Shown: in pieces, positions 1-64,000 of the stretch
Layout of the letters: each line of letters opens with the position of its first letter
Position numbering within the stretch: the stretch's first letter is position 1
Assembly (NCBI GenBank): GCA_963802945.1
Contig: CAWDKY010000029.1
Coordinates: forward strand, 32,001-96,000
Direction of reading: 5' to 3'
Source: an uncultured delta proteobacterium
GTDB taxonomy: Bacteria; Desulfobacterota; RBG-13-43-22
DNA length: 64,000 bases
Program-made: the position numbers and the translations under genes
The notes under the pieces: model-generated
The model's input: the letters and a program-made list of their open reading frames with translations, nothing else
Told to the model about the DNA's origin: nothing
The model's database searches: none

Positions 1-1063
1 TCGGAAGAAGGTGCAAACGACTGAGCTTTTCTCTGAAGATCGAATTCAGCGTTACATGCGCCGCCCATTTGACACCGGCTGGGCCTACATTTCCGACGTG
101 AGTCCTTTGTGGAATCGATCACGGCCTGAACTACGTAACCACCTCATGCAAAGTCCTTTCTGTCTGCTCACCCGTCCCGCTGGTGCTGCCAGTCCTGAGG
201 GTGTTCCTTTCTTCGCAACGAGCCTTCTTGGGGAGCAAGACTCTATGAGAGGGCATGCCTACTACTTTCCTGCTCGCCTGAAGGTAGAGCCGGGTCGCTG
301 GGCCAGCCGCATCGAAGTCCTGCCGGGCCTGGAAACCGGATTGGAAAAGATCACAGCCAACCTCTCTCCCGCTGCCCGCGCCTATCTGGCGTCGCTCGAC
401 CTACCCGATCCGGATAGCGACCAGGCAACCGCTGAACTGATCTGGTATCACGCCTTGGCCGTTGGCTATTCGCCCGCTTATCTCTCCGAGAACGCCGACG
501 GCATTCGGCAGGACTGGCCGCGGGTTCCGCTACCGAAGGCAAAGGATACTCTGCTTGCTTCTGCGGCCCTGGGGCGGCAGGTGTCGGTATTATTGGACAC
601 AGAAACGCCTGTTCTCGGTGTAACAGCCGGGAAGATTAAGGATGAACTGAAGACCATTGCCGTCTTCCAGCGCGTTGATGGAAAACCAGCAAAACCCGAA
701 TCAGGAGATTTAGACCTGACCGCTGGATGGGGCCATGCCGGCAAGGGTAGCGTCACCATGCCCGGTAAGGGGAAGCTCAGCCACAGGGAAGATGGAGCAT
801 ATGACATTTTCCTAAATGATGTTACCTGCTGGCGAAACGTACCCGAGACAGTTTGGACCTACACCATCGGTGGCTACCAGGTAATCAAAAAGTGGCTGTC
901 GTACCGGGAGAAGCCACTCCTTGGCCGGGGCCTGACGCCTGAGGAAGTCCGTTATGTCACGGAAATGGCTCGCCGGTTGTCTTCTCTGATTGCCTTGCAG
1001 ACATCCTTGGATTCGAACTATCGGGTTGTGATCCATACAACTTATCCATGGCCGAACCAATAG
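1..1063 (+). CDS. Type ISP restriction-modification enzyme, C-terminal specificity region (5'-truncated by window)
   Basis: Motifs YLSENADGIRQDWPRVPLP and VWTYTIGGYQVIKKWLSYRE typical of the LlaBIII/LlaGI-like C-terminus; frame is open to the window edge. Confidence 0.8.
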   Translation, partial: RKKVQTTELFSEDRIQRYMRRPFDTGWAYISDVSPLWNRSRPELRNHLMQSPFCLLTRPAGAASPEGVPFFATSLLGEQDSMRGHAYYFPARLKVEPGRWASRIEVLPGLETGLEKITANLSPAARAYLASLDLPDPDSDQATAELIWYHALAVGYSPAYLSENADGIRQDWPRVPLPKAKDTLLASAALGRQVSVLLDTETPVLGVTAGKIKDELKTIAVFQRVDGKPAKPESGDLDLTAGWGHAGKGSVTMPGKGKLSHREDGAYDIFLNDVTCWRNVPETVWTYTIGGYQVIKKWLSYREKPLLGRGLTPEEVRYVTEMARRLSSLIALQTSLDSNYRVVIHTTYPWPNQ

Positions 1064-1217
1064 GAATGGTGAATAAGTACTTCGAATGCTATGCCGTTTC
1101 GGCTGCCCTTCACCGGGGAGGTTAATGAATGATCTTGACACACTTGTTAAATTAAAATGACTGTGTCAGGAAAAGGGGTATTCAAAAAGCAAGGCTTAAC
1201 CATGTGCGGGTGCATTA

Positions 1218-1697
1218 GTGAATCATAGACATCAAATTTTTATCAGTTCTCAACTGAAACCCGGTACTCTCAATGACGAACGTCGCTCGGCTTACAAGGT
1301 TATAAATAAATTTAATTTCATCTTCGTGCCGTGGGATTGGGAAAACGATGGACCTACCGGGCCGAAGACTCCAATGGAATATTGTCTTATCGAAGTCAGG
1401 CGGAGTTATGCTTTGGTTTTGATTGTTGGCAACACTTTGACAAAGCATACGCGTGCAGAATATAATTTGGCGAAGAAGGAAGGGAAGCATTTGTTTGTCT
1501 TCTTTAAAAAAGGTTGTCAGCGGGGGACAACACTTTCATTCCGGAAGCGATTGAAGCAATCCTGGTTGGAATTTCAAAATACCTCAGAGTTTAAGTCAAT
1601 GTTGCATAAATCCCTGCGAGATTTATTATTCATGGCAACTGAAGAATACAAGGCCACCCCATCTTCAGAGGTCGCGTATATGAAGGCAAGATCGTGA
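1218..1697 (+). CDS. DUF4062 (TIR/nucleoside deoxyribosyltransferase-like) domain protein
   Basis: QIFISS...ERR...CLIEVRRSYALVLIVG...TRAEYNLA...LFVF pattern. Confidence 0.75.
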   Translation: MNHRHQIFISSQLKPGTLNDERRSAYKVINKFNFIFVPWDWENDGPTGPKTPMEYCLIEVRRSYALVLIVGNTLTKHTRAEYNLAKKEGKHLFVFFKKGCQRGTTLSFRKRLKQSWLEFQNTSEFKSMLHKSLRDLLFMATEEYKATPSSEVAYMKARS

Positions 1698-4043
1698 GTG
1701 AGAAGAAAGCCAAAGAATTTGTTTCGGAAATTATGGCAAAATTGACTCCCGCAGTCCAAAGGGAGTGGTGTCATGACCCGCAACTCAAGGCTGAGGCGGA
1801 AACCGCCATTCACTTTACCCAAAAAGCCTTGGTGGAAATAATGAGTCACTTATTCGCCAAGAGACTTCAACAGGCTGCTGATTCGGCTCATGAGTTTGCT
1901 CCATTTCTCGGTAGCGTTGGTGCTCAGCAGTTATTGGATATGATTTCAAGATTAAAACATAAGAAGTTTGATTCGGTAAGGCCGTCTTTTATATGGGCAT
2001 CTGGCCATGCATTTCATGCCGCTGGCGACCTGCAAACAGCACATGATCGACTTATTCTTGCCCGTCGGATGGCGAGAGCCCAGAATCAGACGTCAATGGC
2101 TGCACGAATGGCGATTGACTTGGGCAGCTGGGCGTATAAAGTCGACGATTTTGATAGAGCGAAATACTGGTATGAGAAGGCAAGGAAAGAGGCAGTTGAA
2201 GCAAGAGATGCGGAGGTCGAAGCTATTGCTATAAATAATTTGGCATTACAGAAATTTGGCTTAGATCCACTCACTGCTCGAAAAATGCTGGAAAAGTCAC
2301 TAGCACTAAAAGAATCCGCTGACTCTTCTGAAAACATAAAGGCTGGTAGTTGGACTAATCTTGGAATTCTCTATGCTAAGGCTGGAGAGCATGAAAAGGC
2401 ATTTGATCTCTTCAATAAAGCCGTGAAAACATTCCAATCGTTCAAAGATTACCCAAATCTTGCGCGGGGGCTGCTTAACCTTGCCAATACTGAAGCTGAA
2501 CTCGGACAGTTCGAGGAAGCAAAGCGGTTATATCGGAAGGGACTTCAAATAGCTGAAAAATTTGATGACATAGATACTCAAGTTCTTTTGCATCAAGGCT
2601 TCGCTACAAATGCTTTTAAAGATAAAAAGTATAGTCTTGCCGCAAAAGAGTTCCGTTCATTGCATAGTTCACTAGAGGCCTTGGACGATAGTCATGGGGC
2701 GGCGATCGCGCTGGCATGATCTAGCACTGAGCCTTGCAAGGACAGGAAATAAAAAGGAAGCAAGAAAAGAAATTAATTACGCCCTTAAGCGTTTTGAGAC
2801 AATGGGTGACATGGACTGGTACAAACGTTGTCTTCTGCTGATTGCATCTGACATTGAGGATCGTCCTTCTGAAAAAAGAATAGAAATTTTGCAGAAAGCG
2901 GCGGATATGAAAGGTGGCCGAGATATAAATATAAAACTTATCACCCTTCGAACCCTCTGGCACGAATTGATAGAGAGAGGCATGCATAGAGAAGCTACTC
3001 GGCGGCTCAATAGGGAAAAAATCCTACTGAAAAACGATCCCGCTCAACTGAAAGCGCGATTGCATTACGCAGGAATGACGCTGCGTGACAGAGGAAGAAA
3101 GAGGGAAGCCTTACGTCTCATGAAAGAAGTTGAACGATTAACCGGAGGCGGAGAATCTCCGGAGATTGCTAACGTTCGGCAAGATCTCGCCATTGCGCTG
3201 GCGGAAAATGGACAGTTCGGAAAAGCCTGCGATCTGCTAAACCACAATATTAAACTTGCCCGTAGGCGAAAGGATCGCATTTTGTTGGCCGTAAGCTTAG
3301 GGAATCTAGGCGAAATCAAGAATCGGGCAGGACTCTCCAGGGAAGCAGTGCTACATTTGAAGGAGGCAGTGAGGCTGAGCAGAAAATTTCACGATACTGA
3401 AGGGGAAGTAATGTGGCTAAACAATCTGGCCCTTGCACTTTCCGATCTCGATAAAACTGCTGAAGCCGAACAGACACTGAAGGAGACTCTTAAAATTGCT
3501 GAGGCAGCCTCAGAACAGTCTGGTGTGGCAACTGTACAGGGCTCTCTGGGGATTCTGGCAGCAAGGGCCGGTCGTTTCGAAGATGCTTGGAAGTATTATA
3601 CTGCTGCGATTGAAGCTGCAGAAAGGGCTGGACGCAGTGACTTTGCCGTATCTATGCGATACAATCGTGCTACCTCTTCTTATTACAACAACAAATTAAG
3701 TGCAGCCTTGAGAGACGCGAAGGCGGTTGTTAAAGATGCCTCGCAATTAGGGCTCTATGATCTCAGCAGAGACGCTGCTCAATCAGCAGCCTTTTGGGCG
3801 ATAGAACGGCAGAAGCCATTAGCCGCTGGAGAATTCACTGCAGTAGACTTCCTTTGTAATTTTATGGTCGAAAAACACCACTTAGATTTAGCTGCAGGAT
3901 TGTTACTAATTGCTTACCAAAAAATGACAACTGTTCAATATCGGCAATACTACCAGGCTCTCAAGCGTCAACTCATGCTTTCCGATAAAAGCGGCAAGGT
4001 CTGGAATATAGTGGACCAGATAGAAAAAAATATTATAGACTAG
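1694..4043 (+). CDS. Large tetratricopeptide-repeat protein, split by a +1 frameshift near 2714
   Basis: Repeated xNLG/NLA...A...A TPR helices in ORFs 1694-2719 and 2694-4043; removing one G from ctggcatgat gives a continuous AIALHDLALSL. Confidence 0.75.
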
Positions 4044-4232
4044 GTAGTTAGACAGGAATAACTGAGGCGGGCCATAAGAAATATTTTTTCTGATTGAGAA
4101 TATTGCACTCTTTGCCCCCTAAAATGGGCCAATAATTATTTTTAACGGTAAAAAAGCGGCTTCCTCAATATTACGAGAGCGAAACGGTATTACATTCCAG
4201 GATATGTCTGCCAATCCGTCTGTTGAGAAAGG

Positions 4233-4595
4233 ATGAATAGGATGAGCACTAAGAATCCCTACGAGCGATTTCGCGGTAACGACCTTATCCTAAGGGATGA
4301 GTTGGCGATCGACCGAACGATCCTGGCCAATGAACGCACCATACTGGCCTATCTCCGTGGGGCCATCTCTCTGATATTGGTGGGTATCACTTTTGTGCAT
4401 TTCTTCGAGACAGGGCTGCTCGGGTACGTCGGACTGGCTTGCATTCCTTTCGGTGTAGGTGTAGGGATTTTAGGCTATATCAGATATTATAAGATGAACA
4501 AGGACATTCGAGATGTCAGAAGCTCCTTTATTCAGCAAGTAAACAAACCAGATACTGGAAAGCCGAATCCGGGCGATTCTCAAACCAAAAAGTGA
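4233..4595 (+). CDS. DUF202 (YidH-like) membrane protein
   Basis: LRDELAIDRTILANERTILAYLR motif plus two TM helices. Confidence 0.85.
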   Translation: MNRMSTKNPYERFRGNDLILRDELAIDRTILANERTILAYLRGAISLILVGITFVHFFETGLLGYVGLACIPFGVGVGILGYIRYYKMNKDIRDVRSSFIQQVNKPDTGKPNPGDSQTKK

Positions 4596-4654
4596 GAATT
4601 ACCTTACCAGAGCTTTAGATTTTGAGAAGAAAAGGAAGGGCAATTATCGCACCG

Positions 4655-4690
4655 ATGAACTTCCCCGCAGCTTGCTGTGGGGAGGTTCAT
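4655..4690. repeat. Short palindrome (IS200/IS605-end or REP-like)
   Basis: ATGAACTTCCCCGCAGC-tt-GCTGTGGGGAGGTTCAT inverted repeat. Confidence 0.5.
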
Positions 4691-4845
4691 TGAGGTAAGG
4701 ATCAATATTTGAAGTTAACACTTTTACAAAAGGTAATTCATTTCTATTTTGTGGGACCCTGCTGGTCACGGATCCTGAGAGCAAAATAGCAATAGTTGAC
4801 TTGCCCTTTTTTGTTATGATGATGGAGGTTTGATAAAAAATTTAT

Positions 4846-5694
4846 ATGATTGAAGATCATCCCAGCGAAACCGCCCTCGGCGTAGCCTTATTGCGCGCCG
4901 TTCATCAACTCGTCGATGAGCCACCCAAGATTCTGGATGATCAGGTAATCGTCCGGCTTCTCGACGCATCTACGCTTGACTGGATCCGCCAGGCGCCCGA
5001 TCAGTTTCGGACGCCCGAGCTTAATGATCTGCGCTCCCGTCTCGTCATTCGGAGTCGTTTTGCCGAGGATCGTTTGGCCGAGGCAGTCCGTCGAGGTACG
5101 CAGCAATTTATCAATTTAGGGGCAGGGTTTGACACCTTCGCCTATCGACAGCCGGCCTGGGCGCTGGCCATCCGGATTTTTGAGGTGGATCATCCGGCAA
5201 GTCAAAAGGCCAAACGCGATCTCTTAGCAAAGAGAGGGATCGCTATGCCACCGAACATAGAATTCGTGCCTATCGACTTCGAAGTCGCCTCGCTTCGTGA
5301 CGGCTTAAAGGCCATCACCTTCGACGCCACACGCCCTGCCTTTCTCTCCTGGCTGGGGGTCATGGTGTATTTAAGTGAGGAAGCCGTCGATAGGGTATTC
5401 CGATTTGTAACCTCATTGCCCCGGTCGAGTGAGATCGTTTTCACCTTTAACGATCCCGCCTCTGCGGATCTGGGTGACCCCGGGCCTACCAGCCTTGCTG
5501 AAATGGTGGCAGCCCAAGGAGAGTCTTGGCGCACGTTGGTCAAACCCGATGACTTAGTACGACGTCTCTACGCCCTGGGTTTTTCATCGGTAAAATTGCT
5601 TACGTCTACGGAGATTGACGAACGCTATATAGGGGATCGTCAGGATGGGATCCTCGCACCATTACGGATCAGTATTGCCAGCGCCATGGTTTGA
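4846..5694 (+). CDS. SAM-dependent methyltransferase, LCM/TIGR00027 family
   Basis: RSRFAED, LGAGFDT, FEVDHP, WLGVMVYL motifs. Confidence 0.88.
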   Translation: MIEDHPSETALGVALLRAVHQLVDEPPKILDDQVIVRLLDASTLDWIRQAPDQFRTPELNDLRSRLVIRSRFAEDRLAEAVRRGTQQFINLGAGFDTFAYRQPAWALAIRIFEVDHPASQKAKRDLLAKRGIAMPPNIEFVPIDFEVASLRDGLKAITFDATRPAFLSWLGVMVYLSEEAVDRVFRFVTSLPRSSEIVFTFNDPASADLGDPGPTSLAEMVAAQGESWRTLVKPDDLVRRLYALGFSSVKLLTSTEIDERYIGDRQDGILAPLRISIASAMV

Positions 5695-5723
5695 TCGGAA
5701 ACCAATCGATGGCGGGCGAGAAC

Positions 5724-6266
5724 CTATTGGGTCAAATAATAATTAATATTATAGGCTAAATTAGACATGCCCTGAGACAGTCTGGCGCCAAATTTCATAT
5801 TGGCCCAACCGCTAAAGGGACCGAACTTACGCATTAACGCCTCAACGTCCACCTGTTTTAGTACTTTCCCGGTGGCACTGTCAATGAACTGGAGACTGCA
5901 CCTTAACGAAAAGGCATGTGAGTCAAAAGGGGCCAGGTTGATAAATTTGACCACCAGCACCGCAGGATCTTTCGGAGGAGCTTCATTTTTGGCAGCCGCA
6001 CCCCTGACTTCCCAATTTTTTATGTAATCACGAGCATATTTTTGTAAGCCATTGATGTTTTGCTCTTTAATTTCAGTAGCCCATTCCTCTTTGACTGGAT
6101 AACCATAACTGGCGAAATTGTTCTCCCCGAGGTCAAGCCAGGATATATAAACGGTCTTGAATTTCTGAAAGTCCTCTGTTCCCGCGGCACCAGCATAACC
6201 CCAGGACAGCATACCAAGACAGATCGCCATAAGAACAATCACAAAGAGTTTTCTTCTAATGGTCAT
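5724..6266 (-). CDS. Hypothetical exported protein
   Basis: ~180-aa ORF with signal-peptide-like N-terminus and GGAGG RBS; start uncertain. Confidence 0.6.
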   Translation of the reverse strand: MTIRRKLFVIVLMAICLGMLSWGYAGAAGTEDFQKFKTVYISWLDLGENNFASYGYPVKEEWATEIKEQNINGLQKYARDYIKNWEVRGAAAKNEAPPKDPAVLVVKFINLAPFDSHAFSLRCSLQFIDSATGKVLKQVDVEALMRKFGPFSGWANMKFGARLSQGMSNLAYNINYYLTQ

Positions 6267-6776
6267 CATAATCAAATCCCCTCCCAAGTTATTTTGAAAG
6301 AAATCTAATGATAATAATTAGAATAATCCAAGAATGTTGTCAAGTAGAAAAATATCTCCCGAAAGAGTTCCAGATATTCTACCAATCAAAGGACAACCGG
6401 CAAGAAAAAACCTTCGATGCCTTAGATCGGCTGGTGGCCATGACCTCCCCTATACCAGACCAACCTAAATGATGTTATTCCCTTTTTGCCCTCCCATGAA
6501 AAATTTCAGGTGTAACTCAAGGACTCACCTCCCTTTTTCATGATACAAAACTCCCTTTAGCCAATTAAACGCTCCCTAATAATAAAAGCTAAAAGTACGA
6601 CTTGATTCATAGGCTCTTTAGGTATAAAATTTTCGAAGAAGCTATTTAAGGGCAGACAAAAGCCAGACAGGAAAACGATTGAGTCTTTGGAGCATTAGGG
6701 ATATCCGATGAATGAAATCGTTTAAGAAAAAAAAGGGAAGGATAAATAGGAGGCTTTGATGGAAAATAAAAAAATT

Positions 6777-7043
6777 GAATCGCAACCAATAGCGATCAAT
6801 ACAGTCGACGAGATGTCCAGAGGGCGATACAGTAATACCATGCTGGTCACCCACGGACCGGAGGAGTTTATGATCGATTGGTTGCTCCAATCGCCCAACG
6901 GCGCCCATCTCGTATCACGCATCATGGTAACCCCGGGGCACATGAAGCGTATCGTCAAAGCCCTTCAGGAAAATCTCGAAAAATATGAACGCCATTTCGG
7001 GGAAATCAAAATGGCGGAGTCCCCGACAACCGTGATGCAATAG
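6777..7043 (+). CDS. DUF3467 family protein
   Basis: GRYSN...HGPEEFMID...SRIMVTPGHMKR...ENLEKYE pattern; AGGAGG RBS. Confidence 0.8.
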   Translation, partial: ESQPIAINTVDEMSRGRYSNTMLVTHGPEEFMIDWLLQSPNGAHLVSRIMVTPGHMKRIVKALQENLEKYERHFGEIKMAESPTTVMQ

Positions 7044-7097
7044 ATATTTTTATATCGAAATGATTGGGCCAACCATTATTCTAAAATTTTTCCGAAT

Positions 7098-8309
7098 TTA
7101 AATTTTCTTCTTCAGTAAAAGATAAAAGCCTCCCTGGTGACGGAGATGGCCGGCGGCGATTTCGGCTTCCTTCCCATTCCCCCAAAAAAGATCCAACCGG
7201 CCAGGACCTTTGATGGCGCCTCCACTGTCCTGAATACAGACCCAGCGCCCGAAAGGAATCCAGAATCGGATTTGACCCTGATCATCCAGGACCGGCTTCC
7301 ATCCCTTTAACCAACCCAGCCCGGCGGGCGGGAAGATTTTTAAATCTGAGGCCACCGATCGGCCGGGAGTCAGGAGAAGGCCCAGACTCCCGTAAGGTCC
7401 TTCCTGGAGTTCCTTGAAAAAAATATAACTGGGGTTTAAGTTCAATATCGCCGCTTGTTCTTCCGGATGGTCTTTTAGATAGGTATAGATGGCTTGAAGA
7501 GACATTTCTTCCGGCTTAATCACCCCTTTGCGAATCAGTTCCCTCCCGATCGCATAATAAGGATGGCCGTTGGCGGCCTGGAAGCCTAATTTGATAAGGG
7601 AACCATCTTCAAGAAGGACCTGGCCAGAACCCTGAATGTGCATGAAAAAAAGCTTGATTAAATCGTCAACCCAGAGGATTTCCAGGCTCTTTCCGGCCAG
7701 ACGGCCATTCTGATCGATCTCTTGACGGGAATAATAAGGGATAACCTGGTTTCCCTCGATCCTGGCGATTAATTTTTGACCTTGAAATTTTTTGGAAAAT
7801 TTTTCCAATTCAATGAAGAGAAGATCATCGGGCAGACGGTAAACCGGATACCGAAAACGGGGGGAAGGGGTTCGGCTGCCTTGCAGAGTGGGTTCATAAT
7901 AGCCGGTCAGCAGGAGAGGCGGAGATTCTTCGTTTTGGCTGGTTCTATAGAGGTTAAAATTGTTTTTAATCTGCTGTAATCGGGAGCTGGTGTCCGGGTA
8001 ATTTTTTATGATCTCCAGAAAAAGGGTTAGGCTTTCCAGAATGTCTTTATTGGATATTTCCCATGATCCCAGGACAAATTTCTTATCCGGAGATCGATTG
8101 TTCAGGTAGCTCAAACTTTGAATAACCGCCTGCTCCAAACCCTGTTGGTCTAAATCATCCTCTAAAATTGGCCATTCCGTCTCCGGAACTAACTGGAAAA
8201 GGACCGGTTCTTCAATAGGGGAGGGCTTTTGAATGAAAATGGAGCAACAGGAACTTAGAAAAATGAGTAGGAAGATTAATCCGATTTTTGGAAGAGAGTT
8301 TCTCATCAT
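7098..8309 (-). CDS. mltA: Membrane-bound lytic murein transglycosylase A (lipoprotein)
   Basis: TGYYEP, FFMHIQGSG, NPSYIFF, QDSGGAIKGPGRLDLFWG; lipobox. Confidence 0.92.
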   Translation of the reverse strand: MMRNSLPKIGLIFLLIFLSSCCSIFIQKPSPIEEPVLFQLVPETEWPILEDDLDQQGLEQAVIQSLSYLNNRSPDKKFVLGSWEISNKDILESLTLFLEIIKNYPDTSSRLQQIKNNFNLYRTSQNEESPPLLLTGYYEPTLQGSRTPSPRFRYPVYRLPDDLLFIELEKFSKKFQGQKLIARIEGNQVIPYYSRQEIDQNGRLAGKSLEILWVDDLIKLFFMHIQGSGQVLLEDGSLIKLGFQAANGHPYYAIGRELIRKGVIKPEEMSLQAIYTYLKDHPEEQAAILNLNPSYIFFKELQEGPYGSLGLLLTPGRSVASDLKIFPPAGLGWLKGWKPVLDDQGQIRFWIPFGRWVCIQDSGGAIKGPGRLDLFWGNGKEAEIAAGHLRHQGGFYLLLKKKI

Positions 8310-8362
8310 AGGAAGAATTTCGGAAAAGGACGCTAGCCTACTGTCTAATCTTTTAATTTTTT

Positions 8363-8944
8363 TTAAACTTCACTATGCCTTTTTCGGACATTATAACGGT
8401 TCATGGCCGTTGTTATGCCTTGTTCTATTAATAGCTCAATGGCTTCACAGGCTTGGCCGGTCAGGATGGGAAGCTCCTTTCTCTCTTCGGCTGAAAAGGG
8501 TTCCAGGACATAGGATTCGGGTGGAATGTTTTCCGGGGGACGGCCGATCCCCATCCGTATCCGCATAAAGGCGCGGGTCTGGATTTGGTCTATGATGGAC
8601 AGGATACCTTTATGACCGGCGGCCCCTCCCTGGTTGGCAATCCGTATTCGGGTAAAGGGAAGATCAAGATCATCATGGATGACGATCAGATTATCAGGAG
8701 AGATCTGAAAATATCTTAGAAAAGAGCCGACGGCCAAGCCGCTCCGATTCATATAAGTCAGAGGGGTTAAGAGAATGACCTTTTCTCGAAGTATTTCTCC
8801 TAACCCGTAATGACTTTCAAATTTCCGTTTTTCTATTGAGAGTTGATGACGTCGGGCCAAGGCCTGAAGGGTCAAAAACCCCAGGTTATGGCGTGTATTT
8901 TGATATGGTTTATCAGGGTTCCCTAAGCCGGCGATCAGGTACAC
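8363..8944 (-). CDS. pth: Peptidyl-tRNA hydrolase
   Basis: GLGNP...TRHNLG, TYMNRSG, HDDLDL motifs. Confidence 0.97.
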   Translation of the reverse strand: MYLIAGLGNPDKPYQNTRHNLGFLTLQALARRHQLSIEKRKFESHYGLGEILREKVILLTPLTYMNRSGLAVGSFLRYFQISPDNLIVIHDDLDLPFTRIRIANQGGAAGHKGILSIIDQIQTRAFMRIRMGIGRPPENIPPESYVLEPFSAEERKELPILTGQACEAIELLIEQGITTAMNRYNVRKRHSEV

Positions 8945-8952
8945 CGGAAAGG

Positions 8953-9615
8953 TTACTCCTCTTCCTCTGTTTTGGCTTTGCCTTTTTTAGCCACTTCAAC
9001 CTCGGATTCTTCAACGGGTTCTGCCTCCGCTACGGGTTTTTCTTCTTCTGCTATTGGCGGAACCACGGTAATCAGAGAAAGATTGGCCTCCGAGAGGACG
9101 CGAATGTCTTCAGGCAATTTAAGATCTCGGACATAGATGGAATCCCCGATATCCAGGGCGCTGACATCCACTTCAATATGATTGGGGATATTGGTAGGCA
9201 GACATCGAATCTCCACCTCCCGGGTATTTTCCTGGAGGATCCCTCCTTTTTCCACTCCGGCGGCCTTGCCGACGACCTTCAACCCAACCGAGACATCGAT
9301 TTCCTTGAATAAAGAGATCTCATAAAAATCGAGATGAAGAATCTCCTGGTCGATGGGGTTTTTTTGTATTTCCTTTAGCATGACCGTTTTAATTGTTTTT
9401 TTCTTATCCCCTTGGATGGTCAATTGATAAAGGATATTTTCATTGTTTTGTTTCTTTAAGGTTTTTTCCAGGGATTGCTTGGCTACCTGAATAGGGATAG
9501 ATACGGCGCCCGGTCCGTAAAAAATGGCCGGGATATTTCCTGCCCTCCGCAGAGTGCGGGCCCCACCCTTACCGGATGGTTCCCTAACAAAACCTTCTAA
9601 AGCTACCTGTTCCAT
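8953..9615 (-). CDS. rplY: 50S ribosomal protein L25/Ctc
   Basis: GKGGARTLRR..IPAIFYG, HLDFY; prs-rplY-pth synteny. Confidence 0.96.
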   Translation of the reverse strand: MEQVALEGFVREPSGKGGARTLRRAGNIPAIFYGPGAVSIPIQVAKQSLEKTLKKQNNENILYQLTIQGDKKKTIKTVMLKEIQKNPIDQEILHLDFYEISLFKEIDVSVGLKVVGKAAGVEKGGILQENTREVEIRCLPTNIPNHIEVDVSALDIGDSIYVRDLKLPEDIRVLSEANLSLITVVPPIAEEEKPVAEAEPVEESEVEVAKKGKAKTEEEE

Positions 9616-9646
9616 ATGGGTTCAATTTCCTTTCCTTTGACTTAAC

Positions 9647-10588
9647 TTAAACAAACAAAGAACTCACCGAGTCCTCATCATGAATCCTTCGAATCGCCTC
9701 TCCCAAGAGAGGGGCTACACTAAGCACCTTGATCTTAGGACAGTGGACGGCCTTGCCCTGTAAGGGAATGGTATTGGTAACCACCAATTGATCCAGAGGG
9801 GAATCCATAATCCTTTCCACGGCCGGACCGGAAAGCACCGGATGGGTGACACTGGCATAGATTTTTTTTGCACCCTGCTCGGCTAAAGCCACGGCGGCCT
9901 TAACCAGGGTACCAGCGGTATCCACCATGTCGTCTAAAAGAATGACATTGCAGCCCTTCACCTTGCCGACGATATTCATGACCTCGGAGGAATTCGGGCG
10001 GTCCCGTCTTTTGTCGATAATGGCAATTTGGGCATTGAGTCTTTTGGCAAAGGCCCTGGCCCGCTCCACCCCTCCGGCATCTGGGGAGACGATGACGATA
10101 TTATTTTGAAAATTTTCTTTGATATACTCCAGTAGTACTGGAGCGGCGAAAAGGTTGTCCACCGGGATATTGAAAAAACCTTGAATCTGGCCGGCATGGA
10201 GGTCCATGGTCAATACCCGCCCGGTGCCGGAGGCTGTAATCAGATCAGCCACTAATTTGGCCGTTATAGGGACCCTGGGAGCTACCTTGCGGTCCTGACG
10301 GGCATAGCCATAATAGGGCATAACGGCCGTTATCCGCCGGGCTGAGGCCCTTCGAAGGGCGTCCATGATAATCAATAGTTCCATCAGATTGTCATTGACC
10401 GGGGAGCAGGTGGATTGCATGACAAAGACATCTTTGCCGCGGACGTTTTCACCGATCTCAACAAAGATCTCGCCGTCACTGAACCTCCTGACCTGAATGG
10501 CCCCCAGGCCGATCTTCAGGTAGGAACAGATCATTTTCGCCAATTGGGGATTCGAATTGCCTGTAAAAAATTTTATCAGAGTATCCAT
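9647..10588 (-). CDS. prs: Ribose-phosphate pyrophosphokinase
   Basis: [25 protein letters not shown]. Confidence 0.98.
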
Positions 10589-10669
10589 GTTCCCTGCCTG
10601 ATATGGCCTCCACTTAGTAAAGGTTAATATTCTAAATCCGCCATCCGAAATTCAAAATCCAAAATATTC

Positions 10670-10744
10670 TGGCTGGGGTGGGAGGATTCGAACCTCCGAA
10701 TGCGGGTTCCAAAGACCCGTGTCTTACCGCTTGACGACACCCCA
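10670..10744 (-). tRNA. tRNA-Gln(TTG)
   Basis: TGGGGTGTCGTCAAGCGGTAAGACACGGGTCTTTGGAACCCG...GGTTCGAATCC...CCAGCCA; ispE-tRNA-Gln-prs synteny. Confidence 0.96.
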
Positions 10745-10830
10745 AATAAAGCGTTCAAAGTGCAGAGTTCAAAGTTCAAGTTCTTTTGAAAGAAAAAAAT
10801 CAGGCTGAACGAACTTTGAATATTGAACTT

Positions 10831-11691
10831 TTATAATCCTCTCGCGATGAATACGTCCCCCCATCCTTGTTGTTTCAGCCGGTGATAGGCCTCTTGGGCC
10901 CTTTTTCGGGTCTCCCAGATTCCAAAAACAGTAGAGCCGCTTCCGCTCATTAAGGCCTGAAGGCACCCTTGCTCCAATAAAATTTTTTTAATTTTCACCA
11001 GTTCCGGGAAGGAAGGCTGGACGAATGCTTCCAAATCGTTTATTAAAAGTTCTTTGCTCGGTAGCTCTTCTTTGGCCTTTAACCTTTTTATGTTAAATGT
11101 TTTTCCCTTTTTTGTCAATGGGAATTTAACCTGATGATAAGCCCAAGAAGTTGAAATGGGAAATCCTGGGTAAATCAAGACATACCACCAGGAAGGAAAT
11201 GCCGGCCAGGGTTCTATACGCTCTCCCCTGCCCAAAACCAGGGCCGTTTCTTTAGATAAAAAGAAGGGGACGTCAGATCCGATTCGAGAGGCTAAGACCC
11301 GCAGACGTTCCGGTAGAATAGGCCTCCCTAACCATTGGTTTATACCAAACAAAACAGCCGCAGCGTCGCTGCTTCCCCCTCCCAAACCGCCTCCGATGGG
11401 AATTTTTTTTATCAGGCGGATAGAAAAGGGTAAGGGAAGGTCCAGTTCTTTTTCCAGGAGATGGACAGCACGAAGGACCAGGTTGGATTCATTTTCCAAT
11501 TCCGGGTGGTTGGGGCAATGGATTTCCAAACCTTTGGACCCGGTCTTGATCCAGAGGGTGTCGAATAAACGGATGGGTTGCATCAGAGACCGGATTTCGT
11601 GATAACCGTCGGCCCTTTTCTTTAGGATTTCTAGGGAAAGATTGACTTTGGCCGGGGCCAGGATTTTGATTCTTTTGGAAAGGGGTTCCAT
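10831..11691 (-). CDS. ispE: 4-diphosphocytidyl-2-C-methyl-D-erythritol kinase
   Basis: APAKVNL, IPIGGGLGGGSSDAA, MSGSGSTVF. Confidence 0.97.
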   Translation of the reverse strand: MEPLSKRIKILAPAKVNLSLEILKKRADGYHEIRSLMQPIRLFDTLWIKTGSKGLEIHCPNHPELENESNLVLRAVHLLEKELDLPLPFSIRLIKKIPIGGGLGGGSSDAAAVLFGINQWLGRPILPERLRVLASRIGSDVPFFLSKETALVLGRGERIEPWPAFPSWWYVLIYPGFPISTSWAYHQVKFPLTKKGKTFNIKRLKAKEELPSKELLINDLEAFVQPSFPELVKIKKILLEQGCLQALMSGSGSTVFGIWETRKRAQEAYHRLKQQGWGDVFIARGL

Positions 11692-11866
11692 AAAAACAGA
11701 CTATGAATATTTGAAAAATCTGTCCTTAAACCTAAGACAACAACACAAATAAGTTGGAGTAATGGAGTGTTGGAGTCATGATCTGATAGAATCAGTACTC
11801 CGTTACTCCATTACTCCAATTGGGAAAGTTAGAAGAAAGGTTAAGAATTCCTGACCGAGGATCTAT

Positions 11867-13333
11867 TTATTCCCCCAGACGAAGGCTGACGAAGAGATTC
11901 ATCCCCCCCCGTTTGACCCGGAGAAGCACATTCCCTCCTTTTTTGATACTATTGATCAGATGTTGATAGGTTTTGAGGTCCTTAACCGGTTTTCGGTTTA
12001 CCTCTTTAATCAAATCCCCTTCTTGAATACCGGCTTCATCGGCCGGGCTTCCTTCTTGAACCTGGGTAACTAAAATTCCTGGTTCGTAATCCATCCTGTA
12101 ATGTCTGGCCAGTTCTGGGGTGAATTCCTGGACGGACAATCCTAAACTTTCTTTGCCCTGAGAAGGACCGGCAGCCATTTGTTTGTCGTCCAATTCCTGC
12201 ACCTGCACTTTGAAGGTTTGGATCTTGCCTTCCCTCAGCACTTTAACCTCGGCCATCTTACCCACCGGAACAGCCGCCACTAGACGTGGGAGTTCGTTCA
12301 TTTCTTTGATGGCCTTGCCGTCAAATTCAATGATGATGTCTCCCGGTTTGATGCCCGCCTTATCAGCCGGGCTTCCAGGGGTTACATCCCCGACCAAGGC
12401 GCCGGCTTCATCTTTGAGATTAAAGGATTTGGCCAGGTCCGGAGTCACTTTTTGTATCATGACACCCAGCCAGCCGCGGGTAACTTTGCCTTTATCCTTT
12501 AATTGGGATAGAAGATCCTTGGCCGTATTGATGGGAATGGCGAATCCTATACCCTGACCGCCGGCAAAGATGGCCGTATTGATACCGATCACTTCTCCTT
12601 TGAGATTGATCAAGGGACCTCCGCTGTTTCCGGGGTTGATGGAGGCATCGGTTTGAAGAAAATTATCATAAGGCCCGGCACCGATAACCCGTCCCTTGGC
12701 ACTGATGATACCGGCCGTAACCGTATGATCCAGGCCGAAGGGATTGCCGATGGCCACCACCCAATCACCGACCCGAATCTCATCGGAATCCCCAAGTTTA
12801 ATCAGTTGAAGCCCTTTCCAGGATTTGATCTTGATCAAGGCCAGGTCGGTTTTTGCATCCCGGCCGATTACCTTGGCATCAAACTCCTTGTGGTCTTTTA
12901 AGATGACCTTGATTTCATCGGCATCCTCGACGACATGGTAATTGGTCAGGATATGCCCGTCTTCATCAATGATGAACCCTGACCCCAGACTTTTTTGTTT
13001 GTATTCTCTTTGTTGGGGGATATCTCCTCCGAAAAATCTTTCAAAAAAATCGTCCATTGGATTTCTTCGATCTCTCGGCCCTCTAAAGAAGTCAAAGACC
13101 TGGCCTCCCCCTCTAACCCTTTTGGTGGTACTAATATTGACCACGGCCGGGGAGACTACCTGGGCCAAATCAGCAAAGGAAGGGACTCCGCTCATAGTTG
13201 GTATTTCGGTTTTGGCTGATAGGGGATGGGTCCAATTCAGATTGGCGGCAATAATCAACCCGGCAATCAGCGATAACAGAGAAACCCCGATCAGTGTCCA
13301 TAGATAACGGTGTTTTTTAATTGTTTCCGGCAT
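11867..13333 (-). CDS. degP: DegP/DegQ (HtrA) serine endoprotease with two PDZ domains
   Basis: LGSGFII, TNYHV, DLAL, QTDASINPGNSGGPL. Confidence 0.93.
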   Translation of the reverse strand: MPETIKKHRYLWTLIGVSLLSLIAGLIIAANLNWTHPLSAKTEIPTMSGVPSFADLAQVVSPAVVNISTTKRVRGGGQVFDFFRGPRDRRNPMDDFFERFFGGDIPQQREYKQKSLGSGFIIDEDGHILTNYHVVEDADEIKVILKDHKEFDAKVIGRDAKTDLALIKIKSWKGLQLIKLGDSDEIRVGDWVVAIGNPFGLDHTVTAGIISAKGRVIGAGPYDNFLQTDASINPGNSGGPLINLKGEVIGINTAIFAGGQGIGFAIPINTAKDLLSQLKDKGKVTRGWLGVMIQKVTPDLAKSFNLKDEAGALVGDVTPGSPADKAGIKPGDIIIEFDGKAIKEMNELPRLVAAVPVGKMAEVKVLREGKIQTFKVQVQELDDKQMAAGPSQGKESLGLSVQEFTPELARHYRMDYEPGILVTQVQEGSPADEAGIQEGDLIKEVNRKPVKDLKTYQHLINSIKKGGNVLLRVKRGGMNLFVSLRLGE

Positions 13334-13464
13334 AAAAACCTCCTCTTGATTTAGCCGCCCTTTGGATAAGTGGGGGCGGCTGGCAAACCTATCTATAACT
13401 AAATGGTTGACGATTTATAGTACCTTGAACCTTAGACCTCAAACCTTTGACCTTGTCCCTTGAT

Positions 13465-13860
13465 TTAGGATGCCCGTATAAAGGCCATCCGTAAATCGTA
13501 TAACATACCTTCCAAGAGTTTTAACTCTTCTTCAGATAAATTTCCCTGGGTCTTTTCTTTCAGCATGGCCAGGGTATTGATGGCATGCTTGGCCATTGGT
13601 AGATCTTTTTGCTTTTCCCCTGAAACCGGATGGGGGAATTCTCCTAAATGAAATAAGACCTCGGTGCTCAAGGAGACGATAAAAGTGGAGAAATTGACCT
13701 CGGGCAAGGGAGGATGAGGAGGAGATTCTTTCTGTTCGGTTTTTTCCTGAACTGGTTCCTCTTTGGGTTGGGTTTTCCCCGGCTCAGGTTCTTGATCTGA
13801 TTCCGAAAAGATTTTCCTGCGGTCTTTAAATACAAAGCCTTTTTCCTCGTTTTCGGCCAT
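13465..13860 (-). CDS. DUF1844 family protein
   Basis: VNFSTFIVSL...AKHAINTLAMLKEKTQGNL; start reset to MAENEE after AGGAGG. Confidence 0.85.
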   Translation of the reverse strand: MAENEEKGFVFKDRRKIFSESDQEPEPGKTQPKEEPVQEKTEQKESPPHPPLPEVNFSTFIVSLSTEVLFHLGEFPHPVSGEKQKDLPMAKHAINTLAMLKEKTQGNLSEEELKLLEGMLYDLRMAFIRAS

Positions 13861-14253
13861 GGTCCAATTCCCTCCTTGCTTATCCTTTTTTTCTTCCTTT
13901 TTCAGAGGTTGTAATATTCTATTATAAATACAAATTATAAAAAAATCAATACCTCTTTCCCCTGTAAAAAGAGAAAATCCCAGGAAACCTAAGTTTTTTC
14001 CAGGCCAATTTTCTTCTTTGGGGTAGGCCTGCTCCGGAAACATCATTCAAGTTTTGGCCCGGCAAAGAAGCTCACGGCCTTTTAATGGGCAACCCAGAAA
14101 AAAGACTACTTAACCTCATTTTTATTAAAGATGAACCTATCCAATGGTTTTAAAAAAATGAAGAGGGAAAAGTTTTACTATTATTGACACTTGGTAGGGG
14201 AAGAAGTTAAAATGAGGCGTCTTAAAAACACCGTTAACGATAATGGGAAACCC

Positions 14254-14475
14254 GTGAATTATTTTGCAGGAATAGGCAAGGCGCTCCTTATTTTGGGACT
14301 GGTTTTAGTTCTTTTAGGGGGTGTCCTCATGCTTTTGCCCAAGATTCCTTGGATCGGGAAATTGCCCGGAGATATCTTTTTTAAGGGAGAGAAGGTTTCT
14401 ATTTATTTTCCGATCACCACCTGCCTCATTATCAGTATTCTCTTGACCATCCTATTCAGATTATTCCGAAGGTAG
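14254..14475 (+). CDS. DUF2905 family membrane protein
   Basis: GKLPGDI...YFPITTCLIIS motif; start approximate. Confidence 0.85.
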   Translation: MNYFAGIGKALLILGLVLVLLGGVLMLLPKIPWIGKLPGDIFFKGEKVSIYFPITTCLIISILLTILFRLFRR

Positions 14476-14955
14476 TTTCTTATAGCGGGAAATAATTCTA
14501 TGGATGATTTCTGAGGTGGAAATCAAAGGGACCAGATCGACTCTATGCACTTTTCCACCGTAAGATTGAACCAGATCGGCTCCGATAATTTTGTCCCTAG
14601 ACCAGTCAGCCCCTTTAACCAGGACATTGGGCCTGATTTCTTCGATCAACTTGAAGGGATCGGCCTCATCAAACAGGACTATATAATCAACACATTCCAA
14701 AGCTGCCAACACCTCGGCCCGCTGATCTTCAGAAATTAAAGGACGAGCCGGGTCTTTGATCTGCCGCATTGATTGATCGCTGTTCAAACCGATGATCAGA
14801 CAGTCTCCCAGTCCCTTGGCTTCCTTAAGATAGCGGACATGGCCGACATGCAGGAGATCAAAGCATCCGTTGGTAAAAACGATTTTTCGCCTCTTCTTTT
14901 TCAGATCTTTCATCAAAAGGGTAAGCTGAGGGCGAGGGATAATTTTATTTTTCAT
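14461..14955 (-). CDS. rfaE2: D-glycero-beta-D-manno-heptose 1-phosphate adenylyltransferase
   Basis: VFTNGCFDLLHVGHVRYL, GLNSD, LVKGADW. Confidence 0.93.
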   Translation of the reverse strand: MKNKIIPRPQLTLLMKDLKKKRRKIVFTNGCFDLLHVGHVRYLKEAKGLGDCLIIGLNSDQSMRQIKDPARPLISEDQRAEVLAALECVDYIVLFDEADPFKLIEEIRPNVLVKGADWSRDKIIGADLVQSYGGKVHRVDLVPLISTSEIIHRIISRYKKLPSE

Positions 14956-15716
14956 TCAGCTCCTACCCGGGCCAGGGTCAAGACAAGGACTTCCTTGGCC
15001 CCGGATTTTTTTAAAATCCTGGCACATTCGTTCACTGTTGCTCCGGTGGTAAAGACATCATCGACTAAAAGAACACTTTTGTCCATTATTTCCTGTTGGT
15101 CCTTAACGGCAAAGGCCCCGCGGACATTCTTGGCCCGTTCCGAATGATCCAGTTGAACCTGAGGAACGGTATTCTTAATTCGTCGGAGTCCCTTGGCCAA
15201 GACTCTTTTGTTGTGAATCTTTCCTAGGATTTTTCCTAATAAAAGGGCTTGATTAAAACCCCTTTCCCGCAGCCGAGCCGGATGAAGCGGGACTGGGATG
15301 ATGGCCTCAAAGGAAAGGGTTTCCAAATTTATTTTATTCCAGAACCAACCCAACGGGTGGGCCAGATGGATATCCCCTTGATACTTAAACCGCTGGATGG
15401 CCTCGGCAAAAATCCCTTCATACAAAACCGCAGCCCGGCCCCAATCAAAAAAAAGTTTCTGTTGGAGACAGTCGGAACATAGGTGTGCAGTCGACCCTTT
15501 GGGGAAAGGCCGGCCGCAGCGTTGACAGTATGGAGGAAGCATCCATTGAATGTCTTTTTCGCATGCCGGACACAGACCGGGAATTTCTTCTCCTTGGATC
15601 TTTAACAATGTCCGGCAAAAAGGACATTTCTCTGGGAAGAAGAGGGAGAAAAATCCGGCTGGCCAAGAAGCCTTTATCCCATGTGTTCGATGAGGGATCG
15701 ACCAAATTGGGAACAT
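14952..15716 (-). CDS. comF: ComF family protein (zinc ribbon + phosphoribosyltransferase)
   Basis: CxxC pairs, [26 protein letters not shown]. Confidence 0.9.
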
Positions 15717-16870
15717 GAGACCTCATGAGCATTGGCCATTTGGCGGGCCAGATCATAGGTGACCTCGCCTTTCGAGATGGTCCTTGACAGACCCTTATAA
15801 ATTAAGTCCGCGGCTTGCTGCCAGCCAAGATGCTCCAATAACAGGGCACCGGAAAGGATCAAAGAACCTGGGTTAACTTTATCCAGGCCGGCATATTGCG
15901 GGGCTGAGCCATGGGTGGCTTCAAAGACGGCGCAATCGTCACCCAGGTTGGCCCCAGGGGCCATGCCCAAGCCTCCAACCTGCGCAGCCAGGGCATCGGA
16001 AAGATAATCCCCGTTAAGATTACTGGTGGCAATGACCGAGTATTCGGTCGGACGTAAAAGGACTTGCTGAAACATCATATCGGCAATCCGGTCTTTGATG
16101 ATGACTTTTTTATGAGATTTGTCTCCCTTCCGTTGTTTTTGAAGTTTCGCTTCGGTTATGGTTTCCTTGGGGAATTCTTGCTTTGCCAGTTCATAGCCCC
16201 AATCCCGGAAGGCCCCTTCGGTGAATTTCATGATATTGCCTTTATGGACTAAGGTGACACTCGGTTTGTTCCGGCGTAGGGCGTATTCGACGGCCCGGCG
16301 AACCAGGCGCCTGGTTCCCGAACGACTGATAGGTTTTATTCCCAGGCCTGAATCAATGTTTAGTTTTTTACCGGTCTTTTTTTGGATCCATTCGATGAGC
16401 TCACGGACTTCTTCACTTTCTGCCGGCCATTCAATTCCGGAATAGACGTCCTCGGTATTTTCTCTGAAGATGACCATGTCTACTAATTCGGGATGGCGCA
16501 CAGGGCTGGGCACCCCGGCAAAAAAACGGATGGGTCGAAGACAGACATAGAGGTCTAATTGCTGCCTCAGCTGGACATTAAGGCTTCGGATTCCTTTTCC
16601 TATTGGTGTGGTTAAGGGGCCTTTTAGGGCCAATCCGTTTTGACGAATCGTAGCCAGGGTTTTTTCCGGCAGCCATTCTCCTGTTTGGGCCTGGGCCTTT
16701 TCACCGGCCAGGACTTCCAGCCATTCAATTTTTCGTTGTCCTGAATAGGCTTTTTGGACAGCAGCTTCCAAAACCGGCCGGGTGGCCCGCCAGATATCCG
16801 GACCGGTTCCATCCCCTTCGATAAAAGGGACCGAAATAGAATCGGGAATATCAGCTCTCCAAAAAGGCAT
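15674..16870 (-). CDS. icd: NADP-dependent isocitrate dehydrogenase
   Basis: [41 protein letters not shown]. Confidence 0.96.
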
Positions 16871-16962
16871 TGAAAAACCTGTTACAAAATTGAGACGGTT
16901 ATGGAAAATTCGGGAAATTGATGGCCCGAACCTTTTAAAACAGTCATCAGGAAAAGTTAGGT

Positions 16963-17220
16963 TTAGGGTGTGATTTTAGTTATCGTATCATGTTCACGGA
17001 CTTTTTCCGGAACTTTGATGCCGATCAAATCCCCGGCAACGGCCTCGTTAATAGGCTTGTTGTCTTTTTGCATGCTGTCCAAGGTCATTTCAAAATCCGT
17101 AGTGTGCCCTTTGAATTTCAAGGTATCTCCAAGGGAAATCTTGCCTTGAGTTACCTCAATTGCGGCTACCCCGATCTTGGAAAAATAGGTTCGAACAACT
17201 CCAATGATTTCTTCACTCAT
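16963..17220 (-). CDS. Translation elongation factor-like small beta-barrel protein
   Basis: [10 protein letters not shown]...GHTTDF...KVREHD pattern. Confidence 0.75.
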
Positions 17221-17425
17221 TCGATTACCCTCCTTTTTAAGGTCTGTCCCGATAAATTATCTTAAATAAATACCGAACTCTTCCCATTAAGGTGGACGTT
17301 ATAAAGATTTTATTTAGTATCTTTAACAGGTTAAGGATGAAATGTCAAGAGAAACTATGAAGGGTGAATAATGTCTTGTTTTCTCTTAAGCTCTTCGTTT
17401 GGAGTAGTGCAGAAAGGCCAGGGGG

Positions 17426-18034
17426 TTAAGTAAAAAACGGATTGTATTTTCTTTCGTAACCGATGGTGGTGTCTGGGCCGTGTCCGGGATAGACCTTGAC
17501 ATCATCGCCCAAGACAAAAAGGCGTTTTCTGACGCAGGAGATCAGCAGGTCGTAATCTCCGCCTGGAAAGTCGGTTCTGCCGATGGAACCGGCAAATAAG
17601 GTATCTCCCACAAAAACGCATTTGGGCGTGTACAGGGATATGCCGCCAAGGGAATGTCCCGGGGTGTGAATCACTTCCAGGGTGATTTGTCCGAAAGCAA
17701 TCCGGTCTCCATCTTTTATGAATTGGTCGGCCTTGGATGTTTGAGAGCCCAGGCCCCACATGCCTCCACCGTGCGCAAGCATCGGGGCATCCTCTCGATG
17801 AATCAAAATAGGTGCCCCGGTCAGGTCTTTTAAGGCTTTGTTGGCCCCCACGTGGTCAAAATGCCCGTGGGTGTTGATGATATATTTTATTTTAAGGCCG
17901 TGTTTTTGCAGACCGGCCAGGATGCGTTTGGCTTCAGCTCCGGGATCAATGACCACGGCCTCCTTGGTTTGTTCACAACCTAAAATATAGCAATTGGCCT
18001 GGATCATGCCCACGGCTAACGATAGAATAATCAC
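17426..18034 (-). CDS. MBL-fold metallo-hydrolase (glyoxalase II-like)
   Basis: THGHFDHVG, TPGHS, GDTLF, PGHG. Confidence 0.92.
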   Translation of the reverse strand: MIILSLAVGMIQANCYILGCEQTKEAVVIDPGAEAKRILAGLQKHGLKIKYIINTHGHFDHVGANKALKDLTGAPILIHREDAPMLAHGGGMWGLGSQTSKADQFIKDGDRIAFGQITLEVIHTPGHSLGGISLYTPKCVFVGDTLFAGSIGRTDFPGGDYDLLISCVRKRLFVLGDDVKVYPGHGPDTTIGYERKYNPFFT

Positions 18035-18269
18035 ATTTTCCTCCTAAATAGAACTTACCTTTAGCTCAAAGCTCAAGGCTCAAAGCTAAAAGGAAAAGCA
18101 TTTTTTTGTTATGAGTTTGCTGTTTTTTTATCTAAATAGGTATTCTTTCCCCCATTGCAGGGCATTGATAAAATTTTGCAAGAAGAGATGGGCAAAGACA
18201 ATTTATTGGATTGGAATTATTGAGTCAAGGAAAAAGCAGGGTTGATAACTGTCGGACCTCTGGCCTGTC

Positions 18270-19211
18270 CTATCCTGATGGACTTCCTTGTTTAGCGACC
18301 AGGATTCCAAACAAGACCATTATCCCTCCAAAGGCCTGCCAGCTTCCAAGGGCTTCTTGAAGCAGGACCCAGGCCAGCAAGGCCGCCGCAACCGGCTGAA
18401 CCAGTAAGACCACCGAGGAAAAAGAGGCCGGGAGATGGGCCAGGGCGAAGGCAATGAGACTCTGACCGGCCACTTGGGAGATCAGGGCCAGACCGATTAA
18501 CACCATCCATCCTTGAAGGCTTGAAATAGATAAGCTTTCCCCGGATAACAAGGTAATCGGCAACAGGGCCAGGGCGGTTACCAGGCTACTCCAAGCCATA
18601 ATGGTAGCAGTGGGAAATCGTTCACGAAGAGATTTAACTGATAGGAGGTATCCGGCATAAAAAAGGGCTGCCGTAAAACTCAAGGCATCTCCCCAAAAAT
18701 GCTGAAGACTGATCTGGAAGCTATTGCCGGCGATCATGGCCATGCCCGATAAGGCCAGAACCATACCGAGGAGAAAAATCATTCGCACGCCCTGGTGAAA
18801 AATCAACCAGCTACCTAAGGTGACAAAAACCGGTGCAAAGTTGACCAGGAGAGTGGCATTGGCAACGGAAGTCAGTTTGATGGACCAATGCCAGATGGCC
18901 AGATCTCCGGCAAAAAACAAGCCGGCCAGACTTAAGTAAAAATAGTCGGAAAAAGAAGAAGGAGACTGGGTTGCACTTATCCCATCCTTTTTGAAGTTCA
19001 TCCAGAACCAGAGGGGCGGCAGGGCCAGAACAATCCGCCAAAAGGCCGTGGCGCTCGGTCCCACCGGACTGAGCCGGACAAAAATCGGGGCAAAGGCGAT
19101 GGCCAGAGCACCGGCTACTAAAGCCGTCAGAGGCAGACGGCTTCCCGGTCTTTTATCAGGGAAGGATGGATGACTCGTTTCAGCTTCTGATTGACTAACC
19201 CTGAAACTCAT
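18270..19211 (-). CDS. DMT/EamA family transporter
   Basis: About 10 TM helices, duplicated EamA pattern. Confidence 0.87.
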   Translation of the reverse strand: MSFRVSQSEAETSHPSFPDKRPGSRLPLTALVAGALAIAFAPIFVRLSPVGPSATAFWRIVLALPPLWFWMNFKKDGISATQSPSSFSDYFYLSLAGLFFAGDLAIWHWSIKLTSVANATLLVNFAPVFVTLGSWLIFHQGVRMIFLLGMVLALSGMAMIAGNSFQISLQHFWGDALSFTAALFYAGYLLSVKSLRERFPTATIMAWSSLVTALALLPITLLSGESLSISSLQGWMVLIGLALISQVAGQSLIAFALAHLPASFSSVVLLVQPVAAALLAWVLLQEALGSWQAFGGIMVLFGILVAKQGSPSG

Positions 19212-20494
19212 CCCGTTTTTTCATCCCCCATGAGGTGATTTTCTGATATCGCTGTTAAGGATTTGATCCTCTCCAACAGCGGGGGATGGGAATAATGGAA
19301 TCGGACATAGAGGGGATGGGGAAAAAGATTGCTCAAATTGTCGGAGGCCAGGCGCTTTAATCCGGTGATCATGGCCTGGGAAGAGTTAAGCATCCTGACG
19401 GCAAAACCGTCGGCCTGGCGCTCAAACCGCCTGGACAAGGCCATGGACAAGGGCATCAGAAAAAAACCGGCCTTCTGCCAAAAGATCCCGATCAGCAAAA
19501 GACCCGCATAGGCCCTGGGATTATTAAACCCGAAGGTTTGATACAGGAATGGCCAGTCGATCAGAAGATAGGTCAGATAGAAAAAAACCAACATGGCTGA
19601 TTCAATCAAAAGGAATTGCTTCAAGATATGTTTCTTTTTAAAATGTCCGGCCTCATGGGCCAGAACGGCCAGGACCTCTTCCTGAGGATGGTTCTTGATC
19701 AAGGTATCATAAAGGACGATCCTTTTGGTTTTTCCCAACCCGGTAAAATAGGCATTGGTGTGCCGGCTGCGCTTCCCGGCATCCATCTGAAATATCCCTT
19801 TGATTCGAATACCGGCCTTTTCCATTAATTCACGAATCTTCCCCGCCAGTTCCTGATTCTCGATGGGAATAAATTTATTGAATAGAGGGGCGATCAGGAT
19901 GGGGTACAGGATCGTCAGGAGCAGTTGAACGATGGAAAGGGCCAGGAATCCCCAAAGCCACCATCGATGAGGAGAAAGTTGGATCATCCAGAGAATCAAG
20001 GAAAGGATCAAAGCCAAGAGGATTAGAGACAAAGCCCCGGCCTTGATCTGATCCATGATCCAGATTCTTTTCGTGGATTGATTAAAGCCGTACTTTTCTT
20101 CAATGACAAAGGTGTCATAATAGTCAAAGGGAAGATCCAAAAAATATGAAATGACGCCGGGAACCAGAAAGAAAAACAGGCCGGCCCAGAGATAAGGAAG
20201 TTGCCAGCCGGAAGTCAGGTGATCCAGAAAGGGGAAAAATCCTGACAGGAGAAAGGTCAGAAGAATGATCTCGTTAAAAAGGCCTTGCCGGATCGAGAAG
20301 CGGCTGTTTTCCAGGGTGTAGGCCATGACTTGGGTCAATTTCTGTTGATCGATAAAACCTTCAAAGAGGGGAGGGACCTTTTGCCCATTTTCTTCAAGAT
20401 ATTTCCGATTCAGGTGCTCCAACCAAAGTGAAAAACCCGTCTGCAGAAGATAGATGGCCAGATACCCGAACAGAAGAACATTAAGCCGAATCAT
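19208..20494 (-). CDS. M48 family (Ste24-like) zinc metallopeptidase
   Basis: NAYFTG, HEAGH, ERQAD, YSHPPL. Confidence 0.93.
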   Translation of the reverse strand: MIRLNVLLFGYLAIYLLQTGFSLWLEHLNRKYLEENGQKVPPLFEGFIDQQKLTQVMAYTLENSRFSIRQGLFNEIILLTFLLSGFFPFLDHLTSGWQLPYLWAGLFFFLVPGVISYFLDLPFDYYDTFVIEEKYGFNQSTKRIWIMDQIKAGALSLILLALILSLILWMIQLSPHRWWLWGFLALSIVQLLLTILYPILIAPLFNKFIPIENQELAGKIRELMEKAGIRIKGIFQMDAGKRSRHTNAYFTGLGKTKRIVLYDTLIKNHPQEEVLAVLAHEAGHFKKKHILKQFLLIESAMLVFFYLTYLLIDWPFLYQTFGFNNPRAYAGLLLIGIFWQKAGFFLMPLSMALSRRFERQADGFAVRMLNSSQAMITGLKRLASDNLSNLFPHPLYVRFHYSHPPLLERIKSLTAISENHLMGDEKTG

Positions 20495-20646
20495 CTTTAA
20501 CGAATCCTCATGGTTTTGTTTCTGTCTGCATTGGGCGTTTTAAGAAAAAAATTTGTTGATAATCCACATAAAGTTCGGTTGAAAATCTGAATAGCCCAAG
20601 AGATTAAATGTAGGGAGGAGGATGAATTGATGACTCTTTGGTATTT

Positions 20647-20997
20647 TGGTGGAGGCGGCGGGAGTTGAACCCGCGTCCGAAAATACATCACTTAGGCCTC
20701 TACATACTTATCCTGGCTATTTAAGATTCGCTTTCCAGGGATCCACCAGGCGGGAGACCTGAAAAGCTAGCCCGTATAAAGTTTCACCCTTCCGCCTACA
20801 GGCCATTCGGTCAGGCTATCCTGCTAATCGTCACCCTTATCTTCCCCGCAGGAAAGAAAGACAGAGTGTCGGCCGACTAAGCGGCCAAGGCGTAATCGTA
20901 GTTGTCTGCGATTATTGTTTCCTATCTGTTTTACGAGCCGATAGGACCTCGGTATGCCACCTAAGCTAAATATCCCCGTCGAAGCCGTTTCGCCCCC
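20647..20997 (-). ncRNA. ssrA: tmRNA, tag peptide ADNYDYALAA
   Basis: 5' GGGGGCGAAACGGCTTCGAC, 3' TTCAACTCCCGCCGCCTCCACCA; tag ORF 20909-20877. Confidence 0.96.
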
Positions 20998-21115
20998 CTT
21001 TCAAAATTGGTATTAACCAACCTATTTTTATTAAATATAAGAAATTTCAGGCCGAAAGTCAAGCTGCTTATTTTTTCTCTACGAATTGTGGCCCGATCCC
21101 TTAAAAACCAAACTA

Positions 21116-21940
21116 TTACCGCCAGGTGATATTAGGTTTATTTCGAAGAGGCATTCGCTGATATTTGTATTTCGGGTATCCGATCATCATGGCCCCATAA
21201 GGGAGGTGATCCTGGGGTAAAGCCAGGGCTTTAAACAGCGGTGGATAAAAGTTGGCTGCGTTATTGAAATATCCTGCCCAGCAGGTGCCCAGTCCAAAGG
21301 AGGTGGCAGCCAACTCCAAATAGGCCAGGGCGATGGTACAAGAAGATTGGCTTGCGGGCAAGGTTGATAATCCATGAGCCACGATCAGATGGGGTGCATT
21401 GCGGCAGATTCGATTAATGCCTTTGTCCCAGGCTTCCACGATTCGGTCCATACGCATCGTTAGGGCATGATCGGGCGTTTCCTTAAGCAGGGAACGCAGC
21501 CAGTCTATGACCATCCCGGCCAGACGTCTTATTTCTTGGGTATCTTCGATAACCAGCCAATCCACCGGTTGAGTGTTGCCGCCCGTTGGGGCATAGCGGG
21601 CGATTTCAATGACCCTGGTCAGAAGATCACGAGGGACCTGTTTTTCTTTATAACTACGTATCGATCTCCGGGAATGCAAAAAATGTTCACAATGCTCCGG
21701 GCTGAGGTCCAGTTCTTTGCGCACAGGAAGACAATCTTTCGGGGTCATGGTTTTTAAAGATAAGGCCCCATGGGGACAGACGGATACACAATGGCCGCAG
21801 TTGATACAGAAGGCTTCGGCCTCGGCAATAGGTTGGGGAAAGCCTTCTTTCCCGATGATTTCGATCAGCAAGCCCGGACATTCGGCCACGCAAAGCCCAT
21901 CCCGCTTGCATTTTTTAGGATCGACCTGAAAAAGAGCCAT
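21116..21940 (-). CDS. Nitroreductase with N-terminal 2x[4Fe-4S] domain
   Basis: CxxxxxCxxxCP and CxxCxxCxxxCP, RRSIR, GLGTCWAG. Confidence 0.9.
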   Translation of the reverse strand: MALFQVDPKKCKRDGLCVAECPGLLIEIIGKEGFPQPIAEAEAFCINCGHCVSVCPHGALSLKTMTPKDCLPVRKELDLSPEHCEHFLHSRRSIRSYKEKQVPRDLLTRVIEIARYAPTGGNTQPVDWLVIEDTQEIRRLAGMVIDWLRSLLKETPDHALTMRMDRIVEAWDKGINRICRNAPHLIVAHGLSTLPASQSSCTIALAYLELAATSFGLGTCWAGYFNNAANFYPPLFKALALPQDHLPYGAMMIGYPKYKYQRMPLRNKPNITWR

Positions 21941-22048
21941 GGTTCATCCTTTCATCTTATTGTGATTTTTTTGCTTTGTATCCATTATTATCTCATGGCC
22001 TTCCAAAGTCAATGGTCACAGTCCTCATGTTTTCCAAGGTTCTGTCTC

Positions 22049-24229
22049 TTAGATCATAGCCTGCCTCTGAAATTGGTGATATTCAGCCAATTTCGAGAGG
22101 GCGAAGAAGGCCCTGGGAAGGCCCTCATAAACTGGAACGCCGGCCTTCAGCAGAATTTGTTCAAATAGGATGCGGGATTGCCTTATATCCGGGTCAGGCT
22201 GAAATTGCCTCCAGACCACCACCAGAGGCAGGTGGTGTGTATATTTCCAGGCCTCCCCGGCAATATAATGGGCTATCTTTTCAACCTGCCTGGCCGTTCC
22301 ATTTTCAAATAACCAGTCCAAATGAAGGGCCAGGACGAACATATCAACGGTTGACCCGGAGGACAGAAGATCCAGCGCTTGGCCTAGGAGATCCAATTCG
22401 AGAAAGACGATATGGGCATCAATCGGATTGCGGATCATGTTCCCGGCGGGAAGGATGAACCGGCGCAGTTTATTCTGGATCGCCAGGGGTAGAGCCGGCA
22501 AATTCAATCCCACCTTGGCACAACCATCCGCTGCGGCCACACCCACCCCTCCGCCGGTGCCGATGATGGCTACCCGCTGTCCGCGGCATTCCCCCAGATG
22601 GAGAAAAGCCAGGGTCACATCGGTCATCTCTTCCAGAGAATCAACCTGCACCGCACCGCTTTGCCGGAAAAAGGCCTTCCAGATTTTCTCGCCGCCGGCC
22701 AGGGACCCCGTGTGAGAGGCCACCGCCCTGGCCCCGGAGTCCGTCAACCCGCCCTTCATAATGATCACCGGCTTCTGACGATTGATCTCAGTGACCTGTC
22801 GGAGAAGCCTCTGTCCGTTCTTGACCCCTTCCAAATACATGGCGATGATCCGGGTCTGACCATCGTGGGATAAATACTCCAGAAAATCCGTACTGTCCAA
22901 GGTCAAGGCATTTCCGTAACTGAAGACCTTGCTGAAATAAATACCGAATTGGTTGGCGGCATAACTTGTAAAATCTCCGGCATTGCCTCCGCTCTGGCTG
23001 ACAAAGGCCACGGGTCCCTTCTCTGCGGGGGCTTTCACCCAAGTCACTATTCTCGACTCCGGAACATAGACTCCCATACAATTGGGGCCGAGGACTCGCA
23101 GACCCCCTTCCCGGGCGATCTTTTCAATTTCAGCCTGAAGTCGATGGCCTTCTTCCTCCCCTAGTTTCTTTGAAACCGGAGGTGAAGATATGGACGTTTT
23201 TATTGCCTGAAGCGATGCAATCCCTCAGGGCCTCGGGTACCAGGGGTGCCGGTACGGAGATGATGACCAGGTCCACCGGTTCGGGCAAAGAAACGAGATC
23301 AGGAAAGGTCTTATAACCATCAACTTCGTCGGTGTTAGGATTGATGGGATATAACCTTCCCGGAAAACCAAAGTCTCTGACGTTGGCAAACATGCCGGAA
23401 AAACCTTGAAATCGTGAGCGGGCCGCACCGACTACGGCAATGGACTTGGCGTGGACCATTACTCTCCAGGGCCGCATTGATCGCTTCTATTTCTTCTCTG
23501 GTCCGTTCCTTGGCTTAAAGGATCATCTTGAGCCGATGATTCATTCCTACTGATAACGACCAGGGCATCTACGGCGGTCACTTCACCTTTTGGGGTGACC
23601 AGCAAAGGATTGATATCCACCTCCATGATCTCCGGATGTTCCGTACCCAATCGCGACAGACCCATCATGACTCGGATCAAGGCCTCCTTGTCCGCGGCTA
23701 ACTCACCGCGAAAATCTTCCAGTAATTTTCGGGATGAAAGCTCCTCCATCATTCTCCGGGCCTGAATTTCATTGATCGGGGCTATCCGAAAGACCACATC
23801 CTGGATCACCTCGGTAAATACACCCCCCAATCCAAACATCACCACCAAACCGAACTGGGGATCACGGAACAACCCGGCTACAAACTCCCGCCGGCCTACA
23901 ACCAGCGGCTGAAGTAAACAACCTTCCAAGTCCGTGCCGGCGGAGGCCTGAATCTCAAGGTAAGCACGACTTACGTCTTCAGCAGACCATAAATTCAGCT
24001 TGACCAGACCCCGTTCTGTCTTGTGGGTTAATTTTGACCCTAATCCTTTTAAAACCACGGGAAATCCCCATTCCCGGGCTTGGGCGATCGCCGCTTCTTC
24101 ACTTTCAACAACCATCTCTTTGACTATCGGAAGGCCATAATGGCTCAATAATAGCTTGGACTCGGCCTCATCCAGAGAAAACCTTCCCTGTTTGCCGGCC
24201 TGTCCTATTAACTCAACGGGTTTTATCAT
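22049..24229 (-). CDS. ADP-forming acetate/acyl-CoA ligase (ATP-grasp + CoA-binding), broken by several indels
   Basis: EVDINPL, SIAVVGA...YPINP, SQSGG, ASHTGSLAG lie in three consecutive ORFs. Confidence 0.82.
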
Positions 24230-24573
24230 TTGTACCTCTCATCATATTTTTAAGCACTGCCTGATACCTTTCTTGACTATGGGAGAGCAATTGCCCATAG
24301 CCATACCTATCATTGCCTCTTTAATGGAAAAAGAAAAAACCAAATTGGAGGGCAAACAAAAAAAGGGGTTTGATACCGGGAATCAGGGCATCATGCTTTT
24401 CTTTTTGGGGTAGACAGCGAGAACCCCCGGCCTCTGGTTCCGGAGATTCTTTGTCTTTATCAAACCATATAAAGGAAGCAATAAAAAATCAAGGGAATTT
24501 TATCCCAATCCTGGCGTTGCTTGACACCCAGACAGGGTCGGGATATTATCCCTGCCGGAAAATGTGAGAGGCT

Positions 24574-25008
24574 ATGAAAGAGAAATACAGCTTTGATGAA
24601 ATTGAAATCGGCATGGAAATGGGGCCGCTTGAGCTTGACGTCAGCCCCGAGGCCATCGAAGAGCACCGTAACTGGACCCGGTGGGAGGTCGAGGTTGACG
24701 ACAACCCAGCCAATGCCTTGCCCGGAATCTTCCTCATCAACCACGTACGTCTGCTGACCGCCACCCTGGGTGGTGCAGGCAGCCGGATATGGGCCAAGAG
24801 CCGGCATGAATTCTTCAACCCGATACGAGTCGGCAGCCAGCTGGTGAAACGCGGCCGGATAGTCGACAAATATCTGAAACGCGGGAAGCAGTATCTTATC
24901 TATGAGATAGAGACCCGGGACCAGGATGGCACGCTCATCATGCGCAGCCGCGAGACTTCCTTTTTTGGGGAAAGCAGGGCGGGGAGCCAGGTAGAAGATG
25001 AAGGCTGA
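24574..25008 (+). CDS. MaoC/hotdog dehydratase-like subunit
   Basis: HEFFNPIRVG...IVDKYLKRGKQY pattern. Confidence 0.7.
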   Translation: MKEKYSFDEIEIGMEMGPLELDVSPEAIEEHRNWTRWEVEVDDNPANALPGIFLINHVRLLTATLGGAGSRIWAKSRHEFFNPIRVGSQLVKRGRIVDKYLKRGKQYLIYEIETRDQDGTLIMRSRETSFFGESRAGSQVEDEG

Positions 25009-25399
25009 TAGAAATGTAGAAGTGGGTGGGGAAATACCGTCCCTGAGAAAAACGGCCTACTCGCCGAAGGTTGATTTTGAGGTTACGCAGATTCATGATG
25101 AAGATTACGCCAAGGCACGCGGCTTCCGGGGTGACCTGGTCGGGGGCAACTTCCTGACCAGTTATGTTTTGGAAATGCTCTACCGCTACTTTGGCGACCC
25201 ATGGTGGAAACACGGCCGGATAGACGTCACTTTCGTCGGTGGGGGCGCGGTAACCGGTGACAAGTTGATAGCTAAAGGCGTAATCACCTCAAAGCAGGCT
25301 GAGGACTCCAGCGTCAGACTCTTCCTCGATATCCATCTGGAAAACTACACCACCGGCAATAAGATACTCGTCGGCACGGCCAGTTGCCGTGTGCCTTGA
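24998..25399 (+). CDS. MaoC family dehydratase
   Basis: IHDEDYAKARGF...G motif. Confidence 0.78.
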   Translation: MKADRNVEVGGEIPSLRKTAYSPKVDFEVTQIHDEDYAKARGFRGDLVGGNFLTSYVLEMLYRYFGDPWWKHGRIDVTFVGGGAVTGDKLIAKGVITSKQAEDSSVRLFLDIHLENYTTGNKILVGTASCRVP

Positions 25400-25427
25400 G
25401 TTTTCTGGCTAAATTGAACATTAAGTA

Positions 25428-25460
25428 GGGTCGGGCCAATTCATTTATGCGGCCCGACCC
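25428..25460. terminator. REP-like hairpin between convergent genes
   Basis: GGGTCGGGCC...GGCCCGACCC. Confidence 0.5.
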
Positions 25461-25490
25461 CTTAAAACCAATAAATGATAACCTGAGTTC

Positions 25491-26253
25491 CTACTTGGCC
25501 TTGTATTGCGGAGGGCGCTTCTGCGCGAAGGCCCGCGCCCCTTCCATGAAATCCTCGGTAGTGCGGATATAGGCGGCCAGTTGTTTCTCCAGCGCCAGGC
25601 CCTCCTCCAAAGTCATGCTGTAGCCGCGGATCATGGCTTCCTTGGTGGCCCTGACGCCCAGCGGTCCGCGGGAGATAATGGTATTGGCGATTTCCTTGGC
25701 GGTGTCCATCAGCTTGTCACGCGGCACTACCCGGCTCACTAGGCCGACACGGAGGGCCTCTGCGGCGTTGATCCGGTTGCCGGTGAGAAGGATCTCGGCA
25801 GCAACGGCCCTGGGGATAAAACGGGGCATCCTGATCGTGCCGCCGCCGCCGGGCATAAAGCCGATATTGACCTCGGGCTGGCCGAATTGGGCATTGTCCG
25901 CAGCGATTCGGATATCACAGGTCATGGCCAGTTCGCAGCCGCCGCCCAAGCAATAGCCGTGGATAGCGGCAATGAACGGCTTCCAGATGGTATCGGGACG
26001 TAGGGGGAGTACAGGCGTTGCGGCCTCCCCGCCGGTGGCTGGACGAAATCCCTTGATGTCGGCACCCGCACTGAAGGCCCGGTCGCCGGCGCCGGTCATG
26101 ATGGCCACCCAGAGATCGTTGTTAGCCCTGGAAATCCATATAGGCTTCTTGAAGCCCGTCCCGCACCTCAACGCTCAAAGAATTCATCGCTTCGGGACGG
26201 TTGATGGTGATGTAAGCAATTCTACCTTCTTTAACATATTCAACAGCAGCCAT
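25491..26253 (-). CDS. Enoyl-CoA hydratase/isomerase, frameshifted near 26150
   Basis: MAAVEYVKEGRIAYITINRPEAMN start; AFSAGADI, GGGCELAMTCD, FGQPE. Confidence 0.85.
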
Positions 26254-26337
26254 TTTTATTCTCCTTTTCTTGGTTGGTTATATAGTCTTTTCATCAAAGA
26301 TTTCTGTTTTGACCGTCATTTTCAGAAATATAGTTGG

Positions 26338-27162
26338 TTAATCCTTAAATTGATCATCTCTGGTTTTTACCCAGTCAACATTATACTGGGCAGCCCAGAC
26401 CTCAGGGTCGCGCCTCGTTCGGCTTAAGACCCAGAAATTGCATGAAGCCTTTATGGCCGCCGACTGTCCCATAATGTCAGCTGCTTGATTAATCGACATC
26501 TTCGAGGCCATCAGCCCCCAAGGGTCCAAGCAGGCTATTTTTTCGGCTATCTTCATGGTTTCCTCTTCAAGGCGCTCCTTGGGTACGACTCTATTGACAA
26601 TACCCAGACGCAGCGCTTCTTGAGCATCGATATAGTCAGCCAACCAAACCAGCTCCTTGGCCTTCCTGGGTCCTAATTCAATATAGTAAGCCGGATATTC
26701 AATGGAACCTCCTCCCCAACTTCTGGTGGTTTTTTCCTGGAACTGGGCATCATCGGCAGCAATAATGAGGTCGCAGGCAGCCGCTAACATCCAACTGGCC
26801 ATAATGCACCAGCCCTGAACCATAGCGATCGTCGGTTTCGGAATGTTCCGCCAATGATCACGTGGGTAGGAATAGACCCCTGTCTCCATATCTTTCAAAA
26901 ACCCGAGAGGTGTCTTGTCCCGTGGATTTTTTTCCTCCTCAAGCCGGGCTTGCTGGCTTCCCATATCATGCCCCGAGCCAAAATGCCTTCCGGCCCCGGC
27001 AACAACAATAACTCTAACTTCCTTGTCCTTTTCCGCCTCAGTAAAGGCATCGTCAAGTTCGGCATAGACCTGCCGGGTAATCGCATTCAGAACTTCAGGG
27101 CGATTAACGGTAATCTTGGCAATGCCTTCCTTTCTTTCATATAAAACAAAATCACGGTTCAT
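26338..27162 (-). CDS. Enoyl-CoA hydratase/crotonase family protein
   Basis: NRPEVLNA, FGSGHD, PKPTIAMVQG. Confidence 0.88.
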   Translation of the reverse strand: MNRDFVLYERKEGIAKITVNRPEVLNAITRQVYAELDDAFTEAEKDKEVRVIVVAGAGRHFGSGHDMGSQQARLEEEKNPRDKTPLGFLKDMETGVYSYPRDHWRNIPKPTIAMVQGWCIMASWMLAAACDLIIAADDAQFQEKTTRSWGGGSIEYPAYYIELGPRKAKELVWLADYIDAQEALRLGIVNRVVPKERLEEETMKIAEKIACLDPWGLMASKMSINQAADIMGQSAAIKASCNFWVLSRTRRDPEVWAAQYNVDWVKTRDDQFKD

Positions 27163-27215
27163 GCTCTTACCTCCCGAATATAAAATACGAGGTTCAGTAC
27201 TTTTTCACTCGATTT

Positions 27216-27629
27216 TCACTTACACTGCCCGATCCATCTCCCCTTCATGTTCTGGGTCATCTCCATACTCGCAGTTCTCATCTTTACAACTCCCTCAAAG
27301 GTATTTCCACTATAGGTCATCCTGCCATTGCTTGTTGACATGCCTTCCTTCGTTTTACACTCCATGACCCATGAGACCGTATCTCCTTTCACCTCAGTTT
27401 TAACCATCTTACATTCTTGTCTTGGCGACTGTTTCTGGGGCACCATATTCTTTTTTGTCAGACAATGGGTATAGGTGTACGGAGCCATCTTCGTGGGCGT
27501 CCCCGGCATTTCCATCGTCATTGTTATCTCCCAGAGTCCTTCATTCATATTTTGAGCTATGGAAATATCACTCAAAAAGAGAAACAAAACCGCCAAAATT
27601 GATACCAAAAAGACTTTCTTAATCATCAT
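27216..27629 (-). CDS. DUF3617 family exported protein
   Basis: Signal peptide, GLWEIT...C...GRWIGQC. Confidence 0.85.
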   Translation of the reverse strand: MMIKKVFLVSILAVLFLFLSDISIAQNMNEGLWEITMTMEMPGTPTKMAPYTYTHCLTKKNMVPQKQSPRQECKMVKTEVKGDTVSWVMECKTKEGMSTSNGRMTYSGNTFEGVVKMRTASMEMTQNMKGRWIGQCK

Positions 27630-27639
27630 TTTACCTCCT

Positions 27640-27705
27640 TATGGATTTTTTTATCGTTACTGTTTCCACCAACTCCACACGCCTATTCTGAGTACGACCA
27701 TTGTA
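27640..27705 (-). pseudogene. C-terminal remnant of an OmpA-family gene
   Basis: GRTQNRRVELV motif abutting a repeat element. Confidence 0.55.
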
Positions 27706-27709
27706 ATGA

Positions 27710-27930
27710 GGGTGAGGTCTATGATGTTTCACTCCCTTTATTCTTAACCAATGGTTAAAACTTCTGCTCAAATTTGTAAAGTGAAATTTCAGAAAGTCGA
27801 AAAGATTGGCTCGCAGCATCCCTGTTTTTCACCCACTCTTTTGGGGGGATAAAAGGTCGGTTTAAGACTTTTTTAACCCCTTTTTTAATATCTTTCAATG
27901 GAATTCAAACTTTTGTCTCGATCCGACCCC
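27710..27930. repeat. Composite of repeat families B (27710-27805) and A (27805-27930)
   Basis: B matches 42322-42420 and 40855-40925; A matches 28800-28927 and 40515-40612. Confidence 0.75.
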
Positions 27931-28109
27931 CATTTGAATCCGAATACGATGTTCATATAACATAATAACAGTTTTTAGAAGATTATCGAAATTGAAAATG
28001 GTATATTTTTAAAAAAGGATTCAAGGATTCAAGGGGCCATGGACCGCAGGGCGGAGTGAAAGGCATGGAAGTTAAACCCCTTGAAACTATTTTGTATAAG
28101 GAGGAATGA

Positions 28110-28670
28110 TATGGAAAAGACCGAACTGGCACCGGGCAGGGTCCCTTATCCCATGCCTTGCTCCCTGGTCGGAGCAAACGTATCCGGAAAACCAAACTAC
28201 CTGACTATTGCTTGGTTTACCATGGCCAATCCCAAACCGCCCTATGTCCTGGCGGTATTGAATAAGGCCCATTACACCAACGCCGGAATTAAAGAGAATG
28301 GGACATTCAGCATCAATATCCCTTCAGTCGTATTGGCCGATAGGGTGGACTACTGTGGGCTGGTCACAGGCCATAAAACCGACAAGTCCGGGTTCTTGAA
28401 ACCATGCGTAGACTCAAAACTGCGCCCATGATCAAGGAGTGTGCCTGTAACGTGGAGTGCAGGCTAGGAACGTACCGTCGACCTGCCGATGGAGGAGGAT
28501 TTCATGGGGAAATCGTTGCCCTTTACAGTGATGACCGATTTCTGACTGAAGGGGTTCCGGACTTAAAAAAAATGAATCCGTTACTGCTCATACAGTCGCA
28601 GAGAAGGTATGCCGCCCTTGGTTCGGACATCGGCCCGGCTTGGGAAATAGGGAAAGGATGGAAGAAATAG
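28110..28670 (+). CDS. Flavin reductase (flavoredoxin) family protein, frameshifted
   Basis: PMPCSLVG..GKPNYLTIAW, FSINIP, DYCG, APMIKEC..NVEC split over two ORFs. Confidence 0.8.
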
Positions 28671-28720
28671 AGGATTGAGGATCGAGGGCTGAGGACTGAG
28701 AGGAAAAGAAGTTCATAATA

Positions 28721-28795
28721 TAAAGGGGACAGATTTATTTATTGTTTGCCGTGTTCCAGTCGGCGCTTTAGAATAATGAAATCTGGTCCCCTTTA
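28721..28795. repeat. REP-like palindrome
   Basis: TAAAGGGGACAGATTT...AAATCTGGTCCCCTTTA. Confidence 0.65.
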
Positions 28796-28799
28796 ACCA

Positions 28800-28927
28800 A
28801 TTGGCTCGCGGCATCCCTGTTTTTCACCCACTCTTTTGGGGGGATAAAAGGTCGGTTTAAGGTCTTTTTACCCCTTGTTTTTAGTATCTTTCAATAGAAT
28901 TTCAATCTGTTGCCTCAGTCCGACCCC
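28800..28927. repeat. Repeat family A copy
   Basis: Close direct repeat of 27805-27930. Confidence 0.8.
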
Positions 28928-29135
28928 AATTCAACAATTCAAGCGATTCAGCAATTCACTTACGCGGATGGGCTGGATACTTCCTTTATCGCCATTGCAG
29001 TGCTACATTAGCCCGAGTGGGAGGAGAGAGTGATCACATCTGCGAAAGGAAAAGGTCAGAGATCGAAGAGGGAAGGAGAAGGGGGACTCTACAAGGTGCC
29101 GACCTCGGCGGGCTGGACAAAGCGGAATCCTTACG

Positions 29136-29290
29136 GTGAAGGATATCGGATAGCCCTGTGCAGGAAAATCCCGCCCTGCGGGATTTGATGAGGGAGGGCT
29201 GGAAACTCCGGACCGCTAAAGTTCAAATTAGATGCGTGCCTCAAAAAGCTCAAAAGCGGCCACAACTCGGCGCCAGCTCTCTACTCTAAC
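29136..29290 (+). mobile_element. Degenerate group II intron 3' end (domains V-VI), no RT ORF
   Basis: GGATAGCCCTGTGCAGGAAAA...GATTTGATGAGGGAGGGCTGG...CCAGCTCTCTACTCTAAC. Confidence 0.65.
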
Positions 29291-29524
29291 TATCCTCAGC
29301 ACACTGCTGCCAGCCTACACTATCGGCCGGGCACAGGGTGTTTCCGATAAAACCATCACCGCGTACATTATGAAGTAAGATTATAAAGCAACATTATAAA
29401 GTAAAAAAATAGAATTTTTTAAATATTAAGCATGTTGAAACTCGAACGCAGTTTTAGATTTTAATTAAACGACATATTAATAAGATACAGACTTAACATC
29501 GGTTAGCTGAAAAATATTATTTAT

Positions 29525-29554
29525 TTGACAAAATATGATTTCCTACATTATACT
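29525..29554 (+). promoter_or_regulatory. Sigma70-like promoter upstream of the ABC cluster
   Basis: TTGACA-N18-TATACT in an AT-rich region. Confidence 0.45.
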
Positions 29555-30147
29555 CCAATTGTGGTAAGTATAAGTAGCTTTATAATTGATGATATCACCA
29601 GTGGAAACACGATAACGTGAAGTATGGTCCATGAATTTATTTATCCATTTAATAATGAAAGAGAGATTTGGGGGATGGCATTGAATGTAATTTAGGCAGA
29701 TTTCTTATTAAAAAATATACTCCCGATACAAAAAGAAAGTTTTTATCAAACCAACAAATTTGATAAAGCCCCTTTTCCTTTGCCCTTCCTGGGAAAGAAC
29801 TTCCTCCGTAGCATCGTCATCAACATCTGGAAACAGATAATCGAATCTTCGGCGATCTCTTCTATAGCTGTTGCGATGAACTCAGCGATTTCTCCTTCCT
29901 CGAAGCATTGTATCGAATCCTTTCCTTTGCGGTGAACAGCATTCGTAAAATGGGCTCTTACCATGAGAAAAGGGACCATCTTTCTCTGATAAGATAATGG
30001 AGGCAGCTCTTGTTTAGGTTAATTGGTCATAGAACAAAATCGTTTTGAATAAAATCTAAAACCGAAAGTTGAATTATCAGTTTTCTAGTTAAAGTTTCAT
30101 GGCTCCTGTCAGGAGCACAAAAAAAACAAAAGGAGATCATTAAAGAT

Positions 30148-31423
30148 ATGATGAAAAAAAATGTATTTGTCTCTCTGGTAATGTTGGCTTTAGCCTTTCT
30201 TTTTCTATTAACCCCGGTATATGGCGCCCCTGCGTCAGGAAAACCGATCAAGATCGGGATCATCGGTCCGATGGATTCAAGGCTGGGTGCTCATTTGATG
30301 ATTACCGCCCAGATGGCTGCCGATGAAGTCAACGCTAGAGGGGGAGTCAAAGTGGGGAATGAAAAATTCCCGATTGAACTGGTCAAGATTTCATCCAACG
30401 AATTTAGAAAAAATAGCCGATGCCATAGCCGCTGCCGAGCGGGCCATTACGGTGGATAAGGTGAACTTTCTGATCGGCGGTGTAATAGTTGAAGCGATTT
30501 CGGCCATCCAGGATGTGGCTGCCGACAACAAGACCATTTACATCAACACTGCTTTTTCGGTAAGCCCGACACATTTGGAGAGACTGACAAAGGACTACAA
30601 CCGCTATAAATACTGTTTCGCGAATGCCCCTTTGGATGCCAAGGGATTAGGAAAAGTCCAGTTGGGGATTGTGGAAGCCGTGGCGAAAGCCGTCCAGCAA
30701 AAAGGCATTACCAAAGTCCGAGTGGCGCAGATGGTCGAAAAAAACGCCTCCGGTGACATACTGTTTGGCGTAACGTCAAAGGGCATCGCCGATCTGGGTT
30801 TTGTATCCACCGGCATCTGGAGGCCGTCCCCGGCGGCTACGGACCTGAGGGCGGAAACAGCCGCCATAAAGACGAGCAAGCCGCATATAATTCATGCTGT
30901 GTTCTCAAGCGCTGCAGGCATGATCTTTGGACAACAGTTGGAAGAGCTTCAGCTTCCAGCGATTGCCGCTGGTTCTCCAGCCGCATCTCTCTTCCCCGGC
31001 AAAGGCGGCATTGAATATTCTGTAACGATGATGTACCCTCCTTCCATCCCTATTAAAGTTTCTGATAAAAATGTGGCGTTTTACAACGAGTTTATAAAGC
31101 GTAGTGGCGGTGAAATGTGTTTCGGCAACTCTTATGATCCTATTCTGGATTTGGTGGCCAGCATTGAAAAGATCGGCACCCTGGATACAGATGCTATCAT
31201 CAAGGCCATGGAGAAAGTGGAATATAACGGCGTTTCCGGTTGGCAGAGGTTTGATCCGAAAGACCACCGGACCGTCAATTTAAGAGGATATTTGCCGGAT
31301 TACGGTGTGCAGCAGCTCAAGGGAAAATATGCGATCGTCTGGCCGTCGAACGCCCCGGTAGCGAAAGCGCAGCCGGTTCAGATTCCTCAGTGGATGATTG
31401 ATGCCTGGAAGAATGACAAATAG
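30148..31423 (+). CDS. Branched-chain amino acid type ABC substrate-binding protein, copy 1 (+1 frameshift in A6 run 30408-30413)
   Basis: Signal peptide, IKIGIIGP; collinear with intact paralogue 31626-32897. Confidence 0.85.
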
Positions 31424-31625
31424 GTGGTAACAGAAAAGTTCTTTTTAATCTCTTTGGGTAAATTCCCCGCCCCTTTGGGCGAATAGATTGTGGTTAGATA
31501 TAAAAAATATTTTGTTTGACAACATATTATATTTCTATATAAAAAACTCGATTGTCAGTTTTCTAGCTAAAGTTTCATGGCTCCTGTCGGGAGCACAAAA
31601 AAAACAAAAGGAGATCATTAAAGAC

Positions 31626-32897
31626 ATGATGAAGAAAAATTTATTTGTCCCTCTGGTAGTGTTGGCCTTAGCCTTCCTTTTTCTATTAACCCCGGTATAT
31701 GGCGCCCCTGCGTCAGGAAAACCGATCAAGATCGGGATCATCGGTCCGATGGATATGAGGACGGGCAATCATATGTTCATAACCGCCCAGATGGCTGTCG
31801 AGAAGATCAATGCTGCCGGCGGAGTCAAAGTCGGTACGACGAGGCGTCCGATTGAACTGGTCAAAATTACGTCTAATGAATTCAAGAAGGTCAGCGATGC
31901 CATAGCCGCTGCCGAGCGGGCCATTACGGCTGACAAAGTGGACATTCTGATTGGAGGCGTTGTAGCCGAAGCAGTAGCGGCCATACAGGATATTGCCGCC
32001 GATAATAAGACTATTTACATCAATGCCGCCTATTTCATAAGCCAGCCGTATGTCGATAGAATGACCAAGGACTACAACCGTTATAAATACTGTTTCTCCA
32101 CGGCGGCTGACGAAGCGTCGAACATTGCCAAGGTTCACATCGGAATAGTAGATGTCGTGAATACCGCGATCAAAAAAAGCGGCGTAAGCAAGGTTAGAAT
32201 AGCACAGATGGTCGAAAAAACGGCCGGCGGCGATTCGATTGTTCAACTGACTTCATCGGTATTTCCCAAAATGGGCATGGAAATATCAGGTAATTGGCGG
32301 CCGTCCCCCTCAGCTTCGGACCTCAGGGCGGAGACCGCCGCCATCAAGTCCAGCAACCCGAACATTATTTATACGGTGTTCTCCGGAGCTGGGGGAATCG
32401 TCTTCGGCAAGCAGTTGGCCGAGCTTAAAATCCCGGCTATTGTCGCCGGCTCTCCGGCCGCTTCCCTCTTTCCCAAGCAGGGAATTGAATATTCGGTTAC
32501 CATGATGGGCGCACAGTCCATTCCGATCAAAATAACAAAAACCAATCTGGCCTTTTATAACGAATTTTTAAAACGCAGCGGCGGTGAATTATGTGTCAAC
32601 ACCTTATATGACGCGGTCATGAATCTTGCGCACAACATTGAAGTGACGGGTTCCCTTGATGCGAATGCCCTGATTAAATCCATGGAAACCCAAGAATATG
32701 ACGGTATGGCCGGATACGTGAAGTATGATCCGAAAGATCACCGCGTTGTCTACTTGAAGGGATATAAGTCGACCTACGGTGTACAAATGATGCCGGAGGG
32801 TGAAGCGGCCATCGTTTGGCCTACGGATGCCGCCGTCAAAGCGAAGCCGGTACAAATCCCTAAGTGGATGATCGATGCCTGGAAGAATGTCAAATAG
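31626..32897 (+). CDS. Branched-chain amino acid type ABC substrate-binding protein, copy 2
   Basis: Signal peptide, PIKIGIIGP..INAAGGV, VWP; AGGAG RBS. Confidence 0.9.
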   Translation: MMKKNLFVPLVVLALAFLFLLTPVYGAPASGKPIKIGIIGPMDMRTGNHMFITAQMAVEKINAAGGVKVGTTRRPIELVKITSNEFKKVSDAIAAAERAITADKVDILIGGVVAEAVAAIQDIAADNKTIYINAAYFISQPYVDRMTKDYNRYKYCFSTAADEASNIAKVHIGIVDVVNTAIKKSGVSKVRIAQMVEKTAGGDSIVQLTSSVFPKMGMEISGNWRPSPSASDLRAETAAIKSSNPNIIYTVFSGAGGIVFGKQLAELKIPAIVAGSPAASLFPKQGIEYSVTMMGAQSIPIKITKTNLAFYNEFLKRSGGELCVNTLYDAVMNLAHNIEVTGSLDANALIKSMETQEYDGMAGYVKYDPKDHRVVYLKGYKSTYGVQMMPEGEAAIVWPTDAAVKAKPVQIPKWMIDAWKNVK

Positions 32898-32946
32898 GGG
32901 GTAATAGAAAAGTTTTTCAATAATTTTGTGATAAATTGACCGGGAT

Positions 32947-32985
32947 TCCGGAAGGGGGCTTAGGACCTTGTGAGCCCTCTTCCGA
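32947..32985 (+). terminator. Hairpin after the SBP gene (terminator or mRNA stabiliser)
   Basis: CGGAAGGGGGCTT...GAGCCCTCTTCCG. Confidence 0.45.
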
Positions 32986-33205
32986 AAGAATTTAACAGGG
33001 TGTTAAAAATAATCCTATCCCCGGCGTTTCAAAGGCTTTTCCCAATCCGATCGGTATGTCTTAATTCAAGGTGCGCAAGGAGTGAACCGTGGTATCTGTT
33101 CACCGAAGCGGCCCTGGGCATTCGATGTTGGGAATAAAAAACAGCAATCGCGGAGGCGCATTTATTTAAAACCTCAAAAAAGTAAAATAGGAGATTTGGT
33201 AATTT

Positions 33206-34081
33206 ATGATTGCTAATATTTTCGTTATAGGGCTGCTTAACGGCTGCGTCTATGCCCTTTTGGCCTCAGGCTTCAGTCTACTGTTTAGCGTAGCCAGGAT
33301 GTTAAATCTTGCCTATACGGCATTTTGGATGGTTGCCGCCTATATCTTTTTGGGCGGCACATTGTTGGGACTTCATCCTCTTTTGGCTGCTTTGATCTCC
33401 ATTGGGGCCACGATCGTTCTGGGTCTTCTTTTCCAACGCTTGATCGATCCCGTCAAGGGGAATCCCATGTCCGTTATGATTGTGACGCTGGCCATCGCCC
33501 TGATCCTACAAAAGGCCGTCTCATTCGTTCAGGATTCTTTTAAAGGTGTCTATTTTCAGATTGTACCCAGCCTGATTAAAGGTTCGACCAATATCTTAGG
33601 CGTGTCCGTTACCTATCAATACCTACTCAGTCTATTCGTCGTCATATTTGTTTTAGCCGGGCTTTGGCTTTTCCTTACCAAGACAAGGTTCGGCATTGCC
33701 ATCCGCGCCACCTCGGAAGACAAACAGGTAGCGGGCCTGATGGGCATCAATGAAAAAGCGGTCTTGAACATTGTTACGGGAATTGCAGTGGGTGTGGCCG
33801 CTATCGGTGGTGTTGTTGTTTCACCTTTGTATGTTTTGGAGCCGTGGATGTGGCTGCAACACCTCATGGTGCTGATGGGCGTGATTGTTTTCGGCGGTTT
33901 GGGAAGCTTGAAGGGTTGTGCTTGGGCGGCGTTTATTGTTGCCTTTATCGAGGCCGCCATCGTTTTTCTGCTTCCGACCATGGGTTTTCTACGTTCGGCC
34001 ATAGTGATGTTTATCATGATCGTCGTGTTGCTGGTAAGACCCCAAGGGCTGTTCGGAAGCATAATGGAGGAACAACATTAG
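33206..34081 (+). CDS. livH: Branched-chain ABC permease, LivH-like
   Basis: YALLASGFSL, TRFGIAIRA, GGLGS, RPQGLFG. Confidence 0.88.
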   Translation: MIANIFVIGLLNGCVYALLASGFSLLFSVARMLNLAYTAFWMVAAYIFLGGTLLGLHPLLAALISIGATIVLGLLFQRLIDPVKGNPMSVMIVTLAIALILQKAVSFVQDSFKGVYFQIVPSLIKGSTNILGVSVTYQYLLSLFVVIFVLAGLWLFLTKTRFGIAIRATSEDKQVAGLMGINEKAVLNIVTGIAVGVAAIGGVVVSPLYVLEPWMWLQHLMVLMGVIVFGGLGSLKGCAWAAFIVAFIEAAIVFLLPTMGFLRSAIVMFIMIVVLLVRPQGLFGSIMEEQH

Positions 34082-34099
34082 AGCTGAAAGGATAGGGTA

Positions 34100-35182
34100 A
34101 TGCAGTTTGGAAAGTTATTAACGTATTTAAAGAACGAAGTTTATTCCGTGCCGACGCGCATGCTGGCGCTGGTTAGTTTGGTCGGCCTTTTTTTAACCCC
34201 TCTTTTTGTAGGTCAGCCCCATATATTACGCTTATTGATCATGATCAATATCTTCTCTATTTTCGCCGCCAGTTGGGATTTGATCAGCGGTTACACCGGC
34301 CAGACCGTTTTGGGGCACGCACTCTTTTTCGGAGTCAGTGCCTACACCTGCGGTATTCTTAACACGATGTTTGGCTGGTCCCCCCTGATCACCATTCCCC
34401 TCGGCTCAATCCTGGCTGTTCTGACCGGGCTGATCGCCGGGTTTCCCGCTTTGAGATTGAAGGGGATATATTTGGGTTTAACGACCATGGCCATGCCGGT
34501 CGTACTGATGGCAGCTATCGAATCATTCCGGGATTTCACGGGCGGTGAACAGGGCATTATCGGCATCGAACAGCTCATAACGAATCGAGTCCGGTTTTTT
34601 TACCTATCCCTGGTGATTATGATTGTGAGCATCACCATTCTGGTGAAGATCACCCGTTCGAAGGTCGGCTTGATCTTTCAGGCGATACGGGACGATGAGA
34701 TTGCCGCACGGGCATCAGGCGTAAACACGACCTATTATAAGCTGCTTTCTTTCAGCGTAAGCGGTTTATTTGCCGGCCTGGCCGGAGGTCTGTATGCCCA
34801 TTTCATGAGAGTGATCGGGCCATCTGTTCTGGATTTCAGCTTCTCGTTTGAGCCGATTATCTGGACGATTTTCGGAGGCGTTGCATCCATCATCGGACCC
34901 GTGGTGGGCGTGTTTATTCTTCTCCCGATTGTGGAGATGCTTCAGGCGCATCTGGGGGATAACGCAACTCTGGTCTATTACCTGATTCTGGTTGTGGTGG
35001 TGATTTTTGCTCCCGGGGGGGTTCTGCGTTGGATAACCAACTATCTGGAAAAGACCTGTCCGGATTGTTCAACAGTGAATGCCTTTACACGCAAGCAATG
35101 CCGGGTCTGCTCCAGACCGTTGAGCCATGAAACCGGTAAGGAAATCGCTACTGAGAATGCCGTGAACAATGTGAGGGGTTAG
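34100..35182 (+). CDS. livM: Branched-chain ABC permease, LivM-like, with C-terminal CxxC...CxxC
   Basis: GYTGQ..LGHA, TGGEQG, AIRDDEIAA. Confidence 0.88.
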   Translation: MQFGKLLTYLKNEVYSVPTRMLALVSLVGLFLTPLFVGQPHILRLLIMINIFSIFAASWDLISGYTGQTVLGHALFFGVSAYTCGILNTMFGWSPLITIPLGSILAVLTGLIAGFPALRLKGIYLGLTTMAMPVVLMAAIESFRDFTGGEQGIIGIEQLITNRVRFFYLSLVIMIVSITILVKITRSKVGLIFQAIRDDEIAARASGVNTTYYKLLSFSVSGLFAGLAGGLYAHFMRVIGPSVLDFSFSFEPIIWTIFGGVASIIGPVVGVFILLPIVEMLQAHLGDNATLVYYLILVVVVIFAPGGVLRWITNYLEKTCPDCSTVNAFTRKQCRVCSRPLSHETGKEIATENAVNNVRG

Positions 35183-35250
35183 ACGTGACCTGAGATTTTA
35201 TTTATCCAACGCTTACCCTATGGACCTGAAGAACCAGAGAGGAGTTTACT

Positions 35251-36012
35251 GTGAGTTTTCTTGAAGTCAAAGGCCTAACAAAACATTTCGGCGGCATCAC
35301 GGCCGTCGACAATGTCAGCTTTCAAGTTCATCCCAATGAAATAGTCGGCCTTATCGGGCCGAACGGCGCCGGAAAATCGACGCTGGTTCAAATGTTGATG
35401 AGAGTCACGAAACCGGACAGCGGTCATATCTATTTCCGGGATGAGGAGATAACGCGTCTTAACAACTGGCAGGCGGTTGGGCGGGGCATTGCTGGTTCCT
35501 TCCAGTGTACCCGGCCTTTTCGCCGTTTACCGGTCATTGCCAATGTCATGGTTCCCTGCACCGTATCACGTGCCTCCAAACGTGGCGGGCAACTGAAACC
35601 GGAAAACCAGGCGATGGAAATCATGAAACGTGTCGGTATCGAGCATCTGGCGAAGACGCCCGCTGCCAAACTATCCCAAGGCGATTTGAAACGATTGGAG
35701 ATTGCCCGGGCTTTGGCCACCTGTCCGGATCTGATGATTCTTGATGAGCCCTTCGGTGGCTTAAATCCTAATGAGGTAGAACTGCTTTCTGGATTAATCA
35801 AAGATTTGCGCGCCGGCGGATGTTCCGACCCTTTGCTCAATAATGAGGGCCTGTCCATAATCATCATTGAGCACAAGCTTTCCGAGCTTATGAAAATTGT
35901 CGATCGGGTGATTGTTCTGTGCTTTGGAGAAGTTCTGGCCGAAGGCACACCGGCGGAGGTAACGCAAAACGAAAAAGTCATTGAGGCCTACATCGGAAAG
36001 GAGGGTATCTAA
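35251..36012 (+). CDS. livG: ABC ATPase, LivG-like
   Basis: GPNGAGKST, LDEP, IEH, AYIG. Confidence 0.9.
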   Translation: MSFLEVKGLTKHFGGITAVDNVSFQVHPNEIVGLIGPNGAGKSTLVQMLMRVTKPDSGHIYFRDEEITRLNNWQAVGRGIAGSFQCTRPFRRLPVIANVMVPCTVSRASKRGGQLKPENQAMEIMKRVGIEHLAKTPAAKLSQGDLKRLEIARALATCPDLMILDEPFGGLNPNEVELLSGLIKDLRAGGCSDPLLNNEGLSIIIIEHKLSELMKIVDRVIVLCFGEVLAEGTPAEVTQNEKVIEAYIGKEGI

Positions 36013-36759
36013 TTGCTGCTGGAAGTCGAAAACCTATCCGTGTATTACGACCAGGCCTTGATCCTAAGCGATGTCAATCTGAAGATTGATATAGGCGAAC
36101 TGGTCAGTCTGGTGGGGCCCAACGGTGCGGGGAAAACTACGCTGTTGCGAGCTATATCAGGGATGGTTAATAAAGAAAAGGAGGAGCTGAAGTTCTCCGG
36201 GAGCAGTGTCCGTTTGCTGGGGAAGGTCACCTACCAGGGGGAGCGGATTGATCATTTATTGTCTTATCAAATCGCACGCAAGGGATTGATTCATTGTCCG
36301 GAGCGTCATCGCCCTTTTCCGGGGATGTCGGTGGTCGATAATTTGCGGGCCGGTGCTTTCCTTTGCCGAGACAAAGAGGAAGTCAAACGACGATTGGACA
36401 TTGTCTACGGTTTATTTCCGGTGCTCAAAGAGCGGGGATTCCAAATATCGGGAACGCTTTCCGGGGGCGAGCAGCAGATGCTGGCGATTGGACGGTCCTT
36501 TATGCTTCAGCCCGATCTTCTTTGTATCGACGAACCTTCGTTGGGTCTCGCACCGCAAGTTAAGAAGGTCGTGTTTGAGCAGATCCGTGAAATCCAGAAG
36601 CATGGCATAGCTATTCTTCTTATAGAGCAGGATGTCAAGTTGTCTTTTTCTATATCCGCCAGGAGCTATATTCTTTCCAGCGGAAGAATCGTCGCCGAGG
36701 GCCGTAACGAAGATTTGCTCAAGGATGAAACGGTAAGGGCATCTTACCTGGGATTATGA
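36013..36759 (+). CDS. livF: ABC ATPase, LivF-like
   Basis: GPNGAGKTT, LSGGEQQMLAIG, DEPSLGLAP. Confidence 0.92.
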   Translation: MLLEVENLSVYYDQALILSDVNLKIDIGELVSLVGPNGAGKTTLLRAISGMVNKEKEELKFSGSSVRLLGKVTYQGERIDHLLSYQIARKGLIHCPERHRPFPGMSVVDNLRAGAFLCRDKEEVKRRLDIVYGLFPVLKERGFQISGTLSGGEQQMLAIGRSFMLQPDLLCIDEPSLGLAPQVKKVVFEQIREIQKHGIAILLIEQDVKLSFSISARSYILSSGRIVAEGRNEDLLKDETVRASYLGL

Positions 36760-36867
36760 ACCGGCGTTTAGCGTGTCGGTTTTAGGCTGCGATTCCCATT
36801 GGGACCTGAGAGGTCTGAAGATCAAGGGAATTCTTTTATTGCTTATCATACTCCAATGATCTCTCAA

Positions 36868-37023
36868 CCTGGCGTCGTCATCGCCATTTAGACCTTCGGT
36901 GATTTCCTCGGATTCAATCCCCACGGCCACATCCTCGTGACGGACGGCTGCTTTAACGGGAAAAAGGGCATGTCTCGCATTGCCCCGCCTCTGGAACTGA
37001 AAAAAATGGAGGCCATCTTTCGC
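36868..37023 (+). pseudogene. IS91-family (HUH) transposase fragment
   Basis: Translates PGVVIAI*TFGDFLGFNPHGHILVTDGCF...LELKKMEAIFR, with an in-frame stop. Confidence 0.75.
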
Positions 37024-37175
37024 CGACCGAAAATGTCGGTGCTTTTCTTAAACGGTTGCTTCTTTTGTCATCAGATATTATATTTTATTTAGATTCTACT
37101 GACGGCAGGCTTCTTTTTGCAGTCGTAGAAAGAGGCGCAGAAAGGTGCGTCGGAAAATTGTGTTAATGGAGGTCG

Positions 37176-38234
37176 ATGATGCCAGAACGAAGGTTGTCTA
37201 AAGTCATGACAACCAGGGAGGCGATAAGCCGGTTTGTTCGAGACGGTGACAGTGTGATTACGGGCAACTATACGGAGTCTTTACCTCTGAGTCTTATTTT
37301 TGAGATCATCAGACAGCGAAAAAAAGGACTGACTTATTACAGCCAATCCGGCTCGCTCGATGCGGACTTCCTGGTCGCCGGAGACTGCGTCGACAAAATG
37401 ATATCGGCCTTTTTGTCGAAGTTTGGAGGGCGAGATGCGGGCTGCATGGTCGAACGGTACCAGCGCGCCGGGAAGCTACTTGTGGAAGACTATTCGAATT
37501 TCACGTACAGTGCCCGCCTCGCAGCCGGCGCTTACGGTTACTCCTATATGCCGGTCCTTCCGGCCATCATGGACACGGACGTCTTCCGGATCCGGGGCTT
37601 CATGGGAGACCAGAAATTCGGCCTGACAACCTGCCCGTTTACAGGCCGGCAGATCCCCGTCGTTCCGGCGGCTAACCCCGATGTCTGTCTGCTGCATGTC
37701 CAGCGAGCGGATAAATTTGGCAACGCCCAGCATTGGGGCGGCCTGGGTTCCACCGTCCATGCCTGCCTGGCCAGCAAAAAAATCATCGTGACCTGCGAAG
37801 AGATCGTCGACCATGACATCATCATATCAAGTCCCCATTTGACGATTGTCCCCGCCTTCCGCGTCTGTGCCGTCATCGAGGAACCTTACGGCTCGCATCC
37901 CACGGAACTTCCGGGTTACAGAAACAGGGATATGGCGATGAGCAGCCTCATCACGAGTTCCTACACCAAAGAAGAGGGTTTGAAAACCCTGTTCGACGAA
38001 TGGGTTTATGGTTTGCCCGACCGGTCGGCCTACATGGATCATTATATAAAAGTCTTCGGCCAGGTCTCGCTCGACCGCATCCGCGCTAAACCCTACTATT
38101 CGGCACCCGCCAATTACGGCATTGCTTTCGATTCGGGTTGGGATGCGAACGGTCTTGCCTGGGAACTCGGCGTTGATATGGAGGGACTGGAAAGGCTGAT
38201 CGAGCAGAAAGGAGAAATTGTCGATGTTGACTAA
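37176..38234 (+). CDS. Family I CoA-transferase subunit A (GctA-like)
   Basis: EAISRFVRDGD, EIIRQ, HVQRADKFGN. Confidence 0.88.
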   Translation: MMPERRLSKVMTTREAISRFVRDGDSVITGNYTESLPLSLIFEIIRQRKKGLTYYSQSGSLDADFLVAGDCVDKMISAFLSKFGGRDAGCMVERYQRAGKLLVEDYSNFTYSARLAAGAYGYSYMPVLPAIMDTDVFRIRGFMGDQKFGLTTCPFTGRQIPVVPAANPDVCLLHVQRADKFGNAQHWGGLGSTVHACLASKKIIVTCEEIVDHDIIISSPHLTIVPAFRVCAVIEEPYGSHPTELPGYRNRDMAMSSLITSSYTKEEGLKTLFDEWVYGLPDRSAYMDHYIKVFGQVSLDRIRAKPYYSAPANYGIAFDSGWDANGLAWELGVDMEGLERLIEQKGEIVDVD

Positions 38235-39039
38235 GAAAATAACCAGAGCAGAACTACTGGTTGTTGCCGCCGCGCGTCAGATCAAAAATGGCGACGTTGT
38301 TATTCTGGGGATCGGGGTGCCGGTTTATGCCGGCGCCATCGCCAAGAAGACCCATGCCCCCGACGCGGTCCTGGCGCTCGAATCGGGAATTATCGATTTC
38401 GATCCCCTCGTGCCGCCGGTAAATATCGCCGACGCCACCTGCACCCGCGGATATGGCTATGCGACGGACCTGTTCAGCGTCTTTACGACCATCGCTTATG
38501 CCGGATACCTTGACAAGGTCTTTCTCGGCGTCGGCCAGATCGACCGCTACGGTAATCTGAACACGACTTATCTGGGTGAGCCGCCCCAGGCTCAGCGCAT
38601 CACAGCCGCGGGCGGAGCGCCGGATTTTGCCGCCTATGCGAAAGAGACCATCCTTACGATGAAGGGGCAGGGCTTTGTCGAAAAACTGCCTTATCTCACT
38701 TCGCCTGGCTATCTGGGCGGCGGAGACGAGAGAGAAAAATCGGGCCGGTACACGCGCGGCTCCGGTCCAAGCCTCCTTCTCACTCCGAAGGCGATGTTTC
38801 GTTTCCACCATGAAACCAAGGAAATGTACCTCGATGCTTTGTTTCCCGGATTCACGGTGGAGGACATCCGCGCCGACATTCCGTGGGATCTGAAGGTGGC
38901 CGATACACTCAGCCACGTTCCCATTCCCACAGACGAAGAGATCTATTATTTGCGCAAATTTGCCCCGCGCAGCCCTTTCAAGAACAAAATCGGACGGGAA
39001 CTCATGATCGAATATTTTGAAAAGAAGAGAAAGGCGTGA
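38224..39039 (+). CDS. Family I CoA-transferase subunit B (GctB-like)
   Basis: LESG catalytic Glu, QIDRYGNLN, SPGYLGG. Confidence 0.88.
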   Translation: MLTKKITRAELLVVAAARQIKNGDVVILGIGVPVYAGAIAKKTHAPDAVLALESGIIDFDPLVPPVNIADATCTRGYGYATDLFSVFTTIAYAGYLDKVFLGVGQIDRYGNLNTTYLGEPPQAQRITAAGGAPDFAAYAKETILTMKGQGFVEKLPYLTSPGYLGGGDEREKSGRYTRGSGPSLLLTPKAMFRFHHETKEMYLDALFPGFTVEDIRADIPWDLKVADTLSHVPIPTDEEIYYLRKFAPRSPFKNKIGRELMIEYFEKKRKA

Positions 39040-39336
39040 TCATCAAGGGTTTTTTACAACCTTCAAAGGTTTCTCATAGGGATGACTGCCGAAGCGATTG
39101 GGCACCAGGCAATCAGTTTGACAGTTTGGGGTCGGGCCACGACAATCTGTTAATTATTCGTAATTAATGTTCTTGAAAAAGGTGTTTTCAAGGCCTATAT
39201 CATCCTTTATGGCCTCCAAAAGAACCTTATAGGAAGCAGCCGCCTCATGAATTTGACTCCCTTCACCTTTGAATAAGGCCTTTTTTCCCATTTCCTTAGT
39301 CTAGTCCGACCTCCATTTAAATTTACGTCAGCTTCC

Positions 39337-39897
39337 TCAACTTGTTGTCCGGCGCCATGATTTCTCCAAATCTCCTGCTTCGGCTGGGCTCCAGGGCTTG
39401 ACCCGAGGCCGCCAGCGTCGAACGCCTGCCTGATAGGCGCTGTAGCTCTCGCCGAATTGCCCCCGAAGCGTCGGCTCCTCGTAAGCGATTACCAAGAGAT
39501 GGAAGAGACACCAGACGACGCCCGTAAAGACAAGCACTCCCAGGCTGCCAAATAGCAGGGCTTGGCCGAGAATAGTCATGACGACGGCTATATACATCGG
39601 ATTCCTGACGTATCGATATAGACCAGACACCACAAGAATTGCTGGAGGCGCCACCGGCGCTGGTGTACCGCGCCCTTGAATTGCAAACCGGGCGAAAGAA
39701 TCCAGTAGGCACGCTGCCCCGATAATGATCAGCAAAACTCCAACCAGGCGTAGGATGCCAAGGCCCAGGAACGGTGGTCCAATCTGCCAGCCGGCAATTT
39801 CACCTGGAATGATACCGGCCACTACGCCGGGTGCCACGCAGAAGAAGATGGCCGTACCCAGCAACGGAGCCAACACACTCTTTTTCTTCTCTCCCAC
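39337..39897 (-). CDS. Isoprenylcysteine carboxylmethyltransferase/PEMT family protein
   Basis: GRGTPAP..LVVSGLYRYVRNPMY, EEPTL. Confidence 0.88.
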   Translation of the reverse strand: MGEKKKSVLAPLLGTAIFFCVAPGVVAGIIPGEIAGWQIGPPFLGLGILRLVGVLLIIIGAACLLDSFARFAIQGRGTPAPVAPPAILVVSGLYRYVRNPMYIAVVMTILGQALLFGSLGVLVFTGVVWCLFHLLVIAYEEPTLRGQFGESYSAYQAGVRRWRPRVKPWSPAEAGDLEKSWRRTTS

Positions 39898-40088
39898 TCA
39901 CGATCTCCTCTCACCCTGCATTTCCCCTCTGGCCATTCTACATTCTTTCCTTAATCGTTAGTTTAGAGTCACCACTTAAAGTCCAGGATTTTAAACCCGC
40001 CCCAGACCTGTACAAAATTAGTATGCTATCACCGGATTTGTCGGGGTCCATCGCCACCTACGTTAGGGGGGCCACTTCAAAATTTCAA

Positions 40089-40229
40089 CTAACGTTGCCC
40101 TGCCGGCCCGGGGATGCTGAACTCTGGTGGTTGGTTAGGCGTCTGAACTGGGGGTCCAGTTGCGCATCCCCCAACAAGCAAGATGGTAGTGAGACAAATG
40201 AAAAAAAGAAAGCAACAGGCTATTTTCAT
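40089..40229 (-). CDS. 46-aa lipoprotein-signal ORF, probably a truncated cassette gene
   Basis: AGGAAGG RBS; MKIACCFLFFICLTTILLVGGCATGPP; follows a GTTAGCA core. Confidence 0.5.
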   Translation of the reverse strand: MKIACCFLFFICLTTILLVGGCATGPPVQTPNQPPEFSIPGPAGQR

Positions 40230-40257
40230 CGTTCCTTCCTTTTACTTATTTTTGCTC

Positions 40258-40330
40258 TGCTAACATAGAGCTCAGTTGCGCCGCCGCATCAGCCCGGCAT
40301 CGCACTGAATTCAACGAATACACCTACAAC
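40258..40330 (-). repeat. attC-like half site
   Basis: ...GGCGCAACTGAGCTCTATGTTAGCA; internal ACTGAATTCAACGA recurs at ~59463. Confidence 0.5.
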
Positions 40331-40385
40331 TGTTTCAAGAATATAGACCGGAAAATTAACAATTGCTATTTGAAGTATTGGTATT

Positions 40386-40489
40386 TGGGGTCAAATCTTT
40401 TATCTTTACATTTTAAAAAAATAGAAAAAGAAATTCAGTCAAGTTTGGAATAAACCGATTGAAATGTAAAGATAAAAGGTTTGACCCCA
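40386..40489. repeat. REP/REPIN-like long palindrome
   Basis: 28-bp arms TGGGGTCAAATCTTTTATCTTTACATTT, one mismatch. Confidence 0.85.
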
Positions 40490-40514
40490 TTTTCACAGTG
40501 TTCAGCTTAAAAGC

Positions 40515-40612
40515 TTCTTTTGGGGGGCAAAAAGATCGGTATAAGGCCTTTTTATCCCCTTATTTTTAGTATCTTCCAGTGGAATTTCACCCTGTTGTTT
40601 TGGTCCGACCCC
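40515..40612. repeat. Repeat family A copy (partial)
   Basis: TCTTTTGGGGGG..AAAA..TCGGT...TCCGACCCCAATT as at 28830-28930. Confidence 0.7.
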
Positions 40613-40689
40613 AATTACACAGATCCTGTTCTCATTAGGGTAGGGGAGTAGGCCTTGAATATTACAAATTACAGCGTTAGTGAATCAAT

Positions 40690-40746
40690 AGGGTCAGGTC
40701 TTTTATTGTGGTATTAGTAAAATATCAAGATAAAAGACCTGACCCT
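40690..40746. repeat. REP-like palindrome
   Basis: 17-bp perfect arms AGGGTCAGGTCTTTTAT. Confidence 0.85.
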
Positions 40747-40764
40747 TTCCCGCATTGGCCCCGA

Positions 40765-40808
40765 CCCCTCACAAAATCGGGCTTGTGATTTCCCGCATCC
40801 GATTTTTC
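40765..40808 (-). mobile_element. Degenerate group II intron domain V fragment
   Basis: AAAATCGGATGCGGGAAATCACAAGCCCGATTTTGTGAGGGG. Confidence 0.5.
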
Positions 40809-41005
40809 AGACATAGGAGGGAAGTAGGGAATTCCCTCTCTACACGAATTCGCCTTTATTTTTAAACATTATTTAGACTTCTACTCAGATTTGTAAAGAT
40901 AAATTTCAGATATTCAGTAAGGTTGTTCTAAGGACCTCCTGCTCTTGTAACATCCTGACCTAAAGTCCAAGATTATAAACCCGACCCCCAGACCTACCTC
41001 CTTTG

Positions 41006-41338
41006 TCACTGGGCGTGTTTGCCGCATAATGCCGTCCATGGGATGGCTTCGAGCCGCTTTATGGGTATCGGTTTTCTGCAAACCTCGCAGAAGCCGTATC
41101 GGCCCGTTTCCATCATCGACAGCGCATGGTCAATAGCCTCGATCTCTTCTCTCTCCTGGTCATCCAGGTGCTCCAGGAAGTCGGCTGAGGACTCCTTCTG
41201 GGCTTTTTCTTCGGGCTCGATATCGGGCTCGGCCAGGATATGCTGCGTTTCTTCAGAGTTTCTGTGCTTTTCGAGAAGTTCGTCGCGTCTTTTGACTAAT
41301 CGCGTACGAAGGCGTCTCATCTGTTCCGATCTTTCCAT
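41006..41338 (-). CDS. TraR/DksA family C4 zinc-finger protein
   Basis: GRYGFCEVC..PIPIKRLEAIPWTALC. Confidence 0.9.
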   Translation of the reverse strand: MERSEQMRRLRTRLVKRRDELLEKHRNSEETQHILAEPDIEPEEKAQKESSADFLEHLDDQEREEIEAIDHALSMMETGRYGFCEVCRKPIPIKRLEAIPWTALCGKHAQ

Positions 41339-41694
41339 AAGGACCTCCTGCCTGCAGGATTGTAGTGTCTTCCCTTTGTGCCTTATCTAATATAAGTCAG
41401 ATAGTCCGATTTTAAAAGAGGTCTCAGTAGATTCCCGCACATGAATATTTGGGGATCAAAAAGTTGATCATAGGCCTAAAATAAGCCTCTTTGTTTGAAT
41501 AGTATGATGATATTTTAAATAGGTGTCATCTCCCGACTACTCAAAAATCAATAAAAAACATAATTGAAATTAACAATTGTTGTGTGTATTTTCCCCCTCT
41601 TCCTCTCCTCAGATATTTTTTTGGTATTATGTCCTTTGATTTGGAGCTTTTTACAAAGCCATATATATTTTGACTTTTTACGAACTCGGCTGCC

Positions 41695-42039
41695 TTATTT
41701 ACCACAGCATTTTTTATATTTTTTCCCGCTTCCACAAGGACAGGGCTCGTTGCGTCCAACTTTTTTTTCGGCTGTCGTTGGTTTTAATGGACTCAGCAAT
41801 CTTTCTAAATCGGTAATATCCTCCGGTTGATCCGGTTCCAATCCAATGGTATATTTCCAATTGTTTTTTTCAAATATGGTTGCCACTTCTTTCATTTTTT
41901 CTTCTGTTTGTACACGAACAACTGCCGGATTCTTTTCAGTCCCTAATTTTGCCGTTTTTTTAACAGCAAACATTCTTGCCCTTTTTTCTCCATCAAAAGT
42001 AGTTGCTTTCTTGGTACCATCAACAAATATTTTCCCCAT
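41695..42039 (-). CDS. SEC-C motif protein (PBPRA1643-like)
   Basis: [14 protein letters not shown]...EDITDL; [18 protein letters not shown]. Confidence 0.85.
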
Positions 42040-42151
42040 TTTTCTCCTTTAAAAATTATGATAGGATTCACCAACCACCTGACCTCAAACGGCAGGAGCA
42101 CTAATTGGTGCCGCCTGCATGGCCTGGGCGGTCACTCCAGCCTGTTTTCTG

Positions 42152-42262
42152 TCATGGTTTTCTTTTCGGTTGCTTGACCAGCTTATTTTTTGCTTTTTGG
42201 TCCTGTTTGTTTGTCCTCTGTTTCTGCCCTTTGTCCTTATCCTTCTTGCCTTTGTCTCCCAT
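42152..42262 (-). CDS. 36-aa Lys-rich small protein (absent from ORF track)
   Basis: GAAAGGAG RBS; MGDKGKKDKDKGQKQRTNKQDQKAKNKLVKQPKRKP. Confidence 0.65.
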   Translation of the reverse strand: MGDKGKKDKDKGQKQRTNKQDQKAKNKLVKQPKRKP

Positions 42263-42321
42263 TGGGTTAGCTCCTTTCTCTGCTGTCCTTCATCTTTTCA
42301 ACGCGAGGGCACGGCGAGTAG

Positions 42322-42520
42322 TGTCAGGTCTATAATGTTTCATTCCCTTTATCATTAACCAAATCGTTTAGACTTCTGTTTAGATGTGTAAAGTAAAATC
42401 CCAGATAGTCGGTACGATTATCCCAAGGATCGCCTGCTCCTGGAATAGACAGACTTAAAGTCCAAGCTGATAGACCCGCCCCCAGATGTGTACAAAATAA
42501 GTATACTGTCATCGGAATTC
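42322..42520. repeat. Repeat family B, REP-bounded element
   Basis: TGTCAGGTCTAT...ATAGACCCGCCCC ends; related at 27710-27805, 39975-40040, 40855-40995. Confidence 0.7.
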
Positions 42521-42577
42521 GGCGCACATCCACCCTGAGGGCGCCATAAGTCGTAGCGCTCAATGGTGTTATTAGAT
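42521..42577 (-). other. Degenerate attC-like recombination site overlapping the HEPN gene stop
   Basis: ATCTAATAACACCATTGAGCG...CGCCCTCAGGGTGGATGTGCGCC imperfect hairpin. Confidence 0.5.
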
Positions 42578-43342
42578 TTCGTACTTTGTAATGACATTGT
42601 CAACTAGGTCGATAATAAAATCGGTAGTCTTTACCTCGGAGATGCTTATGGAAGAGGGGTGAGCTGAGGAATTTCTAATACCTAGTTTTGTGTCGAGTAT
42701 CTTGCGAACGTCATTGCTTATGATCTTGGCCCCTCTAGCGAGTTCAACCAGTTTGCTCTCCGGCATCTCGGTGAAGTCATCGATCTTGGAAATTCTAGAA
42801 ATTTTGATTCTTTTGTCTTTGTCTTTTGCTAATGCTGAGTTGAATGACGATAATTCATTTTTCAGGATGTATTCGCAAAGGTGATAGACGGCAAGAATCC
42901 AAACCAAAACTATCGCCGCTCTTCTGGCACCAATTTCATAACAATCAATAGCTTCTTGAAGAAACGATTGCTCCTTTTTATCTCTAAGCTTGGAAAGTAA
43001 TGCCCGGAGCAAGTAGCTCGTTTCGATTTTAGCTGGTCCAGTATGGAGAGATTTTTGAATATATAGTTGATAACTTCGTTCAAGTTGGTAGCCATCGCGC
43101 GTTTTAATATATTTTGGTTTATCGCCCCCCTTACCTTTGAAGCTCCGTGAAAGGTATGCAGGGATGTTTGAATACTTGTTAAGTCTACTGAGACTGAAAC
43201 ACGCCTCAACGTCCGACGCTTGGACAGCATCCTTGGATTCGATTACGGTCAGGTAATAAACGAAATAGTCGATCAGACTAGCAGGAGTCTGCGTATCAAG
43301 ATCCGGCACTTGCAATAGAAAATTATCCAGCTTCTCGTTCAC
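42572..43342 (-). CDS. Hypothetical protein: N-terminal wHTH-like domain + C-terminal HEPN domain
   Basis: FLQEAIDCYEIGARRAAIV helix and RNSSAH (Rx4H) motif. Confidence 0.72.
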   Translation of the reverse strand: MNEKLDNFLLQVPDLDTQTPASLIDYFVYYLTVIESKDAVQASDVEACFSLSRLNKYSNIPAYLSRSFKGKGGDKPKYIKTRDGYQLERSYQLYIQKSLHTGPAKIETSYLLRALLSKLRDKKEQSFLQEAIDCYEIGARRAAIVLVWILAVYHLCEYILKNELSSFNSALAKDKDKRIKISRISKIDDFTEMPESKLVELARGAKIISNDVRKILDTKLGIRNSSAHPSSISISEVKTTDFIIDLVDNVITKYEI

Positions 43343-43344
43343 GG

Positions 43345-43908
43345 TTACTCGCTATCCTCTGCCTTGCCAAGATCATGTTCTAAATAATTGATCCCAGCAA
43401 TGGGAACCTTAATGTCTTCAAGCGAGCTTGTATCGATCCACCCTTTGTGATGGGATGTATCGAGCAGGCTTTGGGCCAGCGCCATTGGAGATTTAATTCC
43501 CTTGATGTGGCGATAACATGTGAAGACGTGATCCACTGTAATAGGAGTATGCTCAATAACTTGCTGCAAGTAGTAACAAAACACTAGATTCTTCTCGAAA
43601 TTCGACTTAGCCGAGTATTGCTCATAGAAGTCCTTCAGATTAGATTTCTTACCTTTTCCGGAGAGATCAAGATCCTTAACGATTTTCGGTGCTGTCTTAC
43701 CCGTGTTGGCCTTTCGTTTCTTGGCAGACTTTCCTGCTTGTTTGTCTGGTTGCGTTCTTCCTATCGTCTTAGTTTGAGACCGATGTTTCAGGTGCGTCTG
43801 CTGGATTTGTTCCTTGAAGTCCGTGTAAATGGAGAGAACGAATTCCTCAGTTCCCTCAGCTTCAATTGTTCCCTGGGTCAAGTCGATTCTGATTCTTGTT
43901 TGAGTCAT
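43345..43908 (-). CDS. Hypothetical protein: short beta N-domain, basic linker, C-terminal wHTH-like domain
   Basis: AGGAGAGG RBS; 187 aa; 2-nt gap to the HEPN gene. Confidence 0.7.
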   Translation of the reverse strand: MTQTRIRIDLTQGTIEAEGTEEFVLSIYTDFKEQIQQTHLKHRSQTKTIGRTQPDKQAGKSAKKRKANTGKTAPKIVKDLDLSGKGKKSNLKDFYEQYSAKSNFEKNLVFCYYLQQVIEHTPITVDHVFTCYRHIKGIKSPMALAQSLLDTSHHKGWIDTSSLEDIKVPIAGINYLEHDLGKAEDSE

Positions 43909-43932
43909 TCTTCCTCTCCTTTCAAAATTTAT

Positions 43933-44285
43933 CAAGTTATTCTAAAGTCTTCTGTATATCTCCCCAAGCCAAGGGGGCCATCGGGATTATCATTAATGGA
44001 TATTTATCTTGACTTAATTACCCGAAGACATCCCTCCACACAAATTTTTTATGGCTATAACCGGCACGGGTTTTAACATTAATAGGATCGTAGGTAAAGG
44101 GAATGCTTGGTTGATTGGATGGATCTTTTGGGATATGGGTCTGGGCCATAAATCTCCTTAAGATCTTAAAGAAAGAAATTTGGAAAAATTGGTTAGACTT
44201 GGTCAGTATAACATAACCAGTTAAATTGTCGAGAAATTTCTTATGGAAGAAATACGTTTATTAAGAAGTGTAAAAACTTGAGCAA
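43933..44285 (-). repeat. Repeat family C copy 1 (promoter + 43-aa leader ORF 44149-44018 + core-like site)
   Basis: Collinear with 45881-46265. Confidence 0.85.
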
Positions 44286-44395
44286 ATGGGGGGGAAAGGG
44301 TATTTTTCGACTCATAGTAGCATAGTGGAACCCCAAAGGTTCGGCAAATACCTTCAATGTCCTTTTGCGAGGCCTGGTCTAAATGACCCATTGTT

Positions 44396-45787
44396 TCATG
44401 ACCCCCTTACAGAATTTTGCCTATTGCCCGAGTAACATATAAAGTCTTCATACACCTTGCGATTCAACTGGATATTCCTTCTGTATGAAAGGTTGCCCAC
44501 GAGACTGAGCCACGGCTTGCGGCGTTGCCATATGTTGCTCCACACCCTGCGCAGAATGCGCGGCATGGAGTAGAAACCCCGGTCGCAGGTAATCTTTTCC
44601 TGAATCACGTCGGCAAGAGATAAATGCCTATATCGGGCAACCGGGAAGGTCAGCGTGTAATATTTCCAGTCTTCCGGAAACCTATTAAGGGCGATGCGGT
44701 CCTCCGATTTCATCCGGTCCCACAGGCGCGTGCCCGGCAAGGGCGTCAGAAATAACGTGTTGAGATTGTCTACGCCATACCGACTGGCCACCTCGGCGAT
44801 ACGTTTGCCGATGCCCGGCTCGTCTATGTCCAGACCGATGACAAAGGACCCTACGACCAGTATCTTGTGCCGCTGTATACGCTGCACGGAGGTGCGGAAG
44901 TCCCGGCCCTTCAGTAGGTTGAATTTCTTGCCGATTTCCCGAAGCCCTTCCGGTGAGAGGGACTCAAAGCCGATAAAGACGCCTCGGCACCCGGCCTTCG
45001 CGGCCAATGAAAGGAGTTCTTCATCATCGGCGAAGTTAATGGTGACCTGGGCAACCCATTCCTTTCGCAGGTTCGCTTGTGACATGGCACGGAACAGGTC
45101 CTTGGCGCGGGCGATATGTTCAGGACGTGTGCCGATGAGATTATCGTCCACCAGCAGAACATGTTTCTCGCGGATCAACTGGAATTCCCGGACGATATCC
45201 GGAATGGGTCGCAGCCTGTAGTGGGCACCGTTAAAGGCTGTCACGCTGCAAAAGGTGCAGTTCAGTGGGCAGCCTCGTGTGGTCTGAATAGCTCCGAGGG
45301 CGTATCCCGTATTAAGCAAATCATGGCGGGCTAAGGGGACATCGTCGATCTCGGCGAGCCCTCCGTCATACCGGCGCTTCAGACTCCCACGTTGGGCATC
45401 CTCCAGGACCTCCCGCCAGATGCTCTCAGCTTCCCCTGTGACAACCGAGTCCACACGCTCCATGACCTCCTCTAAGCACATGGTTGCGTGAATACCGCCC
45501 ATGACGACGGGCACACCCAGACTCCGGAAGGAAGCGGCCACTTCATAGGCGCGGGTCGCCTGGGAAGTGAAAGCGGTAATGCCCACCAGGTCCGGCCGCG
45601 GCATGGCTGAATAGTCCGGCACTCCGAGGTTCTCGTCCACAATCGAGATTTCCCACTCCGGCGGGGTCAGTCCCGCGAGAACCATAAGGCCGAGGGGTTT
45701 CCACACCCGGTACCGGTTCCAGCGGCTCTCATTGATTTTGGTGATGGCGACCAGTGGGTTTGAAGGGTTGATCAAATATAGTCGCAT
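44396..45787 (-). CDS. B12-binding domain radical SAM protein
   Basis: VVMGGIHAT, GEAE, RGCPLNCTFCS, LTPLPGT. Confidence 0.92.
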   Translation of the reverse strand: MRLYLINPSNPLVAITKINESRWNRYRVWKPLGLMVLAGLTPPEWEISIVDENLGVPDYSAMPRPDLVGITAFTSQATRAYEVAASFRSLGVPVVMGGIHATMCLEEVMERVDSVVTGEAESIWREVLEDAQRGSLKRRYDGGLAEIDDVPLARHDLLNTGYALGAIQTTRGCPLNCTFCSVTAFNGAHYRLRPIPDIVREFQLIREKHVLLVDDNLIGTRPEHIARAKDLFRAMSQANLRKEWVAQVTINFADDEELLSLAAKAGCRGVFIGFESLSPEGLREIGKKFNLLKGRDFRTSVQRIQRHKILVVGSFVIGLDIDEPGIGKRIAEVASRYGVDNLNTLFLTPLPGTRLWDRMKSEDRIALNRFPEDWKYYTLTFPVARYRHLSLADVIQEKITCDRGFYSMPRILRRVWSNIWQRRKPWLSLVGNLSYRRNIQLNRKVYEDFICYSGNRQNSVRGS

Positions 45788-45880
45788 AGCGCGTATTCGG
45801 TCCTGGTCATGGAGGTCCTTGTCTTCTCCTTTTGCTCACTTCCGTTTTCGTGAATGATTTGTTGTAATTCCTATTCTTTG

Positions 45881-46265
45881 GCTAACAAGTTATTCTGTGG
45901 TTTCTTAATATCTCCCCAACCCAAAGAGGCCTTCAGGGGTATAGTTAATGGCTGTTTATCTTAACTTAATTGCCCGAAGACATCCCCCTACACCTTTAAG
46001 ATTATATAGAAACGTCAGGATTATTTTTGTTTTATCAGAGGGATAATCGGGACGGGTCTTAACAATAAGAGGATTATGGGCAAAGGTAATGAATGATTGA
46101 TTGAATGGATCTTTTGAGACATGGATCTTGGCCATAAATCTCCTCAAGATCTTGAAGAAAGAATTTTGAAGAATCTTAAACTAATGGTCATTATAACATA
46201 ACCAGTTAAATTGTCGAGAAATTTCTTGTGGAAGAAACAGACTTAATAGGGTGTGTGAAAACCTT
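45881..46265 (-). repeat. Repeat family C copy 2 (promoter + leader ORF 46135-45956 + GTTAGCC core)
   Basis: Collinear with 43933-44285; TCGACA-N16-TATAAT with TG extension. Confidence 0.85.
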
Positions 46266-46352
46266 GACAAAGATTGATTACTGTGTAGAATTTCACACAA
46301 GGCATATTTTACAATAGTCTTAAAATGTTATCATTTAAAATGAAAAATGAAA

Positions 46353-46401
46353 TTATAATAAATGTCGGTACTTGACTGTAAATACCGACATTTATTATAA
46401 T
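46353..46401 (+). promoter_or_regulatory. abiE promoter with inverted-repeat operator
   Basis: Perfect 18-bp arms TTATAATAAATGTCGGTA; TTGACT-N18-TATAAT. Confidence 0.8.
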
Positions 46402-46407
46402 ACCCCC

Positions 46408-47016
46408 ATGAAATCAACGAAATCACTGGAAAGCATACTGAATAAGGTAAACATTGGGGCTTTTTTTCACCCGCGCCATCTTGAGCCTTTTGGCATTTCA
46501 TTTCAAGATCTCCAGCGCCTGGTAAAGATGGACAAAATTGAAAAGGTTGGAAAGGGTCTCTACCGCCTGACAGCAATCAAACCGACCGAATTGGAAACCA
46601 TCGCCATGGTTTGTTCCGCTGTCCCTTCGGGAATTATTTGCTTGCTTTCGGCGCTTCTCATCCACGAAATCGGGACACAGAACCCTCATGAAATCTGGCT
46701 GGCGATCGACGTGAAGGCTCGCAAACCAGCCCATCTTCCGGCACGTGTGCGGTTCTTCCGTTTCTCCGGTGTCATGCTCACTTATGGCGTCCAGACTCGA
46801 ACGGTTCAAGGGATTCCAGTACACATCACCTCACCGGCTCGTACGGTGGTGGATTGTTTCCGTTATCGTAATAAAATCGGAATTGATGTAGCTATCGAGG
46901 CTCTTCGCGATGCCGTCCGCTCTCGCAAAGCGACCGTTGATGAGATCGTACGGGCCGCCGAGGCATGCCGTGCCCGGACTATAATGCGGACCTACCTGGA
47001 ATCTTTGACCCCATGA
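46408..47016 (+). CDS. Type IV TA antitoxin, AbiEi family
   Basis: IEKVGKGLYRL, ICLLSAL..HEI, TSPARTVVDCFRYRNKIG. Confidence 0.9.
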   Translation: MKSTKSLESILNKVNIGAFFHPRHLEPFGISFQDLQRLVKMDKIEKVGKGLYRLTAIKPTELETIAMVCSAVPSGIICLLSALLIHEIGTQNPHEIWLAIDVKARKPAHLPARVRFFRFSGVMLTYGVQTRTVQGIPVHITSPARTVVDCFRYRNKIGIDVAIEALRDAVRSRKATVDEIVRAAEACRARTIMRTYLESLTP

Positions 47017-47951
47017 CTGCCCGGGTACCCCGCAACATAGCTGCTTCAGTTCATGCCAGGCTTCTGAACCGTAGTCGAGAGACAGGGGAAGACTTTCAAT
47101 TTCTCCTACACCGATATGTCGCCGAGAGATTTCTGTATCGGTTGGGCGTTTCGATATACCGTGACCATTATGTACTCAAAGGAGCGATGCTTTACGCCCT
47201 ATGGGGTGGATCGATTTACAGACCAACCCGTGACCTTGACTTTACAGGATATGGGAGCAGCCTAACCGAGGATGTACTTTCTGCCTTTCGAAGCATCTGC
47301 GAACTTTCAGTCGAAAATGACGGACTCTCCTTTGATTCTTCCTCCTTCAAAACAGAGCCCATTCGCGATGAAACTGAGTATCAGGGAATTCGTATCCGCT
47401 TTCAGGTAAGGCTTGGCAACGCACGAATCCAAATGCAAGTTGATATCGGGTTTGCAAATGCTATAGAGCCGCCGGCATCTTATGAGTCTTACCCGATCCT
47501 CCTCGATGGGCCGTCCCCACAAATTCGGACCTATCCTCCCGAGGCAGTGGTTGCCGAAAAATTTCATACCATGGTCGTACTCGGCGAGATTAATAGCAGG
47601 TTAAAAGATTTCTATGACCTCCACGCCCTTGCCTCTCAATTTTATTTTGAAGGGGCGAGGGTCGCCCGGGCCATCGAAGTTACCTTTGAGAGGAGACGCA
47701 CAACCATCGAACCCGCCTTACCGGCAGTGCTTACACCTCGTTTTTTTACTGATGTTAGACGTAGAGAACAATGGCGCTCTTATCTTTTTCGCAACAATCT
47801 GCCCGGTGTGCCAGAGGATTTTACCGTTCTTGGGAAAGTTAATATATCGTTTCTCGTCCCTGTTTGGGGCGCTATTGCCAAACGATCAACATTTGATTTG
47901 ATCTGGCCTCCTAGGGGGCCTTGGAAACCAATCAGGAAGAAAGGCCGATAA
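47013..47951 (+). CDS. Type IV TA nucleotidyltransferase toxin, AbiEii family
   Basis: VLKGAML..RPTRDLDF, VAEKF, NSRLKDFYD; ATGA overlap with the antitoxin. Confidence 0.92.
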   Translation: MTARVPRNIAASVHARLLNRSRETGEDFQFLLHRYVAERFLYRLGVSIYRDHYVLKGAMLYALWGGSIYRPTRDLDFTGYGSSLTEDVLSAFRSICELSVENDGLSFDSSSFKTEPIRDETEYQGIRIRFQVRLGNARIQMQVDIGFANAIEPPASYESYPILLDGPSPQIRTYPPEAVVAEKFHTMVVLGEINSRLKDFYDLHALASQFYFEGARVARAIEVTFERRRTTIEPALPAVLTPRFFTDVRRREQWRSYLFRNNLPGVPEDFTVLGKVNISFLVPVWGAIAKRSTFDLIWPPRGPWKPIRKKGR

Positions 47952-48095
47952 TATATTGGGAAAAATCAAAAGGCTTCATTTGTGGTTAACCGATTCCCAG
48001 AATTGATTGGGCTTAAAGTTATCGAAAAAGATTTGACAAACCACGATTCATTTTTTACCAATTTCATAAACACCATTAAATTTTAGGAGGTATCA

Positions 48096-48761
48096 ATGGA
48101 AATCAGAGAGGTTATAAAAGGAAGGCGAAGCATACGAAAGTACAAAGCGGATGAAGTTTCCGAAAAAATAATCCGCGAAATTATCGAGGATGCGCGCTGG
48201 GCGCCCTCGGGCGGTAATACGCAACCGTGGGAGCTATATGTAGCTACCGGGGAATCACTTAGGAAATTTAAAGAAGCCAATCAACGAAATCTTCTCGAAG
48301 GAGTACCGTTAACTCCGGACATAGCCATGCAACAGGACTGGCCGGAAGTCATGAAAAGGCGATATCAGGCCGTGACTAAAAACACATTGACCTCCCAAAA
48401 TATTGACCGGAAAGATAAAGAGGCACGACGGCGGTTCAATGCCGAGATGTTTGCCATTTTTGATGCTCCTGGCCTTATCCTCTTCTGTCTCGACAAGGCC
48501 TTGTCTGTAGGATACGCCATGCTCGACATAGGCATGATACTACAAACCGTCTGTTCGCTGGCCTATGACCGAGGATTGGGGACCTGCATTTTAGCGGCTT
48601 CCATACTGTACCCTCAGGTTGCCAGGGAAATTCTCTTTGTCCCCGAAAGCAAAAATGTGATCATCGGCATTGCCATCGGATATCCTGACTGGGAAGCACC
48701 CGTGAATAATTTTAAGAGAGAAAGGGCGGAGTTGGATGAATTTGTCTTTTGGTTAAAGTAA
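48096..48761 (+). CDS. Nitroreductase family protein
   Basis: RRSIRKY, APSGGNTQPW, GLGTC, IAIGYP. Confidence 0.92.
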   Translation: MEIREVIKGRRSIRKYKADEVSEKIIREIIEDARWAPSGGNTQPWELYVATGESLRKFKEANQRNLLEGVPLTPDIAMQQDWPEVMKRRYQAVTKNTLTSQNIDRKDKEARRRFNAEMFAIFDAPGLILFCLDKALSVGYAMLDIGMILQTVCSLAYDRGLGTCILAASILYPQVAREILFVPESKNVIIGIAIGYPDWEAPVNNFKRERAELDEFVFWLK

Positions 48762-48790
48762 ACCATCACACCAGGAAAGATTGAAACTAA

Positions 48791-48879
48791 TAGGTTGCTG
48801 AAACAGGGGACCGCCCCGAAGGGGTGGGAGTGAGACGAGATGTGGGGCGAACAAAAAGGCCCATCTTTGAGCAACCTGT
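48791..48879. mobile_element. MITE-like element, family D
   Basis: TIR AGGTTGCTGAAA...TTTGAGCAACCT. Confidence 0.6.
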
Positions 48880-48947
48880 AAAAAAAAGTTTTTCCACATC
48901 CTGTTAATCAATAAAACCTAAAGGGTACTATTTCTGAGGCCCAGAAT

Positions 48948-49355
48948 ATGACTGGAAAAATTCTAAAAGCTTCAAAACCGACCAAGCGCTTTTTAGAATT
49001 GATCGGGCTTAAATTCATCAAAAGGGAAAAAGGGTTCTGCCGGTCCGAGCTTTTCATAACCGCATCTCTTTTAAATCCTTATGATACGGTGCACGGCGGG
49101 GTGGTCTATTCCATGGCCGACACCGGAATGGGCGGGGCCCTTTCCACTTGTCTGGAAGAAGACGAACGCTGTTCGACCCTTGAAATCAAGATCAACTACT
49201 TAAAATCCGTGCATTCAGGCAGGTTGATATGCGATACCAAAGTTATCCACAAGGGGAAAAATATCGCTTTTCTGGAATCGGTGGTCAAAGACCACCGAGG
49301 CAAGCCAGTGGCCACGGCCACTGGGACTTTTAATATATTCAAGATGTCAAGCTGA
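48948..49355 (+). CDS. PaaI family thioesterase
   Basis: NPYDTVHGGVVYSMAD, TLEIKINYL. Confidence 0.9.
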   Translation: MTGKILKASKPTKRFLELIGLKFIKREKGFCRSELFITASLLNPYDTVHGGVVYSMADTGMGGALSTCLEEDERCSTLEIKINYLKSVHSGRLICDTKVIHKGKNIAFLESVVKDHRGKPVATATGTFNIFKMSS

Positions 49356-49390
49356 GGATTTCCGAACAGACTAATGATAGAGTTGGTATC

Positions 49391-49936
49391 ATGAGTGAAG
49401 ATAGGGTATACCACCAACCAATCGAAAAACTCCGCGATCCAGACCGTCTGGCCTTTCTGGAAACCGATAAGGTCGTCAAGTTTTGTCTTGAGGGGATTAA
49501 CCCTCGGACGATCCTCGATGTCGGAACCGGCAGCGGTATCTTTGCGGAAGCTTTCTTCCATCGGGGCCTGAAGGTGACCGGGGTCGATATCCAGGAGCCG
49601 ATGCTGGAGGCGGCGCGGACTTACGTTCCCGGTGCAAGTTTTCATTTGGCCCCGTCGGAAAACCTGCCTTTCGAGGAAAATGCCTTTGACCTTGTTTTTC
49701 TGGGGTTGTTGCTCCATGAATCGGAGCAACCCTTAGAGACGCTCAAGGAATCCGCCCGGGTCTGCACTCTTAGAACAGCGGTTTTGGAATGGCCTTATGA
49801 AGAGGGGAAATATGGTCCGCCGCTTGAGTACCGCATTGAACCGGAACAACTCCAAAGTTTGGCGGCCTCGGCCGGTTTTTCCCGGATCAGGACCATTCCC
49901 TTGAAATTATTGTCTCTCTATTTGCTAGATAAATAA
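49391..49936 (+). CDS. Class I SAM-dependent methyltransferase
   Basis: LDVGTGSG, ENLPF..FDLV. Confidence 0.88.
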   Translation: MSEDRVYHQPIEKLRDPDRLAFLETDKVVKFCLEGINPRTILDVGTGSGIFAEAFFHRGLKVTGVDIQEPMLEAARTYVPGASFHLAPSENLPFEENAFDLVFLGLLLHESEQPLETLKESARVCTLRTAVLEWPYEEGKYGPPLEYRIEPEQLQSLAASAGFSRIRTIPLKLLSLYLLDK

Positions 49937-50064
49937 CAGGTTGCTGAAACCGGGGACCGCATTTCTCGGAATTTCTTCGCGTAAAAGACAACGCTCAGTC
50001 CCACCCCTTCGGGGCGGTTCACGGTTTCTGGCGCCTTGTATCTAGACCTTTTTGAGCAACCTGT
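49936..50064. mobile_element. MITE-like element, family D
   Basis: TIR ACAGGTTGCTGAAA...TTTGAGCAACCTGT. Confidence 0.65.
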
Positions 50065-50212
50065 CAAAATGTGTTTTTCCGTACCCTTTTTAGGGACTAA
50101 CGATAGGGATAGCGGCTTGTTTGTGGAAATGGGGCGGGCGGCGTTATGGTTTTTGATTTTTCAAGATATTGGAAATTTCAATCTTGATGCAAAAGGGAAG
50201 AGGCCGATTCGG

Positions 50213-50671
50213 TTATTTTTTTTCTCGCTCTAGGCGGTCGGCTTCCCGTTTCAGGTCTTTTTTCTTTATGGCTTCTCTTTTGTCATAAAGTTTCTTCCCT
50301 TTGGCCAGGGCCAGCTCAACCTTGGCCTTGCCCTCGAGGAAATACAGCTTAAGAGGAACTACGGTTAAACCTTTTTCCTGAATCTTGCCGATCATTCGCC
50401 TGATTTCTTGTTTATGCAGAAGAAGCTTGCGGGTCCGGGTCGGATCCTGCTCATGTAATGGGGAATTTTCATAGGGGCTGATATGGACCTCATATAAAAA
50501 CATTTCCCCACCCTTGGGTTTGGCATAACTGTCTTTAAGGTTGGCCCTCCCGAGACGCAGGGATTTGACCTCTGATCCGGTCAACACCAGACCGGCTTCA
50601 ATGGTCTCCTGAATATGGTAATCGTGATGGGCCTTGCGATTTTGGCTAATGATTTTTATGTGTTCGGCCAT
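50213..50671 (-). CDS. smpB: SsrA-binding protein
   Basis: NRKAHHDY, GSEVKSLR, RKLLLHK, GKKLYDKRE. Confidence 0.98.
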   Translation of the reverse strand: MAEHIKIISQNRKAHHDYHIQETIEAGLVLTGSEVKSLRLGRANLKDSYAKPKGGEMFLYEVHISPYENSPLHEQDPTRTRKLLLHKQEIRRMIGKIQEKGLTVVPLKLYFLEGKAKVELALAKGKKLYDKREAIKKKDLKREADRLEREKK

Positions 50672-50682
50672 ATTTTTTTTTA

Positions 50683-50809
50683 ACAGGCTGATGAAAACCG
50701 CCTATCTGCTGTGTTGCACTTCACCTTTCGTCATTCCAACGTACTTCAATGTACGTATCATTCCTCAAGGGTTGCGCGCCTTGCATTTAGACGTTTTTGA
50801 TCAGCCCGT
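50683..50809. mobile_element. MITE-like element, family D
   Basis: ACAGGCTGATGAAAA...TTTTGATCAGCCCGT; related to 55472-55611. Confidence 0.6.
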
Positions 50810-50865
50810 AACCTCATTAAATTTTATATCGACCATCAGCGTTTTTCCATGAATCCATAGTTTGT

Positions 50866-52632
50866 TTAATAAAGAATTGTCCCATCGGAATTAAAACTAT
50901 CGGAGTACAACTGGGCCATCTCCTGACGGACATGGGCATTAACTTCTTCCGTGGTGTTCAGGGTAAACACTTTTTTTATAAATGCCTTTGATTTTTTATA
51001 AGAACTCATTCTGATGATCCGCTTGACCCGTGGGATGGACATGGGATTCATGCTGAGCTCATCCAGCTTCAGCCCAAGTAAAATCGGCAGATAAAGGGGT
51101 TCACCGGCCATCTCTCCGCACATAGCCACCTGGATCCCGGCCCGGTGGCCGGCCTCAACGGTTTCCCGGATCAAACGCAGAATGGCCGGGTGTAAAGGCT
51201 GATACATATGAGCCACATGTTCGTTAACCCGGTCGATAGCCAGGGTATATTGAATCAGGTCGTTAGTTCCTATACTGAAAAAACTCACTTCCCGGGCCAG
51301 CAGATCGGCCATGGCCACGGCCGAGGGAATCTCTATCATGATCCCGATGGGGATTTGGGGATTAAAAGGAATCTTGTCCTTCTGAAGCTCTTCTTGGACT
51401 TCTTTAAGGATGGCTTTGGCCCTGAAGACTTCGTCGATGTCGGAAATCATGGGAAAGAGTATTTTCAAGTTCCCGTAGGGACTGGCCCGAAGGATGGCCC
51501 GAAGTTGTCGCTTAAAAATATCCACCTCCTTCAGACTAAAGCGGATGGCTCGTAAACCAAGGGCCGGGTTCATCTCCTCGGCCAAGTCCATATTAGACGC
51601 AAACTTGTCGCCGCCGATATCGAGAGTCCGAATAGTGACCGGATTGGGGGCGATTAACCGGGCCGCATTTCTGAAGCTTTCGAAAAGGGTTTGCTCGCTG
51701 GGCAGTTCTTTCTGGCTCAAATACAAAAATTCAGTACGAAAAAGGCCGATGCCCTCTGCCCCGTTGGCCAACACCGTGGGAATCTCTTCCAGAAACTCAA
51801 TATTGGCCAGGGTCTTGATTTGGTATCCATCCAGCGTTTCGGCGGGTAAATAGCTATATCGGGCTATTTCGGTCCGGTATTCGGTAAACTTTTTCTTTTT
51901 TTGTTGAAAAGACTCTAAGGTCTCCGGATCGGGATTTAGGATCACCTGCCCATCGCTACCATCCACGATAATCAGATCGCCGCTTTTCACCCCCTGGCTG
52001 ATGCGCTCCAGACCGACCACGGCCGGGATCTCCAGGGATTGGGCAATGATGGCCGTATGAGAAGTCTTTCCGCCCATATCGGTGACAAAACCTAAAACAT
52101 TGTCCAGGCGCATCTGGGTGGTATCGGCCGGAGACAGATCGTGGGCCACAATAATGACCTGCCCCTGAATTTCTGATAGATTCTCAACCTGCTTTCCGGT
52201 CAGATTCCTGAGGATCCTCTCTGAAACATAGACCACATCATTAATCCGGCCACGGAAATACTCGTCCTTTATTTTAGCAAAGATCTCCTGAGCATGTTCC
52301 ACGGCCTTTCTGAGTGCCCATTCGGCATTGATCTTTTCCTTTTGAATGGTCTCCAGAGTCTGGTCATAGATCATCCGGTCCCGGAGAATTAAGCGGTGAG
52401 AATCAATAATACCGGCATGGTCTTTTATTTCTTCCGGGATTTCTTCGATGATCTGATGAAGTTGAATATCGGCCTTGGTCACCGCTTCCTTGAAACGTTC
52501 CATTTCGAGCTCGATCTGGCTTGGATCGAGAAGATATTGATTAACGACCTTGACCCGGCTGCGATCCACCAGATAAGCCCGGCCGATGGCCACACCTTCA
52601 GATGCCCCGATCCCCTTCAAGATGGTATTCAT
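50866..52632 (-). CDS. ptsI: PEP-protein phosphotransferase (PTS enzyme I)
   Basis: GGKTSHTAI, GLFRTEF, NPALGLRAIR, SIGTNDL, MCGE. Confidence 0.96.
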   Translation of the reverse strand: MNTILKGIGASEGVAIGRAYLVDRSRVKVVNQYLLDPSQIELEMERFKEAVTKADIQLHQIIEEIPEEIKDHAGIIDSHRLILRDRMIYDQTLETIQKEKINAEWALRKAVEHAQEIFAKIKDEYFRGRINDVVYVSERILRNLTGKQVENLSEIQGQVIIVAHDLSPADTTQMRLDNVLGFVTDMGGKTSHTAIIAQSLEIPAVVGLERISQGVKSGDLIIVDGSDGQVILNPDPETLESFQQKKKKFTEYRTEIARYSYLPAETLDGYQIKTLANIEFLEEIPTVLANGAEGIGLFRTEFLYLSQKELPSEQTLFESFRNAARLIAPNPVTIRTLDIGGDKFASNMDLAEEMNPALGLRAIRFSLKEVDIFKRQLRAILRASPYGNLKILFPMISDIDEVFRAKAILKEVQEELQKDKIPFNPQIPIGIMIEIPSAVAMADLLAREVSFFSIGTNDLIQYTLAIDRVNEHVAHMYQPLHPAILRLIRETVEAGHRAGIQVAMCGEMAGEPLYLPILLGLKLDELSMNPMSIPRVKRIIRMSSYKKSKAFIKKVFTLNTTEEVNAHVRQEMAQLYSDSFNSDGTILY

Positions 52633-52654
52633 GGATCCCTTTTCCTTTAAAGGA

Positions 52655-52918
52655 TTATTCTTCTCCGAACTTGTCATCGATCAGCCTTTCCATGGCCTCC
52701 AGGAGCTTATCGGCATCGGGACCGTCGGCCCGCAGTGAAATGATAGACCCCTGAGGACAAGCCAGGGTCAAAATGCTTAAGATGCTTTTACCATCCACTT
52801 CCTGGCCATTGAACTGGATGGTAAGGTTTGAGGAAAAACTGTTACTAAGTTCAACTATTTTTGCTGCTGCCCGGGCATGAAGGCCTAATTTATTTTTTAT
52901 AACAAAATCACATTCCAT
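52655..52918 (-). CDS. ptsH: HPr phosphocarrier
   Basis: GLHARAA, DGKSIL. Confidence 0.94.
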   Translation of the reverse strand: MECDFVIKNKLGLHARAAAKIVELSNSFSSNLTIQFNGQEVDGKSILSILTLACPQGSIISLRADGPDADKLLEAMERLIDDKFGEE

Positions 52919-53021
52919 TTTTATAGTTAACAGGGTTTCTCTCGTTTGTTTGGTCTTTAAGGTTTATCGGGTCTATTACTATCATTTTTTCAAGGATCTT
53001 CACGGCACATTAAAGATCAAT

Positions 53022-53159
53022 TGAAGCTCTCTGCACCACGTGCAGTCCTGCAAATCAGGATTCCAGGCAAGGAAAAGGTTTATGGTTGTAATTCGCTCGT
53101 CAGTCCCGTCTTCGGCGGGATCACGCCTTTGGTCTGACGAAGAATGCGCTCGCTGTTCA
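53022..53159. mobile_element. Miniature palindromic element overlapping the rsmI 3' end
   Basis: TGAAGCTC...ATTCGCTCG...GAATGCGCTCGCTGTTCA with internal hairpin TCCCGTCTTCGGCGGGA. Confidence 0.45.
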
Positions 53160-53841
53160 TCGGAGACAGTATAAGAGTATATTCCCCCTTGGGTTCCCGG
53201 TCGGCCAATTGGCGTATCAGCCCGCTTACAGGGCCGGCCAGGATTTCTTCATAAACCTTGGTCAGTTCACGGGCCAAGACCGCTTCCCTCTCCCCTAAAA
53301 TGGACTGAATCTCCTCAAGGAGATTTTTTATCCGGTGGGGTGCTTCATAGAAAATGACGGTCCTCTTTTGTTCTTTCATTTCCTGAAGGATCTTTATTCG
53401 GCGGCTTTTCCGCCTGGGCAAAAAACCCAGAAAGACAAAAGAGTCCCCCGACAATCCCGAGGCGCTCAGGGCGCAAGTTAGAGCCGATGGCCCTGGAATG
53501 GGGACCACGGGTATTTGAGCCTTCCGGGCTTCCTGAACCAGTTCTCGTCCTGGATCGCTGATGCCCGGGGTCCCGCCATCCGTCACCAGGCTGATCTGTT
53601 GCCCTTGATCCATTCGTTCAAGCAGATGGGGGATTTTTCTATATTTATTATTTTCATTAAAGCTGATTATGGGGGAATGAAGGTCATGGGCCGAGAGGAG
53701 TTTTTGAGTCCTCCGTGTATCCTCCGCCGCTATCAGATCAGAACCTTTCAGTACCTCCAAAGCCCGCAGGGTAATATCTTTTAAATTACCCAGCGGCGTC
53801 GCCACCACATAGAGGGTGCCTTTTTTTTTCGGAACTGTCAT
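53080..53841 (-). CDS. rsmI: 16S rRNA C1402 2'-O-methyltransferase
   Basis: LYVVATPLGNLKDIT, AEDTR, GTPGISDPG, RELTK. Confidence 0.95.
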   Translation of the reverse strand: MTVPKKKGTLYVVATPLGNLKDITLRALEVLKGSDLIAAEDTRRTQKLLSAHDLHSPIISFNENNKYRKIPHLLERMDQGQQISLVTDGGTPGISDPGRELVQEARKAQIPVVPIPGPSALTCALSASGLSGDSFVFLGFLPRRKSRRIKILQEMKEQKRTVIFYEAPHRIKNLLEEIQSILGEREAVLARELTKVYEEILAGPVSGLIRQLADREPKGEYTLILSPMNSERILRQTKGVIPPKTGLTSELQP

Positions 53842-53959
53842 CAAGTAACCCAACGAAGAAAAGTTTAATTCGAAACCAATGAAAGTTCAAGTTTCAATGG
53901 GCGTTCGTTTTCTCTCAAAGTGAAACCTTCGGCCTTAAACCTTCAACCTTCAGCCAATT

Positions 53960-54346
53960 TTAATACGCTAGGTCAAAGGCGTTTCGGAACAATTCGATTT
54001 TCGCTTTCCCCTGATCCAGATCAATGGCCACCACGTCAAATCGGGCCGGCTGATCCAAGAGAGAAAGGCGTTTTAAATAGTCCAGGGCCACCATGGACAA
54101 CTTCCGTTGTTTCTTGGGGCCGACCGCCCATTTGGCCGTTCCAAAATCAGAAGACAACCGGGTCTTGACCTCCACAAAGACCAAGGTCTTTTTATCCCGG
54201 GCAATAATATCAATTTCTCCAAGCGGGGTTTTAAAATTTCTTTCTAGGACCTTATACCCTTTTTTTTTGAGGAGTTCGAAGGCCAGATTTTCTCCTCTTC
54301 GGCCCACCCGGGTGCGAGGGTCCTCAGCCGGCTTTTCGAATCTCAT
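53960..54346 (-). CDS. yraN: YraN family endonuclease-like protein
   Basis: GEIDIIA..LVFVEVKTR, RFDVV. Confidence 0.92.
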   Translation of the reverse strand: MRFEKPAEDPRTRVGRRGENLAFELLKKKGYKVLERNFKTPLGEIDIIARDKKTLVFVEVKTRLSSDFGTAKWAVGPKKQRKLSMVALDYLKRLSLLDQPARFDVVAIDLDQGKAKIELFRNAFDLAY

Positions 54347-54962
54347 CGGGAACGGTTCCCCTGAAACTTAGGCGATGGAGTGGACAAGGCCCGTATTTCT
54401 TCAAGGCCGTCAGATGCTCTTGAGTCCCATAGCCTTTGTTTTTAAAAAAATTATATTGCGGAAAACGGTAATGCCACGATTCCATAAGTTTGTCTCGAAT
54501 GACTTTGGCTATAATAGAGGCGGCTCCAATGGAGTGGCTCAAGCGATCACCCTGGATCAGACATTTCTGAACAAAAGGTTGGTTCAATGGACGGTTCCCA
54601 TCAACCAGGATCAAATCGGGTTTCAGATTGAGGTGGAAGACCGCCTTTTCCATGGCCGACAAGGAAGCCTGGAGGATATTCCATTGATCAATTTCCCGGG
54701 GTCCAACCAGCCCCAGACCCACGGCCATGGCTTTCTGCTTGATCAAAGGAAAAAGGGCAGCTCGTTGCTTTGAGGTTAATTGTTTGGAATCGGTCACACC
54801 GGGGATAAAGACCCCCGATGGAAAAATGACCGCCGCTGCCAGCACCGGTCCGGCCAGAGGACCCCGCCCGACCTCATCCACACCGGCAATCAGGAGGGCC
54901 CCTAATGGATCAATTTTATTTTCGTAAAAATCAGAGGACTTCTTCTCAATGCGCACAACCAC
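54324..54962 (-). CDS. rnhB: Ribonuclease HII
   Basis: GVDEVGRGPLAGPV, DSK, AASIIAKV. Confidence 0.97.
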   Translation of the reverse strand: MVVRIEKKSSDFYENKIDPLGALLIAGVDEVGRGPLAGPVLAAAVIFPSGVFIPGVTDSKQLTSKQRAALFPLIKQKAMAVGLGLVGPREIDQWNILQASLSAMEKAVFHLNLKPDLILVDGNRPLNQPFVQKCLIQGDRLSHSIGAASIIAKVIRDKLMESWHYRFPQYNFFKNKGYGTQEHLTALKKYGPCPLHRLSFRGTVPDEIRKAG

Positions 54963-55079
54963 CTGATCGATAGATCAAAAGGGTACAGGAGGTTCGAAGA
55001 TCGGCTTTCGAGTTCGGAGTCTAAAATCTTTTAATTCAACTCAATATTCATGACTCCGAACTCAACAACTCCGAACTTA

Positions 55080-55451
55080 TCAGGCCTTGGAGGCTGCCGC
55101 ATTCGGGGTGGTTCGCCGTTCTTTGATCCGAGCGGCCTTGCCTTTTAATTCTCTCAAGTAATACAGTCGAGATCGGCGAACCTTTCCCTGAGTGACAATA
55201 TCAATCCGATCGATAGCCGGTGCGTGGAGCGGGAAAATACGCTCTACTCCCACGCCGTAGGAAACTTTACGGACCGTAAATGTGGCCCCTGTATTTCCTT
55301 TTCTTTTCCGAATGACGACTCCTTCAAAAACCTGGATTCGTTCCTTTTCCCCTTCTTTTATTTTAACATGGACCCGAATTTGGTCTCCGGTTTTAAAGTC
55401 GGGAAGATCCACCCGCATCTGCTCTTTTTCCAACATGGTCAAGGCATCCAT
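55080..55451 (-). CDS. rplS: 50S ribosomal protein L19
   Basis: [23 protein letters not shown]. Confidence 0.98.
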
Positions 55452-55471
55452 TGTATTTGCTCCTTTTCCTG

Positions 55472-55611
55472 ACAGGGTCTGAAAAACACCCATCTGCTCC
55501 GCATTTCGTGGATAGCGCTTCGCCCTTCGTCACTGCCGCAGGTACTTTTTATGTACGCCTCATTCCTCAGGACTTGCGCGCCTTACATCTGGATGTTTTT
55601 AAATCCCCTGC
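55472..55611. mobile_element. MITE-like element, family D, between trmD and rplS
   Basis: Shares CATTCCTCA...TTGCGCGCCTT..GTTTTT with 50683-50809. Confidence 0.6.
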
Positions 55612-55624
55612 ATTATATTTATTG

Positions 55625-56359
55625 TCAATCCTTTTTCTGCAAATTCTGTAAAAACTTCCGGTCTTCCGGACTTAAGCGCTCATCTTCAATCAAATTGGGC
55701 CGCCGTTTTAGGGTTTTGGCCAACGATTGACGGCGCCTCCAGGTCCGGATTTTTTCATGGTCCCCCGAGCATAGAATTTCCGGAACTCCATGCCCTTGAA
55801 AATTTCGGGGTCGTGTGTATTGGGGATACTCCAATAACCCCTCTTCAAAAGATTCTTCCTTCCCCGAATCTGCACAGCCCATAACCTCGGGAATCAATCG
55901 GATCAAGGCGTCTAAAAGAACCAGAGCCGCCGGTTCCCCGCCGCTTAATACATAGTCTCCAATCGATAGCTGTTCATCGCAGAAAAAATCAGCTATCCGC
56001 TCATCAACCCCTTCATACCTCCCGCAGATGAGGATGGTTCGGGGACAAAGAACCAGTTCTTTGACCCGGGGTTGTTTAAGAGGGGTTCCCTGAGGGGTCA
56101 AAAGAATTACCCAGGGACGCGGCCCAGATAGGCCTTTCAGCCAAGTCAAGGCCCGGAAGATGGGATCGGGTTTTAAAATCATCCCCGCTCCACCGCCAAA
56201 CGGCCTGTCATCCACTGTTCGATGCCGATCACAGGCAAAGTCACGCAGATTGAATATCCGGACCTGGGCCAGTCCATTTTCCAACCCCCGGTGCAGGATC
56301 CCTTCTCTCAAGGGAGAAATAAAGTGGCCGGGGAAGAGGGTCAGGATATCAACAATCAT
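55625..56359 (-). CDS. trmD: tRNA (m1G37) methyltransferase
   Basis: VDDRPFGGGAGM, CGRYEGVDER, SIGDYVLSGGE. Confidence 0.98.
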   Translation of the reverse strand: MIVDILTLFPGHFISPLREGILHRGLENGLAQVRIFNLRDFACDRHRTVDDRPFGGGAGMILKPDPIFRALTWLKGLSGPRPWVILLTPQGTPLKQPRVKELVLCPRTILICGRYEGVDERIADFFCDEQLSIGDYVLSGGEPAALVLLDALIRLIPEVMGCADSGKEESFEEGLLEYPQYTRPRNFQGHGVPEILCSGDHEKIRTWRRRQSLAKTLKRRPNLIEDERLSPEDRKFLQNLQKKD

Positions 56360-56885
56360 GACCTGGGTCACTACCCCCGGAGAGGCCATTGAAATCCCGG
56401 ACCCGGATTTCTCCTTGGGGTATATTTATCGAAACCACAAAGTCTTCGACAGCCGGCAGGAGCAATTCCTCTTTACCGTTTCTGATGACCCAGATGTCAT
56501 GCGCCGCTGTCGGAAATATTTCTTCCATGATACCCAAAAACCGGCCTTGCTCGTCATAAGCCCGGCTACCGATCAATTGGTACCAGTAATATTCTCCTTC
56601 AGGAAGGGCGTTCAGGTCCTTCTTGTCCATATATAGGGCCTGTCCGCTTAATCCTTCCGCCTGTTGACGATTATCCAGCCCCTGAAAGGTAAGAAGTAAG
56701 TCATGGGCCTGAACTTTCACTTCAGAGATCAACAAGGCCTTCATTTCTTGGCCCAAACTCAAATAAACTTTGCGTCCGGCACAAAAATTCTCATGGGAAG
56801 AGGCATAAGAATGGACCTTCACCTGACCGCGCAACCCATGAGGTTTGGCCACCTTGCCGATTAACAGAAAGTCCGATTTCATCAA
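56349..56885 (-). CDS. rimM: Ribosome maturation factor RimM
   Basis: PHGLRG, EYYWYQLIG; synteny. Confidence 0.95.
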   Translation of the reverse strand: MMKSDFLLIGKVAKPHGLRGQVKVHSYASSHENFCAGRKVYLSLGQEMKALLISEVKVQAHDLLLTFQGLDNRQQAEGLSGQALYMDKKDLNALPEGEYYWYQLIGSRAYDEQGRFLGIMEEIFPTAAHDIWVIRNGKEELLLPAVEDFVVSINIPQGEIRVRDFNGLSGGSDPGHDC

Positions 56886-56900
56886 GTTATGAATATTTTC

Positions 56901-57131
56901 TTATTCAAGGATTTCCAGCACCGATCGTTTTTTGATCTTGGTGGAAGCGGCGCTCAGGATAGTCCTTATGGCCCTGGCGGTTCGTCCCTGTTTTCCGATG
57001 ACCTTGCCCAGATCCTCCTTAGCCACCTTTAACTCGATGACCGAAGTCTGTTCCCCTTCTATTTCATTGACTTCCACTTGATCCGGATTATCCACTAAAG
57101 CCTTAGCAATGTACTTTACCAAATCTTTCAT
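56901..57131 (-). CDS. khpA: KH-domain RNA-binding protein
   Basis: [13 protein letters not shown]; rpsP-rimM synteny. Confidence 0.92.
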
Positions 57132-57277
57132 GCCGCTTACCTCCTCCTTTTGAGTTGCCGGTTGGACGTCATATCCTGATTCCGATTATGTTGTCTGGCT
57201 CGCAATCGGCCAGTGGATCCGTTCTAATGAATCGGTAATGGTCACAGAAGAGGGGTGAGGCCTTTGCCTCAACGTTT

Positions 57278-57526
57278 TTATCCCTTTAATACGCCGCTGA
57301 TGCGAATCAAATTTTTCACAGTAGCCGTAGGTTCAGCCCCTACGGAAAGCCATTTTTTCAATACATCCTGTTTCCAAGAAATCGCTGCCGGTTCTTTATT
57401 GGGATCGTAAGTCCCAACGATCTCAATGTACCGCCCGTCTCTTGGAGACCCGGAATTGGCCACCACCATTCGATAAAAGGGCCGTTTCTTAGCCCCTATC
57501 CGGGTCAATCTGATTTTAGTCGCCAT
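57278..57526 (-). CDS. rpsP: 30S ribosomal protein S16
   Basis: KIRLTR.G.KKRPFYR, PRDG. Confidence 0.98.
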   Translation of the reverse strand: MATKIRLTRIGAKKRPFYRMVVANSGSPRDGRYIEIVGTYDPNKEPAAISWKQDVLKKWLSVGAEPTATVKNLIRISGVLKG

Positions 57527-57580
57527 AATGCCTACGCTCCTTTTTCCATCCTTTTTGTAGTCTATAATAACCAAAGCCGG

Positions 57581-58913
57581 TTAAAAAGGCAAGTGTCCTC
57601 TTTGGAAGGCTTTTCGACCTCCCTTACCAAATTGTTTAAGCATCTTTTGCATCTGCTCAAAATTTTTAAGCATTTTGTTGACTTCTTGGACCGTGGTCCC
57701 GCTCCCCTTGGCAATTCGTCGGCGCCGGCTTCCATTGATCAGCTGATAACTTCCTCGTTCCTCAGGGGTCATAGAATTGATAATGGCTTCTGTCCGCACC
57801 AGTTCTTTTTCGTCGGGTTTTAACTCTTTTAAGCCCTTCACCCGGTTTATACCCGGGATCATCTGGATCATCTGTTCCAAAGAACCCAGCTTTTTTATTT
57901 GTTTGAGTTGATCTTTAAAGTCATCCAGAGTAAAGGTTTCCTTGCGGATTTTTTTCTCTAATTCTATGGCCTGTTTCTGATCGAAATGAACCTGAGCCTT
58001 TTCGACCAGGGAAAGGATATCCCCCAGGCCCAGTATCCTGGAGGCCATCCGGTCGGGATGAAAAGGCTCCAGGGCCTCCAATTTTTCTCCGACGCCGATA
58101 AATTTGATCGGTTTTTGGATGACCGATTTGATGGACAAAGCAGCCCCTCCCCGGGCGTCTCCTTCCATTTTGGTCAGGATGACCCCGGACAGCTCGCAGC
58201 CATTCGTTGAATTTCTGGGCCACGTTGACGGCGTCTTGGCCGGTCATAGCATCGGCCACCAGGAGAATTTCATTGGGCCGGACCCGCTCCTTGATCTGCT
58301 TCAGTTCGGCCATCAAGGCCTGATCGATATGCAAACGGCCGGCGGTATCCAGGATCAGGGGATTTAATCCCTTTTGTTTGCCCCACTCCAGGGCCGAGAG
58401 ACAAAGCTCCAACGGATTAATCTTGGGATCGGATGGATAGACCTCAACCCCGGCTTGCCCGCCCACTTTGTGAAGTTGGTCTATGGCTGCCGGACGGTAA
58501 ACATCGGCCGGTACCAAACCCGGTCGGAAATTTTTTCCTTTTAAATATAGAGCCAATTTCCCGGCCGTGGTAGTTTTCCCTGAGCCTTGAAGGCCGGCCA
58601 GCATAATGGCCACCGGCGAGCGTCCGGCTAAATTCAGGTCCTGCCTGGCCCCACCCATGAGTTCGGTTAATTCTTCCTGAACAATCTTGATCACCTGCTG
58701 GGCCGGTGTTAGGCTGGCCAGAACCTCCTGTCCCAAAGACCTTTCCTTGACCCGGTCAATAAAGTCCTTGGCCACCTTGTAGTGCACATCGGCTTCCAGT
58801 AAGGCCAGACGGACCTCCCGAAGGCCTTCTTTCATGTTGGCTTCGCTTAACTTCCCCTGGCCTTTCAATTTTTTGAAGGTCAGGTTCAATCTTTCGGATA
58901 GGGACTCAAACAT
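57581..58913 (-). CDS. ffh: Signal recognition particle protein, +1 frameshift near 58195 (probable sequence error)
   Basis: GLQGSGKTT, DTAGR, GDARGGAALS, SRRRRIAKGSG over two ORFs. Confidence 0.95.
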
Positions 58914-59099
58914 TACGGTCTTTCTGGAAAAGTTATAAATTTATAATTTAACTATACATTTTCAAAAATGTCAAGGGACTTTTATTTAATTTTTTGGAAT
59001 TACTTTCTAAACATCAAGCAAAACAGTACACCCACAAAGCGGGTTTGCACATCTTTGATTTTGAAAAGTGAGGACCGGCCGAGTAACTTAATAGTAATA

Positions 59100-59305
59100 A
59101 ATCCCTACTCCACAGCCAAGGCGTTGGTCATTCCCAAGTCTTCTCGTTGGGATCAGATTTCTTCGGTTATAGGACCTTTGACCACAAGGTGATGATGGAT
59201 TTTTTGAATGAATAGCTGAGGCAGATATTTGCCTTTGACCATGGCTTCAGACATATTTTGGGTATCGCCGCTCTGGGAATGAAACACAATAGGGATTTTT
59301 GTCAT
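59100..59305 (-). pseudogene. Internally deleted flavodoxin-like gene remnant
   Basis: MTKIPIVFHSQSGDTQNMSEAMVKG...VVKGPITEE, with stops. Confidence 0.55.
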
Positions 59306-60001
59306 AATGATTTAATCGTTTGCATTTGTTAATAAAATAAAATTATTTGGATGTTATGGGCAAGCCTAATATTCATCTATTATGATTTGTAAATATACAC
59401 TTTTCAAACTTTTTGTAAATGAGGAAGGAGCCCTCAAGTTTCCTCGAACATGGCCTCACCGTACTGAATTCAACGAGTACACAAGTCTTCATCTGGACAT
59501 GACTAGGGACCTTAACGATTACTGAATTGTAATAAACAAGACAAGCAGGGCCACTTCTGATATTTAATTATATTGCCCTTAAAGATCGCTTGATGGAGAA
59601 GTGAAACCTTAGCGGCTAAGGGATAAGACGGTCCTGGTTATGGGGCTTATTATGTGGATCAGGGAATTAACCATGTTGGAAATGGGGGTTGTCCGGAGAA
59701 TTAATCGGGTACTATCCGTTTTATTCCAAGGCGAGTGAAAGGCAGCAAAATAAAATTTGAAAGGGATTTAACCCCGGCCCATGCTTTTGCATCTAATAAA
59801 CTAAAAGAAGAGAGGAGTCCTATAGGCAACGGAGCCTGCCGGGAAGCAAAGAGGGAACCGGACCAGTCAGGTTTTAAATGAAAGCCTGCCTGAGAAAAGG
59901 TTGTCACTTAATCTGGAATGGTCTAACATAATATAAAATCGGCTAAAATGAAGTCCGGTTATTTCATAAGGTCAACCAAGTTTAAGGTGGTCAAGAAACC
60001 T

Positions 60002-60446
60002 ATGAATAAGCACATTTGTTTGTTAAGTATCCTTTTTTTGTTAACCCTATTAGGGTCACATAAACAGGCCGAGGCTTATCGTGGGTATGGTTGGTTCTTT
60101 CCCGGATTGGTTATTGGTGGTGCAGTAGGCTGGGCTCTGGCCCCACGTTACTACTACCCTCCGGCATATTACCCCCCACTTCCGCCATATTATTATTCCC
60201 CCCCGGGCGAAGTCAGTCAAGCCCCTCCGATGGGAGGCCAGGGGTTCATCTATCCCCGCCAAAGTCAGGGCCAAGAGAAAGTCGAGAATGATCGTAATGA
60301 GTGCCAGGGTTGGGCTGTGGATCAGACAGGATACGACCCAACTAAGACGCCGCCTGCCATGTCTCTAGATCAGAGACCAGAAGAGCGCCGACTTTCTGCG
60401 GGCGGCGGGTGCCTGTCTTGATGCCCGTGGGTATACCATGAGATAA
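60002..60446 (+). CDS. Exported Pro/Tyr-rich protein, frameshifted near 60380
   Basis: Signal peptide, IYPRQSQ..DRNECQGWAVDQTGYDP; alternate frame ends GACLDARGYTMR. Confidence 0.65.
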
Positions 60447-60733
60447 ATGGAAAATGTCAAAAACCAGATTTAACCGAAAGTGATCAGAGTGACGACCTGG
60501 GGATGTTATCTCTTATTTAAATACCATCCATTGTATTAAGCAGGTAGGGGCTCACACGGTACGAATCTTTTGCCCATGATTACCAAAATAGGTCGCTTAA
60601 AAATTGGGAGACTTTTTGAAGCTAATCCGTGTTTTTCTGAAAAGGGATTTGTATAATTTCCTAAGGGCATAAAAACGGGGACCTCTTTATCAAGAGCCGA
60701 AGGATGCCAACGAGTTAAAGGTCGGTGATTTTT

Positions 60734-61468
60734 ATGGAAAGATCAAAAAAATCTATAAGGACACGGTTACAAAATTTTTATCACTGGGCTGTCAATATCT
60801 TTCACTTTGACGGATTATTGGCCCTCTTCTGGCGATTGATTTGCAGGGGTTTCCGTCCTCTCGGCATCTTAGAACTGGTAACCATCTTTGAAAGGGAGTT
60901 AGAGCCACCGCTCCAAGAAATAAAGGCCAAGGTGGATTTGGCTGTCGCCCTGGCTGAAAAATCAGAGATCGAGTCGATCATCAAGCTGGGGGAAGAACGT
61001 GAGACAAAAGGGCGGAAAGCTAAAATCAGAAACTTGATTCTTAACCGGTTTCAAAAAGGGAGCCTGTGTTTTTTAGGAAAAATTGGAACAGAGATCGTCC
61101 ATTACAACTGGATTTCTTTTAACTGGGAGGAATCTTTGGCAGGTCGATTCCTGCATTTAAAAGAAAACGAAGCCTTTTTCCTGGACGCCTTCACCCCAGA
61201 AAAATGGCGGGGTGAAAAAATTTATCCCGCTGTACAATATCACATATTTCATTATCTTAAACAGATAGGGTATCGAAAGGTTTTTACCCTGGTGGATATA
61301 GATAATAGATCCTCAAAAAAAACCCATTATTTCCATGGTTGGCAGACCATTGGTCTTGTCTTATGTTTTACCCCCCGTGGTGCCGCAAAGGGCTGGGTTT
61401 GGCGGATCAGGGGGAACGTTGCCCCTTTTTTGGAAAAGCAAATTCCGAATCAAGTCATGAAATCTTGA
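60734..61468 (+). CDS. GNAT-like acetyltransferase
   Basis: DAFTPEKWRG, DNRSSKK pattern. Confidence 0.65.
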   Translation: MERSKKSIRTRLQNFYHWAVNIFHFDGLLALFWRLICRGFRPLGILELVTIFERELEPPLQEIKAKVDLAVALAEKSEIESIIKLGEERETKGRKAKIRNLILNRFQKGSLCFLGKIGTEIVHYNWISFNWEESLAGRFLHLKENEAFFLDAFTPEKWRGEKIYPAVQYHIFHYLKQIGYRKVFTLVDIDNRSSKKTHYFHGWQTIGLVLCFTPRGAAKGWVWRIRGNVAPFLEKQIPNQVMKS

Positions 61469-61566
61469 GAAGAGCAGGGGTTATTAACATTGGAAAAATA
61501 ATCAATTCAAATTTTAAATTTCCATGAAATAGCATGGATTAGTGCCATGGGAAGGCTGATTATTAT

Positions 61567-61654
61567 TGGTGCCGGAGGTCGGAATTGAACCGACATGACC
61601 GCGAGGGTCGGGGGATTTTGAGTCCCCTGCGTCTACCAGTTTCACCACTCCGGC
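61567..61654 (-). tRNA. tRNA-Leu(CAA)
   Basis: GCCGGAGTGGTGAAACTGGTAGACGCAGGGGACTCAAAATCCCC, long variable arm, CCA end. Confidence 0.96.
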
Positions 61655-61767
61655 ACAAGTCAGGGAGGCGGAAAAAATTATAATTACAGGGAAAGAACCT
61701 GTCAAGAAAAATCAAAAAATGGTTGACTTTTAATGACCGGCGGTGTTAAAGAAAGCTTTCGGCTATT

Positions 61768-61843
61768 GGGGCTGTAGCTCAGCTGGGAGAGCGCATGACT
61801 GGCAGTCATGAGGCCGACGGTTCGATCCCGTTCAGCTCCACCA
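61768..61843 (+). tRNA. tRNA-Ala(GGC)
   Basis: GGGGCTGTAGCTCAGCTGGGAGAGCGCATGACTGGCAGTCATG...CTCCACCA. Confidence 0.96.
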
Positions 61844-61853
61844 AGAAAATATA

Positions 61854-61902
61854 AAGGGGTTAATCTCCAAACAAGTTTGAAGATTAACCCCTTTTTGTTT
61901 TT
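61854..61902 (+). terminator. Intrinsic terminator after tRNA-Ala
   Basis: AAAGGGGTTAATCT...AGATTAACCCCTTT followed by a T tract. Confidence 0.7.
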
Positions 61903-62094
61903 CTCTTTTTGCCTCCTTTGAGATAAGGTATTGACAGACGACCCATGATTTTGTAATCTCAAGACATTTAAAAATTCATCAGCGATGACTATAGGCACCA
62001 AAATAGGGATAGGAGACTGAGCCTTACCTGGTGCCAGGGCGCTTTTTGATAGAGGACCTGATTTCTGAGAGTCTTGAAAAAGGAGTGATGCCTT

Positions 62095-63078
62095 ATGCCG
62101 ATTTATATCCAGGGAACGGGAAGCTATCTCCCGCCCAGAGTCCTCCACAACCGGGATATTGAAAAAATTCTCGAAACCACCGACGAATGGATTGCCCAAC
62201 GGACAGGTATTCATGAAAGGCGCATGGCCGAGCCGGAGATAGCTGCTTCCGATCTGGCCCTGGAGGCTTCTCGCTCCGCCTTGGACATGGCCGGCCTGAA
62301 GGCCGGAGATGTCCAGTTGATTATTATGGCTACCATAACCCCGGACACCCAATGTCCGGCCGGGGCCAACTGGCTGCAGGCCAAATTGGAAGCCCCTCAG
62401 GCCGTCACTTTTGATATAACTGCGGCCTGCTCCGGCTTCGTCTTTGCCCTGAACGTCGCCGAACAATATTTAAAAGCCGGAACCTATCAAAATGTCCTGG
62501 TCGTGGCCTCGGAAATCATGACCAGGACTTTGAACTGGAAAGATCGTTCCACCTCCATCCTCTGGGGAGACGGAGCTGGTGCTGTTTTAATTTCCGGAAA
62601 TGAGGATGGGCACAGGATCCTTTCCACACACATCCATACCGACGGGGCCAACGGGGCCAACTTATTAATGCCCGGAGGGGGTTCCAAGACCACACCTATC
62701 TCCTACGAAAGCGTTGATAAGGACCTTCACACCCTGAAGATGATTGAGGCCGCCTCCTCGGTCCGGGTGGCGGTGAAACACTTTGCCGATGCCTGCTTGG
62801 AAGCCGTTGCCTTCAATGGATATTCTATCCATGATGTCCATTGGGTGATTCCCCATCAGGCCAATCTTCGGATGATACAAGCCCTGGCCAAGCGGTTGGG
62901 CCTTCCGATGGAAAAATTTTTCATGACCATTCAGAAGTACGGCAACATCTCCTCGGCCTCCATTGCCATCGCCCTGGATGAGGCTGTTCGTACCGGTGCC
63001 GTTCAAAAAGGGCACCTGGTTTTGCTGACGGCCTTCGGCGGAGGGCTAACCTGGGGCAGTGCCCTAATAAAATGGTAA
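62095..63078 (+). CDS. fabH: 3-oxoacyl-ACP synthase III
   Basis: AACSGF, GDGAGA, PHQAN, GNISSAS, FGGGLTWG. Confidence 0.95.
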   Translation: MPIYIQGTGSYLPPRVLHNRDIEKILETTDEWIAQRTGIHERRMAEPEIAASDLALEASRSALDMAGLKAGDVQLIIMATITPDTQCPAGANWLQAKLEAPQAVTFDITAACSGFVFALNVAEQYLKAGTYQNVLVVASEIMTRTLNWKDRSTSILWGDGAGAVLISGNEDGHRILSTHIHTDGANGANLLMPGGGSKTTPISYESVDKDLHTLKMIEAASSVRVAVKHFADACLEAVAFNGYSIHDVHWVIPHQANLRMIQALAKRLGLPMEKFFMTIQKYGNISSASIAIALDEAVRTGAVQKGHLVLLTAFGGGLTWGSALIKW

Positions 63079-63161
63079 ACTCAAGAGCACAAAAGGATTC
63101 AAGAGGCCGAGAGGCAGCCTAAGACTATCGAATTCATATAAACTGCAGGAGGCGCGGAAGC

Positions 63162-64000
63162 ATGAACAAAAGAAGAATGAAAGCCAAAATCAAATCCATT
63201 CAATCATCCAAACATTCGAGAAATAAAAAATACGTCTATTTTTTTGGAAAAGGAAGGGCCGATGGGAAGGCCGCAATGAAAAACCTTCTGGGCGGCAAAG
63301 GGGCCAATCTGGCTGAGATGACCAACTTAGGGGTAACCGTTCCGGCCGGATTTACCATCACCACCGAGGTCTGCACCTATTATTATCAGAACAAACAAAC
63401 TTATCCCAGGGAACTGACCAAACAGTTGGATACCGCCCTGGAGAGGGTGGAAAAAATCATGGGTCGAAAATACGGTGACCCCGATGACCCTTTACTGCTA
63501 TCGGTCCGCTCCGGGGCCCGAAGATCCATGCCGGGCATGATGGAAACCGTTCTCAATCTGGGATTGACCACCAAAACCATTCCGGGATTGATCAAGAGGA
63601 CCAACAATGAGCGGTTTGTCTATGATGCCTATCGCCGCCTGTTGATGATGTACGCCGATGTGGTCATGGAAAAGGCCGCCGGCATTGAAGTGGTGGACGG
63701 AGAAGGGATCCGGCAGAAACTGGAACAGGCCATGGATTTGATGAAGGAAAGAAAGGGAATCCATCAGGACACGGACCTGACAGCCAACGACCTGAAAGTG
63801 TTGTGCGGGCAATTCAAACAGACCATCAAGACCCATCTGGGCAAAGAATTTCCGGATGACCCGCAGGCCCAACTGATGGGAGGGATCGGGGCGGTCTTTC
63901 AATCCTGGATGGGTAAACGAGCGGTTTCTTATCGCAAAATTGAAGGCATTCCGGAAGACTGGGGCACGGCGGTCAATGTCCAGGCCATGGTTTTCGGCAA
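63162..64000 (+). CDS. ppdK: Pyruvate, phosphate dikinase (3'-truncated by window)
   Basis: KYVYFF..LLGGKGANLAEM, SVRSGA..SMPGMMET, GTAVNVQAMVFG. Confidence 0.96.
   Translation, partial: MNKRRMKAKIKSIQSSKHSRNKKYVYFFGKGRADGKAAMKNLLGGKGANLAEMTNLGVTVPAGFTITTEVCTYYYQNKQTYPRELTKQLDTALERVEKIMGRKYGDPDDPLLLSVRSGARRSMPGMMETVLNLGLTTKTIPGLIKRTNNERFVYDAYRRLLMMYADVVMEKAAGIEVVDGEGIRQKLEQAMDLMKERKGIHQDTDLTANDLKVLCGQFKQTIKTHLGKEFPDDPQAQLMGGIGAVFQSWMGKRAVSYRKIEGIPEDWGTAVNVQAMVFG

Follow-up and report, generated by a model that had tools for sequence, protein, structure and literature searches.

A coupled winged-helix and winged-helix–HEPN gene pair as a candidate mobile conflict module with apparent integron cassette relatives

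HEPN RNases are recurrent effectors in bacterial immunity and toxin-antitoxin systems. The locus described here raises the question of whether two small neighboring genes, one encoding a predicted HEPN protein and the other a partner without a Pfam family, make up such a system, and in which direction the partner would act on the RNase. Both genes, named P1 and P2, lie in the window, which is the whole 64,000-nucleotide stretch of DNA analysed (contig CAWDKY010000029.1, positions 32,001 to 96,000, from an uncultured delta proteobacterium of the Desulfobacterota). A sequence-only reading had proposed that they form an undescribed two-gene system carried as an integron cassette.

Coupled genes and domain structures

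The two genes and the translation signal in front of them are arranged as follows:
43913-43921, minus strand: ribosome-binding site of P1, AAGGAGAGG, 4 nt 5' of the ATG, read from the sequence
43345-43908, minus strand: P1 gene, 187 aa, partner protein without a Pfam family, from the open reading frame and its translation
42572-43342, minus strand: P2 gene, 256 aa, GTG start, winged helix and HEPN, from the open reading frame and its translation

The longest open reading frame for P1 runs from 43345 to 43935 on the minus strand, but we placed the start at the ATG at 43908 because the aligned homologues open with MTQTK or MGETK, and a GGAG block is also found 5' of P1 in most homologous loci. 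The GTG of P2 at 43342 lines up with the Met of 24 homologues. Only 2 nt (43343-43344) separate the two genes on the minus strand, which bears out the tight coupling first proposed for them, and P1/P2 is a coupled operon. The generic type II toxin-antitoxin layout is found here, with two small co-oriented genes lying a few nucleotides apart and a DNA-binding fold in the product of the upstream one.

P2 is built from two domains, the second of which carries a predicted catalytic motif:
43028-43303, minus strand: N-terminal winged helix of P2, residues 14-105, AF2 model (LIDYFVYYL...VEACF...KYSN...GYQLER)
42575-42991, minus strand: HEPN domain of P2, residues 118-256, from structure and sequence-profile matches
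42659-42676, minus strand: Rx4H motif, R223-N-S-S-A-H228, predicted catalytic, coordinates checked on the sequence

The AF2 model of P2 has a pLDDT of 83. In VIA-align comparisons, its HEPN domain matched 2hsb (Z 9.8, rmsd 2.8, 110 aligned), 2jpu (Z 9.6), the Roquin HEPN 4txa (Z 9.5), and the AbiA HEPN 8oz7 (Z 8.9), and it also resembles the sacsin HEPN (Z 8.3), Csm6 6tug (Z 8.3), and the HEPN toxin folds 5yep (Z 7.9), 7ae2 (Z 7.1), and 8xdj (Z 7.1). Z values below ~13 are not decisive for helical bundles and those of the P2 HEPN domain lie at 8-10; hence, the HEPN case leans also on sequence matches and on the motif. The PADLOC profile of PD-T7-3 matches P2 at residues 114-229 with an E-value of 4.8e-5, covering the HEPN part only, and phrog_27609 matches the HEPN region with an E-value of 2e-9. 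PDB entry 9wx2, titled 'Dandelion-hepn', matches it at E 0.0049, and the literature searched offers no explanation of this title. DUF4145 was detected weakly and below threshold in 10 of 25 P2 homologues (best E 0.0029); P2 itself has zero local Pfam matches at E ≤ 1, including neither DUF4145 nor a zinc ribbon, and no match in NCBIfam. R223, N224, and H228 are invariant in all 25 aligned P2 homologues, as are E130, C134, Y135, E136, G138, and R141 of the EAIDCYEIGARRAA helix. The HEPN-type C-terminus that had been read from the sequence, together with the conservation expected of its RNSSAH motif, is thus upheld, and the evidence supports an effector role for P2, whose HEPN domain keeps a conserved Rx4H motif. 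Searches with the whole models of P1 and P2 in Foldseek against the PDB returned nothing at E ≤ 0.001, so that the domains of both proteins were resolved by VIA-align only. No fused form of P2 was found among proteins of 449-2000 aa, in a search that is weak by the tool's own account.

A total of 605 P2 homologues were found. According to the precomputed annotation of these homologues, P2 appears to belong to AF_1680 (PF27235) of Pfam 38.1: the family is assigned to 119 of the 120 homologues listed (55-88% identity), and the atlas clusters most similar to P2 are 98-100% PF27235. The PF27235 entry is uncharacterised, without an assigned function, and covers P2 only and not P1; no relevant paper on AF1680 or PF27235 was found in the literature searched.

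P1 is divided into three blocks:
43786-43908, minus strand: residues 1-41 of P1, beta-hairpin and long helix, conserved, AF2 model
43684-43785, minus strand: residues 42-75 of P1, Lys/Arg-rich disordered linker, poorly conserved
43348-43683, minus strand: residues 76-187 of P1, C-terminal winged-helix module, conserved (NLVFxYYL...HVFTCYR...KGWIDT)

The N-terminal block of P1 (pLDDT 65-78) is modelled as two strands at residues 4-10 and 13-19 and a helix at residues 21-41, and all 30 aligned sequences share G13, E16, E18, G19, and Y28; this block is probably a dimerisation element. The linker, with pLDDT values below 50 at residues 42-61 and 63-70, varies in length and sequence across the homologue alignment. 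By contrast with the other two blocks, residues 76-187 reach pLDDT values of 84-96 and match AphA 1yg2 (Z 7.9), HrcA 1stz (Z 7.9), and AF1382 2qvo (Z 7.7) in VIA-align, the winged helix proper lying at about residues 100-187 of the AF2 model. A word-index search found 147 homologues of P1, and a profile search reached 2006 representative clusters (50% identity) at E ≤ 1e-3; P1 has no match in Pfam, NCBIfam, PADLOC, or PHROGs. P2 is better conserved than P1, with identities of 52-74% versus 24-63% across the genome loci. Some long members of the P1 family have the winged-helix module twice, and P0361 and P0366 have double zinc ribbons; such additions would be as much in place in a sensor or adaptor as in an inhibitor. 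P1 is also large and multi-domain for a classical antitoxin, an observation that goes against the antitoxin view.

The winged helix of P2 (residues 14-105) has 1stz (Z 8.8) and 2qvo (Z 8.5) among its VIA-align matches, and at least 15 PDB chains are common to the structural match lists of the P1 and P2 winged helices. In hhalign, the whole proteins align with an E-value of 0.002 and a probability of 13.8%, the two winged-helix domains on their own with an E-value of 2.2e-4 and a probability of 44.8% over 27 columns, and the control, in which the P1 winged helix was set against the HEPN half of P2, with an E-value of 0.43. The proposal that both proteins carry a like module therefore holds for the modelled fold, which appears to be common to both, while the motif similarity is weak (E 2.2e-4 over 27 columns). 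On the earlier proposal that P1 would restrain P2 through contacts between these like domains, a prediction of the 1:1 complex of P1 and P2 from our own alignments scored 0.00 against a mark of 0.32, and this value, obtained without controls, carries no weight either way.

Pairing, mobility, and cassette marks

All 12 genome loci, which come from several phyla, have a P1 homologue immediately ahead of P2; one of them is cut by a contig end, and two share only ~24% identity with P1. In the 11 loci with two readable open reading frames, the spacing at the junction varies between an overlap of 8 nt and a gap of 7 nt. The co-occurrence predicted for the two homologue families is thus borne out at every one of these loci. 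Among 80 metagenome loci with a P1 relative, a P2-type HEPN protein lies downstream in 43, and a P2-type N-terminus is visible before the contig end in six more. Another partner is encoded at 15 of these loci, a protein whose C-terminal half matches DUF4145 (31.8 bits versus a cut-off of 23.1), and the remainder show DUF1786 (3/80), another family (3/80), or nothing clear (10/80). The DUF4145 partners share a weak colinear similarity with the P2 profile (E 0.0095-0.042), whereas one such sequence taken singly gave no match.

The pair is accessory and horizontally mobile. A close match was present in only one of 41 genomes, that is, in the host genome itself and in none of 40 relatives. The GC content of the pair is 41-45% versus 55-59% in the flanking core genes, the gene context differs from locus to locus, and a further P1/P2 pair with ~32% identity is located on an Ochrobactrum plasmid. 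A search for a phage origin found no match in 50,697 phage records or in IMG/VR contigs. A search for expression data turned up no RNA run with the sequence, the four runs retrieved containing at most 0.12 of the sampled words.

The flanks of the relatives point to a vehicle for this mobility. Of 48 distinct downstream regions, 21 have the attC inverse core RYYYAAC (R'') at the stop codon, versus 2% expected. Of 66 distinct upstream regions, 20 have a GTTRRRY core within 70 nt, just ahead of the ribosome-binding site, versus 6% expected. The two marks are concordant in 32 of the 39 loci with both flanks, 13 having both and 19 neither. In L017 and L019, attC ends are repeated at successive gene boundaries, and IntI is found above the cut-off in four of five other host genomes, where it lies apparently more than 100 kb from the pair if contig positions are comparable. 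Judged by these flanking marks, the pair is often an integron gene cassette at the family level.

The copy in the window retains two possible traces of such a state:
42571-42577, minus strand: ATCTAAT over the P2 stop codon, an attC inverse-core (R'') remnant
42521-42545, no strand assigned: hairpin GGCGC-N15-GCGCC downstream of P2, with a 5-bp stem (42521-42525 with 42541-42545)

ATCTAAT is one substitution away from ATCTAAC, which L097, L012, and L019 have at the same place in the alignment. Of the attC-like hairpin claimed at the stop codon, a 5-bp stem and the box over the stop codon are present, but no R' core GTTRRRY occurs within 170 nt downstream of P2 and the 241 nt downstream fold no better than shuffles (z -0.57). 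The core-like site claimed just ahead of the ribosome-binding site is absent: the 70 nt preceding P1 lack a GTTRRRY, the nearest look-alikes being TTTAGAA and CTTGATA. Our own strict detector, run over both strands of the full 64 kb, gave zero attC sites; this detector is insensitive, finding only five sites in 379 kb of related loci that clearly hold more, so the blank in the window is weak and we relied on the box-position statistics instead. For the integron integrase TIGR02249, there were zero matches over the 265-bit cut-off (best 79.6 bits) in the host assembly, which is 100% complete by marker genes but, being split into 72 contigs, could have missed such a gene.

The cassette claim thus stands for the family and falls short for the window copy, in which a remnant is found and no integrase. 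That this copy is a live integron cassette, in an active or integrase-less array of the host genome, would agree with how often the family is cassette-borne, with the box overlapping the P2 stop, and with the repeats that flank the pair and recur nearby. We regard it as very improbable, given that the GTTRRRY core is missing on both flanks, that the scan of both strands, insensitive as it is, was blank, that no integrase exceeds the cut-off in a marker-complete assembly while four of five other host genomes have one, and that the flanking repeats, 150-360 nt long and present on several contigs, do not form hairpins. A former cassette with decayed attC sites is the best explanation of the window copy.

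Upstream of P1, the window has the following features:
43930-44290, no strand assigned: ~360-nt dispersed repeat directly upstream of P1, with 13 matches in the genome
44205-44232, minus strand: promoter-like site inside the dispersed repeat, 10 of 12 matches, ~300 nt upstream of P1 and the only good one

An 82% identical copy of the ~360-nt repeat is located at 45880-46270, upstream of a radical-SAM gene. The flanking 360-nt and 150-nt repeats were also considered as attC sites themselves and rejected, as they are too long, form no hairpin, and are dispersed over other contigs. Nearer to P1 in the window, no promoter-like site exceeds 9 of 12 matches. Nine of 66 distinct loci have a palindrome with arms of at least 9 in front of P1, versus 2.3% of shuffles, which preserve base composition alone; none of these nine loci has a core site, and two of the nine palindromes are GC-rich, terminator-like hairpins. 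The window copy has no palindromic operator (best arm 4). The palindromes of the relatives hint that P1 may regulate its own operon there.

An AbiEi/AbiEii system lies at 46372-47951, 2.4 kb from the pair, and at L018 ShosTA is directly downstream and HipBA is upstream. These two loci, the window and L018, are the only two of 13 with a complete PADLOC system within ~6 kb, and the neighbors at 9 of the 12 other loci are without any PADLOC match.

Comparison with known systems and the proposed mechanism

The pair had been reported to match no named system, and this part of the claim holds: PADLOC 2.0 is blank for P1 and gives a HEPN-domain match only for P2, local Pfam and NCBIfam are blank, and no two-gene pair of HEPN and winged-helix proteins is described in the literature searched. 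The claim of novelty has to be narrowed, however, as the P2 family is already catalogued as AF_1680 in Pfam 38.1.

Comparisons with characterised HEPN systems reveal a common effector and different architectures. DARNA (PD-T7-3) is, according to its preprint, an anti-phage HEPN tRNase with an Rx4H motif, for which ssDNA presented by phage SSB is the trigger (10.64898/2026.02.22.705581). Its HEPN domain is homologous to that of P2, with positions 8-121 of 432 of PD-T7-3 aligned to P2 114-229 (E 4.8e-5); the Rx4H motif is present in both, and dimers and abortive-infection growth arrest would be expected of both. DARNA is described there as one gene with an N-terminal HEPN domain followed by a ~300-aa Pds5-like helical domain, forming dodecamers and sensing ssDNA. 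P2 does not share this single-polypeptide architecture; it has 256 aa, with a C-terminal HEPN domain behind a winged helix, and is always accompanied by P1. The DUF4145-type proteins RAZR (PMC13017515), BxaP (PMC10799925), and Ishtar1 (preprint 10.64898/2026.07.06.735840), have in common with P2 a divergent HEPN subfamily, but P2 stays below the DUF4145 threshold. The same sources describe each of them as a single gene: RAZR with a zinc finger, BxaP with a HEAT-like domain, and Ishtar with a beta-rich domain. RAZR activation is described as assembly on phage ring proteins (PMC13017515). The N-terminal Cys4 zinc finger that RAZR has fused to DUF4145 is absent from P2, whose N-terminus models as a winged helix.

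Two-gene systems offer a closer likeness in layout. HepT/MntA (HEPN-MNT) likewise consists of two small, translationally coupled genes, and, like P1/P2, it is mobile and often met with in integron cassette arrays. In contrast to the HEPN-MNT antitoxin, neither P1 nor 30 of its homologues has a nucleotidyltransferase match; P1 models as a hairpin/helix and a winged helix rather than a minimal nucleotidyltransferase, so AMPylation would not be the expected means of neutralisation. AbiE and P1/P2 are both two-gene modules of abortive-infection or toxin-antitoxin character, and the upstream winged-helix partner AbiEi, like P1, could autoregulate and neutralise. However, the AbiE toxin is a nucleotidyltransferase and not a HEPN RNase, and neither P1 nor P2 matches an AbiE profile.

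We consider it somewhat better than an even chance that the pair is a mobile conflict module with a HEPN RNase, either a toxin-antitoxin or an abortive-infection system by type, in which P1 acts as an antitoxin-like restraint. What the analysis shows is the folds, the conserved motif, the strict gene pairing, the mobility, and the marks of cassettes; that P2 cuts RNA and binds P1, in which direction regulation runs, and what the biological trigger is are what we infer. As the effector, P2 would form a HEPN dimer with a composite RNase site built from R223, N224, and H228 of two subunits, and nucleic acid or the partner would be the ligand of its N-terminal winged helix. P1, the first of the two to be translated, would be the cognate regulator, dimerising through its beta-hairpin/helix and carrying two winged helices on flexible basic tethers. 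In this form it would keep P2 switched off; where relatives carry the pair as a stand-alone operon, it might also bind a palindromic operator and thereby repress the promoter. Once P1 is lost, titrated, or displaced, by phage infection, cassette loss, or stress, the RNase would be free, and the freed P2 would cut cellular RNA and cause growth arrest. Integron gene cassettes would account for most of the spread of the module, and the window copy now resides in a low-GC accessory patch beside the AbiE system.

Control may also have the opposite sign. P2 might be inert alone, and P1 oligomers bound to a trigger, which could be foreign nucleic acid or a phage protein on nucleic acid recognised via the winged helices of both proteins, might align the P2 HEPN domains into an active form. 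The closest characterised HEPN relatives, the single proteins DARNA and RAZR, are trigger-activated immune RNases that need assembly on the trigger; the P1 family includes extra putative sensing domains (the second winged helix and the double zinc ribbons); and P1 partners with at least two HEPN subfamilies. The data do not separate activation from inhibition, but a partner that is encoded upstream, evolves faster, combines a DNA-binding fold with a disordered stretch, and has palindromes at the operon front shows the usual layout of an antitoxin, and we hold a sensor-activator role of P1 to be unlikely, though a serious contender. Far less probable is a pair without any role in conflict, made up of two winged-helix transcription factors in which the HEPN half of P2 is non-catalytic and regulatory, as in MtlR and YggD. 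Both proteins have DNA-binding folds, and the HEPN-fold mannitol regulators MtlR (3brj, Z 7.7; 6kcr, Z 7.5) and YggD (3c8g, Z 8.3) do match P2 residues 119-256. Against such regulators, all 25 aligned sequences keep R-N-x3-H and several charged residues unchanged, the sequence matches of P2 are to the RNase-type HEPN families PD-T7-3 and, weakly, DUF4145, and a patchy, cassette-borne spread over several phyla is unlike that of a housekeeping regulator.

Beyond the conflict module with an antitoxin-like P1, a broader proposal seems to us possible but doubtful: P1/P2 may be a widespread, undescribed two-component immune system in which P1 serves as an exchangeable sensor or regulator for winged-helix–HEPN RNases of at least two subfamilies, the AF_1680 and DUF4145 types. 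Switching would take place via the matched winged helices, by hetero-oligomerisation or joint recognition of foreign nucleic acid, and the system would circulate between phyla, mainly as an integron cassette.

The characterised relatives of the P2 HEPN subtype found here (DARNA, RAZR, BxaP, and Ishtar) are all single proteins. In contrast, the RNase-type domain of P2 is always tied to a second large unannotated family, P1, which has more than one HEPN subfamily as partner. If the pair is a working module, it would represent a new regulatory logic for HEPN proteins, namely control by a partner whose winged helix resembles that of the RNase. Pfam AF_1680 and its partner would thereby gain a function, and the systems that travel in integron cassettes would come to include a two-gene HEPN module. 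For the host genome, the pair marks a small acquired islet with the AbiE system adjoining.

The gene pair and its predicted folds

The two genes, the upstream partner P1 and the downstream P2, both lie on the minus strand, and the gap of 2 nt from the P1 stop to the P2 start confirmed the tight coupling proposed in the sequence-only reading. The GTG of P2 at 43342 falls in the same alignment column as the initiator Met of 24 homologues. Local Pfam and NCBIfam searches at E ≤ 1 gave no match for P1 or P2.

Table. P1 and P2 in the window and in their predicted structures
43345-43935, minus: P1 open reading frame, start set at ATG 43908 by homologue alignment, 187 aa
4 nt before ATG 43908, minus: P1 ribosome-binding site AAGGAGAGG, read from the sequence
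42572-43342, minus: P2 open reading frame, GTG start 43342, 256 aa
P1 residues 1-41: β-hairpin and long helix (model)
P1 residues 42-75: Lys-rich stretch, pLDDT <50
P1 residues ~100-187: winged helix, pLDDT >90; AphA Z 7.9, 1stz Z 7.9, 2qvo Z 7.7
P2 residues 14-105: winged helix (model); HrcA 1stz Z 8.8 (rmsd 2.9, 78 aligned), AF1382 2qvo Z 8.5
P2 residues 118-256: HEPN bundle (model); 2hsb Z 9.8, SsR10 Z 9.6, Roquin HEPN Z 9.5

In the predicted structure of P2 (mean pLDDT 83), residues 118-256 also match the AbiA HEPN (Z 8.9), Csm6 (6tug, Z 8.3), and the HepT toxins (Z 7.1-7.9), values that for helical bundles are not decisive on their own. The predicted fold agrees with the sequence evidence: P2 residues 114-229 match positions 8-121 of the PADLOC profile PD-T7-3 (E 4.8e-5), P2 matches phrog_27609 (E 2e-9) and PDB chain 9wx2, titled 'Dandelion-hepn' (E 0.0049), and DUF4145 is matched weakly by 10 of 25 P2 homologues. 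R223, N224, and H228 of the RNSSAH motif are invariant in 25/25 sequences, as are E130, C134, Y135, E136, G138, and R141 in the first HEPN helix. The proposed HEPN-type C-terminus with RNSSAH is thus supported by the fold, the PD-T7-3 match, and the invariant motif. The domain belongs with the DUF4145/PD-T7-3 branch, placed in the HEPN superfamily by Anantharaman et al. 2013 (PMC3710099).

The predicted structure of P1 has a mean pLDDT of 78.5, and at least 15 PDB chains are common to the match lists of the P1 and P2 winged helices. Profile comparison of the two regions gave E 2.2e-4 (44.8% probability, 27 columns, motif FxYYL...V..C[YF]), versus E 0.43 for the control, the P1 winged helix against the HEPN half of P2. 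The alignment of P1 with P2 made earlier by eye therefore mirrors a common fold and a weak common motif; common descent of the two winged helices is plausible, not proven.

Family and exchangeable partners

A word-index search returned 605 P2 homologues, and among the matches listed 119 of 120 carry the precomputed family PF27235, named AF_1680 in the atlas, an uncharacterised family of Pfam 38.1. The 147 P1 homologues found in this way have no Pfam family; a P1 profile search gave 2006 representative clusters at E ≤ 1e-3, 1256 of them at E ≤ 1e-10. In 12/12 loci recovered from species genomes, the gene immediately preceding the P2 homologue encodes a P1 homologue; one of these loci is truncated at a contig end, and two have only ~24% identity to P1. 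The hosts include Gamma-, Beta-, and Zetaproteobacteria, Syntrophales, Pirellulales, and Latescibacterota. At the junction, the genes overlap by up to 8 nt or stand up to 7 nt apart (11 loci with both frames readable), and P2 is better kept than P1 (52-74% vs 24-63% identity). An Ochrobactrum plasmid carries the pair at ~32% identity, adjoining Phd/VapC, an integrase, and IS66, and a genome of the same genus as the window's holds a distant two-gene version (HEPN domain match, 98% probability, E 4.8e-14). A search for longer proteins, which is weak evidence, found no fused P1-P2 form.

P1 relatives have exchangeable partners. In 80 metagenome loci encoding a P1 relative, a P2-type HEPN gene follows in 43, and a P2-type N-terminus is seen before the contig end in 6 more. 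Another partner of ~245 aa, found in 15, has DUF4145 as its C-terminal half (31.8 bits, cut-off 23.1) and an N-terminal half with a weak colinear alignment to the P2 winged helix (E 0.0095-0.042); the remainder have DUF1786 (3), another family (3), or nothing clear (10). Among the long P1 relatives, some have a second copy of the P1-type winged helix (P0324, residues 68-167, E 1.3e-6) and others have double zinc ribbons at the N-terminus. At three loci (L093, L096, and L099), the protein directly downstream of the P1 relative has 253-258 aa and no Pfam family. An R-x2-R-G-x-G-H stretch, possibly an Rx6H, is conserved in this protein, and its C-terminal region resembles a winged helix; it might represent a third kind of HEPN-like partner, in which the domain order is reversed.

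Cassette mobility and flanking repeats

The pair is accessory. A search of the window's own genome and 40 relatives (41 in all) gave a close match in the own genome only, in single copy; the GC content of the pair is 41-45% vs 55-59% in neighbouring core genes, and its gene context differs at every locus. The suggestion of an integron cassette held for the family. The attC R' core GTTRRRY, mostly GTTAGAT, precedes the P1 start by 22-67 nt in 25/74 loci, or 20/66 distinct upstream regions, with ~6% expected from the motif density of the loci themselves. The R'' inverse core RYYYAAC starts between -8 and +16 nt relative to the partner stop in 21/48 distinct downstream regions (2% expected), frequently overlapping the stop codon as ATC-TAA-C; these statistics concern motif positions, not a full attC model. 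Both flanks are available at 39 loci: 13 of these carry the two marks together, 7 a single mark, and 19 neither. L012 has a textbook attC of 60 nt, and at L017 and L019 attC ends are repeated at successive gene boundaries. An integron integrase exceeds the curated cut-off in 4/5 other host genomes, apparently >100 kb from the pair where contig positions are comparable.

The suggestion did not hold for the window copy, which has only a remnant, ATCTAAT at 42571-42577 in place of the relatives' ATCTAAC. Flank scans detected neither an R' core downstream of the pair nor a core site upstream, the sequence downstream of P2 folds no better than shuffles, and the assembly has no integron integrase over the cut-off. 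We read the window copy as a former cassette, its recombination sites apparently decayed. Two repeats, both dispersed in the genome, flank it: one of 360 nt ends directly before the P1 ribosome-binding site, and one of 150 nt starts directly after the ATCTAAT remnant.

Table. Repeat families at the pair
43930-44290, 45880-46270: ~360 nt, 82% identity; directly precedes, on the minus strand, the P1/P2 operon and a B12-binding radical-SAM gene (44396-45787)
42367-42519, 40872-40988, 39974-40039: ~65-150 nt, 76-87% identity

The ~360-nt repeat, with 13 matches in the genome and parts on four other contigs, holds a short conserved ORF and the sole good promoter-like site near the pair (44205-44232, sigma-70-like, 10/12 matches); it may be a mobile promoter/leader element or a MITE. 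The second family, spaced along the low-GC stretch from a PEMT-like gene to P2 and with two further copies on another contig, has no hairpin fold.

Loci without cassette marks often have AT-rich palindromes 10-55 nt before P1, which suggests that they are autoregulated stand-alone operons. In 9/66 regions the arms reach 9 or more, vs 2.3% of composition shuffles, which preserve base composition alone; two of the nine resemble terminators, and none is in a region with a core site.

Proposed roles, known systems, and neighbouring genes

In HEPN enzymes, two Rx4-6H motifs meet at the dimer interface and cleave RNA (PMC3710099, PMC13017515). From this paired chemistry, P2 is the predicted RNase effector, and P1 is read as the cognate regulator. 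A purely regulatory, non-catalytic pair is unlikely, given the invariant R223/N224/H228 motif and the mobile distribution. P1 would act as an antitoxin-like restraint on P2 and would also autoregulate, a role favoured by several features: its upstream position, faster divergence, DNA-binding fold, and disordered stretch, and the operator-like palindromes in relatives. The data would fit a sensor-activator model too, in which P1 would switch P2 on instead of restraining it. We keep this model alive, as the extra domains of P1 relatives would fit it and the single-protein relatives point towards it, DARNA being activated by ssDNA presented by phage SSB (preprint 10.64898/2026.02.22.705581) and RAZR through assembly on phage ring proteins (PMC13017515).

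The generic layout of the pair matches that of a type II toxin-antitoxin operon, whereas the defining architectures of DARNA (PD-T7-3), RAZR, and HEPN-MNT (HepT/MntA) differ from it, which bears out the earlier view that it matches no named system. Our literature search found no paper naming PF27235 or AF_1680 and no description of a winged-helix HEPN system made up of two genes; two integron-defence preprints, in the portions accessible, contain other HEPN cassettes and not this pair, which their supplements or journal versions could list. We rate the pair as a putative HEPN toxin/abortive-infection module, new relative to known ones in its unannotated partner family and its cassette mobility.

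Table. Other features of the window
20647-20997, minus: tmRNA gene (Rfam, 215 bits)
40386-40489, 40690-40746: inverted repeats (31-nt arms, 94%; 26-nt arms, 88%), shared motif GGGTCA..CTTTTATC
41006-41338, minus: DksA/TraR-type zinc-finger gene, small accessory gene in the low-GC patch of the pair
41695-42039, minus: SEC-C motif gene, small accessory gene in the same patch
46372-47951, plus: complete AbiEi/AbiEii pair, type IV toxin-antitoxin/abortive infection (PADLOC E 8.6e-66, 9.5e-105)
50213-50671, minus: smpB, ~30 kb from the tmRNA gene

The defence-island signal around the pair is modest, with no PADLOC match among the neighbours at 9/12 other genome loci. On a Pseudomonas contig with TrfA (L018, 1536-9166), HipB/HipA lies upstream and the defence pair ShosA/ShosT directly downstream, forming with the pair a small defence/toxin-antitoxin island; a NYN nuclease neighbours L012 and a Gp49/HigB-like gene L016. 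In a Methyloglobulus MAG (L013, 3784-8133), rtcB and rtcA flank the inserted pair, and a second, split rtcB follows. Their products, an RNA ligase and a 3'-phosphate cyclase, act on RNA ends such as HEPN RNases make; as this is 1/12 loci, the placement is possibly a coincidence. In the window, the C-terminal motif of the SEC-C protein matches PDC-S12 and E2 among the PADLOC profiles, probably due to the SEC-C motif alone. The two strong inverted repeats, set in 600 nt that contain no convincing ORF, have no Rfam match and might represent a structured RNA or a small mobile element. The accessory patch with the pair sits among core genes, between the tmRNA gene and smpB.

Follow-up and report, generated by a model that had tools for sequence, protein, structure and literature searches.

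In a group of uncultured bacteria, dozens of hollowed-out recombinase gene remnants stand in front of accessory genes that are unrelated to one another. Two of them lie on the minus strand of the window, that is, the whole stretch of 64,000 nucleotides analyzed here. The remnants are homologous to integron-integrase-like tyrosine recombinases, form a deletion series, occur in many copies, and end at a sharp junction behind which the cargo is diverse. We think it probable that these modules are non-autonomous, internally deleted platforms made of an IntI/XerA-like recombinase gene and an attI-like site, with an outward promoter.

Two modules with a recombinase stub

A duplication of about 350 bp had been described in the initial annotation, and it was borne out: the two modules are collinear and 82–83% identical. 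A repeat search of the window paired 44057–44187 with 46043–46173 (82% identity), 43950–44041 with 45902–45993 (82%), and 44200–44286 with 46185–46271 (83%). Alignment of the two copies with MAFFT gave a mean column identity of 83% and one 34-nt indel, and copy 1 as query against the 4.37-Mb genome found copy 2 with an E value of 3.5e-66. Each carries a short ORF behind a predicted sigma-70-type promoter and an RBS, and a box whose end reads AACTTG(T/A)T. Their parts are as follows:

43931..44290, minus strand: module copy 1, entire (repeat pairing, MAFFT, genome search)
44205..44232, minus strand: predicted promoter-like site of copy 1, TCGACA-16-TATACT with TG extension (consensus scan, 10/12 matches)
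44121..44167, minus strand: conserved RBS/start core of copy 1, 47 nt, ATG at 44149 (alignment of copies)
44018..44149, minus strand: leader ORF of copy 1, 43 aa plus stop, a recombinase N-terminal stub (BLASTP against P0011)
43931..43963, minus strand: 3′ box of copy 1, GGAGATATACAGAAGACTTTAGAATAACTTGAT, with GAT in place of GTT (nhmmer E 0.00073; anchored comparison)
45884..46271, minus strand: module copy 2, entire, with promoter, integrase stub, and 3′ box (collinear with copy 1; matches copies of its family in the genome and genus)
46190..46217, minus strand: predicted promoter-like site of copy 2, TCGACA-16-TATAAT with TG extension (consensus scan, 11/12 matches)
46107..46153, minus strand: conserved core of copy 2, 47 nt, with RBS, ATG (46135), and first ~9 codons; an imperfect palindrome and the most conserved part over 62 copies
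45956..46135, minus strand: leader ORF of copy 2, 59 aa plus stop, a stub of the recombinase N-terminal domain (ORF list and translation; alignment with full-length N-domains)
45884..45917, minus strand: 3′ box of copy 2, GGGGAGATATTAAGAAACCACAGAATAACTTGTT (nhmmer E 0.0075; anchored comparison with the boxes that follow integrase genes of other families; information profile)

The AGGAG RBS and both leader peptides were as first described when the sequence was read again, as were GGGGAGATAT...AGAATAACTTGTTAGCC in copy 2 and ...AACTTGATAAAT in copy 1. Predicted promoters of the form TCGACA-N16-TATA(A/C)T with a TG extension were also found on the minus strand in both copies. Because a terminator-like scan gave no site from the promoter to the start of the cargo in either copy, the sigma-70-type promoter would now read through the stub into the cargo. 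Among the 24 public runs listed, 20 contained part of the stretch, six of these being RNA runs, and none reached half of the sampled words. In four RNA runs, nearly all contigs map to the radical SAM gene behind copy 2, with 90–99% likeness, and two short pieces of low depth map to the conserved core; they reveal neither start nor strand and do not prove transcription.

The Geobacter-type LexA box has the consensus GGTT-N2-C-N4-G-N3-ACC. Its spacing had been noted at the −10, and this suggestion did not hold: of the 62 copies, just 3 had GGTT-N11-ACC and none had the strict form, the loose form occurred 655 times in the whole genome, and the region upstream of lexA had neither form. A LexA-regulated promoter was rejected, since the box is not conserved across the copies and is missing at lexA itself.

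The leader peptides had been likened to the N-terminus of integron-integrase-like tyrosine recombinases, and database searches support this. In BLASTP, the copy 1 leader aligned with residues 1–26 of the protein P0011 (12/26 identical, E 2e-6), with a second weak segment at residues 334–339 (E 0.61); the GYSHKK of this leader may be what is left of the C-terminal GHSHSK. Two copies of family A (the DNA family of the window copies), L106 and L143 from two sister genomes, encode 89-aa fusions of an N-terminus and a C-terminus, which match proteins of ~370 aa named "site-specific tyrosine recombinase/integron integrase" by NCBI with E values down to 3.6e-31. A search limited to proteins longer than this 89-aa query gave 35 matches, of which the full-length ones have ~370 aa and carry PF13495 and PF00589. 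Full-length relatives of the stub occur in other Desulfobacterota. From the leader homology and the fusions it follows that the modules are internally deleted and non-autonomous. The window ORFs (43 and 59 aa) retain only ~27 N-terminal residues of the recombinase; judged by core-binding and catalytic domains and the RKHRH-Y residues, they are relics of an XerA/IntI-like family, not members of it.

A nested size series of deletions is present in the genus. Two copies in genome G058 (b194 and c210) have one common deletion junction, and P0002 and P0006 have another; the deletion derivatives are themselves copied. Differences between leader peptides amount to 278 non-synonymous and 25 synonymous changes, variation at third codon positions does not exceed that at first ones, and the peptide is under no purifying selection.

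Only two copies of the module had been implied. In this genome the 5′ part occurs about nine times and the box about 20 times, and the 5′ part was present in 11 of 13 sister genomes. In the genus, 62 distinct copies of family A were collected, and a recognizable box lay within 520 nt in only 17 of them. Across the 62 copies the 47-nt core had the highest conservation of the whole module (0.9–1.0 per position).

The 3′ box and the genes behind it

The proposed capture site, the box with its GTT, proved homologous in an anchored comparison to a site just 3′ of the stop codon of the full-length relatives. A motif ending AAC(AA/TT)GTT stands directly after the integrase genes in G058, G167 (379 aa), G102, and G116 (377 aa). 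In the full-length relatives the site reads ...TATA.C.GAA...AAC-NN-GTT, lies 36–170 nt past the stop codon, and points at diverse cargo. On this comparison the box is ancestral to the module.

Homology ends at the GTT, as had been proposed. The information content falls from 1.57 to 0.25 bit right after the GTT over 64 boxes, in which the three core positions are G in 61, T in 61, and T in 60; in copy 2, likeness to the other copies stops at 45886–45884. A weak RRRY bias follows (purine at +1 in 47/64, at +2 in 41/64, and at +3 in 40/64; pyrimidine at +4 in 46/64). The core site of integrons is GTTRRRY, with the crossover between its first and second base, according to a published account (PMC8876359).

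Variation of cargo after the box, which had been suggested as a check, was also seen: among 59 flanked boxes, all but one of the pairs compared differ, and the left flanks differ among copies too. A co-directional ORF of at least 100 aa began within 150 nt after the box at 23 of 27 boxes, versus 1,116 of 3,000 random sites. The boundary did not fall at the GTT for a cargo with an SPFH gene, where homology with five relatives starts 26–51 nt past it. This SPFH gene unit is found without the module in five of seven genomes and with it in two, and G004 has a relative of the unit with the leader and without the box.

The genes downstream of the modules are functionally unrelated. Those in the window are as follows:

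44396..45787, minus strand: cargo of copy 2, a B12-binding radical SAM protein, 463 aa (PF04055, 2.3e-13; PF02310, 2.3e-10)
43345..43908, minus strand: 187-aa protein of no known family, encoded by the first cargo gene of copy 1 (no Pfam family at E ≤ 5; DNA in 0/13 sister genomes)
42572..43342, minus strand: 256-aa protein of no known family, encoded by the second cargo gene of copy 1 (no Pfam family at E ≤ 5; weak PADLOC match to PD-T7-3, 4.8e-5)

The radical SAM assignment of the gene behind copy 2 was thus confirmed by PF04055 and the B12-binding domain PF02310. The 187-aa and 256-aa proteins had been called a HEPN pair, a name that found no support in Pfam even at E ≤ 5, or in PADLOC beyond the weak PD-T7-3 match. 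The radical SAM protein is 93–94% identical to two copies in G008, each of which also stands behind a family A module. Past the homologous block of radical SAM gene plus module, the window and G008 have unrelated cargo; island synteny with G008 is confined to cargo pieces. The end points of this 94% block lie inside the modules and not at the GTT, and part of the shuffling could be due to ordinary homologous recombination, with the repeated modules as substrates. Y1_Tnp genes were observed near two of the cargo sets, which makes a RAYT/IS200 connection no more than a candidate idea.

No attC-like repeat after the cargo was found by sequence reading and repeat search in the window or at the full-length relative L203; the repeats downstream of L203 are duplicated genes and not sites. 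Sequence reading of the radical SAM cassette gave no inverse core complementary to its first bases.

The parent recombinase and known systems

The full-length relatives pass the model NF040815 (230–242 bits; cut-off 220) and fail the integron-integrase model TIGR02249 (188–237 bits, in two stretches; cut-off 265), for which the positive controls L205, L192, and L178 scored 448–472 bits. The best TIGR02249 score in the genome of the window was 79.6 bits. The best solved relative of the parent clade is VchIntIA (2a3v, E 7.5e-43). The parent recombinase is without the IntI-specific insertion and has an extra N-terminal domain of ~60 aa with a weak likeness to HARP (PF07443, 23 bits against a cut-off of 25). 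This N-domain also occurs on true IntI proteins of the phylum, those with TIGR02249 scores of 448–472 bits, one of which (L205) is accompanied by attC-like repeats ending GTTGGGC/GTTAGCC.

A search for a full-length copy between the same ends had been suggested, and none was found in 14 genomes of the genus or 21 of the order; an intact N-domain recombinase gave no match in the genome of the window or in these 14 and 21 genomes. Within a limited literature search we found no description of the parent clade or of multiplied, internally deleted integrase platforms.

The ancestral unit would have been a recombinase gene transcribed toward the conserved site, with unrelated co-directional cargo straight after it; units of this type are still full-length in other Desulfobacterota. 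Nested deletions would have taken out the catalytic body and left the promoter, the RBS, ~27 codons, scraps of C-terminal coding sequence, and the site. The box may represent an attI-like core site, at which a full-length recombinase, acting in trans or in the past, would have joined different cargo to the platform. Such capture or recombination at the box is our inference. Because the genome has no intact cognate recombinase, its copies are probably fixed, promoter-bearing relics.

In Treponema integrons, intI is transcribed toward attI and the cassettes, according to a published report (PMC3607928). The modules resemble an integron platform (intI, attI, Pc), especially one of that atypical layout, in that the parent recombinase is IntI-related and transcribed toward the site, and in that the conserved site adjoins the gene, ends in GTT, and is followed by a weak RRRY bias. 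They also resemble it in the sharp junction, in the diverse co-directional genes that start a few tens of bases on, in a predicted promoter reading into these, and in the N-domain shared with true IntI proteins. Nevertheless, these modules do not make up a canonical integron. Their parent recombinase has the extra N-domain and no IntI-specific insertion, no attC sites were seen with the modules, and all copies in the genus have an internal deletion of the integrase; whereas an integron is one locus with a long array, the modules are dispersed, with many solo copies per genome. The mini-integron platforms of the initial annotation stand as internally deleted, non-autonomous, and promoter-bearing units, and do not stand as canonical integrons, given the failure of TIGR02249 and the lack of attC-like sites in the loci searched.

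Other systems share some of these traits. In MITEs and ICE-derived cis-mobilizable elements, the enzyme gene is internally deleted, the end sequences are kept, and copies are many. The modules are likewise internally deleted and multi-copy, and their deletion variants are copied; unlike MITEs, they have no visible inverted terminal repeats or target duplications, they descend from the gene of a tyrosine recombinase of Xer/IntI type, and the genome lacks an autonomous partner. The pdif modules of Acinetobacter plasmids, the subject of a preprint (https://doi.org/10.1101/2022.12.17.520857), use the host XerC/D and paired inverted sites. Both kinds of module are discrete accessory-gene units bounded by short Xer-type recombinase sites. 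Here, unlike in pdif modules, the site comes with its own decayed recombinase gene and promoter. CALINs are clusters of attC sites. As in degenerate integrons (In0, CALINs, and intI pseudogenes; Cury et al. 2016, PMC4889954), integron-type parts outlast a working integrase. Unlike in CALINs, the surviving parts are a promoter, a gene stub, and an attI-like site, and these have multiplied. Putative mobile promoters (PMC3575422) are highly alike promoter regions before non-homologous genes within and between genomes, which the modules resemble; unlike in those, the reused promoter can here be traced to a recombinase gene, and a specific site downstream of it moves along with it.

Alternative explanations and significance

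The module itself might be mobile, as a MITE- or CIME-like non-autonomous element that is moved in trans, has the box for its right end, and lands upstream of resident genes. The cargo would then be diverse because insertions hit many places, and not through capture at a fixed platform. This fits with the multi-copy state and the recurrent internal deletions from an autonomous element that keep both ends and get copied (62 copies, nested series, common junctions), with the many copies that sit at contig ends in other phylum members, as repeats do, with the SPFH unit found with and without a module, with the variable left flanks, and with arrays of only two to three modules. However, we regard it as rather unlikely. 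The right end is sharp, but the left boundary of family A is poorly defined, consisting of an A/T-rich stretch before the −35, and reading of the copies revealed no terminal inverted repeats or target duplications. Two cargo-plus-module queries gave no clean empty site, and each genome compared had a different upstream flank. Strong selection or targeting would be required to account for modules oriented preferentially toward gene starts, and a tyrosine recombinase would leave a common core at both ends, which is not evident in family A.

Readings that place the function in the transcript, in an IS91 element, or in the peptide fare worse. A cis-regulatory leader, either a structured 5′ UTR or a leader-peptide attenuator of a regulon, conserved for RNA structure or peptide, is improbable. 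A hairpin of the 47-nt core can sequester the SD and ATG (−12.3 kcal/mol; 875/930 cells pairable), and the 5′ end of family B, a second element that shares the box, is complementary to it (88.7% of cells paired, many as G-U, vs. 28–64% with a slid partner). Yet no helix tested had a compensatory change (in the 47-nt core, no double changes in 15 pairs over 62 copies), RNAalifold gave no pairs for 26 family B copies, and the whole-leader fold had a z of −0.92. Single-sequence folds of family B had no common architecture, and a column scan gave only helices without compensatory changes. Rfam gave no match at the gathering threshold in the window and none relevant at E ≤ 10 in the region or at E ≤ 5 at five loci. 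A structured cis-regulatory RNA was rejected on the absence of compensatory changes, RNAalifold pairs, and Rfam matches; the excess of non-synonymous changes, the unrelated downstream genes, and an ORF that is demonstrably a recombinase remnant also speak against such a leader. It is very improbable that the modules are what remains of the outer ends of a rolling-circle element of IS91 type carrying an outward promoter. The terminal CTTG of the box and the GAAC/CAAG of relatives resemble IS91 target tetranucleotides; in G004, a tyrosine recombinase and IS91-type transposase pair lies 195 nt past a family B box. But a module or box lay within ~1.5 kb at only one of nine recombinase(+IS91) loci in the order, the one distant IS91 transposase of the genome of the window (26% identity) has no module beside it, the full-length N-domain integrase loci have no adjoining IS91 transposase, and family A derives from the integrase gene itself. 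Judged by an adjoining HUH/Y2 transposase with common conserved ends, the IS91 reading is largely refuted for these modules. That the copy 2 ORF is a RiPP precursor matured by the downstream radical SAM enzyme has only the faintest chance of being correct, although the order of peptide and enzyme is preserved at the two G008 loci. The leader region is just 75–80% identical between species and the enzyme 93–94%, the same leader stands ahead of many unrelated genes, and the peptide is not under purifying selection; this reading was rejected on the lower conservation of the leader and the lack of such selection.

Beyond the deleted platforms that we favor, a wider interpretation is offered tentatively, as a possibility. 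An undescribed sister system of integrons may exist in Desulfobacterota and other anaerobes, in which an IntI-related, insert-less recombinase with a HARP-like N-domain faces an attI-like AAC-NN-GTT. It would repeatedly spawn non-autonomous mini-platforms (promoter, stub, and site), which would spread over the chromosome, rely on incoming full-length copies acting in trans, and work as portable capture-and-express sockets for genes of defense and other accessory functions; the box-sharing family B element would be a second socket type or a partner site.

Integrons are the textbook gene-capture device, with one platform and one working integrase. If the platform interpretation is true, integron-type platforms can shrink and multiply into many promoter-bearing sockets, and a clade of IntI relatives in which the hallmark insertion is missing may act on a duplex attI-like site. 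Mobile promoters, so far statistical in genomes, would gain a concrete molecular origin, and the 30-nt box would be a practical marker for accessory and defense genes in uncultured anaerobes. If the box is inert, the modules would still be a clear case of a decayed mobile-element gene reused as a promoter.

Duplicated modules in the window and across the genus

Two minus-strand stretches of about 350 bp, each with a promoter, an integrase-like leader ORF and a conserved 3' site (the box) ending in GTT (GAT in copy 1), were reported as a duplication by the initial annotation. This was confirmed: they are collinear with 82-83% identity and a single 34-nt indel, and copy 1 as query retrieved copy 2 at E 3.5e-66 in a search of the 4.37-Mb genome.

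43931-44290, minus: module copy 1, collinear with copy 2
44232-44205, minus: copy 1 predicted promoter, TCGACA-16-TATACT with TG extension, near-consensus sigma-70-type
45884-46271, minus: module copy 2, collinear with copy 1
46217-46190, minus: copy 2 predicted promoter, TCGACA-16-TATAAT with TG extension, near-consensus sigma-70-type

Both copies have an AGGAG RBS and a leader ORF (43 aa in copy 1 and 59 aa in copy 2, counted from ATG), and their boxes read GGGGAGATAT...AGAATAACTTG(T/A)T. A scan for terminator-like sites found none between promoter and cargo, the gene or genes after the box, in either copy. The copies are unlike each other 3' of the box. After copy 2 comes a B12-binding radical SAM gene, and after copy 1 come genes for proteins of 187 and 256 aa that none of the 13 sister genomes has. 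The label "HEPN pair" for the latter was not upheld, because Pfam gave no family for either protein at a threshold as loose as E ≤ 5.

An accessory island of about 11 kb (39100-50200), flanked by CoA-transferase genes (37176-39039) and smpB (50213-50671), contains both modules; the window also includes a tmRNA gene (20647-20997, minus strand). A toxin-antitoxin pair, AbiEi-like (weak PF13338) and AbiEii, is transcribed away from copy 2 (46264-47951). Between the pair and copy 2 are plus-strand promoter-like sites (46264-46291, 46372-46401) and a palindrome with 22-nt arms (46352-46401), which may be an AbiEi operator rather than a terminator. Long-stem hairpins with arms of 26-31 nt and mutually related sequence occur at 40386-40489 and 40690-40746, and the minus strand of the island carries a third repeat family (~80-160 nt, motif GTCTGGGG.GGGT...CTTGGACTTTAAGT...), just 3' of the stop of three different genes:

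42360-42520, minus: third repeat family
40870-40995, minus: third repeat family
39960-40040, minus: third repeat family

Further module copies (family A) exist in the same genome and in sister genomes. A 24-nt start motif had 14 matches at ≤5 mismatches in the source genome, nine of them true copies by context; by BLASTN and motif scans these lie on contigs C29 (two), C28 (two), C15 (three) and C17 (two). One C28 module (L091, G000:C28:186850-188470) is interrupted by an IS630-like transposase gene, itself in two frames. The 5' part was present in 11 of the 13 other genomes of the genus, with at most 12 matches per genome, and 62 distinct family A copies were gathered; in only 17 of these could a box be recognised within 520 nt. 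With an nhmmer profile of the box, the source genome gave 24 matches at E ≤ 10, of which 17 reached E ≤ 0.015. At ≤3 mismatches the box occurred in 10/13 genus genomes, 1/7 genomes of other genera of the family and 0/20 other families sampled, and the reversed pattern gave no matches in any group. When one genome per species was scanned for exact 21-mers, 23 loci were returned, 19 of them in uncultured 'delta proteobacterium' or Thermodesulfobacteriota MAGs.

The leader ORF and its parent recombinases

Two sister-genome copies of family A (L106:191-457 and L143:1514-1780) code for proteins of 89 aa, in which the first ~55 residues are a continuation of the window peptides and the last ~30 (...EIYTHVSTRNIGRIRSPLDNLDLKK) a tyrosine-recombinase C-terminus. 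A search that admitted only proteins longer than the query returned 35 matches (E down to 3.6e-31); the full-length ones are ~370 aa with PF13495 and PF00589, and several are named 'site-specific tyrosine recombinase/integron integrase' at NCBI. The window peptides (MAQTHIPKDPSNQPSIPFTYDPINVKT) can be aligned with the N-termini of these full-length proteins (MARIQISKDPSGRIIVSFPYDPLLVEKVKT...), and direct BLASTP of a window peptide against a full-length relative gave 12/26 identities (E 2e-6). The inference that the leader peptides resemble the N-terminus of integron-like tyrosine integrases was thus correct, since the 89-aa fusions, the N-terminal alignment and BLASTP agree.

Judged from the alignment of 62 copies, the leader ORF is a relic and not a peptide gene. 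Over codons 2-14 there were 25 synonymous versus 278 non-synonymous differences from the consensus, and codon positions 1, 2 and 3 were conserved at 0.63, 0.73 and 0.72. The most conserved stretch is the 47 nt round the RBS and ATG, conserved as nucleotides. A hairpin is possible there (875/930 cells pairable) with no compensatory changes among the 62 copies; the whole leader showed no unusual fold (z = -0.92) and matched no Rfam family.

The full-length relatives pass NF040815 (230-242 bits; cut-off 220) and fail the integron-integrase model TIGR02249 (200-237 bits versus 265, in two stretches). Their nearest solved structure is VchIntIA, then XerA. The extra N-terminal ~60 residues (N-domain) are weakly HARP-like (23 bits, under the cut-off of 25), and genuine IntI proteins of the phylum (448-472 bits with TIGR02249) also carry them. 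A true integron with such an IntI lies at L205:5107-12001 (G168:C2); its integrase and cassettes run in the same direction, and its attC-like repeats terminate in GTTGGGC/GTTAGCC.

The N-domain was found in 28 of 401 genomes of the phylum sample; among the 42 matches listed, 11 lie in open frames of at least 349 aa and the remainder are shorter, several of the 42 being at contig ends. The complete genome G058, a farther relative, has four copies (348, 210, 194 and 76 aa). Those of 194 and 210 aa, ~400 kb apart and each before a different gene, have one identical internal deletion junction. Proteins P0002 and P0006 likewise have a junction in common and differ elsewhere. Candidate stretches from metagenomes code for relatives in 442 of 600 cases; several are fusions of N-terminus and C-terminus within ~300 nt, and mini-forms recur. 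Searches of the source genome, the genus and the order turned up no intact N-domain recombinase; of the four tyrosine-recombinase matches in the source genome, the best two are Xer-like.

The box, its junction and the cargo

In four farther relatives (G058, G167, G102, G116) the integrase stop is followed by ...GG.GGTATATC.GAAC...GTT..G.A.T.AAC-AA-GTT. The likeness of the copies ends at that AAC-AA-GTT, and a co-directional gene is next. The layout of integrase, box and cargo is ancestral by these alignments, because this site after full-length integrases is matched by the genus box (GGGGAGATATACAGAAAAACTTTAGAATAAC-TT-GTT).

Across 64 distinct boxes, information per position drops from 1.57 to 0.25 bit right after the last T of GTT. 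Positions +1 to +4 are R (47/64), R (41/64), R (40/64) and Y (46/64), with consensus GTTAGGC; the integron core site is given as GTTRRRY, cut between the first and second base (PMC8876359). Of the pairs compared among 59 long-flanked boxes, many had the left flank in common and a single pair, an orthologous locus, the right flank. Against exact capture at GTT, homology of the SPFH cargo begins 26-51 nt past it. A co-directional ORF of at least 100 aa began within 150 nt of 23/27 own-genome boxes versus 1116/3000 random positions, a baseline inflated by in-gene starts.

The cargo includes radical SAM proteins, methyltransferases, an Mrr-pentapeptide nuclease, a trypsin-like protease, patatin, TIR, SPFH, HD, flavin reductase, dehydrogenases and unknowns. 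The radical SAM gene and the next module (45917-44209) are 94% identical to the sister genome G008. Beyond this block the window has two unknown proteins, and G008 a protease-like and a Ppl/AAA-ATPase defence-like protein. The block ends inside modules, and therefore homologous recombination between repeated modules may do part of the shuffling. An SPFH/Band-7 unit of ~1.95 kb is discrete, with the same end points in seven genus genomes (L215-L221; G000:C15:418700-420650 and relatives). The leader is upstream in only two of the seven and the flanks mostly differ, G006 and G007 having the downstream one in common; in this the unit behaves like a mobile cassette. IS200-like Y1 transposase genes (PF01797), one fused to an HTH, lie directly 3' of the first cargo gene of two modules (L085:4134-4985, G000:C33; L089:2537-3172, G000:C17); on C33 the next box after this gene comes without a promoter module.

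The box also terminates a second element of ~130-170 nt, family B, with 26 distinct copies gathered, for example in the source genome:

L082:6915-7081 (G000:C41:25814-25980): family B
L084:1317-1483: family B
L085 (G000:C33:37470-37635): family B

Measured from a GGTTAC motif to the fourth base beyond the box, copies span 120-135 nt (all but one 127-135). The predicted strong promoter is TTGTCAAG-N-TATAAT. Transcripts would start with bases that form an imperfect inverted repeat of the box: 88.7% of cells are paired, often as G-U, and the 26 copies show no compensatory changes. Three copies have a gene inserted within them (a HicB-like gene, an RHH-like gene and a 1.85-kb insert). At L161:1146-3518 (G004:C38), a tyrosine recombinase and IS91-type transposase pair stands as 'cargo' 195 nt past a family B box.

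Relation to integrons and other elements

LexA control, suggested from a GGTT-N11-ACC spacing, is unsupported: this loose form occurs in 3/62 copies and 655 times genome-wide, the strict form in 0/62, and the region upstream of lexA has neither. The modules were also considered as IS91 ends. This reading fails, as a module is present at one of nine loci with the recombinase (+IS91) and the single own-genome IS91 copy lacks one.

The proposal of mini-integron platforms stood in part. The modules are internally deleted, non-autonomous and IntI-related, but their parent clade fails the IntI model, in which it differs from a strict integron, and no attC-like sites were seen after cargo by sequence reading and repeat search in the window and at locus L203. 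In atypical Treponema integrons, according to PMC3607928, intI is likewise transcribed toward attI and the cassettes. The modules are akin to known kinds (integron platform, degenerate integron, mobile promoter, non-autonomous element); no description of such modules was found in the literature searched. On the best reading, they derive from an IntI-related recombinase unit by internal deletion, are non-autonomous, and retain a predicted outward promoter and an attI-like site. They are multi-copy across the genus and stand before a varied set of accessory genes, of which several are defence-like; the promoter would act outward on these, and recombination would take place at the box.
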